From the NCBI GenBank assembly GCA_024679065.1, contig JAGIQG010000003.1, positions 28,272,001 to 28,336,000 of the forward strand: DNA of 64,000 nt, read 5' to 3'. A program made the translations under genes and the position numbers. The notes beneath the pieces are model-generated. The model saw only the letters and a program-made list of their open reading frames with translations. It was not told where the DNA came from and searched no databases. Shown here in pieces: positions 1-64,000 of the stretch. Source of the DNA: Sphyrna mokarran (Eukaryota). Position 1 is the stretch's first letter. Each line of letters opens with the position of its first letter.

Positions 1-244
1 TGAAAATGATTCCAATCCCTCAGTGTCCATATCATGTGAGACCACACAATGCACATATGTAAGTGTGTGCTCAATTCCCATATCTTTAGAGGAGTCATTT
101 TACCGTGGCTCACATTGCCAAAATAATAAGAAACCAAGTTCCTGCCATTACCTAAGGCATATTTTACTGCCTTTAAATTCCAATCAATAGCTTATTAGTG
201 TTAGCTGAAATTTTGAATAGTGTCATTTTACGTTGTTATAATTA

Positions 245-600
245 ATTCTTGGGATGTTAATATCACCAACTAGGCCAATATTCATTGCCCACTCCTAATT
301 GCCCTTGAGAAGATGAGCTGCCTTTTTGAACCAGTGCAGCCTCTGTGGTATGGGCAGATCCACAATGCTATTAGGGAGAAATCTCCAGGATTTAGACCCA
401 GTGACAGTAAAGGAACAGCAATATATTTCCAAGTCAGGATGTTGTATGGCTTGGAGGGAACTTCCAAGTGCAGATGTTCTCATATATCTGTTATGACGGC
501 GGCGCGGGCTCGTTGGGCCGAAGGGCCTGTTTCCCGTGCTGTGTTGCTCTAAAAAAAAAATCTGTTGCCCTTATGCCTCTAGATGGTAGATTATATAGAT
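245..600 (-). mobile_element. 3' end of the CR1-group LINE family seen at 49.3-53.7 kb, degenerate
   Basis: Reverse complement matches ~53420-53650 (ttcattgcccactcctaattgcccttgagaag...aaggaacagcaatatatttccaagtcaggatg). Confidence 0.75.
493..560 (+). mobile_element. Very short, young HER1/CR1 3'-tail insertion with poly(A) and TSD
   Basis: gggctcgttgggccgaagggcctgtttcc followed by A10; ATCTGTT repeated at 486-492 and 560-566; CpGs retained. Confidence 0.85.
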
Positions 601-1037
601 TATATGTTATCTTTCACAAAGTACTTTTGGTAACCCATTCCAAAATGTTGCTAATTGATTTCCAATTAACTGCTTATCCATTTATTAAATAGTTCATGCA
701 ATGAATATGAAAAATGTGCTTTTATCCTTTATCAGATATATTGGATTGGTGTATATTATTGTGAGATTATCATGCCATTGCATACTGGGAAGGTTTCTGA
801 TCAAATTTCTGCAGGATGGTCAGAAAAACATTTTTGAAGTGCTTAATAACCTGCTTTGGACCGCTCAAGGTCATGAAAGATGATTTTTTAAATGCAGGTT
901 TGCTCTTTCATCATTGCCTATGTTTTTTGTCTTTATGCTTAAATATAAACAAATCCATTTTGCTTTAACAGCACTTAAGCATAATTCAAAATATCTTTAT
1001 ATTCAAATATCAAAATATATATATAAATATCAAAATA

Positions 1038-1884
1038 CCTTGCAGAGAGACTTGGACAAGTTGCAGAGCTGGGCCGAGAGGTGGCAAATGGAGTTTAATG
1101 CGGAAAAGTGTGAGGTAATTCACTTTGGCAGGAATAACAAATGTGTAGAGTATAGGGCTAATGGTAGGACTCTTAATAGTGTTGAAGAACAGAGGGATCT
1201 TGGTGTATATGTGCATAGATCCCTGAAAGTTGGCAATCAAGTCGATAAGGTTGTTAAGAAGGCATACGGAGTCTTAGCTTTTATTGGTAGGGGGATTGAA
1301 TTTCGGAGCCGCAACGTCATGTTGCAACTGTACAAAACTCTAGTGCGGCCGCACTTGGAGTATTGTGTGCAGTTCTGGTCCCCACATTATAAGAAAGATG
1401 TGGAGGCATTGGAGAGGGTACAGAGGAGGTTTACCAGGATGTTGCCTGGTATGGAGGGCAGGTCTTATGAGGAGAGGCTGAGGGATTTGAGGTTGTTTTC
1501 GTTAGAAAGAAGGCGGCTAAGAGGAGACCTTATTGAAACATATAAGATGATTAGAGGTTTAGATAGGGTGGACAGTGATAGCCTTTTTCCTAGAATGGAG
1601 AAAGCTAGCACGAGGGGACATAGCTTTAAATTAAGGGGTGGTAGTTATAGGACGGATGTCAGAGGTAGGTTCTTTACCCAGAGGGTGGTAAGGGTATGGA
1701 ATGCCCTGCCTGCTGCAGTTGTAGATGCGCCAAGTTTGGTGGCGTTTAAGAGGTTAGTAGATAAGTTTATGGACGAAAAGGGAATGGTTTAGGTTAGAGG
1801 GTCATTGCTTTTTCCTAATTGGTCGGCGCAACATCGAAGGCTGAAGGGCCTGTTCTGAGCTGTAATGTTCTATGTTCTATGTTC
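1038..1884 (+). mobile_element. 5'-truncated young CR1/HER1 LINE (ORF2 C-terminus open to the stop at 1792)
   Basis: LQRDLDKLQSWAERWQMEFNAEKC, LYKTLVRPHLEYCVQFWSP, LFSLERRRLRGDLIE, TRGHSFKL; tail ctgaagggcctgttc...(TTCTATG)n. Confidence 0.97.
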
Positions 1885-1971
1885 TTCTGTGAGGAAAGAA
1901 ACAAAAATCCCAAAACATGAAAAACTCATTTCTCAAATGAAAAGTGATTTATGAGCGGCAGGCAAGAGAGT

Positions 1972-2310
1972 TTTTTTTAGTTCACTTATGAGATCAGGGG
2001 CTTTGCAGGCTAGGCTAGCATTTATTGTCCATCTCTAATTGCTTGAACTGAATGCCTTGTTCGATCATTTGAAAAGTCAATGACAATGATGTGGATTTGC
2101 AGTCACATGTAGACCAGATCAAGTAAGGATCACAGATTAGTGAACCAAATGGGTTTTTACAACAATTGTTTCCGGGTCATGATTAGACTTTTATTTCCAC
2201 ATTTTTATTAAACTCAGATCTCACCATCTGGATGGTGGGATTTGAACTCAGGTCCCAAGTGCATTACCCTGGGTCTCTGGATTATTAGTCCACTACACCA
2301 CCACATCCCC
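1972..2310 (-). mobile_element. tRNA-headed SINE, same family as 11605-11946
   Basis: Reverse complement shows a B-box-like motif (gggatttgaactc on +), body cacatgtagaccagatcaagtaaggat and tail gcatttattgtccatctctaattgc. Confidence 0.8.
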
Positions 2311-2339
2311 ATAGAGCACTAAGCAGGTTACAAAAGTGC

Positions 2340-4115
2340 ACTGGAGAGAGGGAGGCTTCACTTTCCAAGTGGGTGGGAAAGAGCGATAGAAGAGTGGGTG
2401 CAAGAACATAGAAACTGTAACATTATAGGAAAACCATGAGTTGATTTGTGGTGAGTATTGCTGCTTTGGGGCAGAGTCCAAACAACAATGAGTTTAAAAA
2501 CACTAAAAATATGAAATATTAATGATAAGTAAAAAGTGAATAACTGGTGATTCTTATATTTTTATCTTAAGTAAGGTTTATTACTATCGGTAAAAAATTG
2601 TTACTGTTGGTAAAGTTAGTATTGCCATTAGTAATTAGTTTGTTACTAGAAGTAAGGTTTATTAGTATTAATATGGTTGATTGATTTTTGAAAGATTTAT
2701 TGGTAATAGTAAGGTTTATTGATGGTGGTAAAATGTATTAATATTGACAAGGTTTATCAAGAGTGAGGTATATTATTGGTTACAATAAAATTTATTAGCA
2801 GAATAGGGGTGTATTGCGGTCGCAAGGTCAATAGAGGTTTATTAGTAGTGTTTATTGCAGTAGCAATGTTCATTAATCTTGCTCCAATCTCTAAGATGCA
2901 TAGTCTGTGTTGCATGGAAACCCCAAGATGCATTCTGTGTCCTAGATGACAAGTTATGAAGGAAGTATTGTAGCAGCTTAATCTCTGGTTTTTGGAATTT
3001 CAACAATAGTTGGCATCATGGCTGTCCATTTCAGAGATTGAGAGCTTTGTGAATAGCAAATTTACATGTATGGCCATTCTGCAGGGTAGGAATGTATAGG
3101 GAAAATTGTAATGGGTGACTACTGGAGAGTCAAGAGGAAATGAGCAAGAAGAGCTTGAGTCCCCTAAGTATTTCTCATTCTGCAACCAGTATCCAGTTCT
3201 GAATATAGATGAAAGTGATTATTCAACTGGGGAGTGTAGCCAGATCCAAATCCATAGGACCCACGGGCAGCTCAGCCATACAGTGGGCTACAAAAATGAC
3301 TGGAAGAGCTTTAGTAATGGAAGATTCAGTAGGTAGAGAAATAAATAATTTTATCTATGACCGGAGACATGAATCCTGGATGGTATGTTCCCTTCCCGAT
3401 GCCAGAGTCAAGTGTGTCACTGAACGGCTGCAGGACATCCTGAGAAGAAGGGCAAACAGCTGGTAGTAATGGTACAAATTGGTAGGAATGGCACAGAAAC
3501 AGAGTTGTGGTCCTGGAGCCAGAATTTAGAGATCAGAAATTAGTAAGCAGGATTTCTAAGTTGTTCAGATGCCCAAGTATAGAAATAGGAGGATAGTGAA
3601 GATAAATGCGTGGCTGGAAAGATGGATGTTGGGATTGGTTTTGGGGTAATGGGACCTCTACAGGTTGGATGCACCTAAATGGAGTCAGGATTGAGATCCT
3701 TATGCATCAAATTGTTACTGCTGTTGGGAAGAGTTTAAACAATATTGACAGGGATGTGGGCACCAAGAGAAATACCAAGATGCACAGAATACTGAGAGAG
3801 ATAGATAGCACTAGAGTAGGGAATAATAAGTTATTAGATGAGGTCAGAGCAAGGGAAATGATTATGGAGAACATTTCAGTGCTGGAGAGAAAGGATGTCC
3901 CAGAGGGGTCAAGGACTGAAATCTATTTGGCTATTGCTAAGAAACCAAAGAGATGCAATTACATTGCTTGGCATGGTTTAAAGGCTGCCAACCAGTGGGA
4001 AAGATGTAAATGAACAAATTTGCAAGGAAATTGCATGGAAGAGTAAGAAGTAGAGAGTAGTTAAAATGGAGGACTTTAATTGTCTGAATATAGATTGGGA
4101 TAGTCTCAATGTGAG
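2340..4115 (+). mobile_element. Old CR1 5' portion: 5' UTR, ORF1 (SGNH/esterase-like) and start of ORF2
   Basis: ALVMEDSVGR...MVCSLPDARVKCVTERLQDIL matches CR1 ORF1 esterase; ggactttaat (GDFN-like) near 4070; many stops and frameshifts. Confidence 0.8.
2565..2875. repeat. Degenerate ~17-19 bp minisatellite (approx. TAGTAAGGTTTATT units)
   Basis: Recurrent gtaaggtttatt / ggtttatt / tttattag motifs at regular spacing. Confidence 0.55.
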
Positions 4116-5117
4116 ATATATTTTATATTATAATAATTTATATACCTCTATATCTGGATCAGAATTTGATATGGCAACTGATCCCAGTTTGACAAAATTA
4201 AATTGAAATGTTATTAGTCTTTATTTGTGGTAGTTGTTGTTTGCAGATTGAATACTACCTAGAAAAGAAAATTAATTCCTTTAGTTTTGTGTGGGTTCCT
4301 GACGGTTAACGTTTTATACCTGCTTGTGTTTGGATGAATCAGTTCATCATTATTGGAAACATTTGAAAAATATGAACTTATTTTAATGCTGCAGGAAAAT
4401 TTAAAAGTCTCTCACACACATTTAACATAATACATGTTTTATGCTAACCTTCTGCTTATGCAAATAGATTTTTATTTACTTTAATTGGAAACAATGGCAG
4501 TCGATATTTTCTCACTCAGACTATTGAGAAAGAAATAAGGTTTGCCATTCCTGAATGCTCTAGTTGCTGATGGTGTCCATTGCTGTCAATATAAAGTTTT
4601 CAGTAAGTTATTTCAGAATTATACAAACCTCTTCAAAGCTAAGTTTCAATGTAACAGTTCAAACTGAATGTGAATTGTTTAGACATCTTGAATACTCAAT
4701 TAGAACTCATTTGATTTTGTGTCCACATACATTAATGTGTAGTACATATTTGTCATGCATGCTGTGCATGTTTGTTGCTTTCTAAATCAAGCCAGTAATG
4801 ATGTGAATAAGCATGTCCCTTGGTGGTAGATGAGAGCAAATTCATCAACCTTTTGAATACTGAATGGTTTCTGCAGCTGGCACAATTTGCATCATGGAAC
4901 ATCTGCAAAAAAATGATTTTCTGAGCATTCTTTCTCCCCAGTGTTATGTGAAATGCACAGAGTCATGTTTGGTTTGAATACAAGCTTCCACAATAGATTA
5001 ACCTTGATCACAGGCACCTGACTTCCTGCTATGATTGGCTTGAACAATTCCATACATGAGCCTTAACAGATAACAAGGTTCACAAGCCTGTTAAAATGAA
5101 TGTATTCAAATTATAAG

Positions 5118-5672
5118 GGGGGGGGGAAATTTTGTACACGCTGGTGCCTGCTGCAAAGTGGATGGCATATCTGGAACATGTCCCTGAAGATTGCAACCTG
5201 AACCATAGTCCAAATTGGCCCTCAAGTTTCATTTCCGTAATGCTAGTGAGCTGTAGATGCCAATTGGCTGACCTGATGCAACTCACATGTTGAAGGATTC
5301 CTAAAATCCTGCAGTTTGGATGCTAAACTAACCCATAGATAAATTCTGGTAGGACAACAAAATGACAATATCAGTGTACATTGTCATAGTGGAGCCCAAA
5401 GGAACATTCCTGATTCTCCTGGCTCCACATTCAGCAAGTGAAAAAAACAAACGTCTGTCGTTCAGTGACCTCCAATGACCCCTTTATAGAAATATTTTGC
5501 CCAGTTTTTGTCCAATTTGGCATTGAGGTCTTAAAACATGTGTAATGCCCAATTAACTTACTTAAGGAGAACTGATGTGGGATGGCACCCTGGATACTTG
5601 GAAATCACTGGTTGCCTATTTTGCACAAATCCTACTTCCAGAAATGATTCCCCAAAACACGAAAATTCCACT
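5118..5672. mobile_element. Old non-autonomous TIR element (Harbinger-MITE-like)
   Basis: ggggaaattttgt at the left and cgaaaattccact at the right form imperfect inverted ends. Confidence 0.4.
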
Positions 5673-5749
5673 AAAAAGCAGACATGTTGGGGCTAATGAT
5701 CAGCAAATCAAGTAGAAATCAAATGGGGAGAACTTAAGTAACATAACAC

Positions 5750-6815
5750 CATATCAGGCAGTGCCATGCAGACTATTGATTCTCTGGGAGGAAGCAATGA
5801 GTCATGCACATTTCTTCAATGATAACAATGGTTAAGTGGCACTACATGAACAAATTTCTCCCCAAAATATATTTAACTGGGTAGAGGAGTAACATAGTTA
5901 TATATAAAAGAAGGGATAGATGTCATATCAGAAGGCAAAGATTCACTATTTCAATATTATTCTACATTAAAGAAGGAACAGAGAACTAAATTGTGGGTCT
6001 GTTTATATGAATTGTAGTGCAACTGTCTCAAATAGATGTCAGCATAGGCATATGTAATTCATGGAGGTCATCTACTTTGGACCTAAAAATGGAACAGAAT
6101 ACTTTCTAAACAATCAGCAGCTAGCAACCACGGTGGACCAAATGGTGGTCCAAGTAAGCAATTCACAAAAATGTCATGAAAAGCACAGAAAATAATCCAA
6201 AAGGCTAATGGAGTGCTGACCTTTGTGTCTAGAAGAATAGAATGCAATGTGTGGTATTTTACAAGATCTGAGCCTTTTGTTATAATGTCCTCTCTGCTGC
6301 CTTCTCTGTTGGGAGGTGTAAATTCAGTATATTGAATATGACTGCTTGCAGTTAGGCATATGTTAGTCTTACTCAATGCAATACACAACACAAAAGGATA
6401 GAAGTGGAGGTCACACTTCAGCCATACAGAGGCCTGGTCAGAGTACACCTATAGAAGTTCCAGATACCTGATGTCTCAACTCTAAGGATGGATAACATAG
6501 ACTCAAGTTGTACTCCCTGAAATTTAGAAAGTTAAGGGGTGATTTAATTAAAGTTTTTAACATATTGAGAAACTATTTCTATTGTTTGTGGAGTCTAGGA
6601 TGAGAAGACATGGTCAAAAAAATTAAAACTAAATCCTTTAGGATTGGAATTAGGAACTTCACATGAAGGGTGCTGGAAGTTTGGAACTTTTCCACAAATG
6701 GCGATTGATGGCTGATCAACTCTTAATTTTGATACTGTGGTTAATATATTTTCATTAGGCAAAGATATCAAAGGATATAGGACAAAGACAGATAGATAGT
6801 TTTAGATCACAGTTC
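5750..6815 (+). mobile_element. Old CR1 3' fragment, heavily decayed
   Basis: Remnants aaggctaatggagtgctgacc and gaaatttagaaagttaaggggtgatttaatt (LRGDLI-like). Confidence 0.7.
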
Positions 6816-6946
6816 ATTTGCCCACTCTGCTTGTTTATAACGTTGATTGAATTTTACAACAGCATTGGCTTCAAAAGATAAAATAGAACAAAACTAATTC
6901 GATTGCTTTTTCGTTGCAAATGTTATACTAGATGTTACGCTAGTAA

Positions 6947-7213
6947 GGTGGTACGGTACCACAGTGTTTAGCACTGCTGTTTCACAGCATCAGGGACCTG
7001 GGTTCAATTCCCAGTTTGAGTCACTGTCTGTGTGGAGTTCTGTCTACGTGGATTTCCTCCGGGTGTTCTGCGGTTTCCTCCCACATTCTGAAAGACGTGC
7101 TCATTAGGGGCATTGACCCGAACAGGCGCCAGTCTGTGGCGACAAGGGGAATGTCACAAAAACTTAATTGCAGTGTTAATGTAAGCCTTACTTGTGACTA
7201 GTAAATTAACTTT
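6947..7213 (+). mobile_element. tRNA-derived V-domain SINE with a non-HER1 tail
   Basis: Head tagcactgctgtttcacagcatcagggacctgggttcaattccc; V-domain gtgtggagtt...ggtttcctcccaca; tail gcagtgttaatgtaagccttacttgtgac. Confidence 0.85.
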
Positions 7214-7544
7214 ATACTGTTAAGAAACAAGGCTTAAATTATTTGTATTGTATTTGCCTTAGAAAATACATTCAGTGAATGTTACAGTGGCTGAAATAGT
7301 GAATACAAATATTTAGAAGAGAGTGTTTCTATCTGAATGCTTATTGTTATTTCTCATGATGTAACAATATGTTTGCTACTGATAGTATGCTGATCACAAA
7401 AAACCTTTTATACTTTAAACTTTAATAGCCATTTGGAAGAAATACTTGTTCTTTTAGGGTGATAACAGTTTTAAATCAGGTTTTATTGTTCTCAGAGAGG
7501 AACATTCTCACATTGGAATATAGTTCCACTGTTGCTGATAACTC

Positions 7545-7846
7545 TTTTGACCCTTGCCCAAGTGGTCGTTCGTTAAATTAGTCTGAAAAGTATGAGCAGC
7601 CATTGTGACCAGAAAAGCATCAAAACGGAGGCTGGTTCTTACCCATTGCAACAGCTGATAGTAATCAGGCGTAGGAACCTTGGATGATTCCTCCCCCTCT
7701 CTAATTCAGGATTGCTAAAGCCAATTGTCAAACTCCTCAACCTCAGGCGACATCAGCTAAAATAAACCGATTTAGCATCGACCAAGGATTAATCTGGGAT
7801 TTTGTTGGTTTATACGCATTCTGTACTTCATTTATCCACTGAACTA
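7545..7846 (-). mobile_element. Old tRNA-headed SINE, family uncertain
   Basis: Reverse complement begins tagttcagtgg (A-box-like); body ttagctgatgtcgcc...caattggc...agggggaggaatcatccaaggttcct. Confidence 0.5.
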
Positions 7847-8172
7847 TGAAGGAAACACCTAGACCTTGAATTGAAGTTAAAAATTCTATTTTATCTAGTT
7901 CAGAAAAATCAATACCTACGTGGAGTAAAAGAAGTCCAAGGATCACAGTACTATCGCCTCAAATCAAAAAGGACAATGAGATTTTTTTTATATTGGGAAT
8001 AACTATTAAGAAGGTTCCTTTTATTTCTGTAATTCCACCTTAAATAATTCACATCAGGCTGAGTGCTGTTTCTATAAATACAAGTATGCATAAGATATTT
8101 TTACTGATGTATTTAAATGAACTGACACCATGATGCAGAGATATTTCAAGCAGAATTGACATGAGAAATCTT

Positions 8173-8785
8173 GGGGTGAAATTGGTCCATGGTAGCAGTG
8201 CAAACCAATCTCCCATCCATTGACTCTGTCTACACTGACTGCTGCCTCAGAAAAGCAGCTGCATAATTAAGGACCCCGCACATTCTCTCTTCCACTTTCT
8301 TCTATCAGGAAAAAGATACAAAAGTCTGAGGTCACGTACCAATCGACTCAAGAACAGCTTCTTCCCTGCTGCCATTACACTTTTGAATGGACGGACCTCG
8401 TGTTAAGTTGATCTTTCTTCATACTGTAATTATAACTGTAACAATATATTCTGCATCCTCTCCTTTCCTTCTCTATCTACAGTATACGTGCAAGAAACAA
8501 TACTTTTCACTGTATACATTTGACAATAATAAATCAAATCATCTCAAAGCAGGCTCAAAGAGAATTGGAGCATGAACGCTTTTTATTGATATTCACGTAA
8601 TGAAGTTCAAATTCATTTTCATTTTGGGACATTTGCTTTCTATTCTCACTGTCACTTTTGTTTGAAATTGAAAGTCCTGACAAGGCTTTCCAAATCAATG
8701 GCAAATAAAAACTGCTGCAGTGAAAAATTGGGTGCTGCTTTGCTACAAGTCTGTTTTGTGCTGCTATTGTAGACTAATTTCACCA
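8173..8785. mobile_element. MITE interrupted by a Rex1 3' end
   Basis: TIR ggtgaaattggtc ... gactaatttcacc. Confidence 0.6.
8203..8542 (+). mobile_element. Rex1/Babar LINE 3' end
   Basis: cgactcaagaacagcttcttccc (RLKNSFFP); tail gacaataataaatcaaatc; homologous to the minus-strand 20617-20960. Confidence 0.85.
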
Positions 8786-8804
8786 TGCAATGTCTGACAC
8801 ACTA

Positions 8805-9683
8805 GGGCGCGATTTTCCCAGCCTGCTGCACTGCTTGGGTAGCGCAACGGGGTAGGAAATGTCAATGGGGGGACTGTCACACAATTTGCAATGGGCGCCT
8901 GCCAGTCATGACTTTCTCAGGCTATTTTTTATGACTTAATCAGCTTCACGTCAGAAATCAGTGCAAGGCTAATTAGAATATTTAAATCTCAATTTCAACA
9001 TTATTAACGAGCCTGAGATGGTATTGATCAGGCTTCCTCAAGATTTCCCCCTCCCACCAGGCTGGGAAAGGTTCCCAGCAGGGATTAAGGCTGATCTCCA
9101 TCAATAGGAACCAGGCGTGATGATCTCATTGGTGAGGGCAGAGGTCATAGGAAGTTGGGGTCAGGGCATGCCCAAGGAAATGGGGCCTGAGAGTTTGGAC
9201 CAAATGGGTGGTGGGAGGGACTGCTGCGTACGCTGCATTAAGGATCATGGGAGAGGGGACAATCAGGGCTGGCCATGGGAGGGGGCTGGGGCTGGCTATG
9301 GTGGGTAGAGGTCAGGCGAGCCAATGGGATGGGTTCAGTAGGCAATTGGAACTCACCTGGGAAGCTGGGGTGTGGGAAAGGCCGGTGATCAGTGGTGGAC
9401 TGCTGGGGAAGACATTGGGAAGCCAGCGATCTGGAGGCTGGCAATGAGGGGCTAGTACATATGCACTGATCTCTTTACTGACAGATTGGCACATGCACAG
9501 TGGCCTGCTCAGCATTATGCTGCTGGCCTCTTGGCAGAATTAGGCTCCCTGCCAGCCCATCACTAACATGAATCCACTGGCAGACTCTGTGAAGGATAGG
9601 GTGCCGGAAAAGCAACAGACTAAGTATGCTCATGTTTTCCCACCTGTTGGGCACTTAGTTCCTTTTGTGGGAAAATCACCCCC
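8805..9683. mobile_element. Harbinger-type MITE (reverse orientation of 23284-23882)
   Basis: TIR gggcgcgattttccc ... gggaaaatcaccccc; subterminal sequences match 23284-23882 in reverse complement. Confidence 0.75.
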
Positions 9684-10738
9684 ATACCACTAGACAGTAA
9701 GCATCATAAATGATTAATTTGATATGCTCATTTCCTTCGATCATTATTCAGAACTCAGCCTAATATTTTGGTAGGTTGGCAGTCAATCAAGGAAGCTTTT
9801 GGCAGCTTAATGTGTAACAAATTATAAATATGATAGCATATATGAATTAATCTTCTACATTCTGCAGCTTGTTTTCTTCAAACTAATACTTAATTGTAAT
9901 CCAATTATTGTTTGTACTTTTTGGAATGGGAACATTTGCAAGAATATGCTGAATGTACACGTGTGTATGTTGTAGAAAAGAAATTTATTATTAAGATGAT
10001 TCTTAGTTGATTTTGTAACCCAGACTTTTTTTAGCAGAGGTAAGCCAGATCAGAAGTTGGATGGTGTGACAACAGCACCCATTCAATCCATAATGTGCTT
10101 CATCAATGTATATTTTTAGAATCAGTGTCATTTGAATAATGAGCTCCAGTAAATTGGGAATTTGCCCATGGCAGTCAAACATTTTATATGAATACAGAAT
10201 TTAAAGTTATTTGCTGTTTATAAGGACAAGCATCATGATTTGGAATATTGTAAGCTAATCCAGAAAAGTCAATAATCCAGATTTTTCCGGTCAGTGGTGT
10301 TTGCCGTTCAGTTCAAGAAAAGCCATCATTAAAGATTTATTGGGCTCTACAGCACAGACTTCCTCTTTTCAGTGTAATTTTGAATCTACACATTCATCAG
10401 CATATTATTTATCTGGTACAAACACACTTCTTTTGCTTCATTTAATCTTTATCGCCATCATCAAACTTTGGATTTGTTTCTCTATCTTCCCTTTGGGGGA
10501 ACATACTATGACTATACTTCCAACATCTCTTTTTTAAATGCCTGCTAACCCTTGTTTCTAATTTATCTGGACCAGAACCATTCTTACTCCATTGTAGTTG
10601 GCATTCCCCCAATTAATTATTTTTACTCTGGATTGCTACTTATTCTTTGCCATAGCCATCTAAACTTTATAAGACATTGATCACTGTCCGTTGAGTGTTC
10701 CTCTCCTGATCTATTTAGCCTGCCTCGTTCCCAAGAAC

Positions 10739-10848
10739 TCAGTAAAGGTTTACAACACCAATTTTAAATCCAACCAATTTATTTGACCAATTTATTCGTC
10801 ATTTGCCTGACGAAGGCCATAGAGTCGAAAGCTCGCGAATTTACTATC
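10739..10848. mobile_element. Penelope-like pseudo-LTR fragment with an inverted segment
   Basis: cagtaaaggtttacaacaccaattttaaatccaaccaatttatttga followed by an inverted ribozyme-bearing segment; same family as 36.1 kb and 63.3 kb. Confidence 0.8.
10801..10840 (+). ncRNA. Minimal type I hammerhead ribozyme motif
   Basis: ATTTGC-CTGACGA-A-GGC cataga GTC-GAAA-GC-TC-GCGAAT: stem I, CUGANGA, stem II, GAAA and UC cleavage site. Confidence 0.8.
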
Positions 10849-11144
10849 GGGAAGCGGGGCTGACCAACAATTGGAAGGCCAACAATGTGGGGCCACTGTA
10901 TATGCACCAATCTTGACGCTGACAGATCAATGCCTGCAAAGTGATCAGCTCAGCGCGGATTTCAGCCTTTCCGGTGGGAAACAGGTCCCGCTCTTGAAAT
11001 TTAATGATATTCACATTGGTGGTCTCTGCAGTGCAAAGTGTGTGGGAGATTCTTCTCTGAATTCCCACTGAAAAAAATAGTGTGAATTACTACAGTTTTC
11101 ATGTAAATTCAACACTTAGAATGTTTTTGGGAGAATTCAGACCA
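10849..11144. mobile_element. One end of the Harbinger MITE family (cf. 51953-52847 and 47330-47480)
   Basis: ctgcagtgca...gaattcccactgaaaaa...tgggagaattc; reverse complement of ~51953-52200. Confidence 0.8.
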
Positions 11145-11604
11145 CTGATGCAGAAAATTCTCCTGAACGTACTCCAGGGACTTTGCTCCTCTCTGCCCTT
11201 CACATTACAACTATCACAGACTATATTCACATAATTAAAGTCTTGCATTATAACTACTCAATAATTGTTACACTTCTCCAATTTCCTTGCAAATTTGTTC
11301 CAATACATCTTTCCTACTAGTTGGTGGCTGATGGATTACATTGAGCAATGTAATTGCAATCTTTTTGTTCCTTAGTATTAGCCAGAATAGATTCAGTCCT
11401 TGATACCTCTGGGATATCACCTCTCTCTCCAGCACTGTTTTCCTTAATCAATGTTGAAACATCTTCTCATTCCTTTCCTTCCAATTCTACCTTTCCTGAA
11501 AACTTTCCATCTAGGAATATTTAATATCAAGTCTTATCCTTTATTGAGCCAGGTCACTGTTATAGCCGCAACATCATTTTTCTCCATGGTTATTTGCTTC
11601 TTCA

Positions 11605-11946
11605 GGGGAAGCAATGGCCTAATAGTATTATTGCTAGACTATTATCCCAGAAACTCAGCTAATGTTCTGGGGACCTGGGTTTGAATCCCACCACGTAGAT
11701 GGTAGAATTTAAATTTAATAAAAAGTATCTGGAATTAAGAATCTACTAATGACAATGAAACCATTGTTAATTGAAAAATCCATCTGATTTGCTGGTGTCC
11801 TTTAGGGGAGGAAATCTGCCTTCCTTACCTGATCTGGCCTACATGTGACTCCAGAGCCACAGCAATGTAGTTGATTCTGAACTGCCCTCAGGCAACTAGG
11901 AATAGACAATAAGTGATGTCCATGTCACAGGAATAGATAAAAAAAA
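11605..11946 (+). mobile_element. tRNA-headed SINE, central domain resembling the Meta/SlmI type
   Basis: A-box-like tggcctaatag, B-box-like ggtttgaatccc, body ggaaatctgccttccttacctgatctggcctacatgtgactccag, A-rich tail. Confidence 0.85.
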
Positions 11947-12006
11947 CTCAGCAATCTTATTTACATACTCTGCTGATTTAGATATATGCTCTCCAATGTA
12001 GATTTA

Positions 12007-12462
12007 GCCTGATTTTACCATCATTTTGGTCCATTTTTGGGCATGAAAGCTTGGTAAATTCGGGTGTGAGGTGAGTAGCACAATCTGTGCCTACCTCCGC
12101 ACCAGTTCCCCCTTTCCAAAAGGCCATAAATAATAGTGATTGGAACCATGGCTGAAACAGACGTGATGACCATTTAAATGCATCTGCAATGTCTGTAGGG
12201 GTTAGGTGAGACAATATTTGGCTTGGGAGCGATGTGGCAAAGGAACTGCATTCTATCATTTTTTTCCCTGAGCGTGTGCAGTTGGAGGCACCGATCTGAG
12301 CTGCAGGATTTTGGGCATGTTAAGCCCCACCCACAGGCTTCTAGAATGCAATTCAGATATTTTGTATGGAGATGCCTGTGAACGGGTCTAAAAGTCGGAT
12401 CTGAAACACTCCCAGTTTCAAGTCCGCCCAACACTTAGAATCAAAATGGTAAAATATGGCCC
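12007..12462. mobile_element. MITE
   Basis: TIR gcctgattttaccat ... atggtaaaatatggccc. Confidence 0.7.
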
Positions 12463-13349
12463 GTTATTACTTAAGTTAAATCCATGTAATAGCATTAATT
12501 CCTGCCATGGTGCAATCTAGCCTTCTCAATATTCTATGCATCTTGATATTCTTCCATAACATTTTCTCCTAGTTCCCATACTTTAAACAAGTTAATTAAA
12601 ACCCTGACCAATGGCACATGCAAATTGCCCCACAGGGAAATCAGTCTCAGCTCTGTTTAGCTGCGACCTATCCAGTATGTATTGGTTCTATCTCTCCCAG
12701 AACTTATCCCGAAATCCCAAGAATCTAAAGCCCTTCCTCCTGCACCATCTTTCCAGCCTCACATTTATCTGCTCCAACTTCTTACTTTCTATACTTATTT
12801 GTGGTCTGGGGAATAATCTGGAAATTCCTACTTTTAGGTCCTGCTTATTAATTTCCTACCCTAGTTCCCTAAATTCTGATTGCAGAGCCACATTCCTTGT
12901 TCTAATTAAGTTGTTGACTCTGATATGGACCACAACTGTTGGCAGTTTACCCTTCCCATTGTGCTCTGCAGCTGTTCAGTGACATCTTTGACCCTAGCAT
13001 CAGGAAAGCAACATAAAATTCTTGGACCCACATCTGCAGCTGCACTCTCTAGCCATGTATTCTCCTATCACCATTGATCTCCCAGTTTTCTTTGTGCCGC
13101 ATGTACAGCTGAACCTCACAGGATTTGTTCTTAAAAGAATGTTGAGCATTAAGCATTGGTGCAGTTATTGGGTTTCATACCAGTCCCCAAATTGTTGATG
13201 GAGGCTTGGATAAAGAAATTATGTATATGACTTTACGTGACAGTTTTATAACTGCAATCCACCATGGGAACTCCTTGCATGAAACACAGACAATTATCGT
13301 GCCTCACTAAAACCTTCAGTTAAATAATGCCTCACACACCTCAGGAAAG

Positions 13350-13650
13350 CATTACAGGCTTTTGAAATATAGTCACTGTTGTAATGTAGGAATTGCTGTA
13401 GTCAATTTGCATGCAACAAGTTCTAACAAACAGCAATGTAATAGTGGTCAGATCAATTGTTTCGTTTGAGGGATAAGTATTGACCAGGACACCAGGGTTG
13501 GCTCCTTGTTTTTCCTCAAATTAATATTCTAGGATCTTTTGTATCCACCTGACAGAACAGATGGAACAACTGATTGCACAGCCATACAGCACTCAAGTGT
13601 CAGCATAGATTTTTATGCTCAAGTCTTCTGGAATGGGATCACTATCCTCA
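13350..13650 (-). mobile_element. Deu-domain SINE (SacSINE1/AmnSINE1-like)
   Basis: ttgagggataagtattgaccaggacacc...ggatcttttgtatccacctga is the reverse complement of the Deu core. Confidence 0.7.
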
Positions 13651-14039
13651 ACCAACATTCATGTGACAAAACTTCTGACATTTAAAATTCACCAGACAAC
13701 TCTGGAATGCATGTTTTTAAGACCATCTAAAAAAATTGAATACTAAAAATGTTGTTGGTCAGAAATCAAGCGTGTACCAGATGGTAAGTGTGCAAAAACA
13801 ATTTTAACTGTGTAGTCTCCTAAAATTCAACTCAATAACATTTCTTTATTTCAGGGACCAGTTCAGCTCACCTGTCATTTGTGACTTTTGGCTCTTGCTG
13901 ATCTCTTAAGCTGGACCAATAGCAATGTTTTCAAACAGCAGTTGACTTTAAGAACTTCCTCTCTTTTGACTCTCTGTACCTTTAGTTAATTAAATTCCAG
14001 CATTCATAGAAGGTGGGGGGAGGGAAGCAACATGCTATA

Positions 14040-14153
14040 TATACAGATGCTGAAAATCTAAATTAAAAGTAAACAATGCTGGGAATACTCAACTTGTCTG
14101 GCAGCATCTGTGGAGAGAGAAACAGTTAACATTTCAAGTTTGTGACTTTTCAA
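14040..14153 (-). mobile_element. Penelope-like pLTR remnant (second family)
   Basis: cagatgctgaaaatct...tctggcagcatctgtggagagagaaacagttaacatttc. Confidence 0.7.
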
Positions 14154-15165
14154 CTGTGCAGGGAATCAAAGTCAATTATTATTATGAGCTTCCCTTGCTG
14201 AATGCACTGGAATCACTCCCTCACTCCCTTGCACATGAGATCTTAACACCTTTTTGTTACCAGCCCTGTAGTTTCTTCAGAACACCAAGTATAGTTCTTG
14301 AAAACCACAGCACATTTGTACAATTGTTTCAGCAGAGATTTGTTTCTGCAGCTCATGTTATTTAGATTTAAAAGAGACCAACTATTCTAAGAAATGAGGT
14401 CTAACTAAATGCAATGGGCATTCCTAGGACAGAATAATTCTACTCAATACTAATTCAGTAACGAAAATTCATGTAGTTTAAACTTTTGAAGATTGTTCAG
14501 AATTCAAACAGTAATCCACACCTCTACTGTACTTACATTTTTATTACATACTCTATGCCATCACCTTAAGTCATGCAAAGTTATTGAATCAATAATTTCA
14601 ATTTTTTTCTAAATGTTATCGCTTGTGTAATCTTAGAGGACCAGGAAAATATGATAGATTTTAGAGAACTTGAGTTTTTCATCACAAAATGCATTTTATA
14701 TTATTTGAATTTTTAAATCACATCCCAGGGCCAAGAAGAAAAAAAATCCTGTAAAAGTTTGATGGACATTTATCAGTTGGTGTTCTGTAATCTGCTCAGA
14801 AACTTGACTACAAGGTTCTTAATTTTATTTCAATATAATTTTTTTTACTTGCAAATGCCTACAAATGTTAATATATGTATATTTTCTAGAGTTCGTGTGA
14901 GATAAAATTACTATTAACCCGCAGAGATTTCCAACCAAACGCACTGCTCAATTTCAGATTGTCTGCATATTTGGCCTGCAGTTAGCTTGAAATTTTCCGA
15001 TGCAAATTGGGACAGGAAGACTCAACTGGAAGGACGCAAAAATGCTGGGGCACAGTGATCTTTGCAGTCAGCAGTGATCATTCTGACGTTACAGCTGACA
15101 AAGGACTCAGTAAGATTTGTGAAGTTGAAAAAGGCAGATGCCCCTTGAAGTCCCATGAAGATCAT

Positions 15166-17025
15166 GCCCATAATTCTCCCAAATCAGGTCTATAAGGGTA
15201 AGACTTCACAGCTTCGCTCATCCGGAAACTGTAAAATCCCACCCGAGGTCAACGGACCATTCCATTGTCTGCCCTCCACCCCACCCCCACCCCCCCACCC
15301 CCAACCTGCTCCAATTTCCCTGGCAGGTGGGGCAGTAAAATTCCAGCCTAAATGTCCACACCGGTGGTAAAGCGGGCGTGTTTTCCGCTGCACCAGACCA
15401 TCCTTTTAAATGCAGCCCCATTCTGTGCTTTGAGACTGCCCCCTCTGCCCCCAAAAAATGAAATAATGGCCACTCCACTGAGCAGAAGAGAACCACCAAT
15501 CCCTCACAAATCAGTGGGGCATCCTCCTCCCCTCCTACAGATAAAGGGTCACTGTGTCCCCACATCATGCAGGCATGAGGGTGACCAGACCAGACTCCTC
15601 CCTCTCTGACGCCCCTCAGCTCTCTGTCTCACCCAAAACATCCCTCACTCAGCCCTCCTTCCCTCCCAGATCCTGCACATAGCCCACTTCCCTCGCAGAC
15701 GTCCCATTCAGTTCCTTCCCCACTCAGCCCCCTAACCCCTTAGACTTCCCATACAGCCTCCCTTTGAAATGGTTCGCCAAAGAGGAAGTGAAACCACAGG
15801 CTGTCAATCAGACTGAGACTCTGTCAACATTGTGGTCAGAATCAATGGGGACTTGAGATGCATTCTACCATGAAGGGAAATACAAATAAATGCAGGTGGC
15901 TTGAGAATGATAGCAATCCCATTGGGCTGCTAATTGAATTTTTTATGAAGCACAGCAGGTTGAATTTGTTAAAGATCAAAGATTTCATGTGCAATGGACA
16001 GGGTTTCAAATATTGCTGCTTGCTGCGAAGCCTTAACAACTTCAGATCAAAACTGGTGCTCAGTGCACAGCTATGCAGAGTGGAACTGCCCTTTCCACCC
16101 TCTTTCCCCCAGCCCAATCAGGTGAAATTGACATCTCTCTATTAGAGGACTTCAGAAGAGTCTGTTCACACGTGCAGCTTCTGACAGGGAGAAAGGAAAA
16201 TTTCTGCTGCAAAATGGAATGCTGCAATAATTTAAAATCCTGCCAGTTGACAGGGAGCATGGAGATTAAAGTGATCTGGCAACTTCAGAATTTTCACAGC
16301 TGACAGACAGGAATGCAGAAGTTGAGTACAGGGCTGCCTGAAATCATCATGCCACAAATGATTTTCAGGGCTGCCAGAGCTAGCCTGGTAACTTCAACTA
16401 ACACACCCCCGTCCAGGCAGAGAGTGGTGAAGTCAGACTCTTGTGGGAACCTTCCTCTGCAGCCTGGCAGCAGTAGAGGGGCAAATGGTCACTGGAACTA
16501 CCTGCTTGAGATCCCTTGAGGATCAGAGTGCCAGGCCAAGATGTGTGTGCCAGGGTGCTGAGGTGCACTGTTGGCATTACCAAGGTACATGGCCTAAAGA
16601 GAGGCTAAGTGAGTCTCTGAGGGAAAAGGGAGGCTGAATGGGCATTGAGTTGATAAATCTCATGCCTGCAAAGTGTGTTGGGGGAAGAATGCCTCTCATT
16701 TCTGAGGGTTTGCTCGTACTTCCTTGATGTTCAGTGTCCAATACACCAATTTCTCATTTGTGACAGCTCATTGCAGATCCTGCTGGGGTTGCGGGTGAAT
16801 AGTGAGAGGTATTTAAATTGGGCTTCAAGCCCACGATTTATATGTTGACTGGCCAATTTGAATATTTATCACATTCCTGCCCACTATGGGCAAGAACCAG
16901 ATTGGAGCAAGTGAAACAGCTGGTAGCATGGCAATAGCGCCAAACCTGTTTTTGCACTGACATTTTGTTCTCCAGACCCTCTCAATTTTCAGTAGGAGCT
17001 AGCAGGGCTGGAGAATCAATCCCCC
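15166..17025. mobile_element. Old Harbinger-type non-autonomous element, possibly composite
   Basis: Ends cataattctccc and ggagaatcaatccccc; C-rich internal tracts as in other family members. Confidence 0.45.
15196..15348. mobile_element. Short MITE with TAA TSD
   Basis: TAA at 15193-15195 and 15349-15351; right TIR gtaaaattccagcc; homologous to 18922-19078. Confidence 0.8.
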
Positions 17026-17201
17026 ATGTCTATGGTGGCTCGCAAAGCAAAGGAAGACCACACTATAACTCTGAAAGAAGCTCTTCAATCACTGGGAGGA
17101 AACAGTTAAGGAGGATCCTTATAATAATCTTAGCTGCAGCAGAAAGGAGAGAGACTCTTCTCTAGTTACTGCAATTGGACTTGTCTCCTTTCTTGAATGT
17201 A

Positions 17202-17316
17202 GGCTGAGATTTTCTGGCAGGAACCACTACAGATGCAATGGGCCAGTGAAAGGTCCATTAACATAGAGCGGGACCAGAAAATCCTGTTTTCTGGGGTGGG
17301 GCTGGAATATTCCAGA
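17202..17316. mobile_element. Short MITE
   Basis: ggctgagattttctggc ... gctggaatattccagac. Confidence 0.55.
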
Positions 17317-18921
17317 CATAACCACAAGAAATTCTAAAGGACTTGTTTTCGAAGGATATGTTAAGATGACATGGAACAACTGAACTCAAACATTGTGCCT
17401 AGTATACTTTAAGAACATTTAAGAAAGTCTTATGCTGAGTTATTTAATTGACTCCTCCAATTCTGAGACTTATCTTTTCTGAAAACTGTAAATTTTTTTT
17501 GAACTGTCTCATCCTAAAATGCTCTATTTACTGTTCCTTTTGCACTTATAATCTATTCACGCAACTAAAATTGGCACTAATGTAACTAACATTAAGAATA
17601 AAATCTAATGCAAGCCTCTGAAAGTTGATGTTGTGATGGAAAACCTATCCCAAGCTCACACTTCCAACAGGATTGTTTCGACCATTTTATCACAGGCAGC
17701 TTCTTAATCAGCTGCTTGTGAGCCTGCCATCTAATTACAAATATTGGACTGGCTCAATCAAAAGACTGGCTCTGAAGCTTGGGCAGCATCCCCTAGAGAG
17801 GCGGATGTTGCTGAGGCAGGTGGGAGGCTTTGGGGTGCCTCCAAGTAAGTATCTGAAAAATAAAAAATCAAGAGCCAAGGGTTAGCGAGTAAATACCTTC
17901 AGAGACCAAGGGGTTGTGTTTCTTGCCCGCCACCTCTCTTTCTGCCATGGAGGCTCTGGCTATGGAAGCTCTGGCTCTAATTGGGCACTGGGAATGCATC
18001 AGGAATGAAACTTTCATTTAGCTGGCAGCCTTCCCTCCATTGGAAAAATGCCCACAGCTCTGTAAAATAGTTCTTAAAAAGGGCTTTTAAGTGTGTCTTT
18101 TCTGCTTGACTATAAATTCTGCCTATTTGCCTTACAGCTTGCCACTAGAATACTTCCATAGTGGCTGGATTGCAAGGGGATGCTGTTCAGATATGGCTCC
18201 CCACTATCCTATCAGTACCTCCATCTCAGAGCCCACCATCCAGTAAAATCCTGTCCTAATTTTCATGGATAGAATAAGGGCTATCATAAAGTATTGTTCA
18301 TTTTTACAAAGGTGCTAGAGTAAATCAGGTTCTCGTTTATATTATCTACAACTTTGAATTCAATTTATAATCAATCTTACCTTGACTATTTGTTGTATAT
18401 TGTAACTGGATGTTAACTTGTGGGGATTCTGCTGATTCAGATGGATTTCAAAAAGCACATAATAATAGCAAGACAATTTTGATGGATTTCTAGCATGTTT
18501 AATGAACACACTGTCCTTTCATGTGTGCGAGCGGGGTTTGCAACACAGGATAAAATTAAAACTGGGACTGGGATTGGCACTGGGACTAATATCCTGGACA
18601 ATCATAAGTAGGGCCATAAACAGGGCTTGAAACTAACAGAGGGTGCAGAAGGGTTCTGCAGAAGGGAGATTTAGAAATTCAAAGAGATATGTTGAGGTAT
18701 CAGAATAGTGTATTGATGTGGATAAAGACAAGCAGAGTGGATCAAGATGGACAGAGTTTAACAAAAGGTGTACATCAGCAAGTGAGGTTATTGTAGTGAA
18801 TATACATTTAAAAAAAAGAAATGAAATGTCCTTCATGTACAAATTATTGCAATAAGATAGACGAGCTACTGACGTAAATAAAAGTAAATAATTTTGATGT
18901 AATCATCATTACAGAGACATG

Positions 18922-19332
18922 GCACTGAATTTTACAGCTTCACTCATCTTGAAACTGTAAAATCTCACCCAAAGTCAAAGTCAACAGATCTTTCCATTAT
19001 CTGTTCCTCTCCCTGCATCCGCGCTCCCCCCCCCCCACCTCTGTTTCCGGTGGCAGGTGGGGCAGTAAAATTCCAACCATGGCCTGGGTTTTTTTTGGGG
19101 AGGGAGGAGGGGGGGTGGTGATGAAAGGTGGTGGGGGGGGAGGCGCCAAATTCTCTGCCTATTCATCCTGCTGGCACTGTAACGCCTCCCACAGGTTTCG
19201 TAGTAGCATGGGGTGACATGAATGAAAAATCCCATTGACAGTGGTGGGACCAGAGAATCCGGCCACCAGTGAACAGTGCCTCATCTCCCACCTCCTAAGA
19301 AACACATGGCTGGGAGATTAGAGAACTCTCCC
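18922..19332. mobile_element. Stack of adjacent short MITEs
   Basis: 18922-19078 is flanked by ATG with TIR gaattttac/gtaaaattc; further units run to gagaactctccc and interrupt the CR1 acagagacatgg motif. Confidence 0.75.
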
Positions 19333-20284
19333 TGTGGTCACAAGGTGATCAAGGTTAGAAATTGTTCCAGGATACACAATATTTTGGACAGAATGGCAAA
19401 GGAAATGGATTAGCCCTGATAGTAAATGGTAACATAAGGACAATAATGAGAAAAGATCTGCCGTCTGAAGATCATGAAGTAGAATTGGAATGGGTGGAAA
19501 TTAGAAATAGCTAGATTCAGAAAACAATGGTGGGAATTGTTTATAGGACACCCCCCCCCCCCCCGCCACCATATTGGACAGAGCAGTAAAGAAAAGAAGT
19601 TATAGGAGTTTGTAGCAAAGGGAATGTAATAGTTGTGGGGGAGTTTAATCTTCATTAGATTTGGACACTCAAATTAGGGAGAATGATTTAGAAGATGATT
19701 TTGTGGAACGTGTTTGTGATAGTTTCTTGGAGCAGTGCATAATGGAACCAACTAGGGATAAAGCTGCCTTAGATCTAGTGTAATCTAATGAAACAGGGAT
19801 AATTAGTAATCTCATAGTAAAAGATCCACAGGGAAATAGTGACCATAATACCATTCAATTCCATGTTAAGTTTGAAAGTAACATATGCCAATCTTCATAG
19901 TAGGAATCACACAGTGCCCACTAGAAATAGACAATGACTTAGGATCTAACAAGAGTGACGACATTTGGGAAATTAATATCAGCAGAGACAAAATTTTGGA
20001 GAATCTTAAGTGATTAAAATCCAACAAATCCCCAAGACTTGATGGCACACTTGGGTTCTGAAAGAGATAACTGCAATTATAGTGCATGTCCTATGATTTT
20101 CCAAAATGCTTTAGATTCAAGAATGTTGCCACTCAATTGGAAATTGGCAAATGTTACACCACTTTTCAAGAAAGTAGGGAGAGGAAAAGAAGTGAACCAC
20201 AGTCCAATGAGCGGAACATCAGTGGTTGGGAAAATGCTGGAATCTATTATTAGGGAAGCATTAAAATGCACTTAGAAGTACATG

Positions 20285-20419
20285 GGCTGGAATTCTCCAG
20301 CTGTTCATGCCAATGGGATGTTTTGGTTCCACTGCAGTGAACGGAGATTTGGCTGAGCATTAAATTCTTCCTCCTCGCTTGCAGTGGTGGCGAATGTGAA
20401 TGGCTGAAGAATTACAGCT
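20285..20419. mobile_element. Short MITE with ATG TSD
   Basis: ggctggaattctcc ... gaagaattacagct; ATG at 20282-20284 and 20420-20422. Confidence 0.8.
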
Positions 20420-20616
20420 ATGGTTTGATTTACAAAGTGCTGCATAAAAGGTTAATAGGCAAAATAAGGGTTCATGGAGTTGGCAATAGTATATTGTGCG
20501 GATGGAAGATTTCTAAATGAATAGAAAACAGAGAGTGGACATAAATGGAGCCTTTTCAAGTTGGTAGGCAGTGAATAGTTGAGTAAAGCAAGGATCAGTG
20601 CTAGAATCTCAGTTAT

Positions 20617-22565
20617 TTTTTGATTTAATTTATTATTATCACACGTATTTGTGTATAATGAAAGGCATTGTTTCTTGCACACTATATAGACAAAACATAC
20701 CATTCATAGAGAAGGAAAGGAGAGAGTGCAGAATATAGTGTTACAATCATAGCTAGGGTGTAGAGAAAGATTGACTTATTGTGAGATACATCCATCCAAA
20801 AGTCTGTTGGCAGCAAAGAGGAAGCTGTTCTTGAGTCGATTGGTACATTATCTCAGATTTTTGTGTCTTTTCCCAATGGAAGAAGGTGGAAGAGAATATG
20901 TCCAGAATGCGAGGGGTTGATTATGCTGGCTGCTTTTCTGAGGCAGTGGGAAGTGTAAACAGAACGAATGGGTGGGAGCTGGTTTGAATGATGGACTGGG
21001 TTTCATTCATGATGCTTTGTAATTTCTTGCGGTCTTGGACAGAACAGAAGCCATATCAAGCTATGATACAAATAGAAAGAATGCTTTCTATTGTATATCT
21101 GTAAAAGTTGGTGAGAATTATTGTGGACATATCAAGTTTTCTTCACCTTCTGAGAAAGTAGAGGCGTTGGTGGGCTCTTTGAAATATTGTGTCAGCATGA
21201 GGATACCAGGTCAGTTTGTTGATGATCAGGCCACCTAAAAACTTGAAGCTGTTGGCCATTTCTATTTCACCCCATTGATGTAGACTGGGGCATGTTTACC
21301 TTTACACTTCCTGAAGTTAATGACTATCTCCTTTGTTTTGTTGACATTGAAGGAGAGATTATTGTCATTTCACCAATTGACCAGATTCTCTATCTCTTTC
21401 CTGTATTTCATCTCATCATTGTTTGAGATTGACACACTATGATGGTGCCATCAGCCAACATGGAAATCGAGTTGGAGGGGAATTTGGCCACACTCCTTGG
21501 CGTATAAAGAGTATAGCAGGGGGCTGAGGACACAACTTTGTGGGCACCGGTGCTGAAGATGACCATGAAGGAGGTGTTGTTGCCTATCTTTACTGATTGC
21601 AGTCTGTGGGTTAGGAAGTTCAGGATCCAATCGTAGGGCAAGAGGCCAAGGCCTGTTCTGTGCTGTAATGTTCTATGTTCTATGTTCTATGAGTTATGTA
21701 GGAATAATGGTGTTGAATGCTGGGCTGTAGTTGATCATTGGGAGTATGAAATCGGTTCTTTGGTATCTAGATGATCCAGGGTTGAGTGCAAGCCAGGGAG
21801 ATGGCATCTGCTGTGGACCTGCTGCAGCTGTAGGCGAACTGTAGTGGATACAGACAATCTGGAGGCTAGAATTGATTAGTGCAATGACTACCCCTTCGTG
21901 ATGATAGGTGTCAGAGTCACCGGACGATAGTCATTAAGGCACGCTGCTTGGCTTTTCTTTTGTAGCAGGATGATGGTTGTCTTCTTGAAGCAAATAGGAA
22001 CCTCAGATTGATATAAAGAAAGGTTGAAGATGTCTGCGAGTACCCATGCTAACTGATCTGCGCAGGATCTGAGTGCCTGTGGGGTACTCCATCCGGGCCA
22101 GGCACTTTCCATTGATTGACCTTCAAGAAGGCAGCTGTGACATCTGCAGTGATGACCTTGGATGCAGGTTCATCCAAGGCTTCCTGAGTGGAGGGCATGG
22201 TCTCGCTGACTTCTTGCTCAAAACGGGCATAGAATGCATTAGCTCATCAGGGAGGAGTGCGTGGTGCCAGCAATTTTACATGCCTTCATCTTGTAGCCTG
22301 TTATGTCCTGCAGACCTTGCCCTGGTCAGCAGGGGTCGGTGTAGTTTGTCTGGGACTGTAGCTTGGTCCAGTATATGGCATTTTTGATGGATCTCCTTAG
22401 ATCATATCTGGTTTTCTTGTACAATCAGGGTCACTTGACTTAAATGCCTCAGACCTAGACTTCAACAAGTAGTGAATATCCCTGTTCATCTATGGTTTCT
22501 GGTTGGGAAACACATGGATTTGTCTCTTTGGAACACAGCCTTCACAATTACTAATGAAGTCAGTT
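20617..22565 (-). mobile_element. Rex1/Babar LINE, 5'-truncated and decayed
   Basis: LRSCADQLAWVLADIFNLSL...CLNDYRPVTLTPII; DWILNFLTHRLQSVKIG; same 3' tail as 8203-8542. Confidence 0.92.
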
Positions 22566-23283
22566 ATTTACAATCTATATCAATGATATATATATTATTA
22601 AGAACACAGAAACTGTAAAGGGATATAGACAATTTAGGTGATACAACTTTGGACATAAGGTTAAAAGAGCAGAATATTTTTAAATACTTTAAAAGGTGAG
22701 AAACTTATACGTGCTAATGTTTAAAGAGACTTGAATGTGCTGAAACAGAAAGTTAACATGTTGGTGCAGCAAGCAACACAAATAACACATGGCCTTTATA
22801 ATAAGGGGCTTGAAGTACAAGAATAAATAAATCTTGCTACAGTTGTACGGAGTTTTGGTGACACTGCACGTGGAATACTGTGTACAGTTTTATTCTCAAT
22901 GTTTATGAAAGGATGTACTTGCTTTGCAAGGCATTACAGTGGAAGATAAATAAATTGGTCCTTGGGATAAATGGGAGGTGTCCTATGATGTGAGGCTGAA
23001 TGAATTGGGCTATATTCTCTGGAATTTGGAAGAATGAGAAGTGATCTCATTGAAACCCTATTAAATTCTGAAGGGGCTTGATAGGTTGGCTGCTGAGAGA
23101 TTATCCCCATTGGTTGGCACAGTCTCAGGGGTAAATCATTTACGACTCAGATGAGGAAAGATTTCTTCACTCAAAGGATTATAAATCATTGGAATGCTTT
23201 ACCCCAGCAGGTTGTGGATGGTCCATCATTGAATTTTTGCTCTATCCAAATGAAAGGATATGAGGGGTGGGCAAGAATATGGA

Positions 23284-23882
23284 TGGGAGATTCTCCCCAA
23301 AAAAAGAACTGAGCCCAACAGGCAGGAAAATGGGAGTATTTCCTGCCCATTTTTTTGAGTGTACTCACCAGAACAAATCTCTGACGCTCTGAGCAATGCA
23401 CAGTGCCTCAGCATGATTCTCTCTGGTAGGAGATGCTCACAGTCTCTCTTCACACTCCAAGTGCAGAGTGGCAGTAGGTCTCTCCCCCAAGCAGATCATC
23501 CCCCTATTGGTACTCCCTCCAGAAAGGGTAAGGCCCACCCTTATCATCTATTACCTGGGAGGAGCTTCAGTGGTCTCTGTCCACTGGTTGAGGACGTCTG
23601 TTTCCTGTCAGTGGGAGCAGTCGTAAACCCTGCTGAAAGAAATCACTCACGGCGTTGGGGGAAAAGATGCTACTGGACCCAGAAAATATTGTCCCAGGCC
23701 CACAAATCATATGAAATTGGAGATTTCCATTTGATAACAGAGCTGATTGCGCTTAAAGAAAGCACTTACGAGACTCATGACCAGCATAATCTTGGTTGCG
23801 AACCTCGCTAAAGGCTCCCTGCTGGTGTTTCCTGATCCACTCTTCTCCTCGAGCGTTGCAGTGGGCTGGGAGAATCCTGGCC
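23284..23882. mobile_element. Harbinger-type MITE within the CR1 3' end
   Basis: gggagattctccc ... gggagaatcctggcc. Confidence 0.75.
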
Positions 23883-26289
23883 ATTGAATTGAAAGGCAAG
23901 ATCAGCTGTGCTTGTATTGAATGGCACAGCTGGTTTGACGGGCCATAAGGTCCAGTCCTGCTTACGTTTCTTGTGTTCTTATGAAAATCTGTTGTCCTGT
24001 GCAAGATAATCTGGATTTTTTTACCAAAGAAATTTCGGTAAACTTTACTCAAGTTTCATTAACCCACAGTGGAAAGTTGTTCAAAGTGATAACAATTGAG
24101 TTATCAGAGAATCCACAAAGATTGATAGCTTTGCAAATGAAACATCATATTAAAACTACTGGTGGTCTTTTGCGAATGGACTTAAGAAATGTTTTTTTTG
24201 GAACAGAGTATGGAAAGCTTTATTCTGCATCCAGTCTTTGCTCTATCTGATCAAATGTGCTTGATGCAGTTTGCTGAAGTGAGAAAGTGTTAAATTTTCC
24301 AGTGCTCACATTGAGAATAGTATCTTCATAAACCTAAAATTTTACCCCAAAACAAGGAAAAAGATAAAAGGAGAAATTAGAAGACCATTTGTTTCAAACA
24401 GCCCATCTTATTGTTAAAATCAAAGATTGTAGACGTATCCCTCCTATCATGGCACAAAATCCCAATCTCTCATGTTTCTGCTAGATCGTGTAAGATTTTT
24501 AAAAAAACATATTTAGCATCTTGACTGATTTTTACCTACCAAATCTTGATTGTAGATATGCAAGTCTATAATGCATTTTGATTAAAATTGAAAATATTTA
24601 AAATATACATGACAAAAATGCTGTAGATGTTAATTTAACTCACCTTTGACTAATCTATAGATTATATGGGGGCAGAGTATGTCCTGGCAATCAATTTTTG
24701 CATCATTTTGCATTCAAGCACTGTAAAGGTCTAGCTAAATCGTAAAATTAATTAGCTATATAAATGCCTGAAATATGCTATTGTCATGGTACCTTTTGTA
24801 AAATTTGTTTTTTTTTATGAAATCACTTTACTTAATCATTTAAAATATTTCTGATCACTGAATTAATAGTTTGCAGCCTGTTTTTAGATATTCATTGACA
24901 TAGGTGATTGCCTCTTAATTACTACACTGCCCTTACTCCATTCATTCTTATTAATTCATGTTTTTCTGGCACAGTCCCAAAAGGCAGCCTTTCCCTATAT
25001 CTTCTAATTACTTCTGTAATTGAATTTGCCCACTTTTTCCAACCTATTTTTTAAAGTGACTGTGTTTGTTCATGGGTTTATTGTCTCTCTTTGTGTCTGC
25101 TCAGTTCAGACAGAGCATACATTGATTCCTTTCTCATTTCTCATTAATTTTTCAGGGTCTTGCAGTGCGTCTTTCTCACCCTGTCAAATTGAATGCTTGA
25201 GAAAAATAAGGGCCTGCTTATTAAAGGTTAGGCAAAACAGACTGAAGTTAATTAATTCATTAGTAACTCTAAGCCAATTACTGTAGCCTTCTCTTATTTT
25301 TACACTTGTTAACGAGCCAGAGATGGGAAGAGCTAATTAAACAGACATTTATTTATGTCAAGAATCATATAAAAATTGCCCAGTGGGGGTTGTTTACATT
25401 TATATTTATAAATTAGCTTTGGAACAGTTTTCATAATAGCTTGGAAAGAGCAACTCCCATATAAAAGATGGCTTCAGGGGTTAGATACATTGTAAGAGGC
25501 TAAAACATTTGGTATGCATCAATGCCTTTTAATTATGGTGTTCTACATTTAAATCCAATACAGGAATGGCTGAATTAGAGAAAAAAAATCACTGAAGATT
25601 GTTAAAAATCTCAATTGAAATGAGCCTCAGATAGATCACACCAGGCAGGATTTCAGACTGGTATAAGTGCTGGGACCGTGGAAGTGTCATGATAAAGAAG
25701 AAAACCCAGTAGGATGTAAGGACAGAAATTGTAGTGTTATTGCTTTAACCTGGTTGTAGAGGGTGGGCAGGTATAGAAATACAGAAAACAGGTAAAACAG
25801 CAACGAAACCTTTCCATGTAATTTAAACCACTGATTTAATAGAGTTTATGGTAAAACAGATTGTGTCTTGTGTGAAAGAAATAATATTTGACAGAATGGT
25901 GTTTTCTTGTGCTTTCTGTTTGCACAATTTACACTGCAAATGATCCAGATTTAGATTTGGGCATTCTGGTTCCAATGTACAGAGTGTGGTAACACCATAT
26001 AATTGAACAGTAGTTCCTGATGCTATATTGAGAATTAAATTGCTGTAATTTGGAGGGTAGCTCAGAGGAGCGAAAAGCATGTAGTGAGATATCAGGCACA
26101 AGTGACTAACAGCCAGGCCAGAGGATAAGGATAGCACAGAGGATGAGATTGCATAGAAGTTCTGCCCTTAAGAGTAAGGACTTCGATAGGATTGACTACA
26201 GAAGAAATCTGACGGATATGTGCATATGTACATTGAAATGTTTGGTGTATTGGTAAGCCTATCAAAATGCCTGTGTTCATTGTCAAGGA

Positions 26290-26500
26290 GCATGCAGGAG
26301 TATAGAGGATCCCAATATACTTTCCAATACACCCTCATAGCTACAGTTCTTTATCCCATGAGTTATATTTGGGAATCTCCCTTGTACTCTCTTTAATGCC
26401 TTCACATCTTTCCTGAAATATAACGCTCAGAACAGGAAATAGATGAGGCCTAACTAATGCCTTATGCAAATTTAACATGAATCTCCTTATTTACTCTTCT
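26290..26500 (-). mobile_element. Old CR1 fragment
   Basis: accctcatagct, tactctctttaatgccttcacatctttcctg, gatgaggcctaact. Confidence 0.6.
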
Positions 26501-26519
26501 ACATCGGGGAAATCAAATA

Positions 26520-27090
26520 CAGACTGCTTTGCAGAACACCTGCACTCAATCCCCAAGCATGAACTCAATCTTCTAGTTGCTTGCCATTTCATTCGTTACC
26601 TTGCTCACATACATTTCTGTCTTCACCCTGCTACAATGTTCCAGTGAAGCCCATCTTATCTTCTGATTAACACTTTATAGCCTTCTGCACTTAAGGTCAT
26701 GAACTCTTTCCTCCATTTTTACCTCTTTTTTGCCAAATGCTAATTTGTATCTTGTTTTCTCTTTCATACTGGACTGACCTTTATTCTGATATTAACACCT
26801 ATTCTGGATCTCTGCATTATTTCTTTACTACAACGATTACCACTTTCTTTGTGTTTTGTTCCATTACATCTTTGGTATTTAACTTCCTTCATCCTCTAAT
26901 TCATCCCTGACCTTCCCTTTTGCTCCACATGATGATTCTCCCCTTATCGAAAAGCATAAAACCCACCATAATTTGATCTATCTTCAGTTCCAAAGAAGAG
27001 TCATATTGGATCCAAATCATGAACCCTGTTTCTTTCTCCACAAATTCTGTCAGTCCTGCTGAGATTTTCCCACATTTCATGTCTTTATTC
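26520..27090 (+). mobile_element. Penelope-like element 3' part (GIY-YIG C-terminal remnant plus pLTR)
   Basis: gttgcttgccatttc (VACHF-like), catcttatcttctgatta (HLIFRL-like); pLTR gaagagtcatattgga...tttctttctccacaaattctgtcagtcctgctgag. Confidence 0.7.
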
Positions 27091-28075
27091 TAATCCGTTA
27101 ACTTCTGTTTTCTGCTCATTGACCAACATCCTGTCTATGCTGTCATAATTCTTTTTAATATTTCATGCTGTACTTTTACCAAAAAATGTCCTGAGCACCC
27201 TATCAATGTCAAATTAGATGAACTCTTATGTGATTCTTCATGTACACTGTGCGTATTTCTCTTGCTGTTGCAAGTTATTTAAGTTCTCTATTAATCAAAT
27301 TCAATAATCCACCCAACGTTTTGTGAATAGAAACTGTGAATTTATCATACAAGCATTCCTTAATTTAAACTTTCCAACTGGAATTACGACTTACACACTT
27401 ACGTAATACTACTACTGAAGTTAATGAAAATCTAATACAAAATAGAGCACTTTGATGTACATTTATGATTTTGCACTTTTCGTGCAGAGATTTGTGTAAC
27501 AAGATCGCAAGTTGTGTATTATCGGATATTGAAATTGATTTGAAGTCCCAATGATTTTCTATTCAATTAAGAATTTTGTAAAAGGGAAAACCATGTGGGC
27601 ATAAATCAGGATTCTGATCTCCAAGCATGAAATTCTAATTTACACTCTCAAGACATTCCACTATGCACCAGTGGTGTAAATCATATACTTTGACCAGCAC
27701 CTGTATTTGCACTTGTGTTATGATATAATTTTAATTTGTTCCATATAAAAACAAGTACATTTGATTTACTATGTTATATTATTGGGTGTCAGAAGCAGAG
27801 CAGAAACTATCAGCTGTTCAAAGCAGGTAAATTCCATTAGGTTCAAGAAGCACATTTTTTCGCTACTTTCAACTTTGCTTATCCAGAGTCTCAACATGGA
27901 ACAAACAGAGATTTACCAGACTTGTTCTTCATGAACCAATTTACAATTTATTGCAGTTAGTCAATGGAAGAGCTATTTTCTCTCCTTGGATAAGAGAAAA
28001 TTGAAAGGAGATTTAACAGAGGTGTTCAAAATCTAATAATTACTCCAAATTTGCAGATGACACAAAGCTGGATAG

Positions 28076-28390
28076 TAAGCTTTGCATTTTGCACTCATCA
28101 GAACAATTCACAGGAATCCCAAAAGTAAAGGAAACAACAATTTATGCTGTATGAAAAGACAGTGCTGATTACCTGGCAGGTGAATTCTGATTGTTAGAGG
28201 TGTTGCCATTAAGAATGCACCAGTTGATGATGACTGACAGTTAACTGCCAAGCATAGTTTGAGATTTAAACAAAGAAGCTTGATGGGTTAAAGCATTGAC
28301 TGGAGGAATGAATCAGCAAATGCCCATCACTTATTTTGTTTAGGTGAAACAGCTGCAATGTGCATATGTGTTCTTTTTCTGTGAAGTAAT
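28076..28390 (-). mobile_element. Penelope-like remnant (third family) with a degenerate hammerhead
   Basis: Minus strand reads CTGATGA-GTGCA aaa TGC-AAAGCTT at 28101-28077. Confidence 0.5.
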
Positions 28391-31300
28391 ATGACAGTCC
28401 AAGTCTCAACTGCTGTGATAGTTTGTTATACATTTTGTTAGGGGAAAAAAATCAAAGAATCAAATGCAAAATTGGCTTTTGGCTTAGTTGTTTCTTCCAT
28501 AGTGATTCTCTTCCATAAGCAAACTCTTAGGACAAAATTTTCAAATAGCCACAAAGACAGGAAGAAGTCAATTCCCACATCTGATGGCATGCAGATCACC
28601 TACCATGGTTTTGCTTATTGGCCATTTTTGTTCTGGGGGAATGGAATATTGGAGGCAGTAGTGATGACTGCCATCTCGCAAATGATGGGTAACTCATTGA
28701 GGCAATCAAAGGGTCTATTAAGGCCTATTCCCAAATGTTGACTGGAGGCAGCATTCCATCAATCTAAAGAGATATCACTCCCCATCCCACTCTGCCCTAG
28801 CCATTGGGCCAAGCAATGGTTCCTAGCTGCCAAGTAAAGCAATTGTCCCTCCATGAAGATGGCCAGGGAGCTATACACTCTTTGATGTTAAAAGATTTTA
28901 ATATTTCTTCAGAGGAAATTTCCAATTTCAGGCTACCCTTTCTTTTGCCTGGCTGCATTGACAGCTCCCATTTTTTTATTTGCAAAGCCTTCTATTGGCC
29001 CTCCAGGTTTAGGATCCCACCTGCTATCTGTAATTGAATGAAGAGCGCACACCCTGGCCACTATCAAAAATTATGTTGCAAGCGTCAGCAGGAAATGCAA
29101 TATGGGTTCAGACATTCACTCAATGTCACAGCTCCTGACCCAGAACAAAGATTTAGCCCTTGTTGCCACTAATCATTACCTGATTTACCACCTCTTCCTT
29201 TTTCTTTGAACTCTGTAGTTTTTTACATTATGGAAATACAGCCTTCCCAAGACTACTGTATTTTTTTAATATGTTCTCCCACTTGCCTTGGCTCTTTTCA
29301 ATACCATTTCCCAGCACTGCTCTTATCAGGACACCAAAAATGGCATTTTAAATGCAATTACTGTAATAGCCTACTGAAAATATGGTCACAGCAAAACAAA
29401 TTGCATGTACATCTTTGTGCTAACGATGGAAGTTTGTCCTGTGCTTTTTGAAAAGTTAACAACATTTCCATGGCAAAAAAAACATAGATTCTATAACAAA
29501 AAATGTTTGACTAAATTATTAATGAAAGCCTCCTAGAATCTCCACTAGTGTAGACCAGAACTGTATTCAATGAAGAAATGAATAGTTTCTTCATTACTAT
29601 GAAGAAAAGAATACTTTTCTTCATAGTAAAGGCAGGCAGCCTTGAACATGATAGTCTAGTTATTGCTTTGGAAGACTGCAATTTGGTGAACATTTCTTTC
29701 TGAATTTTATTTGGTGACTAAACTATTTATTTTCACCATGATTTAAACCTTCAAGCCCCATAATGTGAATCAATCAACAACACGTTAGATGCTCCAGAGA
29801 CATGAGATTCACATTGGCTATCTGCAGGTTTGGTTCACACAGGTGTCCATCATTCCAAACTGATATTATTGCAAACAATTCTGCTAACTCCCAACTGAAA
29901 CAATAGAAGCAGTGCCACACTGTGGTAGGATGCTTCTTGTTGAGGTGGGGGGAAGCGGCGGGGAGAGAGATCTGGTGTGGTTAGTCCTGCTGTAACTCCG
30001 GATTACGTTAACAAACAGGGAACAGAATTGATTGTGGTCATAGGTCTCTGTACCCTAAATTCTCCTGCCTCCAAGTTTAAAGAACCTGTAACTAACATGT
30101 TCACGATTTATGGATTTTTTTTTAAAATCTGGAGTTAACACTGTGAAATATCAAAAATTAATGCTGTATATTTGTAATATTGCATGAAGTAAATGCTAAG
30201 CAACCACGTTGGCTGTATACTTAAAATTATTGACTGTTGATTAGTTAAGAGATTAAGTAATGAAAATACAAAATTGTACTAATTCTCGTGTTACTTGAAA
30301 CGATCATAGTTCTTGAGATTAATGTCTTAGTAGCACTGAAATCTTAAGTACTGTAGGTATCACTCTGCTATCCTTTGGATCATAGTGATGCCTTGCTATC
30401 GCAGCTTTGTATGGTCACCTACCACTTGTGTCTCAAACCTGCTCTTAGTGCACTGACAATTTCCTGCCCCACTGATGAACCTGGAGGACACATTGTTCCC
30501 TTGTCAGGAGTCATTATCTCAGCAATTCAGTTAAATTTCTCTTCATTTTGACAGTTTGTCTTTCAAACTTTCTATGCTTTCATTGATTTGTTTTCTCCTG
30601 TTCCTTTCTTCTCTTTTGTTTCCTTATCATAGCTTCAGGTTATTACGTGCAAAGTATTGATGGAACTGGATGGCTTCAGTCGATCGGGAGCTAATGCATC
30701 CCTAATCCTGTCTTTGTTACAGAGGAATGTTCTGCTTGGGTCTCTGATGGGGAAATAGGTGCAAAGCTGTTGATCCTGGTTTTATTTGTCAGAAACCCAT
30801 GCATCAATCAAATACAAACCCAGCTGAGTGTTGAAAGACATGGGGTTTCAGCTGAAGAAATTTGATAACAGTCTATTGTCAGGCTGTACGTTCACTTTTC
30901 GATGAGAAATACATTTGACTGATGTAGATAAGAATAGAAGGGTTGCAGAGGTGAAGAGAGAACTGACATACATGATACCAGAGGTAGAGATGCTTCACTA
31001 CTGTGCAATGTATGTGTAAAATCAAGTATTACCATGTCGAAATGTGGGCTTTGACTTCTGGGTTCAAGTAAAATACATAGTGACTGAAAGGAAAGCTGCA
31101 TAAATACAGCACCGATATGCTGGCCACCAGGATCACACGCAGTGCTGATAACTGTAAGACAAACCAGAAGTAAGCATGTTATTATTAGTGCTCAGTGAGC
31201 TTCATGAAGGGCTGTTGCTATCCATTTTAAAAAAGACAATTGCTATGTTTTAACCCTTAAGCAAGCGCTGTGAAATAATTCTTGCAGCATATTAGTTTTC

Positions 31301-34047
31301 TTAATAAAATTTGTTATTCAAGAATTGTGAACTAAGAAGTGATTTATGTTTTATATATATTTCTACTTCATAAGAATCATTGTTAGAAAACAAACACAAA
31401 TTGTCTTTGCAGATGGTAAATGAAAAAAATACTGATTTTGGATAACAGAAAGAACGTGAAAATTAACAGATAATGTTGAATTTCTATTAATTCTCAAGCT
31501 AGCTGTTGTTTGTTTTGAAATGAGATCTTTTCTCTCCCAAATCATGGTTCTCATCTAAAACATTTAGATCAACTGTTAAATCTGCAGTTGAAAAATTGGT
31601 CCAAAGTAATTATAAAATGTATCATTCAAGAGCTGTAATGATCAATGTGAAAGACCTTAGGCGTAAAACAAAAATAAAATTTCAAGATTGTGCTCAGTAT
31701 TATCTCAAAGTCAAAAGAAATAAATTGAATTATTAGCATTTAGTGGAACTCAGCACCTTGTACAGAATGCTTGTTATGCACTGATAATTTTATAATACAT
31801 TTGCTTTACTTTAATACGCAAAGTAATAGGGCCTAAATAATGATTAAGATTTCAATTGATTATAAGCATTTGATAAATTGAGCATTTTTTAGAAATCTAT
31901 TTTTATTAGTTCTATTCTTAGTTTCCTTATGAGGACAAAAGCATTATATATGTATAATGAGTTATTATACAAACTTATATTTAGTTTGATTTTGTAAGAT
32001 TATTTTACTGATTTTGCAGGCATGGATGAGACACAACAGTTTTGTATTGTCAATAAATATAACTGAGAGACAATTGAACCAATAGTTCCATGATTATCTC
32101 CTAACTCACTCTACACCACAGTCAGAAGGACTAATGTTTTATAAATTTTGATTATTTCTACCATTGCACTGACAAGTTATAGTTCCTATGTCAAAATAGC
32201 ACTTTAACCATAAACTTTGAGATATTTTTGTAAATGTTTGGAACTAATTTTATGTCGAGAAAAAAATGTAGTAATATTCATCTAAATTATCTGATAAGGA
32301 CATTTTCTTGATGTTTACTGCAATACCTCCTGTCGAGCTCAAAATGCTATACAAAATACATCCTGTACTTAATGGTGACTTTTATTTTTTCACCTGTGGG
32401 AAGCAGATTTTAGATTGTTTACTACAATTTCTGAAGAATTTCTGAAGACATATCTTTCTATGTTGTTGTCTCTCTGTTCCAAACATTTCTGCCAGTCATA
32501 AATCTGTTAATATTCCCACTTTGGCCCTATTTGAATTATATTTTCAAATGAAGCATAAATATCAAGTTTCCTAATTTAAACAATGCAATGTAAGTGTCAT
32601 TAAAGCTTAAATTGTGAATCAACTCACAATCAATTATAGTACTTAATTGATGTCTTTTTTTTGGATTTCCTTTCAACTTATCTGTACCAAGCTCCCTCTT
32701 TCATGAGCTGAAGTAAAGGGATATCTTGCTATAGAACTGACAATGATGAAGAGAGTTGCCTGGGTTAACCTCAAGCATCCCAAAATAGCCTATTAAACTG
32801 ATGAAGTACAATCAACTTGTTCATTAACATTTTTGAATGCAATTCATGTATATGTCATTTAGACAACCTATGCCTTTTGGTCTTGTACTTTTTTAATACA
32901 AACACCTGATCCCATTTTTTCTTGGTTCGCACTTGTAACTTGGAGCTGTGGGAGTTTTGTCAGTGTCTAATTAGGCATCTAAGCCCATAGTTGTAACTGT
33001 TAAAATGGAATGCAAAAGCACTTCAAATTCCTCTCTAATCAATGGCTTCAATACAGAATTCTGTCCATGAACAAAGTTGAAACACACTCAGTAAAGAAGG
33101 AACTAAATTACCTTTATATCGCATTTATACTACAGTGAATCTAAGAAGTGTCAAAACAAAACAGTGTGAGACTATTTGCTCCAGGAAGTCTCACACATCT
33201 TCTCATCGAAGTCAGATTGTTTCCTAACTCTGAATTTATACTAAAGGCAGAGTTTTTTGTGTCCTTGTGGATAGGTTCATAGATAAAGGGCCCATGAAAT
33301 CCTATTGGTGACTCTCATGTTTCTTATTCACCCATCCTGACTTGGCCACAATTTAGCCAGACAGCCTGCCCACCTTTGCACCGATTGAAACCAATTAATA
33401 GCCACTTAAGGAAGTCTTCCCACCCAGTGACAATTTTTTGCCTGACAAGAGGCGGTCAGCAAAGGGTGGGAAACCTGGCAGGGAAGCTTACTTTGGTCTC
33501 AAGTGGGAAATTGGGGCAGGAGGGCATTTTCTTCACAGGTCCCTTTTTTGGATCGGCACCCCCCCGCCCCCCCTCCCCTCAAAGCCTGCCCCAGTCACAG
33601 GTGTCCCCTCTCCCATAGCCTGTGCACACCAATCCTACCACCTGTGGCACTGATGGGATCAGATTCTCTGGTAGATCCTGGAGGCTGGGCCTTCTCCCCT
33701 AAATGAGGGCAGAAGGTACATCTCAAGTCAGTTAACATTCCTCAAGATATTAAATGGCTGAGGGACATTCACCAGAGTGAGGGCGAGTTTTGTAGTGACT
33801 TTAGCAATAGCAAGACAGGAAAACTAGCCAGGTGTAAGTTTAGATTCTCTGCAAAGCCTTTGACATTGATCCATTAAAGACCTCCAATGTCAAATTAATT
33901 TGTTAATGAAACACTGTGCCACTGTATCATAATGTAACAATATCAAGTATTTGCAGATCAACCAATTTCTGATTCTATGTTTTCTGATTCTAACTCAGTT
34001 GGATGGAGAGCTGCAGTAGGGTTTAATGACCATTTATGAGGTAATTC

Positions 34048-34398
34048 ATAGTGGCGCATTGGTTGGCACTGCTACCTTAGAGTACCGGGGACTTGTGTTC
34101 AATTCCAGCCTTGGGTGACCATCCGTATGGAGTTTGCAAGTTCTCCCCGTGTCTGTGTGGAGTTCCTCTGGGTTCTCAGGTTTCCACCCACAGTCCAAAG
34201 GTGTGCAGGTTAGGTAGATTCACCGTGCTAAATTGCCCCTTAATGTCCAAAAATTTGTAGGTTAAGTGGATTACCTTTGGTAAATGCATGGCGGATAAGG
34301 TGGGGAGATAGGCCTTGGGTAAGATGCTCTTTGGAGAGTGAGTGCAGACTTGATGGACCAATCAGTCTCCTTCTGCAATGTCGGCATTCTATGATTCT
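34048..34398 (+). mobile_element. HE1-type V-SINE, full length
   Basis: Head gtggcgcattggttggcactgc...gttcaattcc; V-domain ggagtttgcaagttctccccgtgtctg; HER1 tail tgatggacc...ctccttctgca...attctatgattct. Confidence 0.92.
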
Positions 34399-34405
34399 TA
34401 ACTAA

Positions 34406-34740
34406 TTTTGATTTGATTTATTATTGTCACATGCATTAGTATGCAGTGAAAAGCATTGTTTCTTGCGTGCTATACAGACAATGTATACAGTACATAGAGA
34501 AGGAAAGGACAGAGTGCAGAATGTATTGTTACAGTCATAGCTAAGGTATTGAGAAAGATCAGCTTAATACAAGTTAGGTTCATTCAAATGTCTGATGGCA
34601 ACAGGGAAGAAGCTGTTCTTGAGTCAGTTGGTTTGTGACCTCAGACTTTTGTATCTTTTTCCTGATGGATTAAGATGAAAGGGAGCATGTCCAAGGTGTG
34701 CGGGTCCTTAATTATGCAGGCTGCTTTTCCGAGGCAACAG
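34406..34740 (-). mobile_element. Rex1/Babar 3' end
   Basis: tttgatttgatttattattgtcac...gggaagaagctgttcttgagtc. Confidence 0.85.
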
Positions 34741-35061
34741 ATCCTTCTCATTTTCCAAATTTCCTTGTATTTTTTCATCTCTTATGGATATCAATATAAG
34801 TAAAAATTAATTCCATGGGTGCAAAAGGTTTCTAGTATTTTGTGTGAATGGCATTCTTTATGTGTGAACATGAACAATGAATGAAGATATCATTACCCTA
34901 TATCTAACTAAAAATTCATAGGGTTACTTGGAGACCACTGGATCAGAAATGAAAACTTTAGCTAGCTAACTTTTTTCCTAATCTTGGCACTCTAAAATCA
35001 AGATTAGCTAATTTACCACTGACCCATGAACAAACCTCAGTTTACATCATTGAATACATGA

Positions 35062-35256
35062 TTAGTTTAGCTCAGTTGGTTGGACAGCCAGTTTGTGATG
35101 CAGCGTGGGTTCCATTCCTGTACCAGTTGAGGTTATCTTTCTCAACCTTGCCTCTCGCCTGAAGTGTGATGATCTTCAGGTTAAATCACCACCAGTCAGC
35201 TTTTCCTCCTCGAAGGGGAGAGCAGCCTATGGTCATCTGGGACAATAGTGACTTTA
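35062..35256 (+). mobile_element. Short tRNA-derived SINE
   Basis: A-box tagctcagttgg, B-box-like ggttccattcc. Confidence 0.7.
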
Positions 35257-36083
35257 AAATAGTAAATGATGCATTTCCACAGTGCCATTATTATTTCTTT
35301 AGCATTTAAATTGCACAAGTATATTGCACAATTGTTAGTTAATTCATATTCTGTTAGTGAATGTTGCCCATTGAATATCCTACTTTTTGAGTCTCCTATT
35401 TATATACAGAGCCATGGTTAGTAATAATAAGAAAAAGGCAATGTCTTTCAGCAAAGTGTTTTCTTTCACTTTACAAAAAGTATCATGGGTGTTGGTGAAA
35501 ACAATTACACAATGAAATAACATCCAATTCTGTCAATGTTACAATAAGCATTTAAAACAAAGTTGAAGAAGCACCGTAACTTCTGACCAGAACAGTTAGA
35601 ACTTCTGCTGTGGGTCAATTTCAACTGCAGGTGTAACTTCTTTTAAAATGCCTCTTTTGTGTTGATGCAGTTTGAGGTTTGCAATGACATTGAAGTGGTT
35701 GTATAACTTGAAAATCAGGTCAACAATCTGTGATTCAGGTGCCCTGAAGAGAATGATGTGACACCAATTTGAGTAGATAATCTTACATCAGTTAGAGTGA
35801 GCACCATGTAAAATGTATCTCCTATCTGTTGTGAAGCCACAATTTTAATACGTCCAGGAGGTCCACTAGATTTCCTGGAAACTTTCTAAACTTACCTTGT
35901 GTTGTTTTTAATGATAGGCGATAGTGGATATTCCTGTCCTCTCTCACACAACATACAGCTCCAAGAGCCTTTGTTACAAAACTAAAAGTGTAGGTTTCGG
36001 TTAGCTGTGTAGTTCTACTCTGCCATTTGTACATCACAATCTACAGATGCCAGATTCCTACATTGCAGGCTGTGGTATAACCA

Positions 36084-36219
36084 CAGTAAAGTTTTACAAC
36101 ACCAATTTTAAACCCAACCAATTTATTTGATAGTAAATCCGCGAGCTTTCGACACTATGCGCCTTCGTCAGGCAAATGCAGTGTTCTGATCTGCAGAGGC
36201 ACTCATATCCACAGACAGC
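36084..36219 (-). mobile_element. Penelope-like short insertion with 13-bp TSD
   Basis: ATAACCACAGTAA at 36077-36089 and 36220-36232; body matches the 63.3 kb unit. Confidence 0.85.
36137..36177 (-). ncRNA. Minimal type I hammerhead ribozyme motif, intact core
   Basis: Minus strand: ATTTGC-CTGACGA-A-GGCGC ata GTGTC-GAAA-GC-TC-GCGGAT. Confidence 0.85.
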
Positions 36220-37578
36220 ATAACCACAGTAACAGACTTCCTTAGTGACCAGTTCAGAACAGAGTTTTCATACCTGAGTTTTTACTGATTGAAGTCACTC
36301 AAGTCCTGTCCAAATGTGCTGGGTATATTCCTCCAGTTCTTCTGGAATTTGGCTGGTTGAAAATAATTATTGTGCCAAAAAGAATAATAATCACATACAT
36401 TTTGTTTATGGCTTGAGGTATAGTAAAAAAATGCTAAACTTTAAAGACTGCCAAATAGAATCCCAGAGGAGCTTTTCGATGTGAATCATTCCTTGCAACT
36501 TGCTCTGTGACTGACGTGAATTCATGGTCTAGTTGACTGGTCTGTAAACTAACTTATAGTTTTATGAAATATGAATAGCTTTGTATTCAGCAAGTTTCTA
36601 GGAGTTGGTCTTATTCTCTTGCTTGTGAAACAGCAAGTTAAAGGAGAGTTGTTCTGATGCAATGAACAACCTCAGAAAGTACGGAGACTGAAAAGTCGAA
36701 ACCAGTTTGATGAGAGAAAATCTTTTCAAGAGGAAAAAGGAATGAATTGTGAAATTCTTTGTTTTGGGAGGACCTGGCTTTATACTTTCAGCTATGGTAC
36801 ACCTGGTAAAGCATTTCTTCTGACAGCCAAGAAAACCAAAATATTCAAATCAGGCAAAGTGTTTACTTGGCATCAGTGTCCAGTGGGCCTGGTAATATAT
36901 AATCTACTCATTATTTTCAAATCAAATCCACAATTTTATTTACCACATTGCATATATTGATATGTATAGGTTTAGAAGCCAATTAACATTTACAAGTATG
37001 TGATCTATGTTTTATAAATAGTTCATATATCATATCCAATAAAAATATTACATTTCAATTTAAGTTCTAAGAAAACTATTAGGATGACCTACAAATTCAT
37101 CCCAATTAGAAAAAACAGCCAGAAGGCAAAAAACTCTCAATATCGCCACACTTATTTTCTGTCCCTTTTTTCAATGACCAGGGGCTAAAAATTTTTTTAA
37201 AAAGTCTATATATGAGTGCTTTGTATTTGTCTGACAAATTATACATGCTTGGCTGCTCCATTGTATCTGTCCCATATACTAGACGATATAATAAAGAAGT
37301 AGCAGCCAAACATTACTCATATACTTAATTTTTAAGCAGTTAAAAGAGAACTTGAAGAGTTCAAAAGGACTGAACTAAGGTAAAGTGTTGCTTGATGATA
37401 TCACAATATGTGTAAGATGTTCTTGTCAACCTTTTCCATTGTAAATTCCAATATCCATTGGCAGCATTCATGAAGAGAGGAATTTGAGTTGAATATTAAT
37501 ATTTTGAGTGGAATATAACTCTGGCAAGCTGGTGAATTAAGTTCTGAACAAGAGTTATATTTGATTCAAAACATTAAA

Positions 37579-38613
37579 GACAGAATTTTACCAGTTCGCT
37601 CTGGCCTAGTAAAATCATGCGGGAGCCGAGAAATCAGGATCATGCCCGATTCCTTGGCTATCGCGATCTTACTGGACCCGACTTTCCAGAAAGGTCAGCT
37701 GCTTGCCATTTCCAATGAGAGACTGAATAAATTATTCAAATATATTATAATGTTGATACGCATGGCATTAGCAAGCCTGGTGCTCAATCGTCCAGGCTCT
37801 TTTGCCAATATGGCCTTCACTCACCAGTGAGAAAAACACCTGTTCCCCATAAAAGAGAAACAGTCATATTGGCCTCCTAGGTAGAACAGGAGGCCAGTAA
37901 GACTCTCTATGGAGGCTGTGGGGAAGGAGGGAGATGTCCCTTGGGCAATGCTGCCTGGCACCTTGGCACTGGGCAGTGCAAGGGGCGGGGCCTATGGGGA
38001 CAGGGCCTATTGATGACAGCATCTGAAAGAGGTTATGGGGGTGGGGCCTGAAGGGGTTATAGGGGTGGGTCATGAAAGGGACACCAGATAGAGTGACCCA
38101 ATCATGGAGGGGGGAACTGATGCGCACTCTTCATCAGATTGGTGGGGGGGTTGCCCTACAATTATGATCAGTATTGGGGGAAAGGAAACTTGCTGCTGCT
38201 CTGCAAATGATTGGTTGGGTGAAGGGGGGGAAGGCCAATCAGTCTGCGTGGCTGAGGGAGTGAAGGGATCTACATTTTTGGGCAGTGTGGGGTTTGCAAT
38301 TAGCCATGGGCCACTGTAGGGGGGGGGCACTATGTTGAGGCTGTTTGCAAAAGCAGAGGCCTTACAGCTCTCTCTCTGTCAGGCCTCAGCTATTGGAATT
38401 GCACGTGTCTACACATGCACAATAGCTCCCTCTGTTGCTGGCTGGTGAATTAAGCCCCACCCACTGCTGATATTAGCTAGAAACAGTCTCGCCCATTTTT
38501 TCGTGCATTATGTGCATAAGATTGGGCATAAAAACTCACCGAAAAAATTGGATCCACAACTCTCCCATTTTCACGTTTGCTGGACATTTGAATTTTTCTT
38601 GTAAAATTCCACC
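37579..38613. mobile_element. Harbinger-type MITE
   Basis: gacagaattttac ... gtaaaattccacc; G-rich interior. Confidence 0.65.
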
Positions 38614-40175
38614 TTAAATATTCCTTTGTCCATGGACACCTGCCCACAATCCTGATGGCTACGCTGCAGCAATTTAAAGCTGCGGGCAGCATTCATTTCT
38701 ATGAGGTGAAACTTCCATCCCTCTCTTGGGAGGAAGTCACAACTTGGAGAACTGTGAGCCAATTGGAAGACCAATAGCAATGTCTACTGTCAGCACTACC
38801 ACCCCAACTCATGCCAAAGTCCCACCACATTGAAGAACCCAGGTAAATCTGGGTGAAGGGTGTGATGCTGAAATTAGGAGGTCGGGAGAGAAGGTTAAAG
38901 AGAGAGTTGATGGCGTGCCTCCAGCTCTCTTACCTGACAGTAGCTAAAGCTGCCTTCCTAAGCCACAGGGTAAGGACCTTAATAGCCTCAAGGATACCCA
39001 AACTGCCTGCACATCCCCAACCCCTGTGAAATATCAGGCAGATCAAGGCAGGCAGAATGCCGCCTGCTGAATTTTACATGTTCCCCTCCCCCGAGACCCG
39101 CCTCTTCTTCAAACCTGCCCGCAGGAGACCATAAAATCAGAAAAGGGGGCTAAAGTCTTTAAACAAAATCTTAAATAGAAAGGTTAAAAGACAGAAATGT
39201 TGATTGAATAGGTAGGTAGAATAATGTTACTGTCAAAGTATAAGTTTTTAAAAAATGTTCAATCGCTTGTTTGGACATTAGAAGCTTGTTGCTAAGAAAA
39301 CATTGTGAATGATAAAATTCTGCAAACATTTGGAATGATTTGTGGAAACCATGGGGATGATCTTCCCATCCCACTGTGCTTAATTTTTAGCGCAGCAGGC
39401 TGGGAGATTTGAACACCAGCCGATTCATGGGATTCGCACTGGGCATCCGGCCCTTAGTGTGTCTCCCAGTTTATGTTTTTTGGTATAGAGGAATCCATGC
39501 TGAAAATCAGCATAAAGGAGATTAGCATGTGTTTACATACCTTTAAATATATTAAGCAAGTCCACGACTAGAATCTCCACCCCCACTAGCACCTCCCTCC
39601 TCTCTGGCGTGACGTCACGCTGGTGGGGGGGTTTACAACTGCTTTATAAAGTGGGGAACTGGTGTGGCAACATTGAACAGGAGTAAGAGGTAAGTCTTAT
39701 GTTGCTACAGCCTCTGGAGTGCAGGGGATGTTGGAGGCAAGGCCTGCAAACTTTCTGTTTGCTGTGGGGCACTTCCTGGAAGTGCTGTCCCCAGGCCCAG
39801 GGATGTTCCACGTAGTCTGTGGGCTGGGATGAAGTTCTATACTGACTGCTGGTCAGGCTGCTATATTTTTCTGGCTGTGGGGTGTGGTGAGGGACTGGAC
39901 TTGAGTGCTGGAGTTTTAATTGTGTATGGTGGGGGGGGAGAAGGTGGTGCTTGAGGGCTCATCATTTCAGGCAGCTGTTGCTCCAAGCAGGGATGCTCCG
40001 TTTAACATAGACACTCATACTGCATGAACTTTGCAATGAATAGGAATCCATCTTTTGATAATTAGTAGCGTACCTGATCTGCAACACATGCCTGGAAGGA
40101 AATGCTGTAGTTGCAGTCATGGCAATTGATCAAGGGAGCACAATGGTCAAGCCCGCAAACTAATCTGCATGCTCT

Positions 40176-42711
40176 CAAAGAACAAAGAACAAAGAGCAAC
40201 ACAGCACGGGAAAGAGGCCCTTCGGCCCAACGAGCCCACGCCGCCGTCCTAATGTCTTAATGACATATCCTTGACTTTAGGCTATGCCTATTGTTGAAGA
40301 TTCCCATATAGGGACCAATATAGGGACAATTTGTTACCCAATCAGCCTAAGAGCACATTTTTGGGATGTGGGAGGAAACCGGAGCACCCGGAGAAAACCC
40401 ACGCAACCACGGGGAGAACTCGCAAACTCCCGCAGACACAGGCCCAAATCCATGTGTCTGCACAGCAACAGCGATAGTCTCTGAGCTGTCATGTTGCCCA
40501 TCAGATGGTCCAGTTTAAGCATACACTAACGACGTGAAGCACTAGGCCACTCCTGAAGCAACATCCAAGAGCAGCCCTCGCACGACCTGCCGAATGCATG
40601 CGCCTTGTTGGTCAACAAGGTGGACCGAATAGCCTGCAGAAACAAATAAGACTTAATTAAACATGCTAAAAAAAACTAAGACATTCCCGAGACGAAACTA
40701 AAAGATAGTCTACTACTATTTGGTCCTCCCGATATTCAAACAGTCCTGCTATATCCCTCTATCTGCAGACCGCTCATGTGGCTGTCCAAGAGACCCTTAA
40801 ACAACCCTAGCATGCCTGCTCCCATCACCTTACTCGGCAGTGCATTCCACACCCCCACTACCCTTTGTGTGAAAAACTGGCCTCTAATATTCGTCTTATA
40901 CATAGCCCCCCCTCACCCTGAGCCTGTGACCCCTCGTTCTATCCATTTCTAATGATGGAAAAAGCTTACCACCATTTACTCTATCTATACCCCTCATAAT
41001 CTTATATACCTTGAAAAGATCCCCTCTCAGCCGACGTCTTTCAAGGGAAAACAACCCCAGTGTTTTCAATCTTTCCTCATAAGACAGCCCTTCCATACCA
41101 GCAGCATCCTGGTAAATCTCTTCTGCACTCTCTCCAGGGCCTCTACATCCTTCCTGTAGTACGGCGACCAGAACTGGACGCAGTACTCCAGATGAGGCCT
41201 AACCAACGTTCTATACACCTGCAACATCAGACTCCTACTCTTGTATTCTATATCCCTTCCTATGAAGGCTAATATACCATACGCTTTTTTTTACCACATT
41301 CTCCACCTGTACTGACACCTTCAGAGACTTGTGAACTTGCACCCCCAGGTCTCTCTGCGTCTCTATACTCCGGATAGTTTTACCTTTTATCCTATAACTC
41401 CCTTCTACATTATTCCGGCCAAAATGCATCACCTCGCATTTATCCAGATTAAATTCCATTTGCCATCTATCTGCCCAATCTACCAGCCTATCTATGTCAT
41501 GTTGTATTGCCAGGCACTGCTCCTCAGTACCCGCCAATCCAATCATCTTAGTGTCATCACCAAATTTGCTGATCACACCACCTACCCCCTCTTCCAAGTC
41601 ATTTATATACACCACAAATATAAGGGGTCCTAGTACAGAGCCCTGTGGCACACCACTAGTGACAGACCTCCAGTTGGAAAAAGAGCCTTCCACTACTACC
41701 CGCTGTCTCCTCCTCCCAAGCCAGTTCTCAACCCATCTACATACCTGGCCCTGTATACCATGCACCTTCACCTTTTCTATCAGCCTACCATGAGGGACCT
41801 TATCAAACGCAAATCTTTGTCTCTTCTTTGGACACAGGGGAGGTCCCAGAGGACTGGGGGATTGCAAATGTAGTACCGTTGTTTAAAAAGGGTGAAATCC
41901 ACATAGACGACATCAACGGCTTGTCCTTCATCAACCGTTTTTGTCACCTCTTCAAAAAATTCCACTAGATTCGTAAGGCACGACCTTCCCTTAACGAAGC
42001 CATGCTGCGTATCCCTGATCAGATCGCAGCGCTCCAGGTGCTCATACATCCTGTCCCTGAGAATCCTCTCCATTAGCTTACCTATAACTGAAGTCAAGCT
42101 CACCGGCCTATAGTTTCCTGGGTTATCCCTCTGACCCTTTTTAAACAACGGTACTACATTTGCAATCCCCCAGTCCTCTGGGACCTCCCCTGTGTCCAAA
42201 GAAGAGACAAAGATTTGCGTCAGAGGCCCAGCAATGTCATCTCTCACCTCCCTTAGCAGCCTGGGATAAATACCATCAGGCCCCGGAGCTTTATATGTCT
42301 TTATGCTACCTAAAAGCTCCAACACTTCGTCCCTCGTAATGATTATTTCCTTTAACGGGTCCTCAAATTCCTCAAAGCTGGCATCAGACATCAGGCCCCT
42401 CTCCTGCGTGAATACCGACGCAAAGTATTCATTCAGGATCTCCCCCATTCCCTCAGGCTCTAAGCATAGTTCCCCTCCTCTGTCCCTGAGAGGTCCAATC
42501 TTCCCTCTAACCATCCTTTTGCTCCTTACCTAGGAGTAAAATGCCTTAGGATTTTCCTTAATCCTACCTGCCAAAGCCATTTCGTGGCCCCTTTTTTGCC
42601 TTTCTGACACCCCTTTTAAGATCCCGTCTACACTCTCTATATTTTTCCAGCGCTGCCTCTGTCCCCAGTTGCATGGATCTAACATACGCCTCCTGCTTCT
42701 TCCTGACTCTC
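40176..42711 (-). mobile_element. Young 5'-truncated CR1/HER1 LINE (RT domain) with a long SINE-containing 3' UTR
   Basis: KAPGPDGIYPRLL, NYRPVSLTSV, QHGFVKGRSCLTNL, AFDKVPH, SGVPQGSVLGP, KFGDDTK; (TTTGTTC)n tail; possible TSD CTCTC at 40172-40176 and 42707-42711. Confidence 0.97.
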
Positions 42712-42931
42712 GCTGTGTGTTAAGCTCACAATGCCAGTGGCAGGCAATCTAATCAGGTGATGTATGGCACCTCAGGTTGTGTAGTGTTGCCAGCATCCAC
42801 AAGTGAGAGAACTAATCCCATTGAAGGATTGGAGGGAGGGTGGGGTTTGGGGGGAGGGGAAAGTGCAGGGGTAGTTGCTAGTAATGACATGTATCTCTCA
42901 ATCTCTATCTCTGTAACCTCCACTATACAGA

Positions 42932-44129
42932 ATGGATCTGGGATTTACAGATTTAGAGCTGGCTATCATAGTGGCAGCTGAAGAGAAGGAGGTAATTCAG
43001 GAGGTGTCCAGGAGCAGCCAGTGGCAGGAGGGCAGGAGGCTGCCACTTATGTGCAGGAGGTGGGAGAGCAGCCTCCCAAAAGGGTGACCAGGAGAAGGAG
43101 GATATGGGACAATCAGAATGTACCAACCAGAACATCCTTCAAGGGACTGTCAGAAGTTATGTGCCATTGCTGGCTTTGCCTCTCCAAGGACATGGTCCGC
43201 CACCTGTATGAGGTGCTCGCCCACCTGGCATCTGAGAGGAGGGATGGATAGCCACTGCCAGCTGAAGTTAGGGTGATGGCAGCCCTTGACTTCTTAAGCG
43301 ACATGGTCATTTCAGGCACCCAGTGGTGACCTGTGTAAAATCCCTCACGCCTTTGTCTACAGATGTGTTCGCCAGGTGACAGATGCCTTGTTCACTGGGT
43401 AGGCCAATACATACACTTTGATGTTGGACAGGACCAATAAACGGCGCTGGCTGTCGGCTTCGCAGTCATTGCTGGGACGTCCCATGTCCAAGGGACAGTG
43501 GATGGGACATATCGCCCTCTAGTCCCACCGAGATGAGGGCAACCATTCATCAAGTGAAAGAAGTTCCACTCCCTCAATGTCCAAATCATTTGCGATCACT
43601 GGATGATTATCACGTGAATCTGTGCACGCCACCCAGGGAGTGTCCATGGCATCTTTGTGCTGAGGCAGCTGGACATTCCTGGGCTCTTTGAAAACCAGAC
43701 CAGGTTACTGGGCTGGCTCATGGGGGACAAGGGCTACCTGCTGAGGTCATGGCTGATGTTGCCAGTGTGGAGGCCTGCGATTGAGATGGAGGTCTGCTTC
43801 ATTAAGGCCCATACTTCCACCTGGTCCACAGTAGGGTGTTGCATAGACCTGCTAAAGATGTGATTTCATTGCCTGAACTGCTCTGGGAATGCCCTGCAGT
43901 ATGATTCAAGGAATGCCTCCCACATTATCATCATCTCCTGCATTCTGCACATCTCGCAGCAATGAGGAGACCATCTGGAGGAGGTGGAGGACGAGAAGGA
44001 TTGTCACCAGGCAGAATGGAGGACCTGCTATATGAGGAACCAGAGAATGGAGGGCAAGCGACAATGGCAGAGGTCTGGCAAGGCAGGGCAGCAAGTGGGG
44101 CCCTGATAGCAGCTGCTTTATCTAACTGA
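42932..44129 (+). pseudogene. Harbinger (HARBI1-like) DDE transposase, disrupted
   Basis: Manual translation gives VQGTVDGT, KKFHSLNVQIICDH, ARHPGSVH, GWLMGDKGYLLRSWLMLP; several stops and frameshifts. Confidence 0.92.
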
Positions 44130-44469
44130 TTCTGTTCAGAATGGGAGCTGCTCCAAACATCCTTCCACCACATCCCAGGAACTACTGCAGCTGCCACCCG
44201 CCTCCCACAACTCAAAGCTGGCCACTCAAACCACATTACCCTTCCCCTCCTCAGCCAATCCCCCCACCCATCCCTATAGGATTGTGAAACACTCAGCTCT
44301 GACAGGGGGAGAATCAGAAACAGATTAGTCACAGTTGTGAGGTGAAAATAACATTTAATTGTGCCCTTAACATTCCCAAGCTTAAGCCTGGTTACTCATG
44401 ACCTTCATCCATGCTTTCTTAGTGAACCTACAACTTTCTAATTTTGTGTGGCTTACTGTTTAGTCTAGG

Positions 44470-46523
44470 TGGTCTCCTAGGATGCACATCAGAGGGGTCC
44501 AGCTGTGATCCGCGCCCCACATGTCTGTGATGCCCTTGGTGGCCATCCACTGGGGGCAGAGATTTGGAGGACCTTGGCTGACTTGCGGATGACTTTAATG
44601 TTTCTGTGCCACCCTATTCATCCATCTGGCCCTGAGATGCCTTGGTGTGAGAAAGAGGGAAATTGGAAGATTTCAGGACATAGAGAATCTCCTGGATGGA
44701 ATGCCCACCATGGGCTCTATCCCTTCCTCCTCCATTGAGGTGCTGAGAGGACCGGGGACATTCCATAGGATGCCAGGAGAGCTGCACTGAAATCCAGAAG
44801 TTCTGGTGTCATTTGGCTCTGCCTGTCTTGGAAGCCCTGATTTGCCTGCTCCATGGTGTATGATCCCTCCAGTCCTGGCTCTTTGAGACTCTGTTACAGC
44901 ATTCTGAAAGTAAGCCATGCTCTGGAGCCCCTCAGCATTAGCTTTTGAGCCTGGGCTAAGTTGTAAGGCTCACAGTCACAGCCTGCTGTGTCTCCAGAAT
45001 CCCAGTGAGAGTCCCAGCTATGGCCATCAATATCTCCAACGTGCTCCCGACACCCATGGCCATGGGTTGATGTGGCTCCTAGATACTGGCGACATCCTCG
45101 GCCATGGCCCATTGGGTCTCTGCCATGGCCAGCTGCATCTCCAGGATGGCCTGGACCCTGTCACCCATGAATACAGATCCCTGTGCCAGACTTACCACTG
45201 CGAATGACATCCTTGCAGTGTTGGCCTGGTTTGCATGCTTTGCAGCACCATCTCCTGCTGCAGCACTCTGTTAGATTCCCCTAAACAGCCTTGCAGTTGC
45301 AGCATGGTTGCTGACAGATATCCACAATTTCTTGGGCATCTCCACCAGCTTTGGGACAAAAGAACTGTGAGGCTCAGCATCTGGCTTAGGGCCAACTGAT
45401 TCCTCAGGCACACAATTCTGAGTGCCTGAGCCCATTAGATGTGTCTGCCTCCACCCGAAGTGTATCAGCGGCTGCGATGTGCTCAGCAATAAGTGACCGA
45501 GAAGCCTCAGCACTAACATGACCCATCGTTGTGATACTCTCTGTGTTGGTGGGTTTTGTGGTTGGTGCCTGTGCTGATTTACTGGTGCTATCCTCGGATG
45601 ATTCTTCAGGGCCTCCCTCCGGGGTGTCGTCCGAGGTGTCCTTGAAATTGGTTGCGGAGCAGCAAGGGGAATGCTGACACCTGAAGGGCCTGGAGCATCA
45701 GGTTCCAGGATTGTTAAAAAGAACACACGTTAGGGGAAAGGAGGGAAAGCAGCCCAACCAGCATAGCGCTTACTTCAAAGAAGTCTTAGAGAGTGAGGAA
45801 AGCTGATGCTCACTTGCATGCTGGATGCTGATCTGGCTGTTGGTGACCATTCTAGGTGTGGAATCTCCCCCTGCCAACTCCAGGCAGGAGAAGTGAACTT
45901 CTCAACTACTCAACTTCTCAACTACTTATCATAGAAGTGAACTTTGTTCACAAAGCATCAGCAGCTGCAGCTCAGGAACACTGCCATTAGCCTTTGCTCT
46001 GTTATGGCGGTTGTGCGCGTTTTCTCTTGTGGGGATAAAAGGGGCATTGAAAGCATGGATATTTAGAAGGCATGTAATGCAACATTTATCTGAGCTGATG
46101 GACTTGTGTTGGTCTTTTTGGGAAAATAGGTCACCACTGGGAGGTTTTGTTTGATTGGGGGGGGCACAGGGCAGGATGGGGGTAGCGAGGCATAGGTGGT
46201 TGTTGGATATCCTTGAGGTGCCTGGAAATAGTTTGACATTGTTCATACAGCATATGTATGTAAGGTTTCAGAATGGGATGTTAAATTACCCTCGCTGCCT
46301 GAAAAAAGTCGTTCACTTTCTTCTGGCACTGCTGTACAGACTGAGATGTCAGGGTCCTGGCATTAACTGCAGATGCCACTGCCTCCCACAATGCCTTTAC
46401 TGTACAACCCCTTGGGTGATGGTCTGGAGTGGGGAACAGCAGCTGGCACCTTTCCTCCAGCACATCCAGCAGACCGGCCTACTCAGTCTCTGTGAATCTC
46501 GGGGCAGATTTCTTTGGGGCTAT
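44470..46523 (-). pseudogene. Harbinger Myb/SANT-like (trihelix) DNA-binding gene, multi-exon, disrupted
   Basis: Exon 1 (46523-46290) APKKSAPRF...LWEAVASAVNA...SVQQCQKKVND with a GT donor; exon 2 (~46026-45815) AHNRHNRAKANGSVPELQLL; third exon from ~45710; 3' boundary approximate. Confidence 0.8.
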
Positions 46524-47782
46524 CTTCCTGATGTGACCGGTTGTGTGTCCATCATTGAAGATTATATACAGCTCTGGATTGTTAAGGAAGTCCAAATGTC
46601 GTCAGCCTGGGCCAACAATGGGTCTGTTAGTTAAAATTCCTTCTGAGAAATGCACAGGCAACCTGCTTTCAACAGAGGGTGAGCCATCTCCAACAGTACT
46701 GATTGTCAATCAACAAGGTACTGTCTCCAAGGCGGGGTGCAATGCTCAAGGCTGTCACCTGATAAGGGGAATGCTTGCAGGCAGAAGATGTGCATGTTAG
46801 CACAGCGCTATTTGTGTGCAAGGCAGCAGTGAAGCCAGTGCTGTGGGTGTGAGGGATGGTGGGGCAGGAGGTGGGGGGCAGCCAGCCAGCCAGATTCAGG
46901 TCACTGGAGGAATGGGAAGGGCAACAATGTTCGGGTCATTGGAGAATGGGGAGGGAGAACGATAATGTCTGGGTGAAGGAGGCATGGAGAAGTCAGTGAT
47001 ATCCAGGTCACTGGGGGATGGGAAAGCCAGCAATGTTTGGATCAATGGGGGATGGAGAGGCAAGGAAGGCAGCGATGTGCTTGGGGGTGGAGATTGAGGG
47101 AGTGGAGAGGCCAGCAGGCCACCGATGTGTGTGGTAGGGAGACGGGGGACGGTGGTAGTAGGGGCTAGTAGGTTGGTGATGTGTGCTAGTGTGGGGAAGG
47201 GTTGTGGCAGTGGGGGGGAGGCCAGCAGGCCAGCCATGTGTGGGAAGGAGGGTAAGGTAGAGGCCAGCAGGCCAGTGATATGCTTGGGGGCTGGGGAAGA
47301 GACAGTCGGTCAACTGTGCCAATTTCAGCCTCTTCAGCAGGAATAGGCCCTGCTCCCAGACTTCTGATTTACTATAGTGCACCCTGCAGTGCACAGAATG
47401 TGGGAGAATTCCCACTGAAAAAGCCAGTGCTGTTTATTCCAGTTTTCATGTGATTCGACACTTTTTTTTGGGGAGAATTAAATTATTTTTGCAGAATTTT
47501 GGCCCTTATCATAAAAGTGTAGGTATTATGCATTACACTATGATTCCTTCTGCAATACAAAATATATTTATAGCATTCTCAACAGAGGCAACAACTATGG
47601 TAGGTAATTACAATAAGACTCATGCTACAGGTACTAAATTTGTTTTTATAGTAATTAGTTATAGTTAAAAAACCATATCTACAGCAAATTGTGAAACAGA
47701 AAGTGGAATCTTCTGGACTCAGTCTATGTTGGAATGGTGGGAGCCTCTGCAGATCAGAAGTCCGATTTAGTGATGGGTGAGC

Positions 47783-47895
47783 TTTTTATTATGCTTTTGT
47801 GAGACTTGGGCATCAATGGTAAAGGTAACATTTTTTACCCATCTCTAATTGCCCTTGAACTTAGCTTGCTAGATCATTTCAGAGCATTGTTAACT
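47783..47895 (-). mobile_element. 3' fragment of the 11605-type SINE
   Basis: acccatctctaattgcccttgaact. Confidence 0.65.
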
Positions 47896-48499
47896 TGCGA
47901 ATGAGTGCACAGTGGGCCCTCCACTCTGGGATGAAGTCCTATACTATAAAGGGTTATTGGAACGAGAATCCAAATCTATGTGACAATTTGTTTTCACAAG
48001 GTGCTTTTTGGGTGATGCAGTTCATTGTTAATCACAGACTTGCCCTCCTGTGTACGCGCAGTCCCCGGAAGGACTGCAGGAGTCAAGAAGTCAAAACAGT
48101 TCAGGGAGTCCAGAAGAATTGCAGCAATAGTAACAACTGGAATGTTAGACATGGTCAAGAGGAAGCTCACCTTGCTATTTTCACAGCCGTCCAGCTCTCT
48201 TGCCAGCAACAATAATCACCAATCCCCCAAATGTGAGCAGGATTTGGAGCCTAGTCTGCAGTTCTGCTTCTTAAGCCAAAAGGCCGAAAAACAACCAGTT
48301 TATTGCTTTGATGTTGATTTTCTTGATTCAGCAAGTTATTTATGCTTTCTTTATATGTTAACTTTTTAAAAATCTATGTTTAAATGTTGTGTCATAACTG
48401 AACTCAGGCAACCTGCTGCTGGAGTTCTTGCTGAGAGGGAATGAAAAGTTCACAACAAATCTGATTCTTTTTTGGAAGGCTGGGGAAATAAGTTATTTT

Positions 48500-48695
48500 T
48501 GCTGCAGTTGAAATGGAAAATGTTGGAAATACTCAGCAGGTCTGGTGGTATTGAGGCAAAGAGGTCATTGACTCTTGTTCAGAACTAGTGCAGACAGCAA
48601 TCCTGAAGCAGTGACTTTGTTTCTCTCTCCACAAATACTTCTTAGCCTCCTGAGTATTTCCAACATTTACTGTTGGCATTTCAGATTTCCAGCAC
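48500..48695. mobile_element. Inverted pair of Penelope-like pLTR remnants
   Basis: aaatgttggaaatactcag (~48518) is the reverse complement of ctgagtatttccaacattt (~48650). Confidence 0.7.
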
Positions 48696-50504
48696 TTTGG
48701 TCTCCTATTATATGCTCTATTCTAGGCATTTGGAAGTGTGATTAGTTTCAAATTAAAATGAGAAAAGATTTTCACACAATATAAAGTGTAATTTTTCTGT
48801 TAAAAAAGGCCACTTCTGTGTATAGAAATAGCATGTCATTGCAGGTGAATTAGCTGTTGCCAATTTACTGGAATGTTTTGTCATTTTTAAACTTTGAAGT
48901 GATGATCAGATGCGTTGTGCCCATAGAATACGTCACTGTTGGTTCAAGATGTTCTCATTTGTACATGGGATTGTTTTTGTGGTGCTTGTGGGGTTCAGTT
49001 CTTTTCAATATTGCTGTCCATATATTGCATATGACCAGGTTCAAAGACAGAACTGGTTGCATAATATGTATGACTAAATTGTGTGTCTTGTATGATAAAG
49101 CTGTGCTTGTAAAGTGTACCAACTGAAATCTGAGCATCCAATGGACTTCATAAAGAGAGGCATAAAGTAAAACCCAAGGTGTTTGTTAAATCTAGTTCCT
49201 CATCCAGAGTACATTCTGCACCCTAGCCACCCTCAGTGCCTCCTCCAAGTAGCTTCAACATGGAAAAGTGCTGATTCACCATCTGAGGGGAAGCAATAGT
49301 GTAGTGTTGTTTTCACTGGACTCATAATCCAGAGATCCAGATTAATGTTCTGGGAATCTGGGTTTGTATCTCACCATGGAAGATAGTTCAATAAAAACCT
49401 GGAATAAAATGATGACTGTGATACCATTGTCAATTATTGAAAAAACCCATATGATTCACTGAAGTTGGTTAGGAAATGAAATCTGCCATTTTTACTTGGC
49501 TCAGCCTTCATGTAACTCCAGGCACACAGCAATGTGATTGACTTTCAACTGCCCTCTGAAATGGCCAACTACTCAGTTGTACAATAAAAAGGTATAAAAC
49601 CAGAAAGACCACTTGACATCAGCCAAGGCACTGGAAATGACAATGGCAAACCCAGCCCTTTGCAAAGTTATCCTTACTAACATCTGGGAGTTGTGCTATT
49701 ATTGACAGTGCTGTCCTGTAGATTGGTGAAACAACAGGCTGATAGATTCAAACTCTCAGAATCATACTTTATAGATAATGTCCCAGACATTACCATCACC
49801 ATTCCTGGTGTATCCTGTCCCAGCAGAGTTGGTGCAGCCCAGTGGTATATAGTCAGGAGAGGGTTGCCCTGAGAGTCCTCAACATTGACTCCATCTCATA
49901 GGATTAGATCAAATATGGGTAAGGAAACCTCCTACCTCCACTTAGCTGATGAGTCACTATGCCTCCATGTTGAACACCACTTATGTCCTCAGGGTGGCAT
50001 GGCTACTGAATGCATGTGGGGTCTTCAAAGTTCATCACCAAACCCCACCACAGATTGAACTGACTGTTTCTAAAGAACATAGGTATTAGACTGGATCTAC
50101 AGCAGGTGATGAAGAAACCAACAAGAGGGAGAAATATACTTGCCCTCATCCTTACCATCCTGCCTGCCACAGAAGTATCTGTCCATGATACTATCGGTTG
50201 GAGTGACCACCACTCAGTTCTTGTGAAAACAAAGTCTATTCCTCACATTGAGGATACCCTCTAACATGTTATGTGTAACTACCACCATGTTAAATGGGAT
50301 AGACTTCAAACAGATCTGGCACCTCAAGACGGGGCAACCATGAAACACTGTAGGCCATCAACAACAGTATTCTACCACTAACATCATTGTCTGGCATATC
50401 CCCACTTGACCATTACCACAAAGCCAAGTGATCAACTGATGCTGGAGCAACACCAAGCATATCTAAAAATGAGATATCAACTTAGTGAAGCTACAACACA
50501 GGAC

Positions 50505-51008
50505 TAGAACAATGGAAGTTACAGCACAGTAACAAACCCTTCAGCCCTCCAAGCCTGCACCGACCATGCTGCCCAACTGAACTAAAACCCCCTACCCTCC
50601 TAAGGACCATATCCTTCTATTCCCATCCTATCCATGTATTTGTTCCAACTCCCCTTAAAACTATCGTATCTGCTTCCACTATCTCTTGGCAGCAAGTTCC
50701 AAGCGCCTATCATCCTCTGTACATCTCCTTTAAACCTTGCCCCTCACACATTAAATTGTGCCCCATAGTATTTGACTCTTCCACTTTGGGAAAAAGCTTC
50801 TGACTATCCACTCTGTCCATGCCTCTCATAATCTTGTAGACTTCTAACAGGTTGCCCCTCAACCTCAGTTGTTCCAGTGAGAACAAAACAAAATTTCTCC
50901 AACTTCTCTTCATAGCTAATGCCTGCCATACCAGACACCATCCTAATAAATCTTCTCTGTACTCTCTCCAAAGCTTCAATATCCTTCTGGTATTGTGGTG
51001 ATCAGAAT
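50505..51008 (-). mobile_element. CR1/HER1 3' end nested in the older LINE
   Basis: LFSLEQLRLRGNLLEVYKIMRGMDRVD; tail cccttcagccctccaagcctgcaccgaccatgc on the + strand. Confidence 0.9.
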
Positions 51009-51952
51009 ACTTGCATGCCAGACAACATAAATAGCAAGCATAAACAGAGCTAAATGATTCCAAGCCATGGATCAGACCTAAGCTCTGCAGTCCTGCATGG
51101 TGGTGGACAATCCACTGGAGAAGGAGGCTCACAAATATCCCATCTTCAATGAGAGAGGAATCTAGCATATCAGTGTAGTAGCATTTGCAAAAATCTTCAG
51201 CCAGAAGTACCAAGTTGATGATCCATTTGGCCTCCAATGAAAGTCTCCAGTATTATAGACACCAGTCTTCAGCCAATTCAATGATGTCAAGAAACAGCTG
51301 ATGGCACTGGACACAGCAAAGGCTATGGGCTGTGACAATATTCAAGCAATAATACTGAAGATTGAAGCTGCAGAATTTGCCGTGCTCCTAGCCAAGCTGT
51401 TCCAGTACAGCTGCAACACTGGCATCTGCCCAGCAATGTGGAAAATTGCTCAGGTATGTCCTGTACACAAAAAGCAGGAGAAAGCAAACCCGGCTAATTA
51501 CTATCCTCTCAATCTACTCTCAATTAGCAGCAAAGTGAAGAAGGGATCATCAACAGTACTATCTAGTGGCATTTGCTCTGCAGTAACCAGCTCTCTCATA
51601 CCCAATTTGTATTTCTCAAGGACCAATCACTCTTGACCTCATTACAATCTTGGTTCAAACATGGACAAAACAGCTGAATGCCAAAGGTGAGGTGAGAGTG
51701 AATGCCCTTAATATCAAGGCAGCATTTGACCAAGTGTGGCAACAAGCAGCCCTAACAAAACTGGATTCAAAGGGAATTGGTGGGGAGAGCTCTCTGCTGG
51801 TTGGAGTCATATCTAGCACAAAGGAAGGTGGATTTGGTTAATGCAGGTCAAATCATTTCAGTTCCAGGACACTATTGCAGGAGTTCCTCAGGGTAGTGTT
51901 CTGGGCCCAACCATCCTCAGCTGCTTCATCAATGACTTTCTGCCAATGCAAA

Positions 51953-52847
51953 GGATGGAATTCTCCCAAAAAATGTAAAAGCACTAATTCATGGGAAAAC
52001 TGGAGTAATTCACACTGTTTCTTTCAGTGGGAGTTCAGACTAGAATCTCTCATACTCTTGAGCACTGCAGAGGCCACCAGTGTGAATATCATTAGATTTC
52101 AATGGGTGGGGCCTAGTCCCACCTGGGAGGCTGAAACCTGTGCATGTGCAGTGGCCCTAAACTGTCAGCCTCCTGTTTGCTGACCAGCTCAATTGCTGGC
52201 CAGTTCAGGACCCCTGTAGTGCAGAGAACCCCACAGGCAACCCACCTCCTTCCCCCAGCCTGCCCTGATTGTTGGCAGTTCTCCTGCCCTCATCGATCCC
52301 AATAGCAGAGTGGCAGTGGGACCCCACCCCTGGATCCACCTTCTATAGTCCATACACCCTGGCACTGCCACATGCCTGGTAGGTAGTGCCAAGGTACCCC
52401 CTGGGCATTGACACCTTTGTCCCTTGGGCAGTGCCAAAGGCACACGTTGGTACTGCCAGGATGCCCATGACATGGGAATACCTCCATGCCACCCAGCACC
52501 CTAGGGGGCTCCAATTGCCTCCTCCTTTATTCTAGCAGGGTCAGACTGCTATCTCCCCAAAAGTCGGGAGCTAATGTTATCTCCTCTCGATTTGGAGTGA
52601 GGGGGTGAGTGGGGAGGCTAGTGGGCCCAAAGAATTCAGTCCGGGGCCTAATTACATGAAAGGTAGATTCAAATAAGATTTAAATCATTTGCCTGCTCTT
52701 CCTTCTGGTTTCTAGCACGGATCTGATGGAGTAGAAGATGCCTGCACAGTGGGAATGCATGTGCAAATCCCATGCAGACCTGGCTGTGGAATTCTCCCAT
52801 TCCATTGTGCTTGAAAATTAGCACAGTGGGGTGGGAGAATCACTCCC
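51953..52847. mobile_element. Harbinger MITE with 3-bp TSD (AAA)
   Basis: ggatggaattctccc ... gggagaatcactccc; AAA at 51950-51952 and 52848-52850; interrupts the LINE RT. Confidence 0.85.
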
Positions 52848-53695
52848 AAAGTCTGAAGTGGAGATAACACTGTTCATGACTCCTTGGATACCAAAGCAGC
52901 CAATGCCCAAATGCAGCAATGATGTGGACAACATCTAAGTTTAGGCTATAAGTGGCAAGTAACATATGTGCTACACAAATACCAGGCAATGACCATCTCC
53001 AACAAGAGGAAATCTTGGCATTCAATGGCATTACCATTGCTGAATCCCTCAGTGTTACTATTGACCAGAAACTAATTTGGATTAGCTATACAAATACTGT
53101 GGCTGCTAGAACAGGTCAGAGGCTGGGAAATCTAATGGTGAGGAACTCACCTCCTGATTTCTCAAAGCCTGTCAGCTTATTCGGCATAAGTCAAGAGTGC
53201 AATGGGAAATCCCCCATGTTGTCTGGATGAATGCAGTTCCAACAATACCATCCAGGGCACAGCTGCCTACTTGCTACCCCTTCCACAAACATTCAATCTC
53301 TCCATCATCGATGAGCAATGGCAATACTATATACTACCTACAAAAACCTGTGCTGCAAAAACTCTCCAAAGCTCCCTACACCTTCCAAATTCAAACCACT
53401 ACTATCTAGAAGAGTGAGGGCAGCTGATACCTAGGAACACCACAGTCTGGAAGTTCACCTTTAAGCCACTTACCATCTTGACTTGGAAACATATCGCTGT
53501 TCCTTCATTGTTACTGAACTCTCTCCCTAATAGTATTGTGGATGTACCTACACCACATGGGATTGCAATGATTCAAAAAGACAGCTCTCCACCACTTTTT
53601 CAAGGGCAATTAAGAATGAGCAATATGTGCTGGTCTAGCAAGCAACACCATAAGTGAATTTTTAAAATGAATCAGTGTGATCCCATTTTGACTAT

Positions 53696-54295
53696 GGGGC
53701 GATTCTCCCATCCCGACCGGCAACTTTTCTGGCAAGTCGGGGTGGGAGATGCACGTCACTGGCCTTGTTCCAGGATTTATGCATGCGGCAGGAATATGTA
53801 CACATCTCCCAGAGCCGGAGAATAGTTGGAGACCAGACCGCACTGGAAACCAGTGGGAAGATAGGTAAGTAATTTGATTTTTTTAAATGTCTTTTAAATG
53901 TATTTTAAATGTTATTATTGGGAATTTGTCTTTCCCGATTAAATCTCCCATCCCATCAGGAGTACTTCATTCCAGCGGGATTTAGAGTAGCTTCCCTCCT
54001 TTGGAGAACTAGTAGGAGACCCTACCGGAATGAAGGGGGGTGCAGTCAGGGATTCCAAGGGGTCAAGTGGAAGATAGGCGGTGCTGCCTGGGCATGGGCA
54101 TCCTGGCAGTGCCAGCCTGTGTCCCTGGCACAGTGCTTACGCACAGGTGTACCTTGGCACTTCCCATTGGGCATCTAGCAGTGCCAAGAGGCAGGGGCTA
54201 TTGTGGGTAAGCCTATGAGGTAATTGGTGGATGTGGTAGGATGGGTCGAGGATGGAGGGATTGGGGTGGTCGATGGGGGCAGGGAGCGGCAGTTA
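53696..54295. mobile_element. Left part of a Harbinger-type MITE
   Basis: ggggcgattctcccatcccgacc...gtcggggtgggagat terminal hairpin; tggca/tgcca repeats as in 52330-52460. Confidence 0.7.
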
Positions 54296-55441
54296 AGGTG
54301 GTCCAAAGAATTAGAAAGTTATTGCATGCTACAAATTGTAATAGGAATCAAGATATAAACACATAAACAGAGATGACAACAAGTGAAACTGTGTGAGAAG
54401 CATACAGAGAATAAAAGAGAGGTAAAGAGAGAAAACAAATAGGAAGGGACAGGAAGAAAGAAAGAATGAAAGTGCAAGAGTAGCAGAGACCTAATTATAG
54501 AGATGTTATGATTTGGAATTGTAAAGAGGCAGGCACAATTTTGTTTCTCTGAATGAGAAACAGCAAAGAAATTCCGTTAGTATTTAATTAAGAGGCAGCT
54601 TTTGCAATAATGCTGTAGAAGTGCATCTATGTTGTTCACACGAGTTAATTTCATAACACTCTGCATTGTGAGGTTAAGTTCGTTACACAGAAGTGGCTTG
54701 AAGATACCAGTTTGTGGTACATATCAACCAATGAATCTGTATAGGACCACTTCACAAGACCACTACTGGAAGACGTCATAATCTGTATGTGTTTCTTGTG
54801 AGTTTACAGTGAGTCTGGTGGACATGATACTACATTAATGGAAGCAGTTTTATAAAAACTACAACAGAGCATTATTGCCAGAAAATGCAATGAAATAGTG
54901 TACATGAGACAACTCTTGGCTGGTGACTAATGACCTAAGTTTTAACATGAATCAAAGGTCTAGCCTGAGCAAAATGAACAGTTAAAAGAGAACATTATCA
55001 GAAACAGAAGTAATAATGGATACCAAGGCGGGAAATGCTCTTTAAGTGGTTACAGTGATTCAGTGATATCTGAGCTACTTTGTGGGAGAGAAAATTAGAA
55101 ATCTCTGTAGCATAGCAAAGCTGTCTAAAGCTAGTTTTACTTGAAATGAGTGCTGTCAACTACAAATGTTCAGCTCTGTCTGTCTTCAGCTTCATTGTCA
55201 TAAAAATGACTCACCTGTATGCACATGCGGAAGTATTGGAACACTGTATTATCGTGGATCTTGCAAGCTGGGCCATGGTTGAAACTAACAGTATCACATC
55301 AGCCTTGGCAAAGCACGTTTTGTCCTCATTAATCAGTATGAATTTTATTCAGACATTTTTGTGATCAGATATTTGTCAAAAACATGGGCAGAATCTCCTG
55401 ATCTCTTTTGTGAGGTGTTTCAAGACGGGCGGGTAATTTAG

Positions 55442-55934
55442 TTGGGCAGGAGGGTGCAGAAAAGATTAACTAGTATGTTGCCCAAAATTAGCTATGAGGA
55501 GAGGATGAAGAAACTTAGTTTGTTTTCACTAGAATATCGGAGGTTCAGGGGCAATCTGATAGAAATCCACAAGATAATGAGAGGATTGGGTAGAGTGGAT
55601 AGTCCAAAACTATGTGCGATCTGGAGGGTGGAAGAGTCAACTACTATGGGGCACAGGTTTAAGATGCGAGGGGCGAACTTTAAAGGAGATGTACGAGGCA
55701 GATTTTTTACACAGAAAGTAGTTGATACCTGGAACTCGTTGCTGAGAGTGGTAGTGAAAACAGACACGGTGGAGATTTAAGGAGCATCTTGACAAATACA
55801 TGAATAGGATGAAAATAGAAGGATATAGTCCCCAGAAGGGTAGGGGGTTTTAGTTAAGTTGAGCAGCATGGTCGGTGCAGGCTTGGAGGACTGAAGGGCC
55901 TGTTCCTTTGCTGTAATTTTCTTTGTTCTTTTGT
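55442..55934 (+). mobile_element. CR1/HER1 3' end, inside an older MITE-like element starting at ~55386
   Basis: LSLFSLEYRRFRGNLIEIHKIMRG...GRFFTQKVVDTWNSL; tail ctgaagggcctgttcc...tttgttctt. Confidence 0.92.
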
Positions 55935-58900
55935 TGTGGGTGAGTGCCCCGCTACCTTCCTGCCTCCATTCTGTTTAAATTCAGTGCATGAAACTATTAT
56001 TTGGCCTTCCCACCATTCCACCAATTGAAGTCCTTAAGTAGGAAATTCATGGCCACTTAAGGGTTTCAGTCTGCTACAACTAGTATTTGTAGCAGATACA
56101 GTTAGAGTTTGTGAATGAGCCTGTCACCAAACTGGAAGCACGAAAAGTGAACATGTGCGATCTGGAGGTGGGAGATCATCCCTCATTCAAAGGCACTCGG
56201 TACCTGATCAAGGGACCTGTCATCTGGAATTGGGGGGCCTGCTGTGAACCACATCTCAGTTCTTCCTGTCAACAGTACTTACAACCCCAGGAAATCCTTG
56301 CTCCATGACTCCCACATAAATCTGGTTTGGGTTCTCCACAATATTGCTTTTTGGGTAGCTATTCTTGCAGTAACAGCCAGTTCTTCTCTGGCATACTCTG
56401 TTTGGCTCTCTGCAGGCAGGACCTCTGGCCTGGAGTCCTGATCCTGGGACAAGGTTTGTGGTTCAACAGGTCTCTCCAAAGGAAGCAACACAAGTCTTTT
56501 ACTGGTTCTCCAGTCAGCCGTGAGTCTCAGTCTGAAGACTCCAAAATAGCCAAGTAATAAAAATGCCACAGTTTTTATGGCGCCCTGAGCACAGTTAGTA
56601 TTTTAGAGCCAATTCATAAAGTGGTCCTGTCATATGATTGAACTAATGTGACAACGTCTTTCTCAAATCGTTAACAAAATACTGAATGCAGGATAACAGA
56701 AGACTGTGATGAGAAGCAGCAGGCACAATATTATTAAGGTGACAGCTGCTAAGAGGAGGGACAGAAACATAGCTACAGTTGGGTGCCTTGCAGCCTCAGT
56801 GTGTGAACAGGCAGAATGCTGGCAGATGTTGTTTGCATCATTTACATTAGCTGAAAGTCTTTTTTAAAGAGTTGAAGGGGTTCTTCTCCCTTTTCCTGCT
56901 CCATGTGAGCCTTGTGTCATCTGGCCTCACTGTGTAAAATTTTCATTTATAAATCAAACTTGTCTTTGCCCTTTGGTTTCTTCAAAGAAATGTTAGTTTC
57001 CTGTCTGTGTTCTTTGTTTGCTCGAGATAAGTTGTGAAATTCAACAACTTGTATTTAAATGTTTGAGACAAAGTACTGGACACTGGAATGCAACCAAAGT
57101 CACGGCTTGTCTAACAACTGATGGAAGGCAATTATGGGATGGGTCAGGCAAAGGCCCTCTTTTCTTTCCTGACTTGTAGCACCATATTCAGTTGAAATGC
57201 TGACAGCAGCATTGCTCCATATCCGCTCTTTTTTTTGGAGAATGAATGGCAGGGGAAATTCCTGATTAACTCCGTAATATAGTGGCTGGCCGATGGCAGC
57301 ACCTTCCCGATGACAAGGATGGGACTATTAAGTTATAAAAAGTCGTAACACTGAGCTCAACCTACTTTCACAGACAGATGTTTACCTGATAATTTCAACT
57401 TAAGTTTCCAATAAATTTTCTAGATTGATTTTGGTATTTGCTTCTTAAAAGATAATCACACTCTTTGCAAAGTATGTCTTTCTTGGTCAGTTTTTTTTTA
57501 AATTACTCGCAACACTTAATTAGAGTGGGTGAGAGGGATGCCTCATTTTCCTTTGTTGTAAATTAAGCTTTCAGTAATCCTAAACAAAAAGCTGAGATCT
57601 GGAAGCTATAGGATTTGGTAGCAGGATTATGGTGTCTCGGATAATGATGTGCAGTCAGCAGAACCAAAGCTGTATTTTAATTCAAATCAGCTGGTAAACA
57701 AACCATTGACATGTTTGTGGATGACAGCAACTGAGTCCCGTGGAAGTGTCTTAACAGCAAAATTATTATTATTTTTTCTGTCAAAGACAACTACTGAATA
57801 ATAGACATGTCCCTTACTCCACATGGTACTGCATCCATTCTGCTTTTATGTAGAATGCTGGTAATGATACATCCCTTCTTATTGTTCAATTAACCCTTTC
57901 CTGGTTCCAGTAGTGTTAGTTTCTGCAAAAAAAGCATTGGAAGGTGAGAACTGTTCAGCTTCCTGCTCCTTTTTGCTCAATGAATAATGTACATTGTACA
58001 GATCCATACTACCCTCCAATTCTAAATATATGAGCAGTCTTCAACATTCAAAGAATGTCTCTCAATGGTATATAAAAATTCAGTATTCAATTCATGCTAA
58101 GCAATTACATTTCTAATCTTAAGATTTTCTGTTGAATTGACTATATATTGTAAAATCTCTCTTTATATCCTAACTACATGTTTTAAATTTCTAATATGTA
58201 TTTACTGTGTTGTGTGGTAAACAACATTTGTCTGAATGAGAAGTAGTAAACATATTCAGAATTCTGAAGTAGCATGAATGCATACTGATTATCTTTTTGG
58301 AAGATGCATTGTGTCTGATTACTTTGGTTTACAAGGTCATTGCACTCTCAATTGTTGGAGTGAATAAACACTATTGTTCAAGGCAAGCAATTCTTTACAC
58401 CTTCTCAAGACACAAAAGCAATTTGTCATTATCAAAGAATAATTGTTGCTTTTGCTTTGTGGATATGTTTGAATGTTGGGTAACTAAGCAAGGAAAACAT
58501 GTATAGTGCAGAAATTAATAAATCAGTAATGTTGCTGCTATCATTTTTTTTACAAGGGCTTTTCAGCAATGTTATCTGCTTTGAAGAACTAACAAAGAAT
58601 GCTTGGTCAGAAATTTAAAAAGCGACTAAAATTAATTTTAAATGAAATCAAAATGAAAAGAACACATTAAAAATGTTTTAGATGTACTCATTCCTCCTAG
58701 GACTTTTTTTAAACATGTCTGTTGATGTAGCATTGAATTTGGTTAGTTTAAGTGCTTTTTTAATAAAGATCAATGTTCAATTTCTGAATGCCAGGTAAGT
58801 TCACGTTATATGTAATTATCTTTGATATTTCAAAGGAATATTTAATTTTGTAAGTATGCTATGGTCTGTGGTTTACTGTTATTTAATTCTCATAAAACTT

Positions 58901-59139
58901 CAGAGTCAATAAACACCAACTAAATGAATGTTTATAAGTTTGAGTAAAATATATTGTAACATTTTAATGTATTATTACAGATTTACTCTTTATGTTTATA
59001 TAATATTAATATATTTTTGTGTTATCATTAAATTGTATTAAAATCAAAAATGTACAATTTTTAAAAATGTTTTATTACCTTAAATTTTCTCCTTCCTTTT
59101 TCAGACAATTTAATGCAATACTGATGAATTGCTATATAT

Positions 59140-59395
59140 TGGAGGTGCTGTCTTTTGGGGGAGACAGTAAATTAAGATGCTATTTGTGATAAGTGGATGT
59201 TTAAGATCAAAATGGTACTATTCAAAGAAAAGCATGTTTGCTCTTCAAAATAGACAAAATTCATCCCTCAGCTAATATAATCAAAGCAGATCAATTATCT
59301 CCCTGCTCTTTTGGAACCTTGCTATTTGCAAGCTAGCTATTCCATTTACTTGTATTACAACAGTGAAGATCCGCTGTGAAGCTCTTTGTGACAAC
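59140..59395 (+). mobile_element. Deu-domain SINE remnant
   Basis: ggaggtgctgtctttt...gtggatgtttaagatc...attcatccctcagc...attacaacagtga. Confidence 0.65.
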
Positions 59396-59422
59396 ATGGG
59401 GTCCTGGACAGCACTCTAGAAA

Positions 59423-59940
59423 TGGGGGTGGGGTAGATTGGGGGGGTTAAGGAAAGAGGAGTGATGTGGATTTGGAGGCTGGAGGGGGTGGGTCGATGTA
59501 CAGGTTTGAGGGAGCTTGGGAGTTCAAAGGAAGATTGGAGAGAGGGATTTTTTTTTCTGAGACGGATTGGGATAGGTTGGTTGGAGGTTAGAGGCTAGTT
59601 GGGGTTGGTTTGGAGAGGGGTTTAGGAGAAGATGGGAAGTTGGAAAGGGTATTGGGAGAAGATTGGGGGCAGAGGTAAGCTTGGGAAGTGGGGAGTTCAA
59701 AAGGGGGGATTGGGGGTAGGTGAGATTCAGGGTGATGTTCAAGAGGGTGCAGGCTGGTTGGGAAATGATGGAGTTAGGAGAGAAGTTATGAGGATGTTGG
59801 AGAGTTGATTGAGAGGGGTGATGTTGGGAGCTTGGTGGGAATTGGGGAGAGGGTTGCAGGGTAAATTGGAGGAGGTGTGGCAGTTGAGGATGGATGGGTG
59901 GGGAGGAGGACTTGGAATGGGTTGAAGGAAGTTGGGGGTT
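59423..59940 (+). repeat. G/purine-rich low-complexity tract
   Basis: Dense GG/GGG runs with very few C on the + strand. Confidence 0.75.
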
Positions 59941-60779
59941 TTAAAGTTTAGTACATCAAAATCCTGTTTTGAATTTAAACAGTATATAAATAGCTGTCAT
60001 TATTCTTTAAAGTAAATGCAATTCTAATGACAATTCTGTCTGCTGTATGCAAGTGTCATGAAAGAAAGATAAAAACTACATTTATGCAGCACCTTTCAAC
60101 AGAATGGAACCATGATTGTGTCTTGCTTATTTTGTTGATAATGAAAGTTTACTGTGAGCAGGCTTTGTGGGGTACAATAGCAGTTCAGGGGTACATAATA
60201 GCCTCATAATGAAACAGTAATCTGTTTTACCTGATTCTTAAGAGTCTTTTCCATTGACTTTGCTCTTATCCGTTTCTCTACTTACTTATTAATTCACCTT
60301 ACCTTGGTGGTTGTTCGATCATCCCACTGTGAATTGAATCTTCCCCCCAAATATGAATTTTCTGTCACCACATTCATATAATAAAATGTGCAGATCATAT
60401 TAATGAAGGCTGGGACAATCACTGAAATCAGTGTTATCATCCAAACAATATCATAAGTAGCCAATAGAATGTTCTCCTGTCCAAATAATAATATGGAACG
60501 ATGCTGTTAAAGTAAAAATATTACTGTCAGGTTTGTTCAATAGTCACAATTGGGTCACCTATAGAGTGCACACAAACCAATATCACATTGTATTGTTGCT
60601 GTTTTGAATTTTAATGACCCATGCTGCTGTATATATATCAAATGTTATTTGTAACTTGATGCTGACAATGGCTGTTATCACTTTACAAGGAATGTTCTGT
60701 GATTGTTTGGTAAATTTATTGATGAATCAAGAGGGGAAAAATTTATCATGCATGATTAAGAAAGAGGGTTAAAGTCAAG

Positions 60780-61213
60780 GCAGGGCTGGTGGGAACTAAG
60801 AGGTCTGGAAACAGAAATAGAACCAAGGCCCATGATTGATCTCCTTGCCCTTGGGTCAGGATGGAGGAAACCAGGTGAAGGGAATTTTCCTATGATCCAA
60901 AGGGACCCATTAAGGATTTAAGGCAAACATCCCCACCAACCTCCCCCCTCCCTCCACCCCCCCAACCCCAATTTGCCCAACACCAGCCTCCGGAGTAGAA
61001 CTGCCAGGTTGGATATGGTGTGGGTCTCCCAGCTGCTGGTTAGATCCCAAAGATGGTGAGATGAGGCCCTTAAGTGATCTTAAGTGAGACCTGACACCTC
61101 ACCCGTGCTGATTAATTTGCATTGGAGCTGGGGAAGGCAGACAGTTAATGAATGTGCCACCAATGGCATCTTACAGGTGAACCCACAGTGGAAGAGATCA
61201 TAAAATCCAGCCC
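60780..61213. mobile_element. Old MITE-like element
   Basis: Ends in ataaaatccagccc; internal cccttaagtg motif also seen in other MITE-like copies. Confidence 0.45.
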
Positions 61214-63248
61214 ACCTTTTAAAGTTGGGAGTTGCTGAATAGAATTAGAAAAGAGAATCCTGGCTGACTTGTTCCATTTTCTGACCTCGAGCATTTCACT
61301 CCTGCAAAATTTGGCAATGTTTTCCATTTATTTAAATTTATAAACACTGAATGCAACAGGATTGAAATAAAAATCCAAATGGCTTCATTTTATCCAGTGA
61401 CTCAAATCGTTAAGTTTTTCAGGCAGTATCTAAGTGCTCTGCTTTGTCATTAGGGGTTAATTGTTCTAATTAAAATCTAAGTGATTATTTATATAGATGG
61501 TACTTCAATAGAGTTCAGTGTTTTGTCAGACAGTGATGTAATTCATTGCAGCACTGGGACAAACTTTCTATGAACTTTCCCACTATCATGTTTTCTCACT
61601 ATCTATTTCTGTTGAAAGCTTTGCTATTCATGGCTACAGGTGTTCCCTCACCTGGATCATATTGCTCATAGCAACGTAGAGAATCTAAAGCATAATTTAG
61701 ACCTTATCCCCTTCAAACTGGAAGAAAAAGATTTATCAGTATCAGTAGAGCTTTGGATTCTGATACTCCATATTTAAAATTGATCAAAAATGTAGGTACA
61801 GACAAGGTGAAGTAAAAAATATAACATAATTAAAACAAAATAGAAAAATGGGGAAAGCTAGCATCATTAACACAATGAAAAGATATAGTATAGCCAGCAG
61901 ATATCAGAGATCAGTGTTGAGGATCACCAGGGAATGGTCAATTCTGTACTTTATAAACAAGTACAAACAAAGTTTATATAGTAACATGGTTCCATTCCCT
62001 ATAGAACACCAGGCGGGAAACTGGGCCAATCAGAAGAGTGGGTGTACTGGATGCAGAGCATCTTCAGTTGGAACTAGAGAGGTGCTTATGTTTGGTCAGA
62101 TCCTTAATATCGTTATATTAGTTTAATAAACCCATTGTTTGGAACCACACGGAGTTGCCTCCAGTTATTCCAGTTTATTAAATAGCCTTTGAAAACAGAT
62201 AATTGCTTTTGTTTCCTGGAGGTGTCTTACTTTTAGGTTATAACCAAGACTTGCAGATAAAAATTCCAGATCATGACAGAGACTGAATACTCAGATATAT
62301 AGATGCTGGGAAGATCAGATGTATGAATTTCACTGGACCACCAAAGGATCTGGGCACAAACATATTAAGTGGATTGGTGGAGATATTAGATATTGGCAAA
62401 ACACTTGCTCCCTTTTAGCAAATATGAGATATTCACAATTGGGCATGGTGACATGCTTCCTTTTGGATTATTAGCAGGCAACATAATTATTTACACCATA
62501 AATGTGCAGAAGGAGAGTGTGTAGTGTTGTACAAACAAAATGGCACCATTTATTTTGATGTTGGCCTGGCACTCTCTATTAATCTATGTCAAGTCTTGTC
62601 ATCTAGATTACTTAAGAGGAGAGAGACAACATAGGTATTTATTTAAAATCTAATTTTTAAAATATTTTTAAATCTTCAACAAAAAATTAAAGTGAAGGAA
62701 TGAGATTCCACATTTATGAACATTATCTTTTAGTTTCACTGTAGTCACTTGATAGTAATTTAGATTTACCATGCCATTAAAATTTAATAACATTGGAATG
62801 GACAAGCCCTAACTTTTTCTGATGAACTGTCATTTACTGCCTAAGTAAAGAAACTTCACATTCTTGTGTGTATTTCAATAGCACACCTCTTGACAAATGG
62901 CAGCTTCAGGCAGAGCAGGGCAAGTTTGTCTGCAATTTCTTGATCTCCACATTTAGTGCTCATGTGTGGCCAGTGAAGATTGATTCCTATTTACACCTAA
63001 ATAACAATGAGTGCTGTTTGTCTCTGTTTTTTCAATAGCAAAATATAGTTGTCTGAATGTTCCCCAAAGTGAACTCTTGTAAAAAAAATTAATAGTTTTT
63101 CTTTCTTCAAGTTGTTGAGCTGTGATTATATTGAGATCTAATATTATAATCCTCAGTATATTAAATTTATTCTGCTAGATTAATAGTATTGCCCATTATA
63201 CTCAATATTGACTTATTTATTGGTGTTAAATATGTTAATGTTCAAATA

Positions 63249-63580
63249 GTGGTCATGATGTAGAGATGCCGGCGTTGGACTGGGGTAGTAAGAACTCAGT
63301 AAGAATTTAGCAACACCAATTTTAAATCCAACCGATTTATTTGATAGTAAATTTGCGAGCTTTCGACACTCTGTGTCTTTGTCAGGCAGAAGAACATTCA
63401 GTAAGAATTTAGCAACACCAATTTTAAATCCAACCGATTTATTTGATAGTAAATTTGCGAGCTTTCGACACTCTGTGTCTTTGTCAGGCAAAGACACAGA
63501 GTGTCGAAAGCTCGCAAATTTACTATCAAATAAATTGGTTGGATTTAAAATTGGTGTTGCTAAATTCTTACTGAATGTTC
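63249..63580. mobile_element. Penelope-like pLTR array: two direct units (102-bp period) plus one inverted unit, 12-bp TSD
   Basis: Units at 63296-63388 and 63398-63490; inverted copy at 63489-63580; AATGTTCAAATA at 63237-63248 and 63574-63585. Confidence 0.9.
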
Positions 63581-63659
63581 AAATACATAGACTGTACTTT
63601 TACAAAATATTAAAAATGTAATTTTCAACAACTGACATCAGACATAGAAGAAGTTATTA

Positions 63660-64000
63660 TTTTTCTTTATTCTTTCATGGAGTGAAACTGCATAGAGTGT
63701 CACTGGTAAGGCCAGCATTTGTTGCCCATCCCTAATTCCCCTTGAAGTTCTTGTTAAGAGTCAACCACATTGTTGTGGTTTGAAGTCAAATGCAGACTAG
63801 ACAAAGTGAGGATGGCAGTTTACTTCCTTAACGGAGATTAATGGATTGGATATATTTTTGCAACAATTGGAAATAATTACCATTACTGAGACCAGTTTTC
63901 AATTCCTGACTTTTGCTCTTTAAAATTGAATTTAAATTCTACCAGTAGCCATACAGGGAGTTGAACCCATTTTCCAGAGACCTCTGGAGTACCAAGCTAG
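63660..64000 (-). mobile_element. 11605-type SINE
   Basis: ggccagcatttgttgcccatccctaatt...agagtcaaccacattg...gggagttgaaccc. Confidence 0.8.

Follow-up and report, generated by a model that had tools for sequence, protein, structure and literature searches.

A 130-bp insert at 36 kb of the window, by which we mean the whole 64-kb stretch of DNA analysed here, is most likely a 5′-truncated 3′ pseudo-LTR of a Penelope-like element (PLE) and not a new ribozyme-only element. We put the probability at about 0.84 that it is an abortive, 5′-truncated retrotransposition product of an endonuclease-bearing PLE, probably of the Neptune type, the Neptune-type linker having been seen in a relative (metagenome contig L017). 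To judge from the sequence, the family would have every testable PLE feature bar physical linkage to an ORF with telomerase-like reverse transcriptase and C-terminal GIY-YIG, to which L017 and a second contig, L013, provide only an indirect link. The features seen in the window are direct and inverted pseudo-LTRs with a one-sided tail (63249–63573), an inversion at 10.75 kb, a short target-site duplication (TSD; 13 bp with an empty site at 36 kb, 12 bp at 63.3 kb), a fixed 3′ end and variable 5′ truncation.

The insertion and its empty site

The 13-mer ATAACCACAGTAA is present as a direct repeat at 36077–36089 and 36220–36232 (spacing 143). In contigs of the other-organism runs X2 and X8, position 36076 is joined to 36220 with a single copy of the 13-mer, the joint skipping 143 letters of which 13 fit either side. 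Because this empty site has only one copy, the sequence between the repeats (36090–36219, minus strand), delimited by the contig joint and by homology to its sister copies, is a 130-bp insert with a true 13-bp TSD made at insertion, and the insertion event postdates the splits from X2 and X8. A solo repeat left by recombination between the 13-mers is ruled out on the same ground. In run X3 the contigs end at 36087 and restart at 36220. The orthologous flanks of X2, X3 and X8 diverge by 6.2–7.8% from the window. The comparison covered 35400–36900 and four of 17 runs, namely X1, which may be the source of the DNA, and X2, X3 and X8 from other organisms; the runs with a small share (X4–X7 and X9–X17) were left out.

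An earlier interpretation from the letters alone, below called the sequence-only reading, had proposed an insert of about 130 bp with a 13-bp TSD and without coding sequence, and both proposals are borne out, the former by the X2/X8 empty site and the latter by the finding that no ORF of at least 75 amino acids overlaps the insert. It had also noticed that the element end, CAGTAA, overlaps the TSD; indeed, the last 6 nt of the left TSD copy (36084–36089) are identical with the common 3′ end of the element, and CAGTAA was already in the target before insertion. The right copy is placed by the repeat together with the contig evidence. Two perfectly complementary 7-nt arms around an ATA loop make the target (36070–36086) a small inverted repeat, and the duplication begins at the loop. 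The 5′ end of the insert (36209–36220) is complementary to the left flank (36064–36075) in 10 of 12 positions.

The hammerhead motif

Minimal hammerheads are defined by the lack of helix III, a palindromic 15.2–16.2 pair, an unpaired base between positions 9 and 10.1, and the pair G10.1–C11.1 (Cervera and de la Pena 2014, PMC4209133); compensatory covariation within a family and self-cleavage, either as a dimer or aided by protein, are further traits of this kind of motif (PMC4209133). By this definition a minimal type-I hammerhead motif lies at 36137–36177 on the minus strand, with predicted cleavage between 36143 and 36142. Stem I has 6 bp (two of them G–U), and the core CUGACGA is followed by one unpaired extra A, by a stem II of 5 bp (GGCGC/GUGUC, two G–U) and by GAAA-GC-UC; in place of the missing helix III there is a palindromic AGCU. 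The AGCU, the extra A and the G10.1–C11.1 pair are present in all four full-core units of the window. A strict minimal-hammerhead descriptor matched the window twice (10807, plus strand; 36171, minus strand) and each of 40 dinucleotide shuffles not at all, whereas the bare core pattern by itself is at chance level in the window (9 found versus 7.45 expected). Downstream of the hammerhead follows AATAAA (36122–36127, minus strand), which is common to the PLE-linked contigs L005, L006, L013 and L017 and was part of the pattern by which they were found. At 47743–47759, in opposite orientation, 17 nt are identical to a piece of the insert's upstream sequence (E 0.002); this match was missed by the profile search and is either chance or another element fragment.

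The 36-kb hammerhead is intact in sequence only. The sequence-only reading, which had called an intact ribozyme at 36177–36137, holds for the letters, but folding energy does not support it: the hammerhead is the minimum-energy structure neither of the monomer (z −0.02) nor of a two-copy RNA, and in Rfam the motif was unmatched at the gathering score (whole window) or up to E = 10, the two matches around the locus (E 6.5–6.9) being of chance level. Differences in stem II among the copies had been taken for maintained pairing, but they are weaker evidence than had been supposed. Between the 36-kb and the 63-kb copies the 3′ strand is unchanged and the differences are of A–U versus G–U, hence one-sided and not compensatory, and the 10.8-kb stem is down to 3 bp owing to a 1-nt gap and a mismatch. 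Two-sided changes were found in loci outside the window only, and these had been selected for pairing. The core consensus CUGANGA...GAAA...UH fits the 36-kb and 10.8-kb copies, but not the 63-kb locus, where the cores are broken: both its full-core units read CUGACAA and have lost G8, a base whose change abolishes cleavage in an Anolis element (PMC11167929).

Family size and ends

A profile of the copies gave six matches at three places in the 64-kb window, in agreement with the three loci first reported. Extrapolated, this density corresponds to about 1.3 × 10⁵ loci per 2.8 Gb (95% range 2.7 × 10⁴–3.8 × 10⁵), a crude figure from one window. Contigs on the stretch number 10,775 in X1 and 523, 576 and 5 in the other three runs, in which sequence divergence also depresses the counts. 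Summed contig depth, which is a sign of abundance and not a copy number, is up over the insert only (1 × 10⁶–3.7 × 10⁶ versus 16–18 in the flanks). The family is very abundant, as had been supposed, and the 10,775 X1 contigs support this.

The loose contig ends that were listed pile up at 36089–36097 with mixed sequence beyond, and many copies therefore share this 3′ end. Over 36089–36152 a related subfamily was observed that shares the 3′ end but has another stem II sequence; it is common in X2 and X3 and scarce in X8.

The 5′ side is more variable. The 36-kb copy includes element sequence upstream of the hammerhead (36178–36218, minus strand) that is matched by other contigs running past its 5′ end. 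Among the contigs listed, 33 that are loose behind 36213, and that may or may not extend over the hammerhead, match to about 36218 and then continue into a common sequence (agreement 0.74), and others bridge the hammerhead to 36192–36195 (pieces 36097–36195 and 36114–36192). The family sequence thus appears to run on 5′ of the 36-kb copy, and because the listed contigs continue beyond its 5′ end this copy seems to be a fragment of a longer sequence. It extends 42 nt further 5′ than the other units in the window. In four of the five units the 5′ end falls at stem I or within the core, at positions that differ among the copies; this clustering may mark a point where reverse transcriptase stalls or folds back, or it may be the sign of a short donor. 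The predicted cleavage site is covered by all five units (four with full core plus the truncated unit C described below), and because they span this site their templates were uncleaved.

The sister copies at 63.3 and 10.75 kb

The 63.3-kb insert comprises 325 bp between 12-bp direct repeats (63237–63248 and 63574–63585) in the order tail, unit A, unit B and inverted unit C. The tail (63249–63296, minus strand) extends 48 nt past the common 3′ end, is found on one side only and aligns with the end of the PLE locus L017. Unit A (63297–63389, minus strand) and unit B (63392–63492, minus strand) are pseudo-LTR stubs identical over 92 nt, both with the core CUGACAA; together they form a 102-bp two-copy tandem, the only tandem in the window. 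Unit C (63489–63573, plus strand) begins within the hammerhead core and ends at the common 3′ end. The mirror image of unit B takes in unit C and the initial 7 nt of the TSD, so that the two arms (63392–63483 and 63489–63580) are 92 nt long, 99% complementary and separated by a 5-nt loop. That unit B includes seven bases of the target points to fold-back on DNA, but slippage during replication at the palindrome, once inserted, accounts for this just as well. Since the broken core, common to all three units, also makes a short complementarity at the centre of the palindrome, the donor seems to have been cleavage-dead already before insertion. Units A and B share one base that is absent from C, a difference that would fit later CpG decay in C.

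At 10.75 kb a single stub is split into two halves of opposite orientation with a near-exact breakpoint. The 3′ half (10733–10786, minus strand) reaches from AATAAA to the common end plus 7 nt of the tail and is followed by a local duplication of 10–11 nt (10787–10796); the inverted 5′ half (10800–10848, plus strand) carries the hammerhead with intact core. No TSD was found at this locus. Within 10720–10862 the flanks of the stub are, by eye, near mirror images over about 13 nt. The target site may have been a hairpin. The arrangement resembles, as we see it, LINE-1 twin priming; a literature search on twin priming and PLEs returned by title nothing on PLE insertions.

The link to PLE proteins

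A pattern composed of core, stem II gap, GAAAGCT and AATAAA was searched in viral and metagenome contigs. In its exact family form it had no match in the metagenome contigs; the degenerate form had 52 matches outside the window, one viral and 51 metagenomic. With a stem II of at most 3 bp, 48 were dropped as chance, among them L030, in which no PLE ORF was recognisable by eye. The other four, which have a stem II of 5–6 bp, all adjoin PLE protein remnants: in L005, L006 and L017 an endonuclease ORF is located upstream of the hammerhead on the same strand, and in L013 an inverted reverse transcriptase (RT) fragment lies by the hammerhead. As L013 and L017 are the same element, the four matches amount to three independent cases.

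The L006 endonuclease is recognised by Pfam as GIY-YIG above the cut-off. The fragments in L017 and L005 are unrecognised by Pfam, and their identification rests on BLASTP; for that of L017 the identity with a named PLE-type protein of shark is 48% (E 6e-50). In a comparison set of 326 proteins, itself gathered starting from L017, the L017/L013 proteins are best matched by named shark proteins (endonuclease 46–48%, RT 64–66%). A CxxxxCxxC linker is found in L017 and also in the named shark proteins. A CX2-5CxxC linker between RT and endonuclease marks Neptune elements and is shared by Nematis (PMC8557442). At the DNA level the 3′ end plus tail of the 63-kb copy can be aligned co-linearly over its full length with the final 84 nt of L017, which lie outside the search pattern; the similarity is modest, 3 of 1967 random window segments scoring as well, and of the three loci compared L017 matches best, the 63-kb tail query having no significant match in L005 and L006. 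The two metagenome contigs (L017 1–1470; L013 1–1050) contain a PLE whose RT/endonuclease is shark-like and whose 3′ region is long; both a minimal hammerhead and a tail are present. In L013 the RT fragment is inverted relative to the same 3′ region, and L017 has inverted arms of 109 nt.

In the window itself, 127 frames of at least 75 amino acids contained no PLE RT or endonuclease ORF, and 49 shark and turtle PLE-type proteins had no tblastn match. Peptides from the repeat and tail gave only short chance-level matches among 152 proteins and none among the 49 shark and turtle proteins, and none of 82 candidates was a short protein resembling the N-terminus of P0005.

Other repeats in the window

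The window has a GC content of about 40%, and the only strong protein-family matches among the 127 frames are to RT fragments and to one DDE transposase fragment (DDE_Tnp_4), located at 884–1792, 40836–42529 and 43618–43860. We take the RT fragments to be CR1-type LINEs and the host to be a cartilaginous fish. CR1 is described as dominating shark genomes (PMC8455134). A CR1-driven SINE is rejected as the nature of the insert, which by eye ends without a CR1-like 3′ end, poly-A or tandem-repeat tail. Within an RT remnant there is a perfect inverted repeat of 87 bp (41807–41893 and 42134–42220). Another repeat, unnamed and about 330 bp long, occurs in three copies that are 73–78% alike (8201–8541, 20618–20986 and 34406–34740) and may represent the 3′ end of a LINE or SINE.

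Alternative explanations

The family could be a discrete non-autonomous PLE derivative with a short or internally deleted, SINE-like master, which would have its own transcript and be moved in trans by a PLE protein, units of 95–140 bp then being the normal form. Such derivatives with pseudo-LTRs have been described (PMC8557442), the clustering of four out of five 5′ ends at stem I or in the core would be expected of them, no ORF is linked to the family in the window, and X1 has far more contigs than its relatives, even if divergence lowers the counts in the latter. However, the 5′ ends vary, the 36-kb copy is 42 nt longer than the other units and the listed contigs run still further, and a structured RNA is a plausible point for a reverse transcriptase to stall or fold back, which is why we regard such a derivative as unlikely. 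The sequence-only reading had left the choice between a truncated pseudo-LTR, which the dispersed copies with inverted arms and a one-sided tail support, and a retrozyme-like unit, which they do not. Monomers of a non-LTR retrozyme would be cut from tandem transcripts by the hammerhead, circularised and reinserted. The type-I hammerhead, the lack of an ORF and a TSD of more than 4 bp agree with this (PMC7229834), as does the tandem at 63.3 kb, and a preprint counts minimal-hammerhead tandems among retrozymes, reports them from one chondrichthyan and derives them from pseudo-LTRs (bioRxiv 10.64898/2026.07.22.740005). Classical retrozymes, however, carry canonical hammerheads in head-to-tail arrays, minimal motifs being assigned to PLEs (PMC7229834), and 8 of 9 dimers tested in the preprint failed to cleave (bioRxiv 10.64898/2026.07.22.740005). 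The motif lacks the helix III loop of a canonical type-I hammerhead, which has a short helix III and loop 1–2 contacts, the insert does not end at the cleavage site, and the sole tandem of the window has broken cores, so that tandem units with complete hammerheads are absent from the window. A retrozyme is disfavoured also because every unit spans the predicted cleavage site, and we consider it very improbable.

Even less credence is due to a DNA-repair patch, in which microhomology-mediated synthesis, needing no enzymes of the element, would have filled a break with a fragment copied from an abundant repeat. The 6-nt identity at one junction, the hairpin-forming target and the partial complementarity of the insert's other end to the left flank would suit such an event, but the clean 13-bp duplication without loss of flanking sequence does not; moreover, the insert ends at the common 3′ end of the family, and a second locus with a 12-bp TSD ends at the same base.

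Proposed mechanism and significance

According to the preferred reading, truncated PLE retrotransposition, a PLE GIY-YIG endonuclease would have cut one strand of an AT-rich target, which at 36 kb is a short hairpin. From the resulting plus-strand end, CAGTAA, reverse transcription would then have been primed at the proximal one of two pseudo-LTR start sites, probably aided at 36 kb by 6-nt pairing with the RNA. Synthesis would have passed through the hammerhead, still uncleaved, and ended some 130 nt on, the TSD being fixed by repair. The same process, with two primed ends or fold-back, could have produced the sister loci at 63.3 and 10.75 kb with their inverted and tailed copies. In the Anolis PLE the protein nicks and extends both strands, and two RNA start sites bound the tail (PMC11167929). 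Two such start sites together with extension of both strands would account for the tail-less copies (36 kb, unit C) and for the tailed arm (unit A).

Priming by target microhomology, which had been proposed for the family, fits the 36-kb locus, where the CAGTAA that terminates the primer strand can pair with the element end; the geometry of the 6-nt match is right for pairing-assisted priming, and the hexamer has a frequency of 0.00044 in the window. The overlap concerns one locus, though, and was noticed after the fact. Six-base microhomology is found at one of the two TSD-bearing loci, and because the 63-kb junction has only one exact base of primer–RNA match (a 4-nt match follows after a 2-nt bulge) it cannot yet be taken for a family rule. 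The lone 36-kb copy is probably a passenger: since a minimal hammerhead needs a helix III partner, of which there is none nearby, neither cleavage in cis nor independent movement is likely for this copy.

A broader proposal, which we advance tentatively and think more doubtful than probable, combines pairing-favoured proximal priming, an inverted arm formed by cDNA fold-back and a cleavage activity that is dispensable in vivo, possibly with a dedicated non-autonomous mini-element. The new cDNA would fold back at the hammerhead and copy itself into the target DNA, so that the inverted arm would not come from antisense RNA; the seven target bases in unit B would be the clue to the fold-back, and the broken cores in a TSD-flanked insertion the clue to dispensable cleavage. 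If this proposal is true, perhaps 10⁴–10⁵ or more copies with empty sites in relatives form a natural library for the mechanism of PLE integration.

The element itself matters little, hammerhead-bearing truncated PLE ends being already documented in fishes, amphibians and reptiles. The insertion is of use as a dated presence/absence marker, younger than the split with 6–8% flank divergence, and the loci preserve clean junctions made in vivo, which bear on three aspects of PLE integration, namely the priming, the origin of the inverted arm and the need for the ribozyme.

Comparison with known systems

Minimal hammerheads are known from the pseudo-LTRs of metazoan PLEs, including Xena, Poseidon and Neptune of fish (Cervera and de la Pena 2014, PMC4209133), where they are mostly single motifs, probably of truncated PLEs, or opposite-strand pairs. 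The motifs in the window likewise lack helix III, have the palindromic pair, the extra nucleotide before stem II, a G–C first pair and a short stem I, and are dispersed as singles with some opposite-strand pairs (PMC4209133). Stem II, however, has 5 bp as compared with 7–8 bp in schistosomes, and the copy density appears far above the 4,000–9,000 copies reported for the coelacanth and Xenopus (PMC4209133). Under the names searched, two of the supplementary files of that paper contain no shark entry. Penelope LINEs have been noted in the whale shark, and a literature search that extended to sources other than subscription journals, Repbase and Dfam yielded no paper devoted to hammerheads of shark PLEs. 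The suggestion that the family is uncharacterised in this lineage may therefore hold for print, although elements of this kind, as documented truncated PLE ends, are already known.

With animal non-LTR retrozymes the family has in common that it is short and non-coding and has a type-I hammerhead with a proposed origin from PLE pseudo-LTRs (PMC7229834; bioRxiv 10.64898/2026.07.22.740005). It differs from retrozymes in that the window shows neither arrays of intact units nor ends defined by cleavage, that the ribozyme is minimal and not canonical, and that inverted arms and a tail are present.

Insertions of PLEs are characterised by partial tandems, an adjacent inverted copy, a one-sided tail and a short TSD (PMC8557442, PMC3846280). 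The copies described here resemble endonuclease-bearing PLEs (Arkhipova et al. 2013, PMC3846280; Craig et al. 2021, PMC8557442) in 5′ truncation, partial tandem, head-to-head inversion, palindromic centre and one-sided tail, and the TSD is of similar size (12–13 bp as against 8–10 bp). In contrast to them, the copies are without ORF, seven target nucleotides form part of the inner arm at 63.3 kb, and the tail has 48 nt, which exceeds the 30–40 nt given in these sources and thus counts against our reading.

The closest experimental counterpart is the Anolis Poseidon element PAc (Frangieh et al. 2024, PMC11167929), with which the family shares two 3′ ends separated by the tail, an AT-rich target and copies of uncleaved RNA. 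The family probably belongs to another clade, as the Neptune-type linker in its relative L017 indicates, and its 6-nt match differs from the priming in PAc, where reverse transcription begins at RNA sites that are not homologous to the target (PMC11167929); that such an overlap is not predicted by the homology-free model also speaks against our reading. In the Anolis system the substrate in vitro is RNA that has not been cleaved, and mutation of the hammerhead does not prevent insertion (PMC11167929), with which the uncleaved templates and the broken cores at 63 kb would be in good accord.
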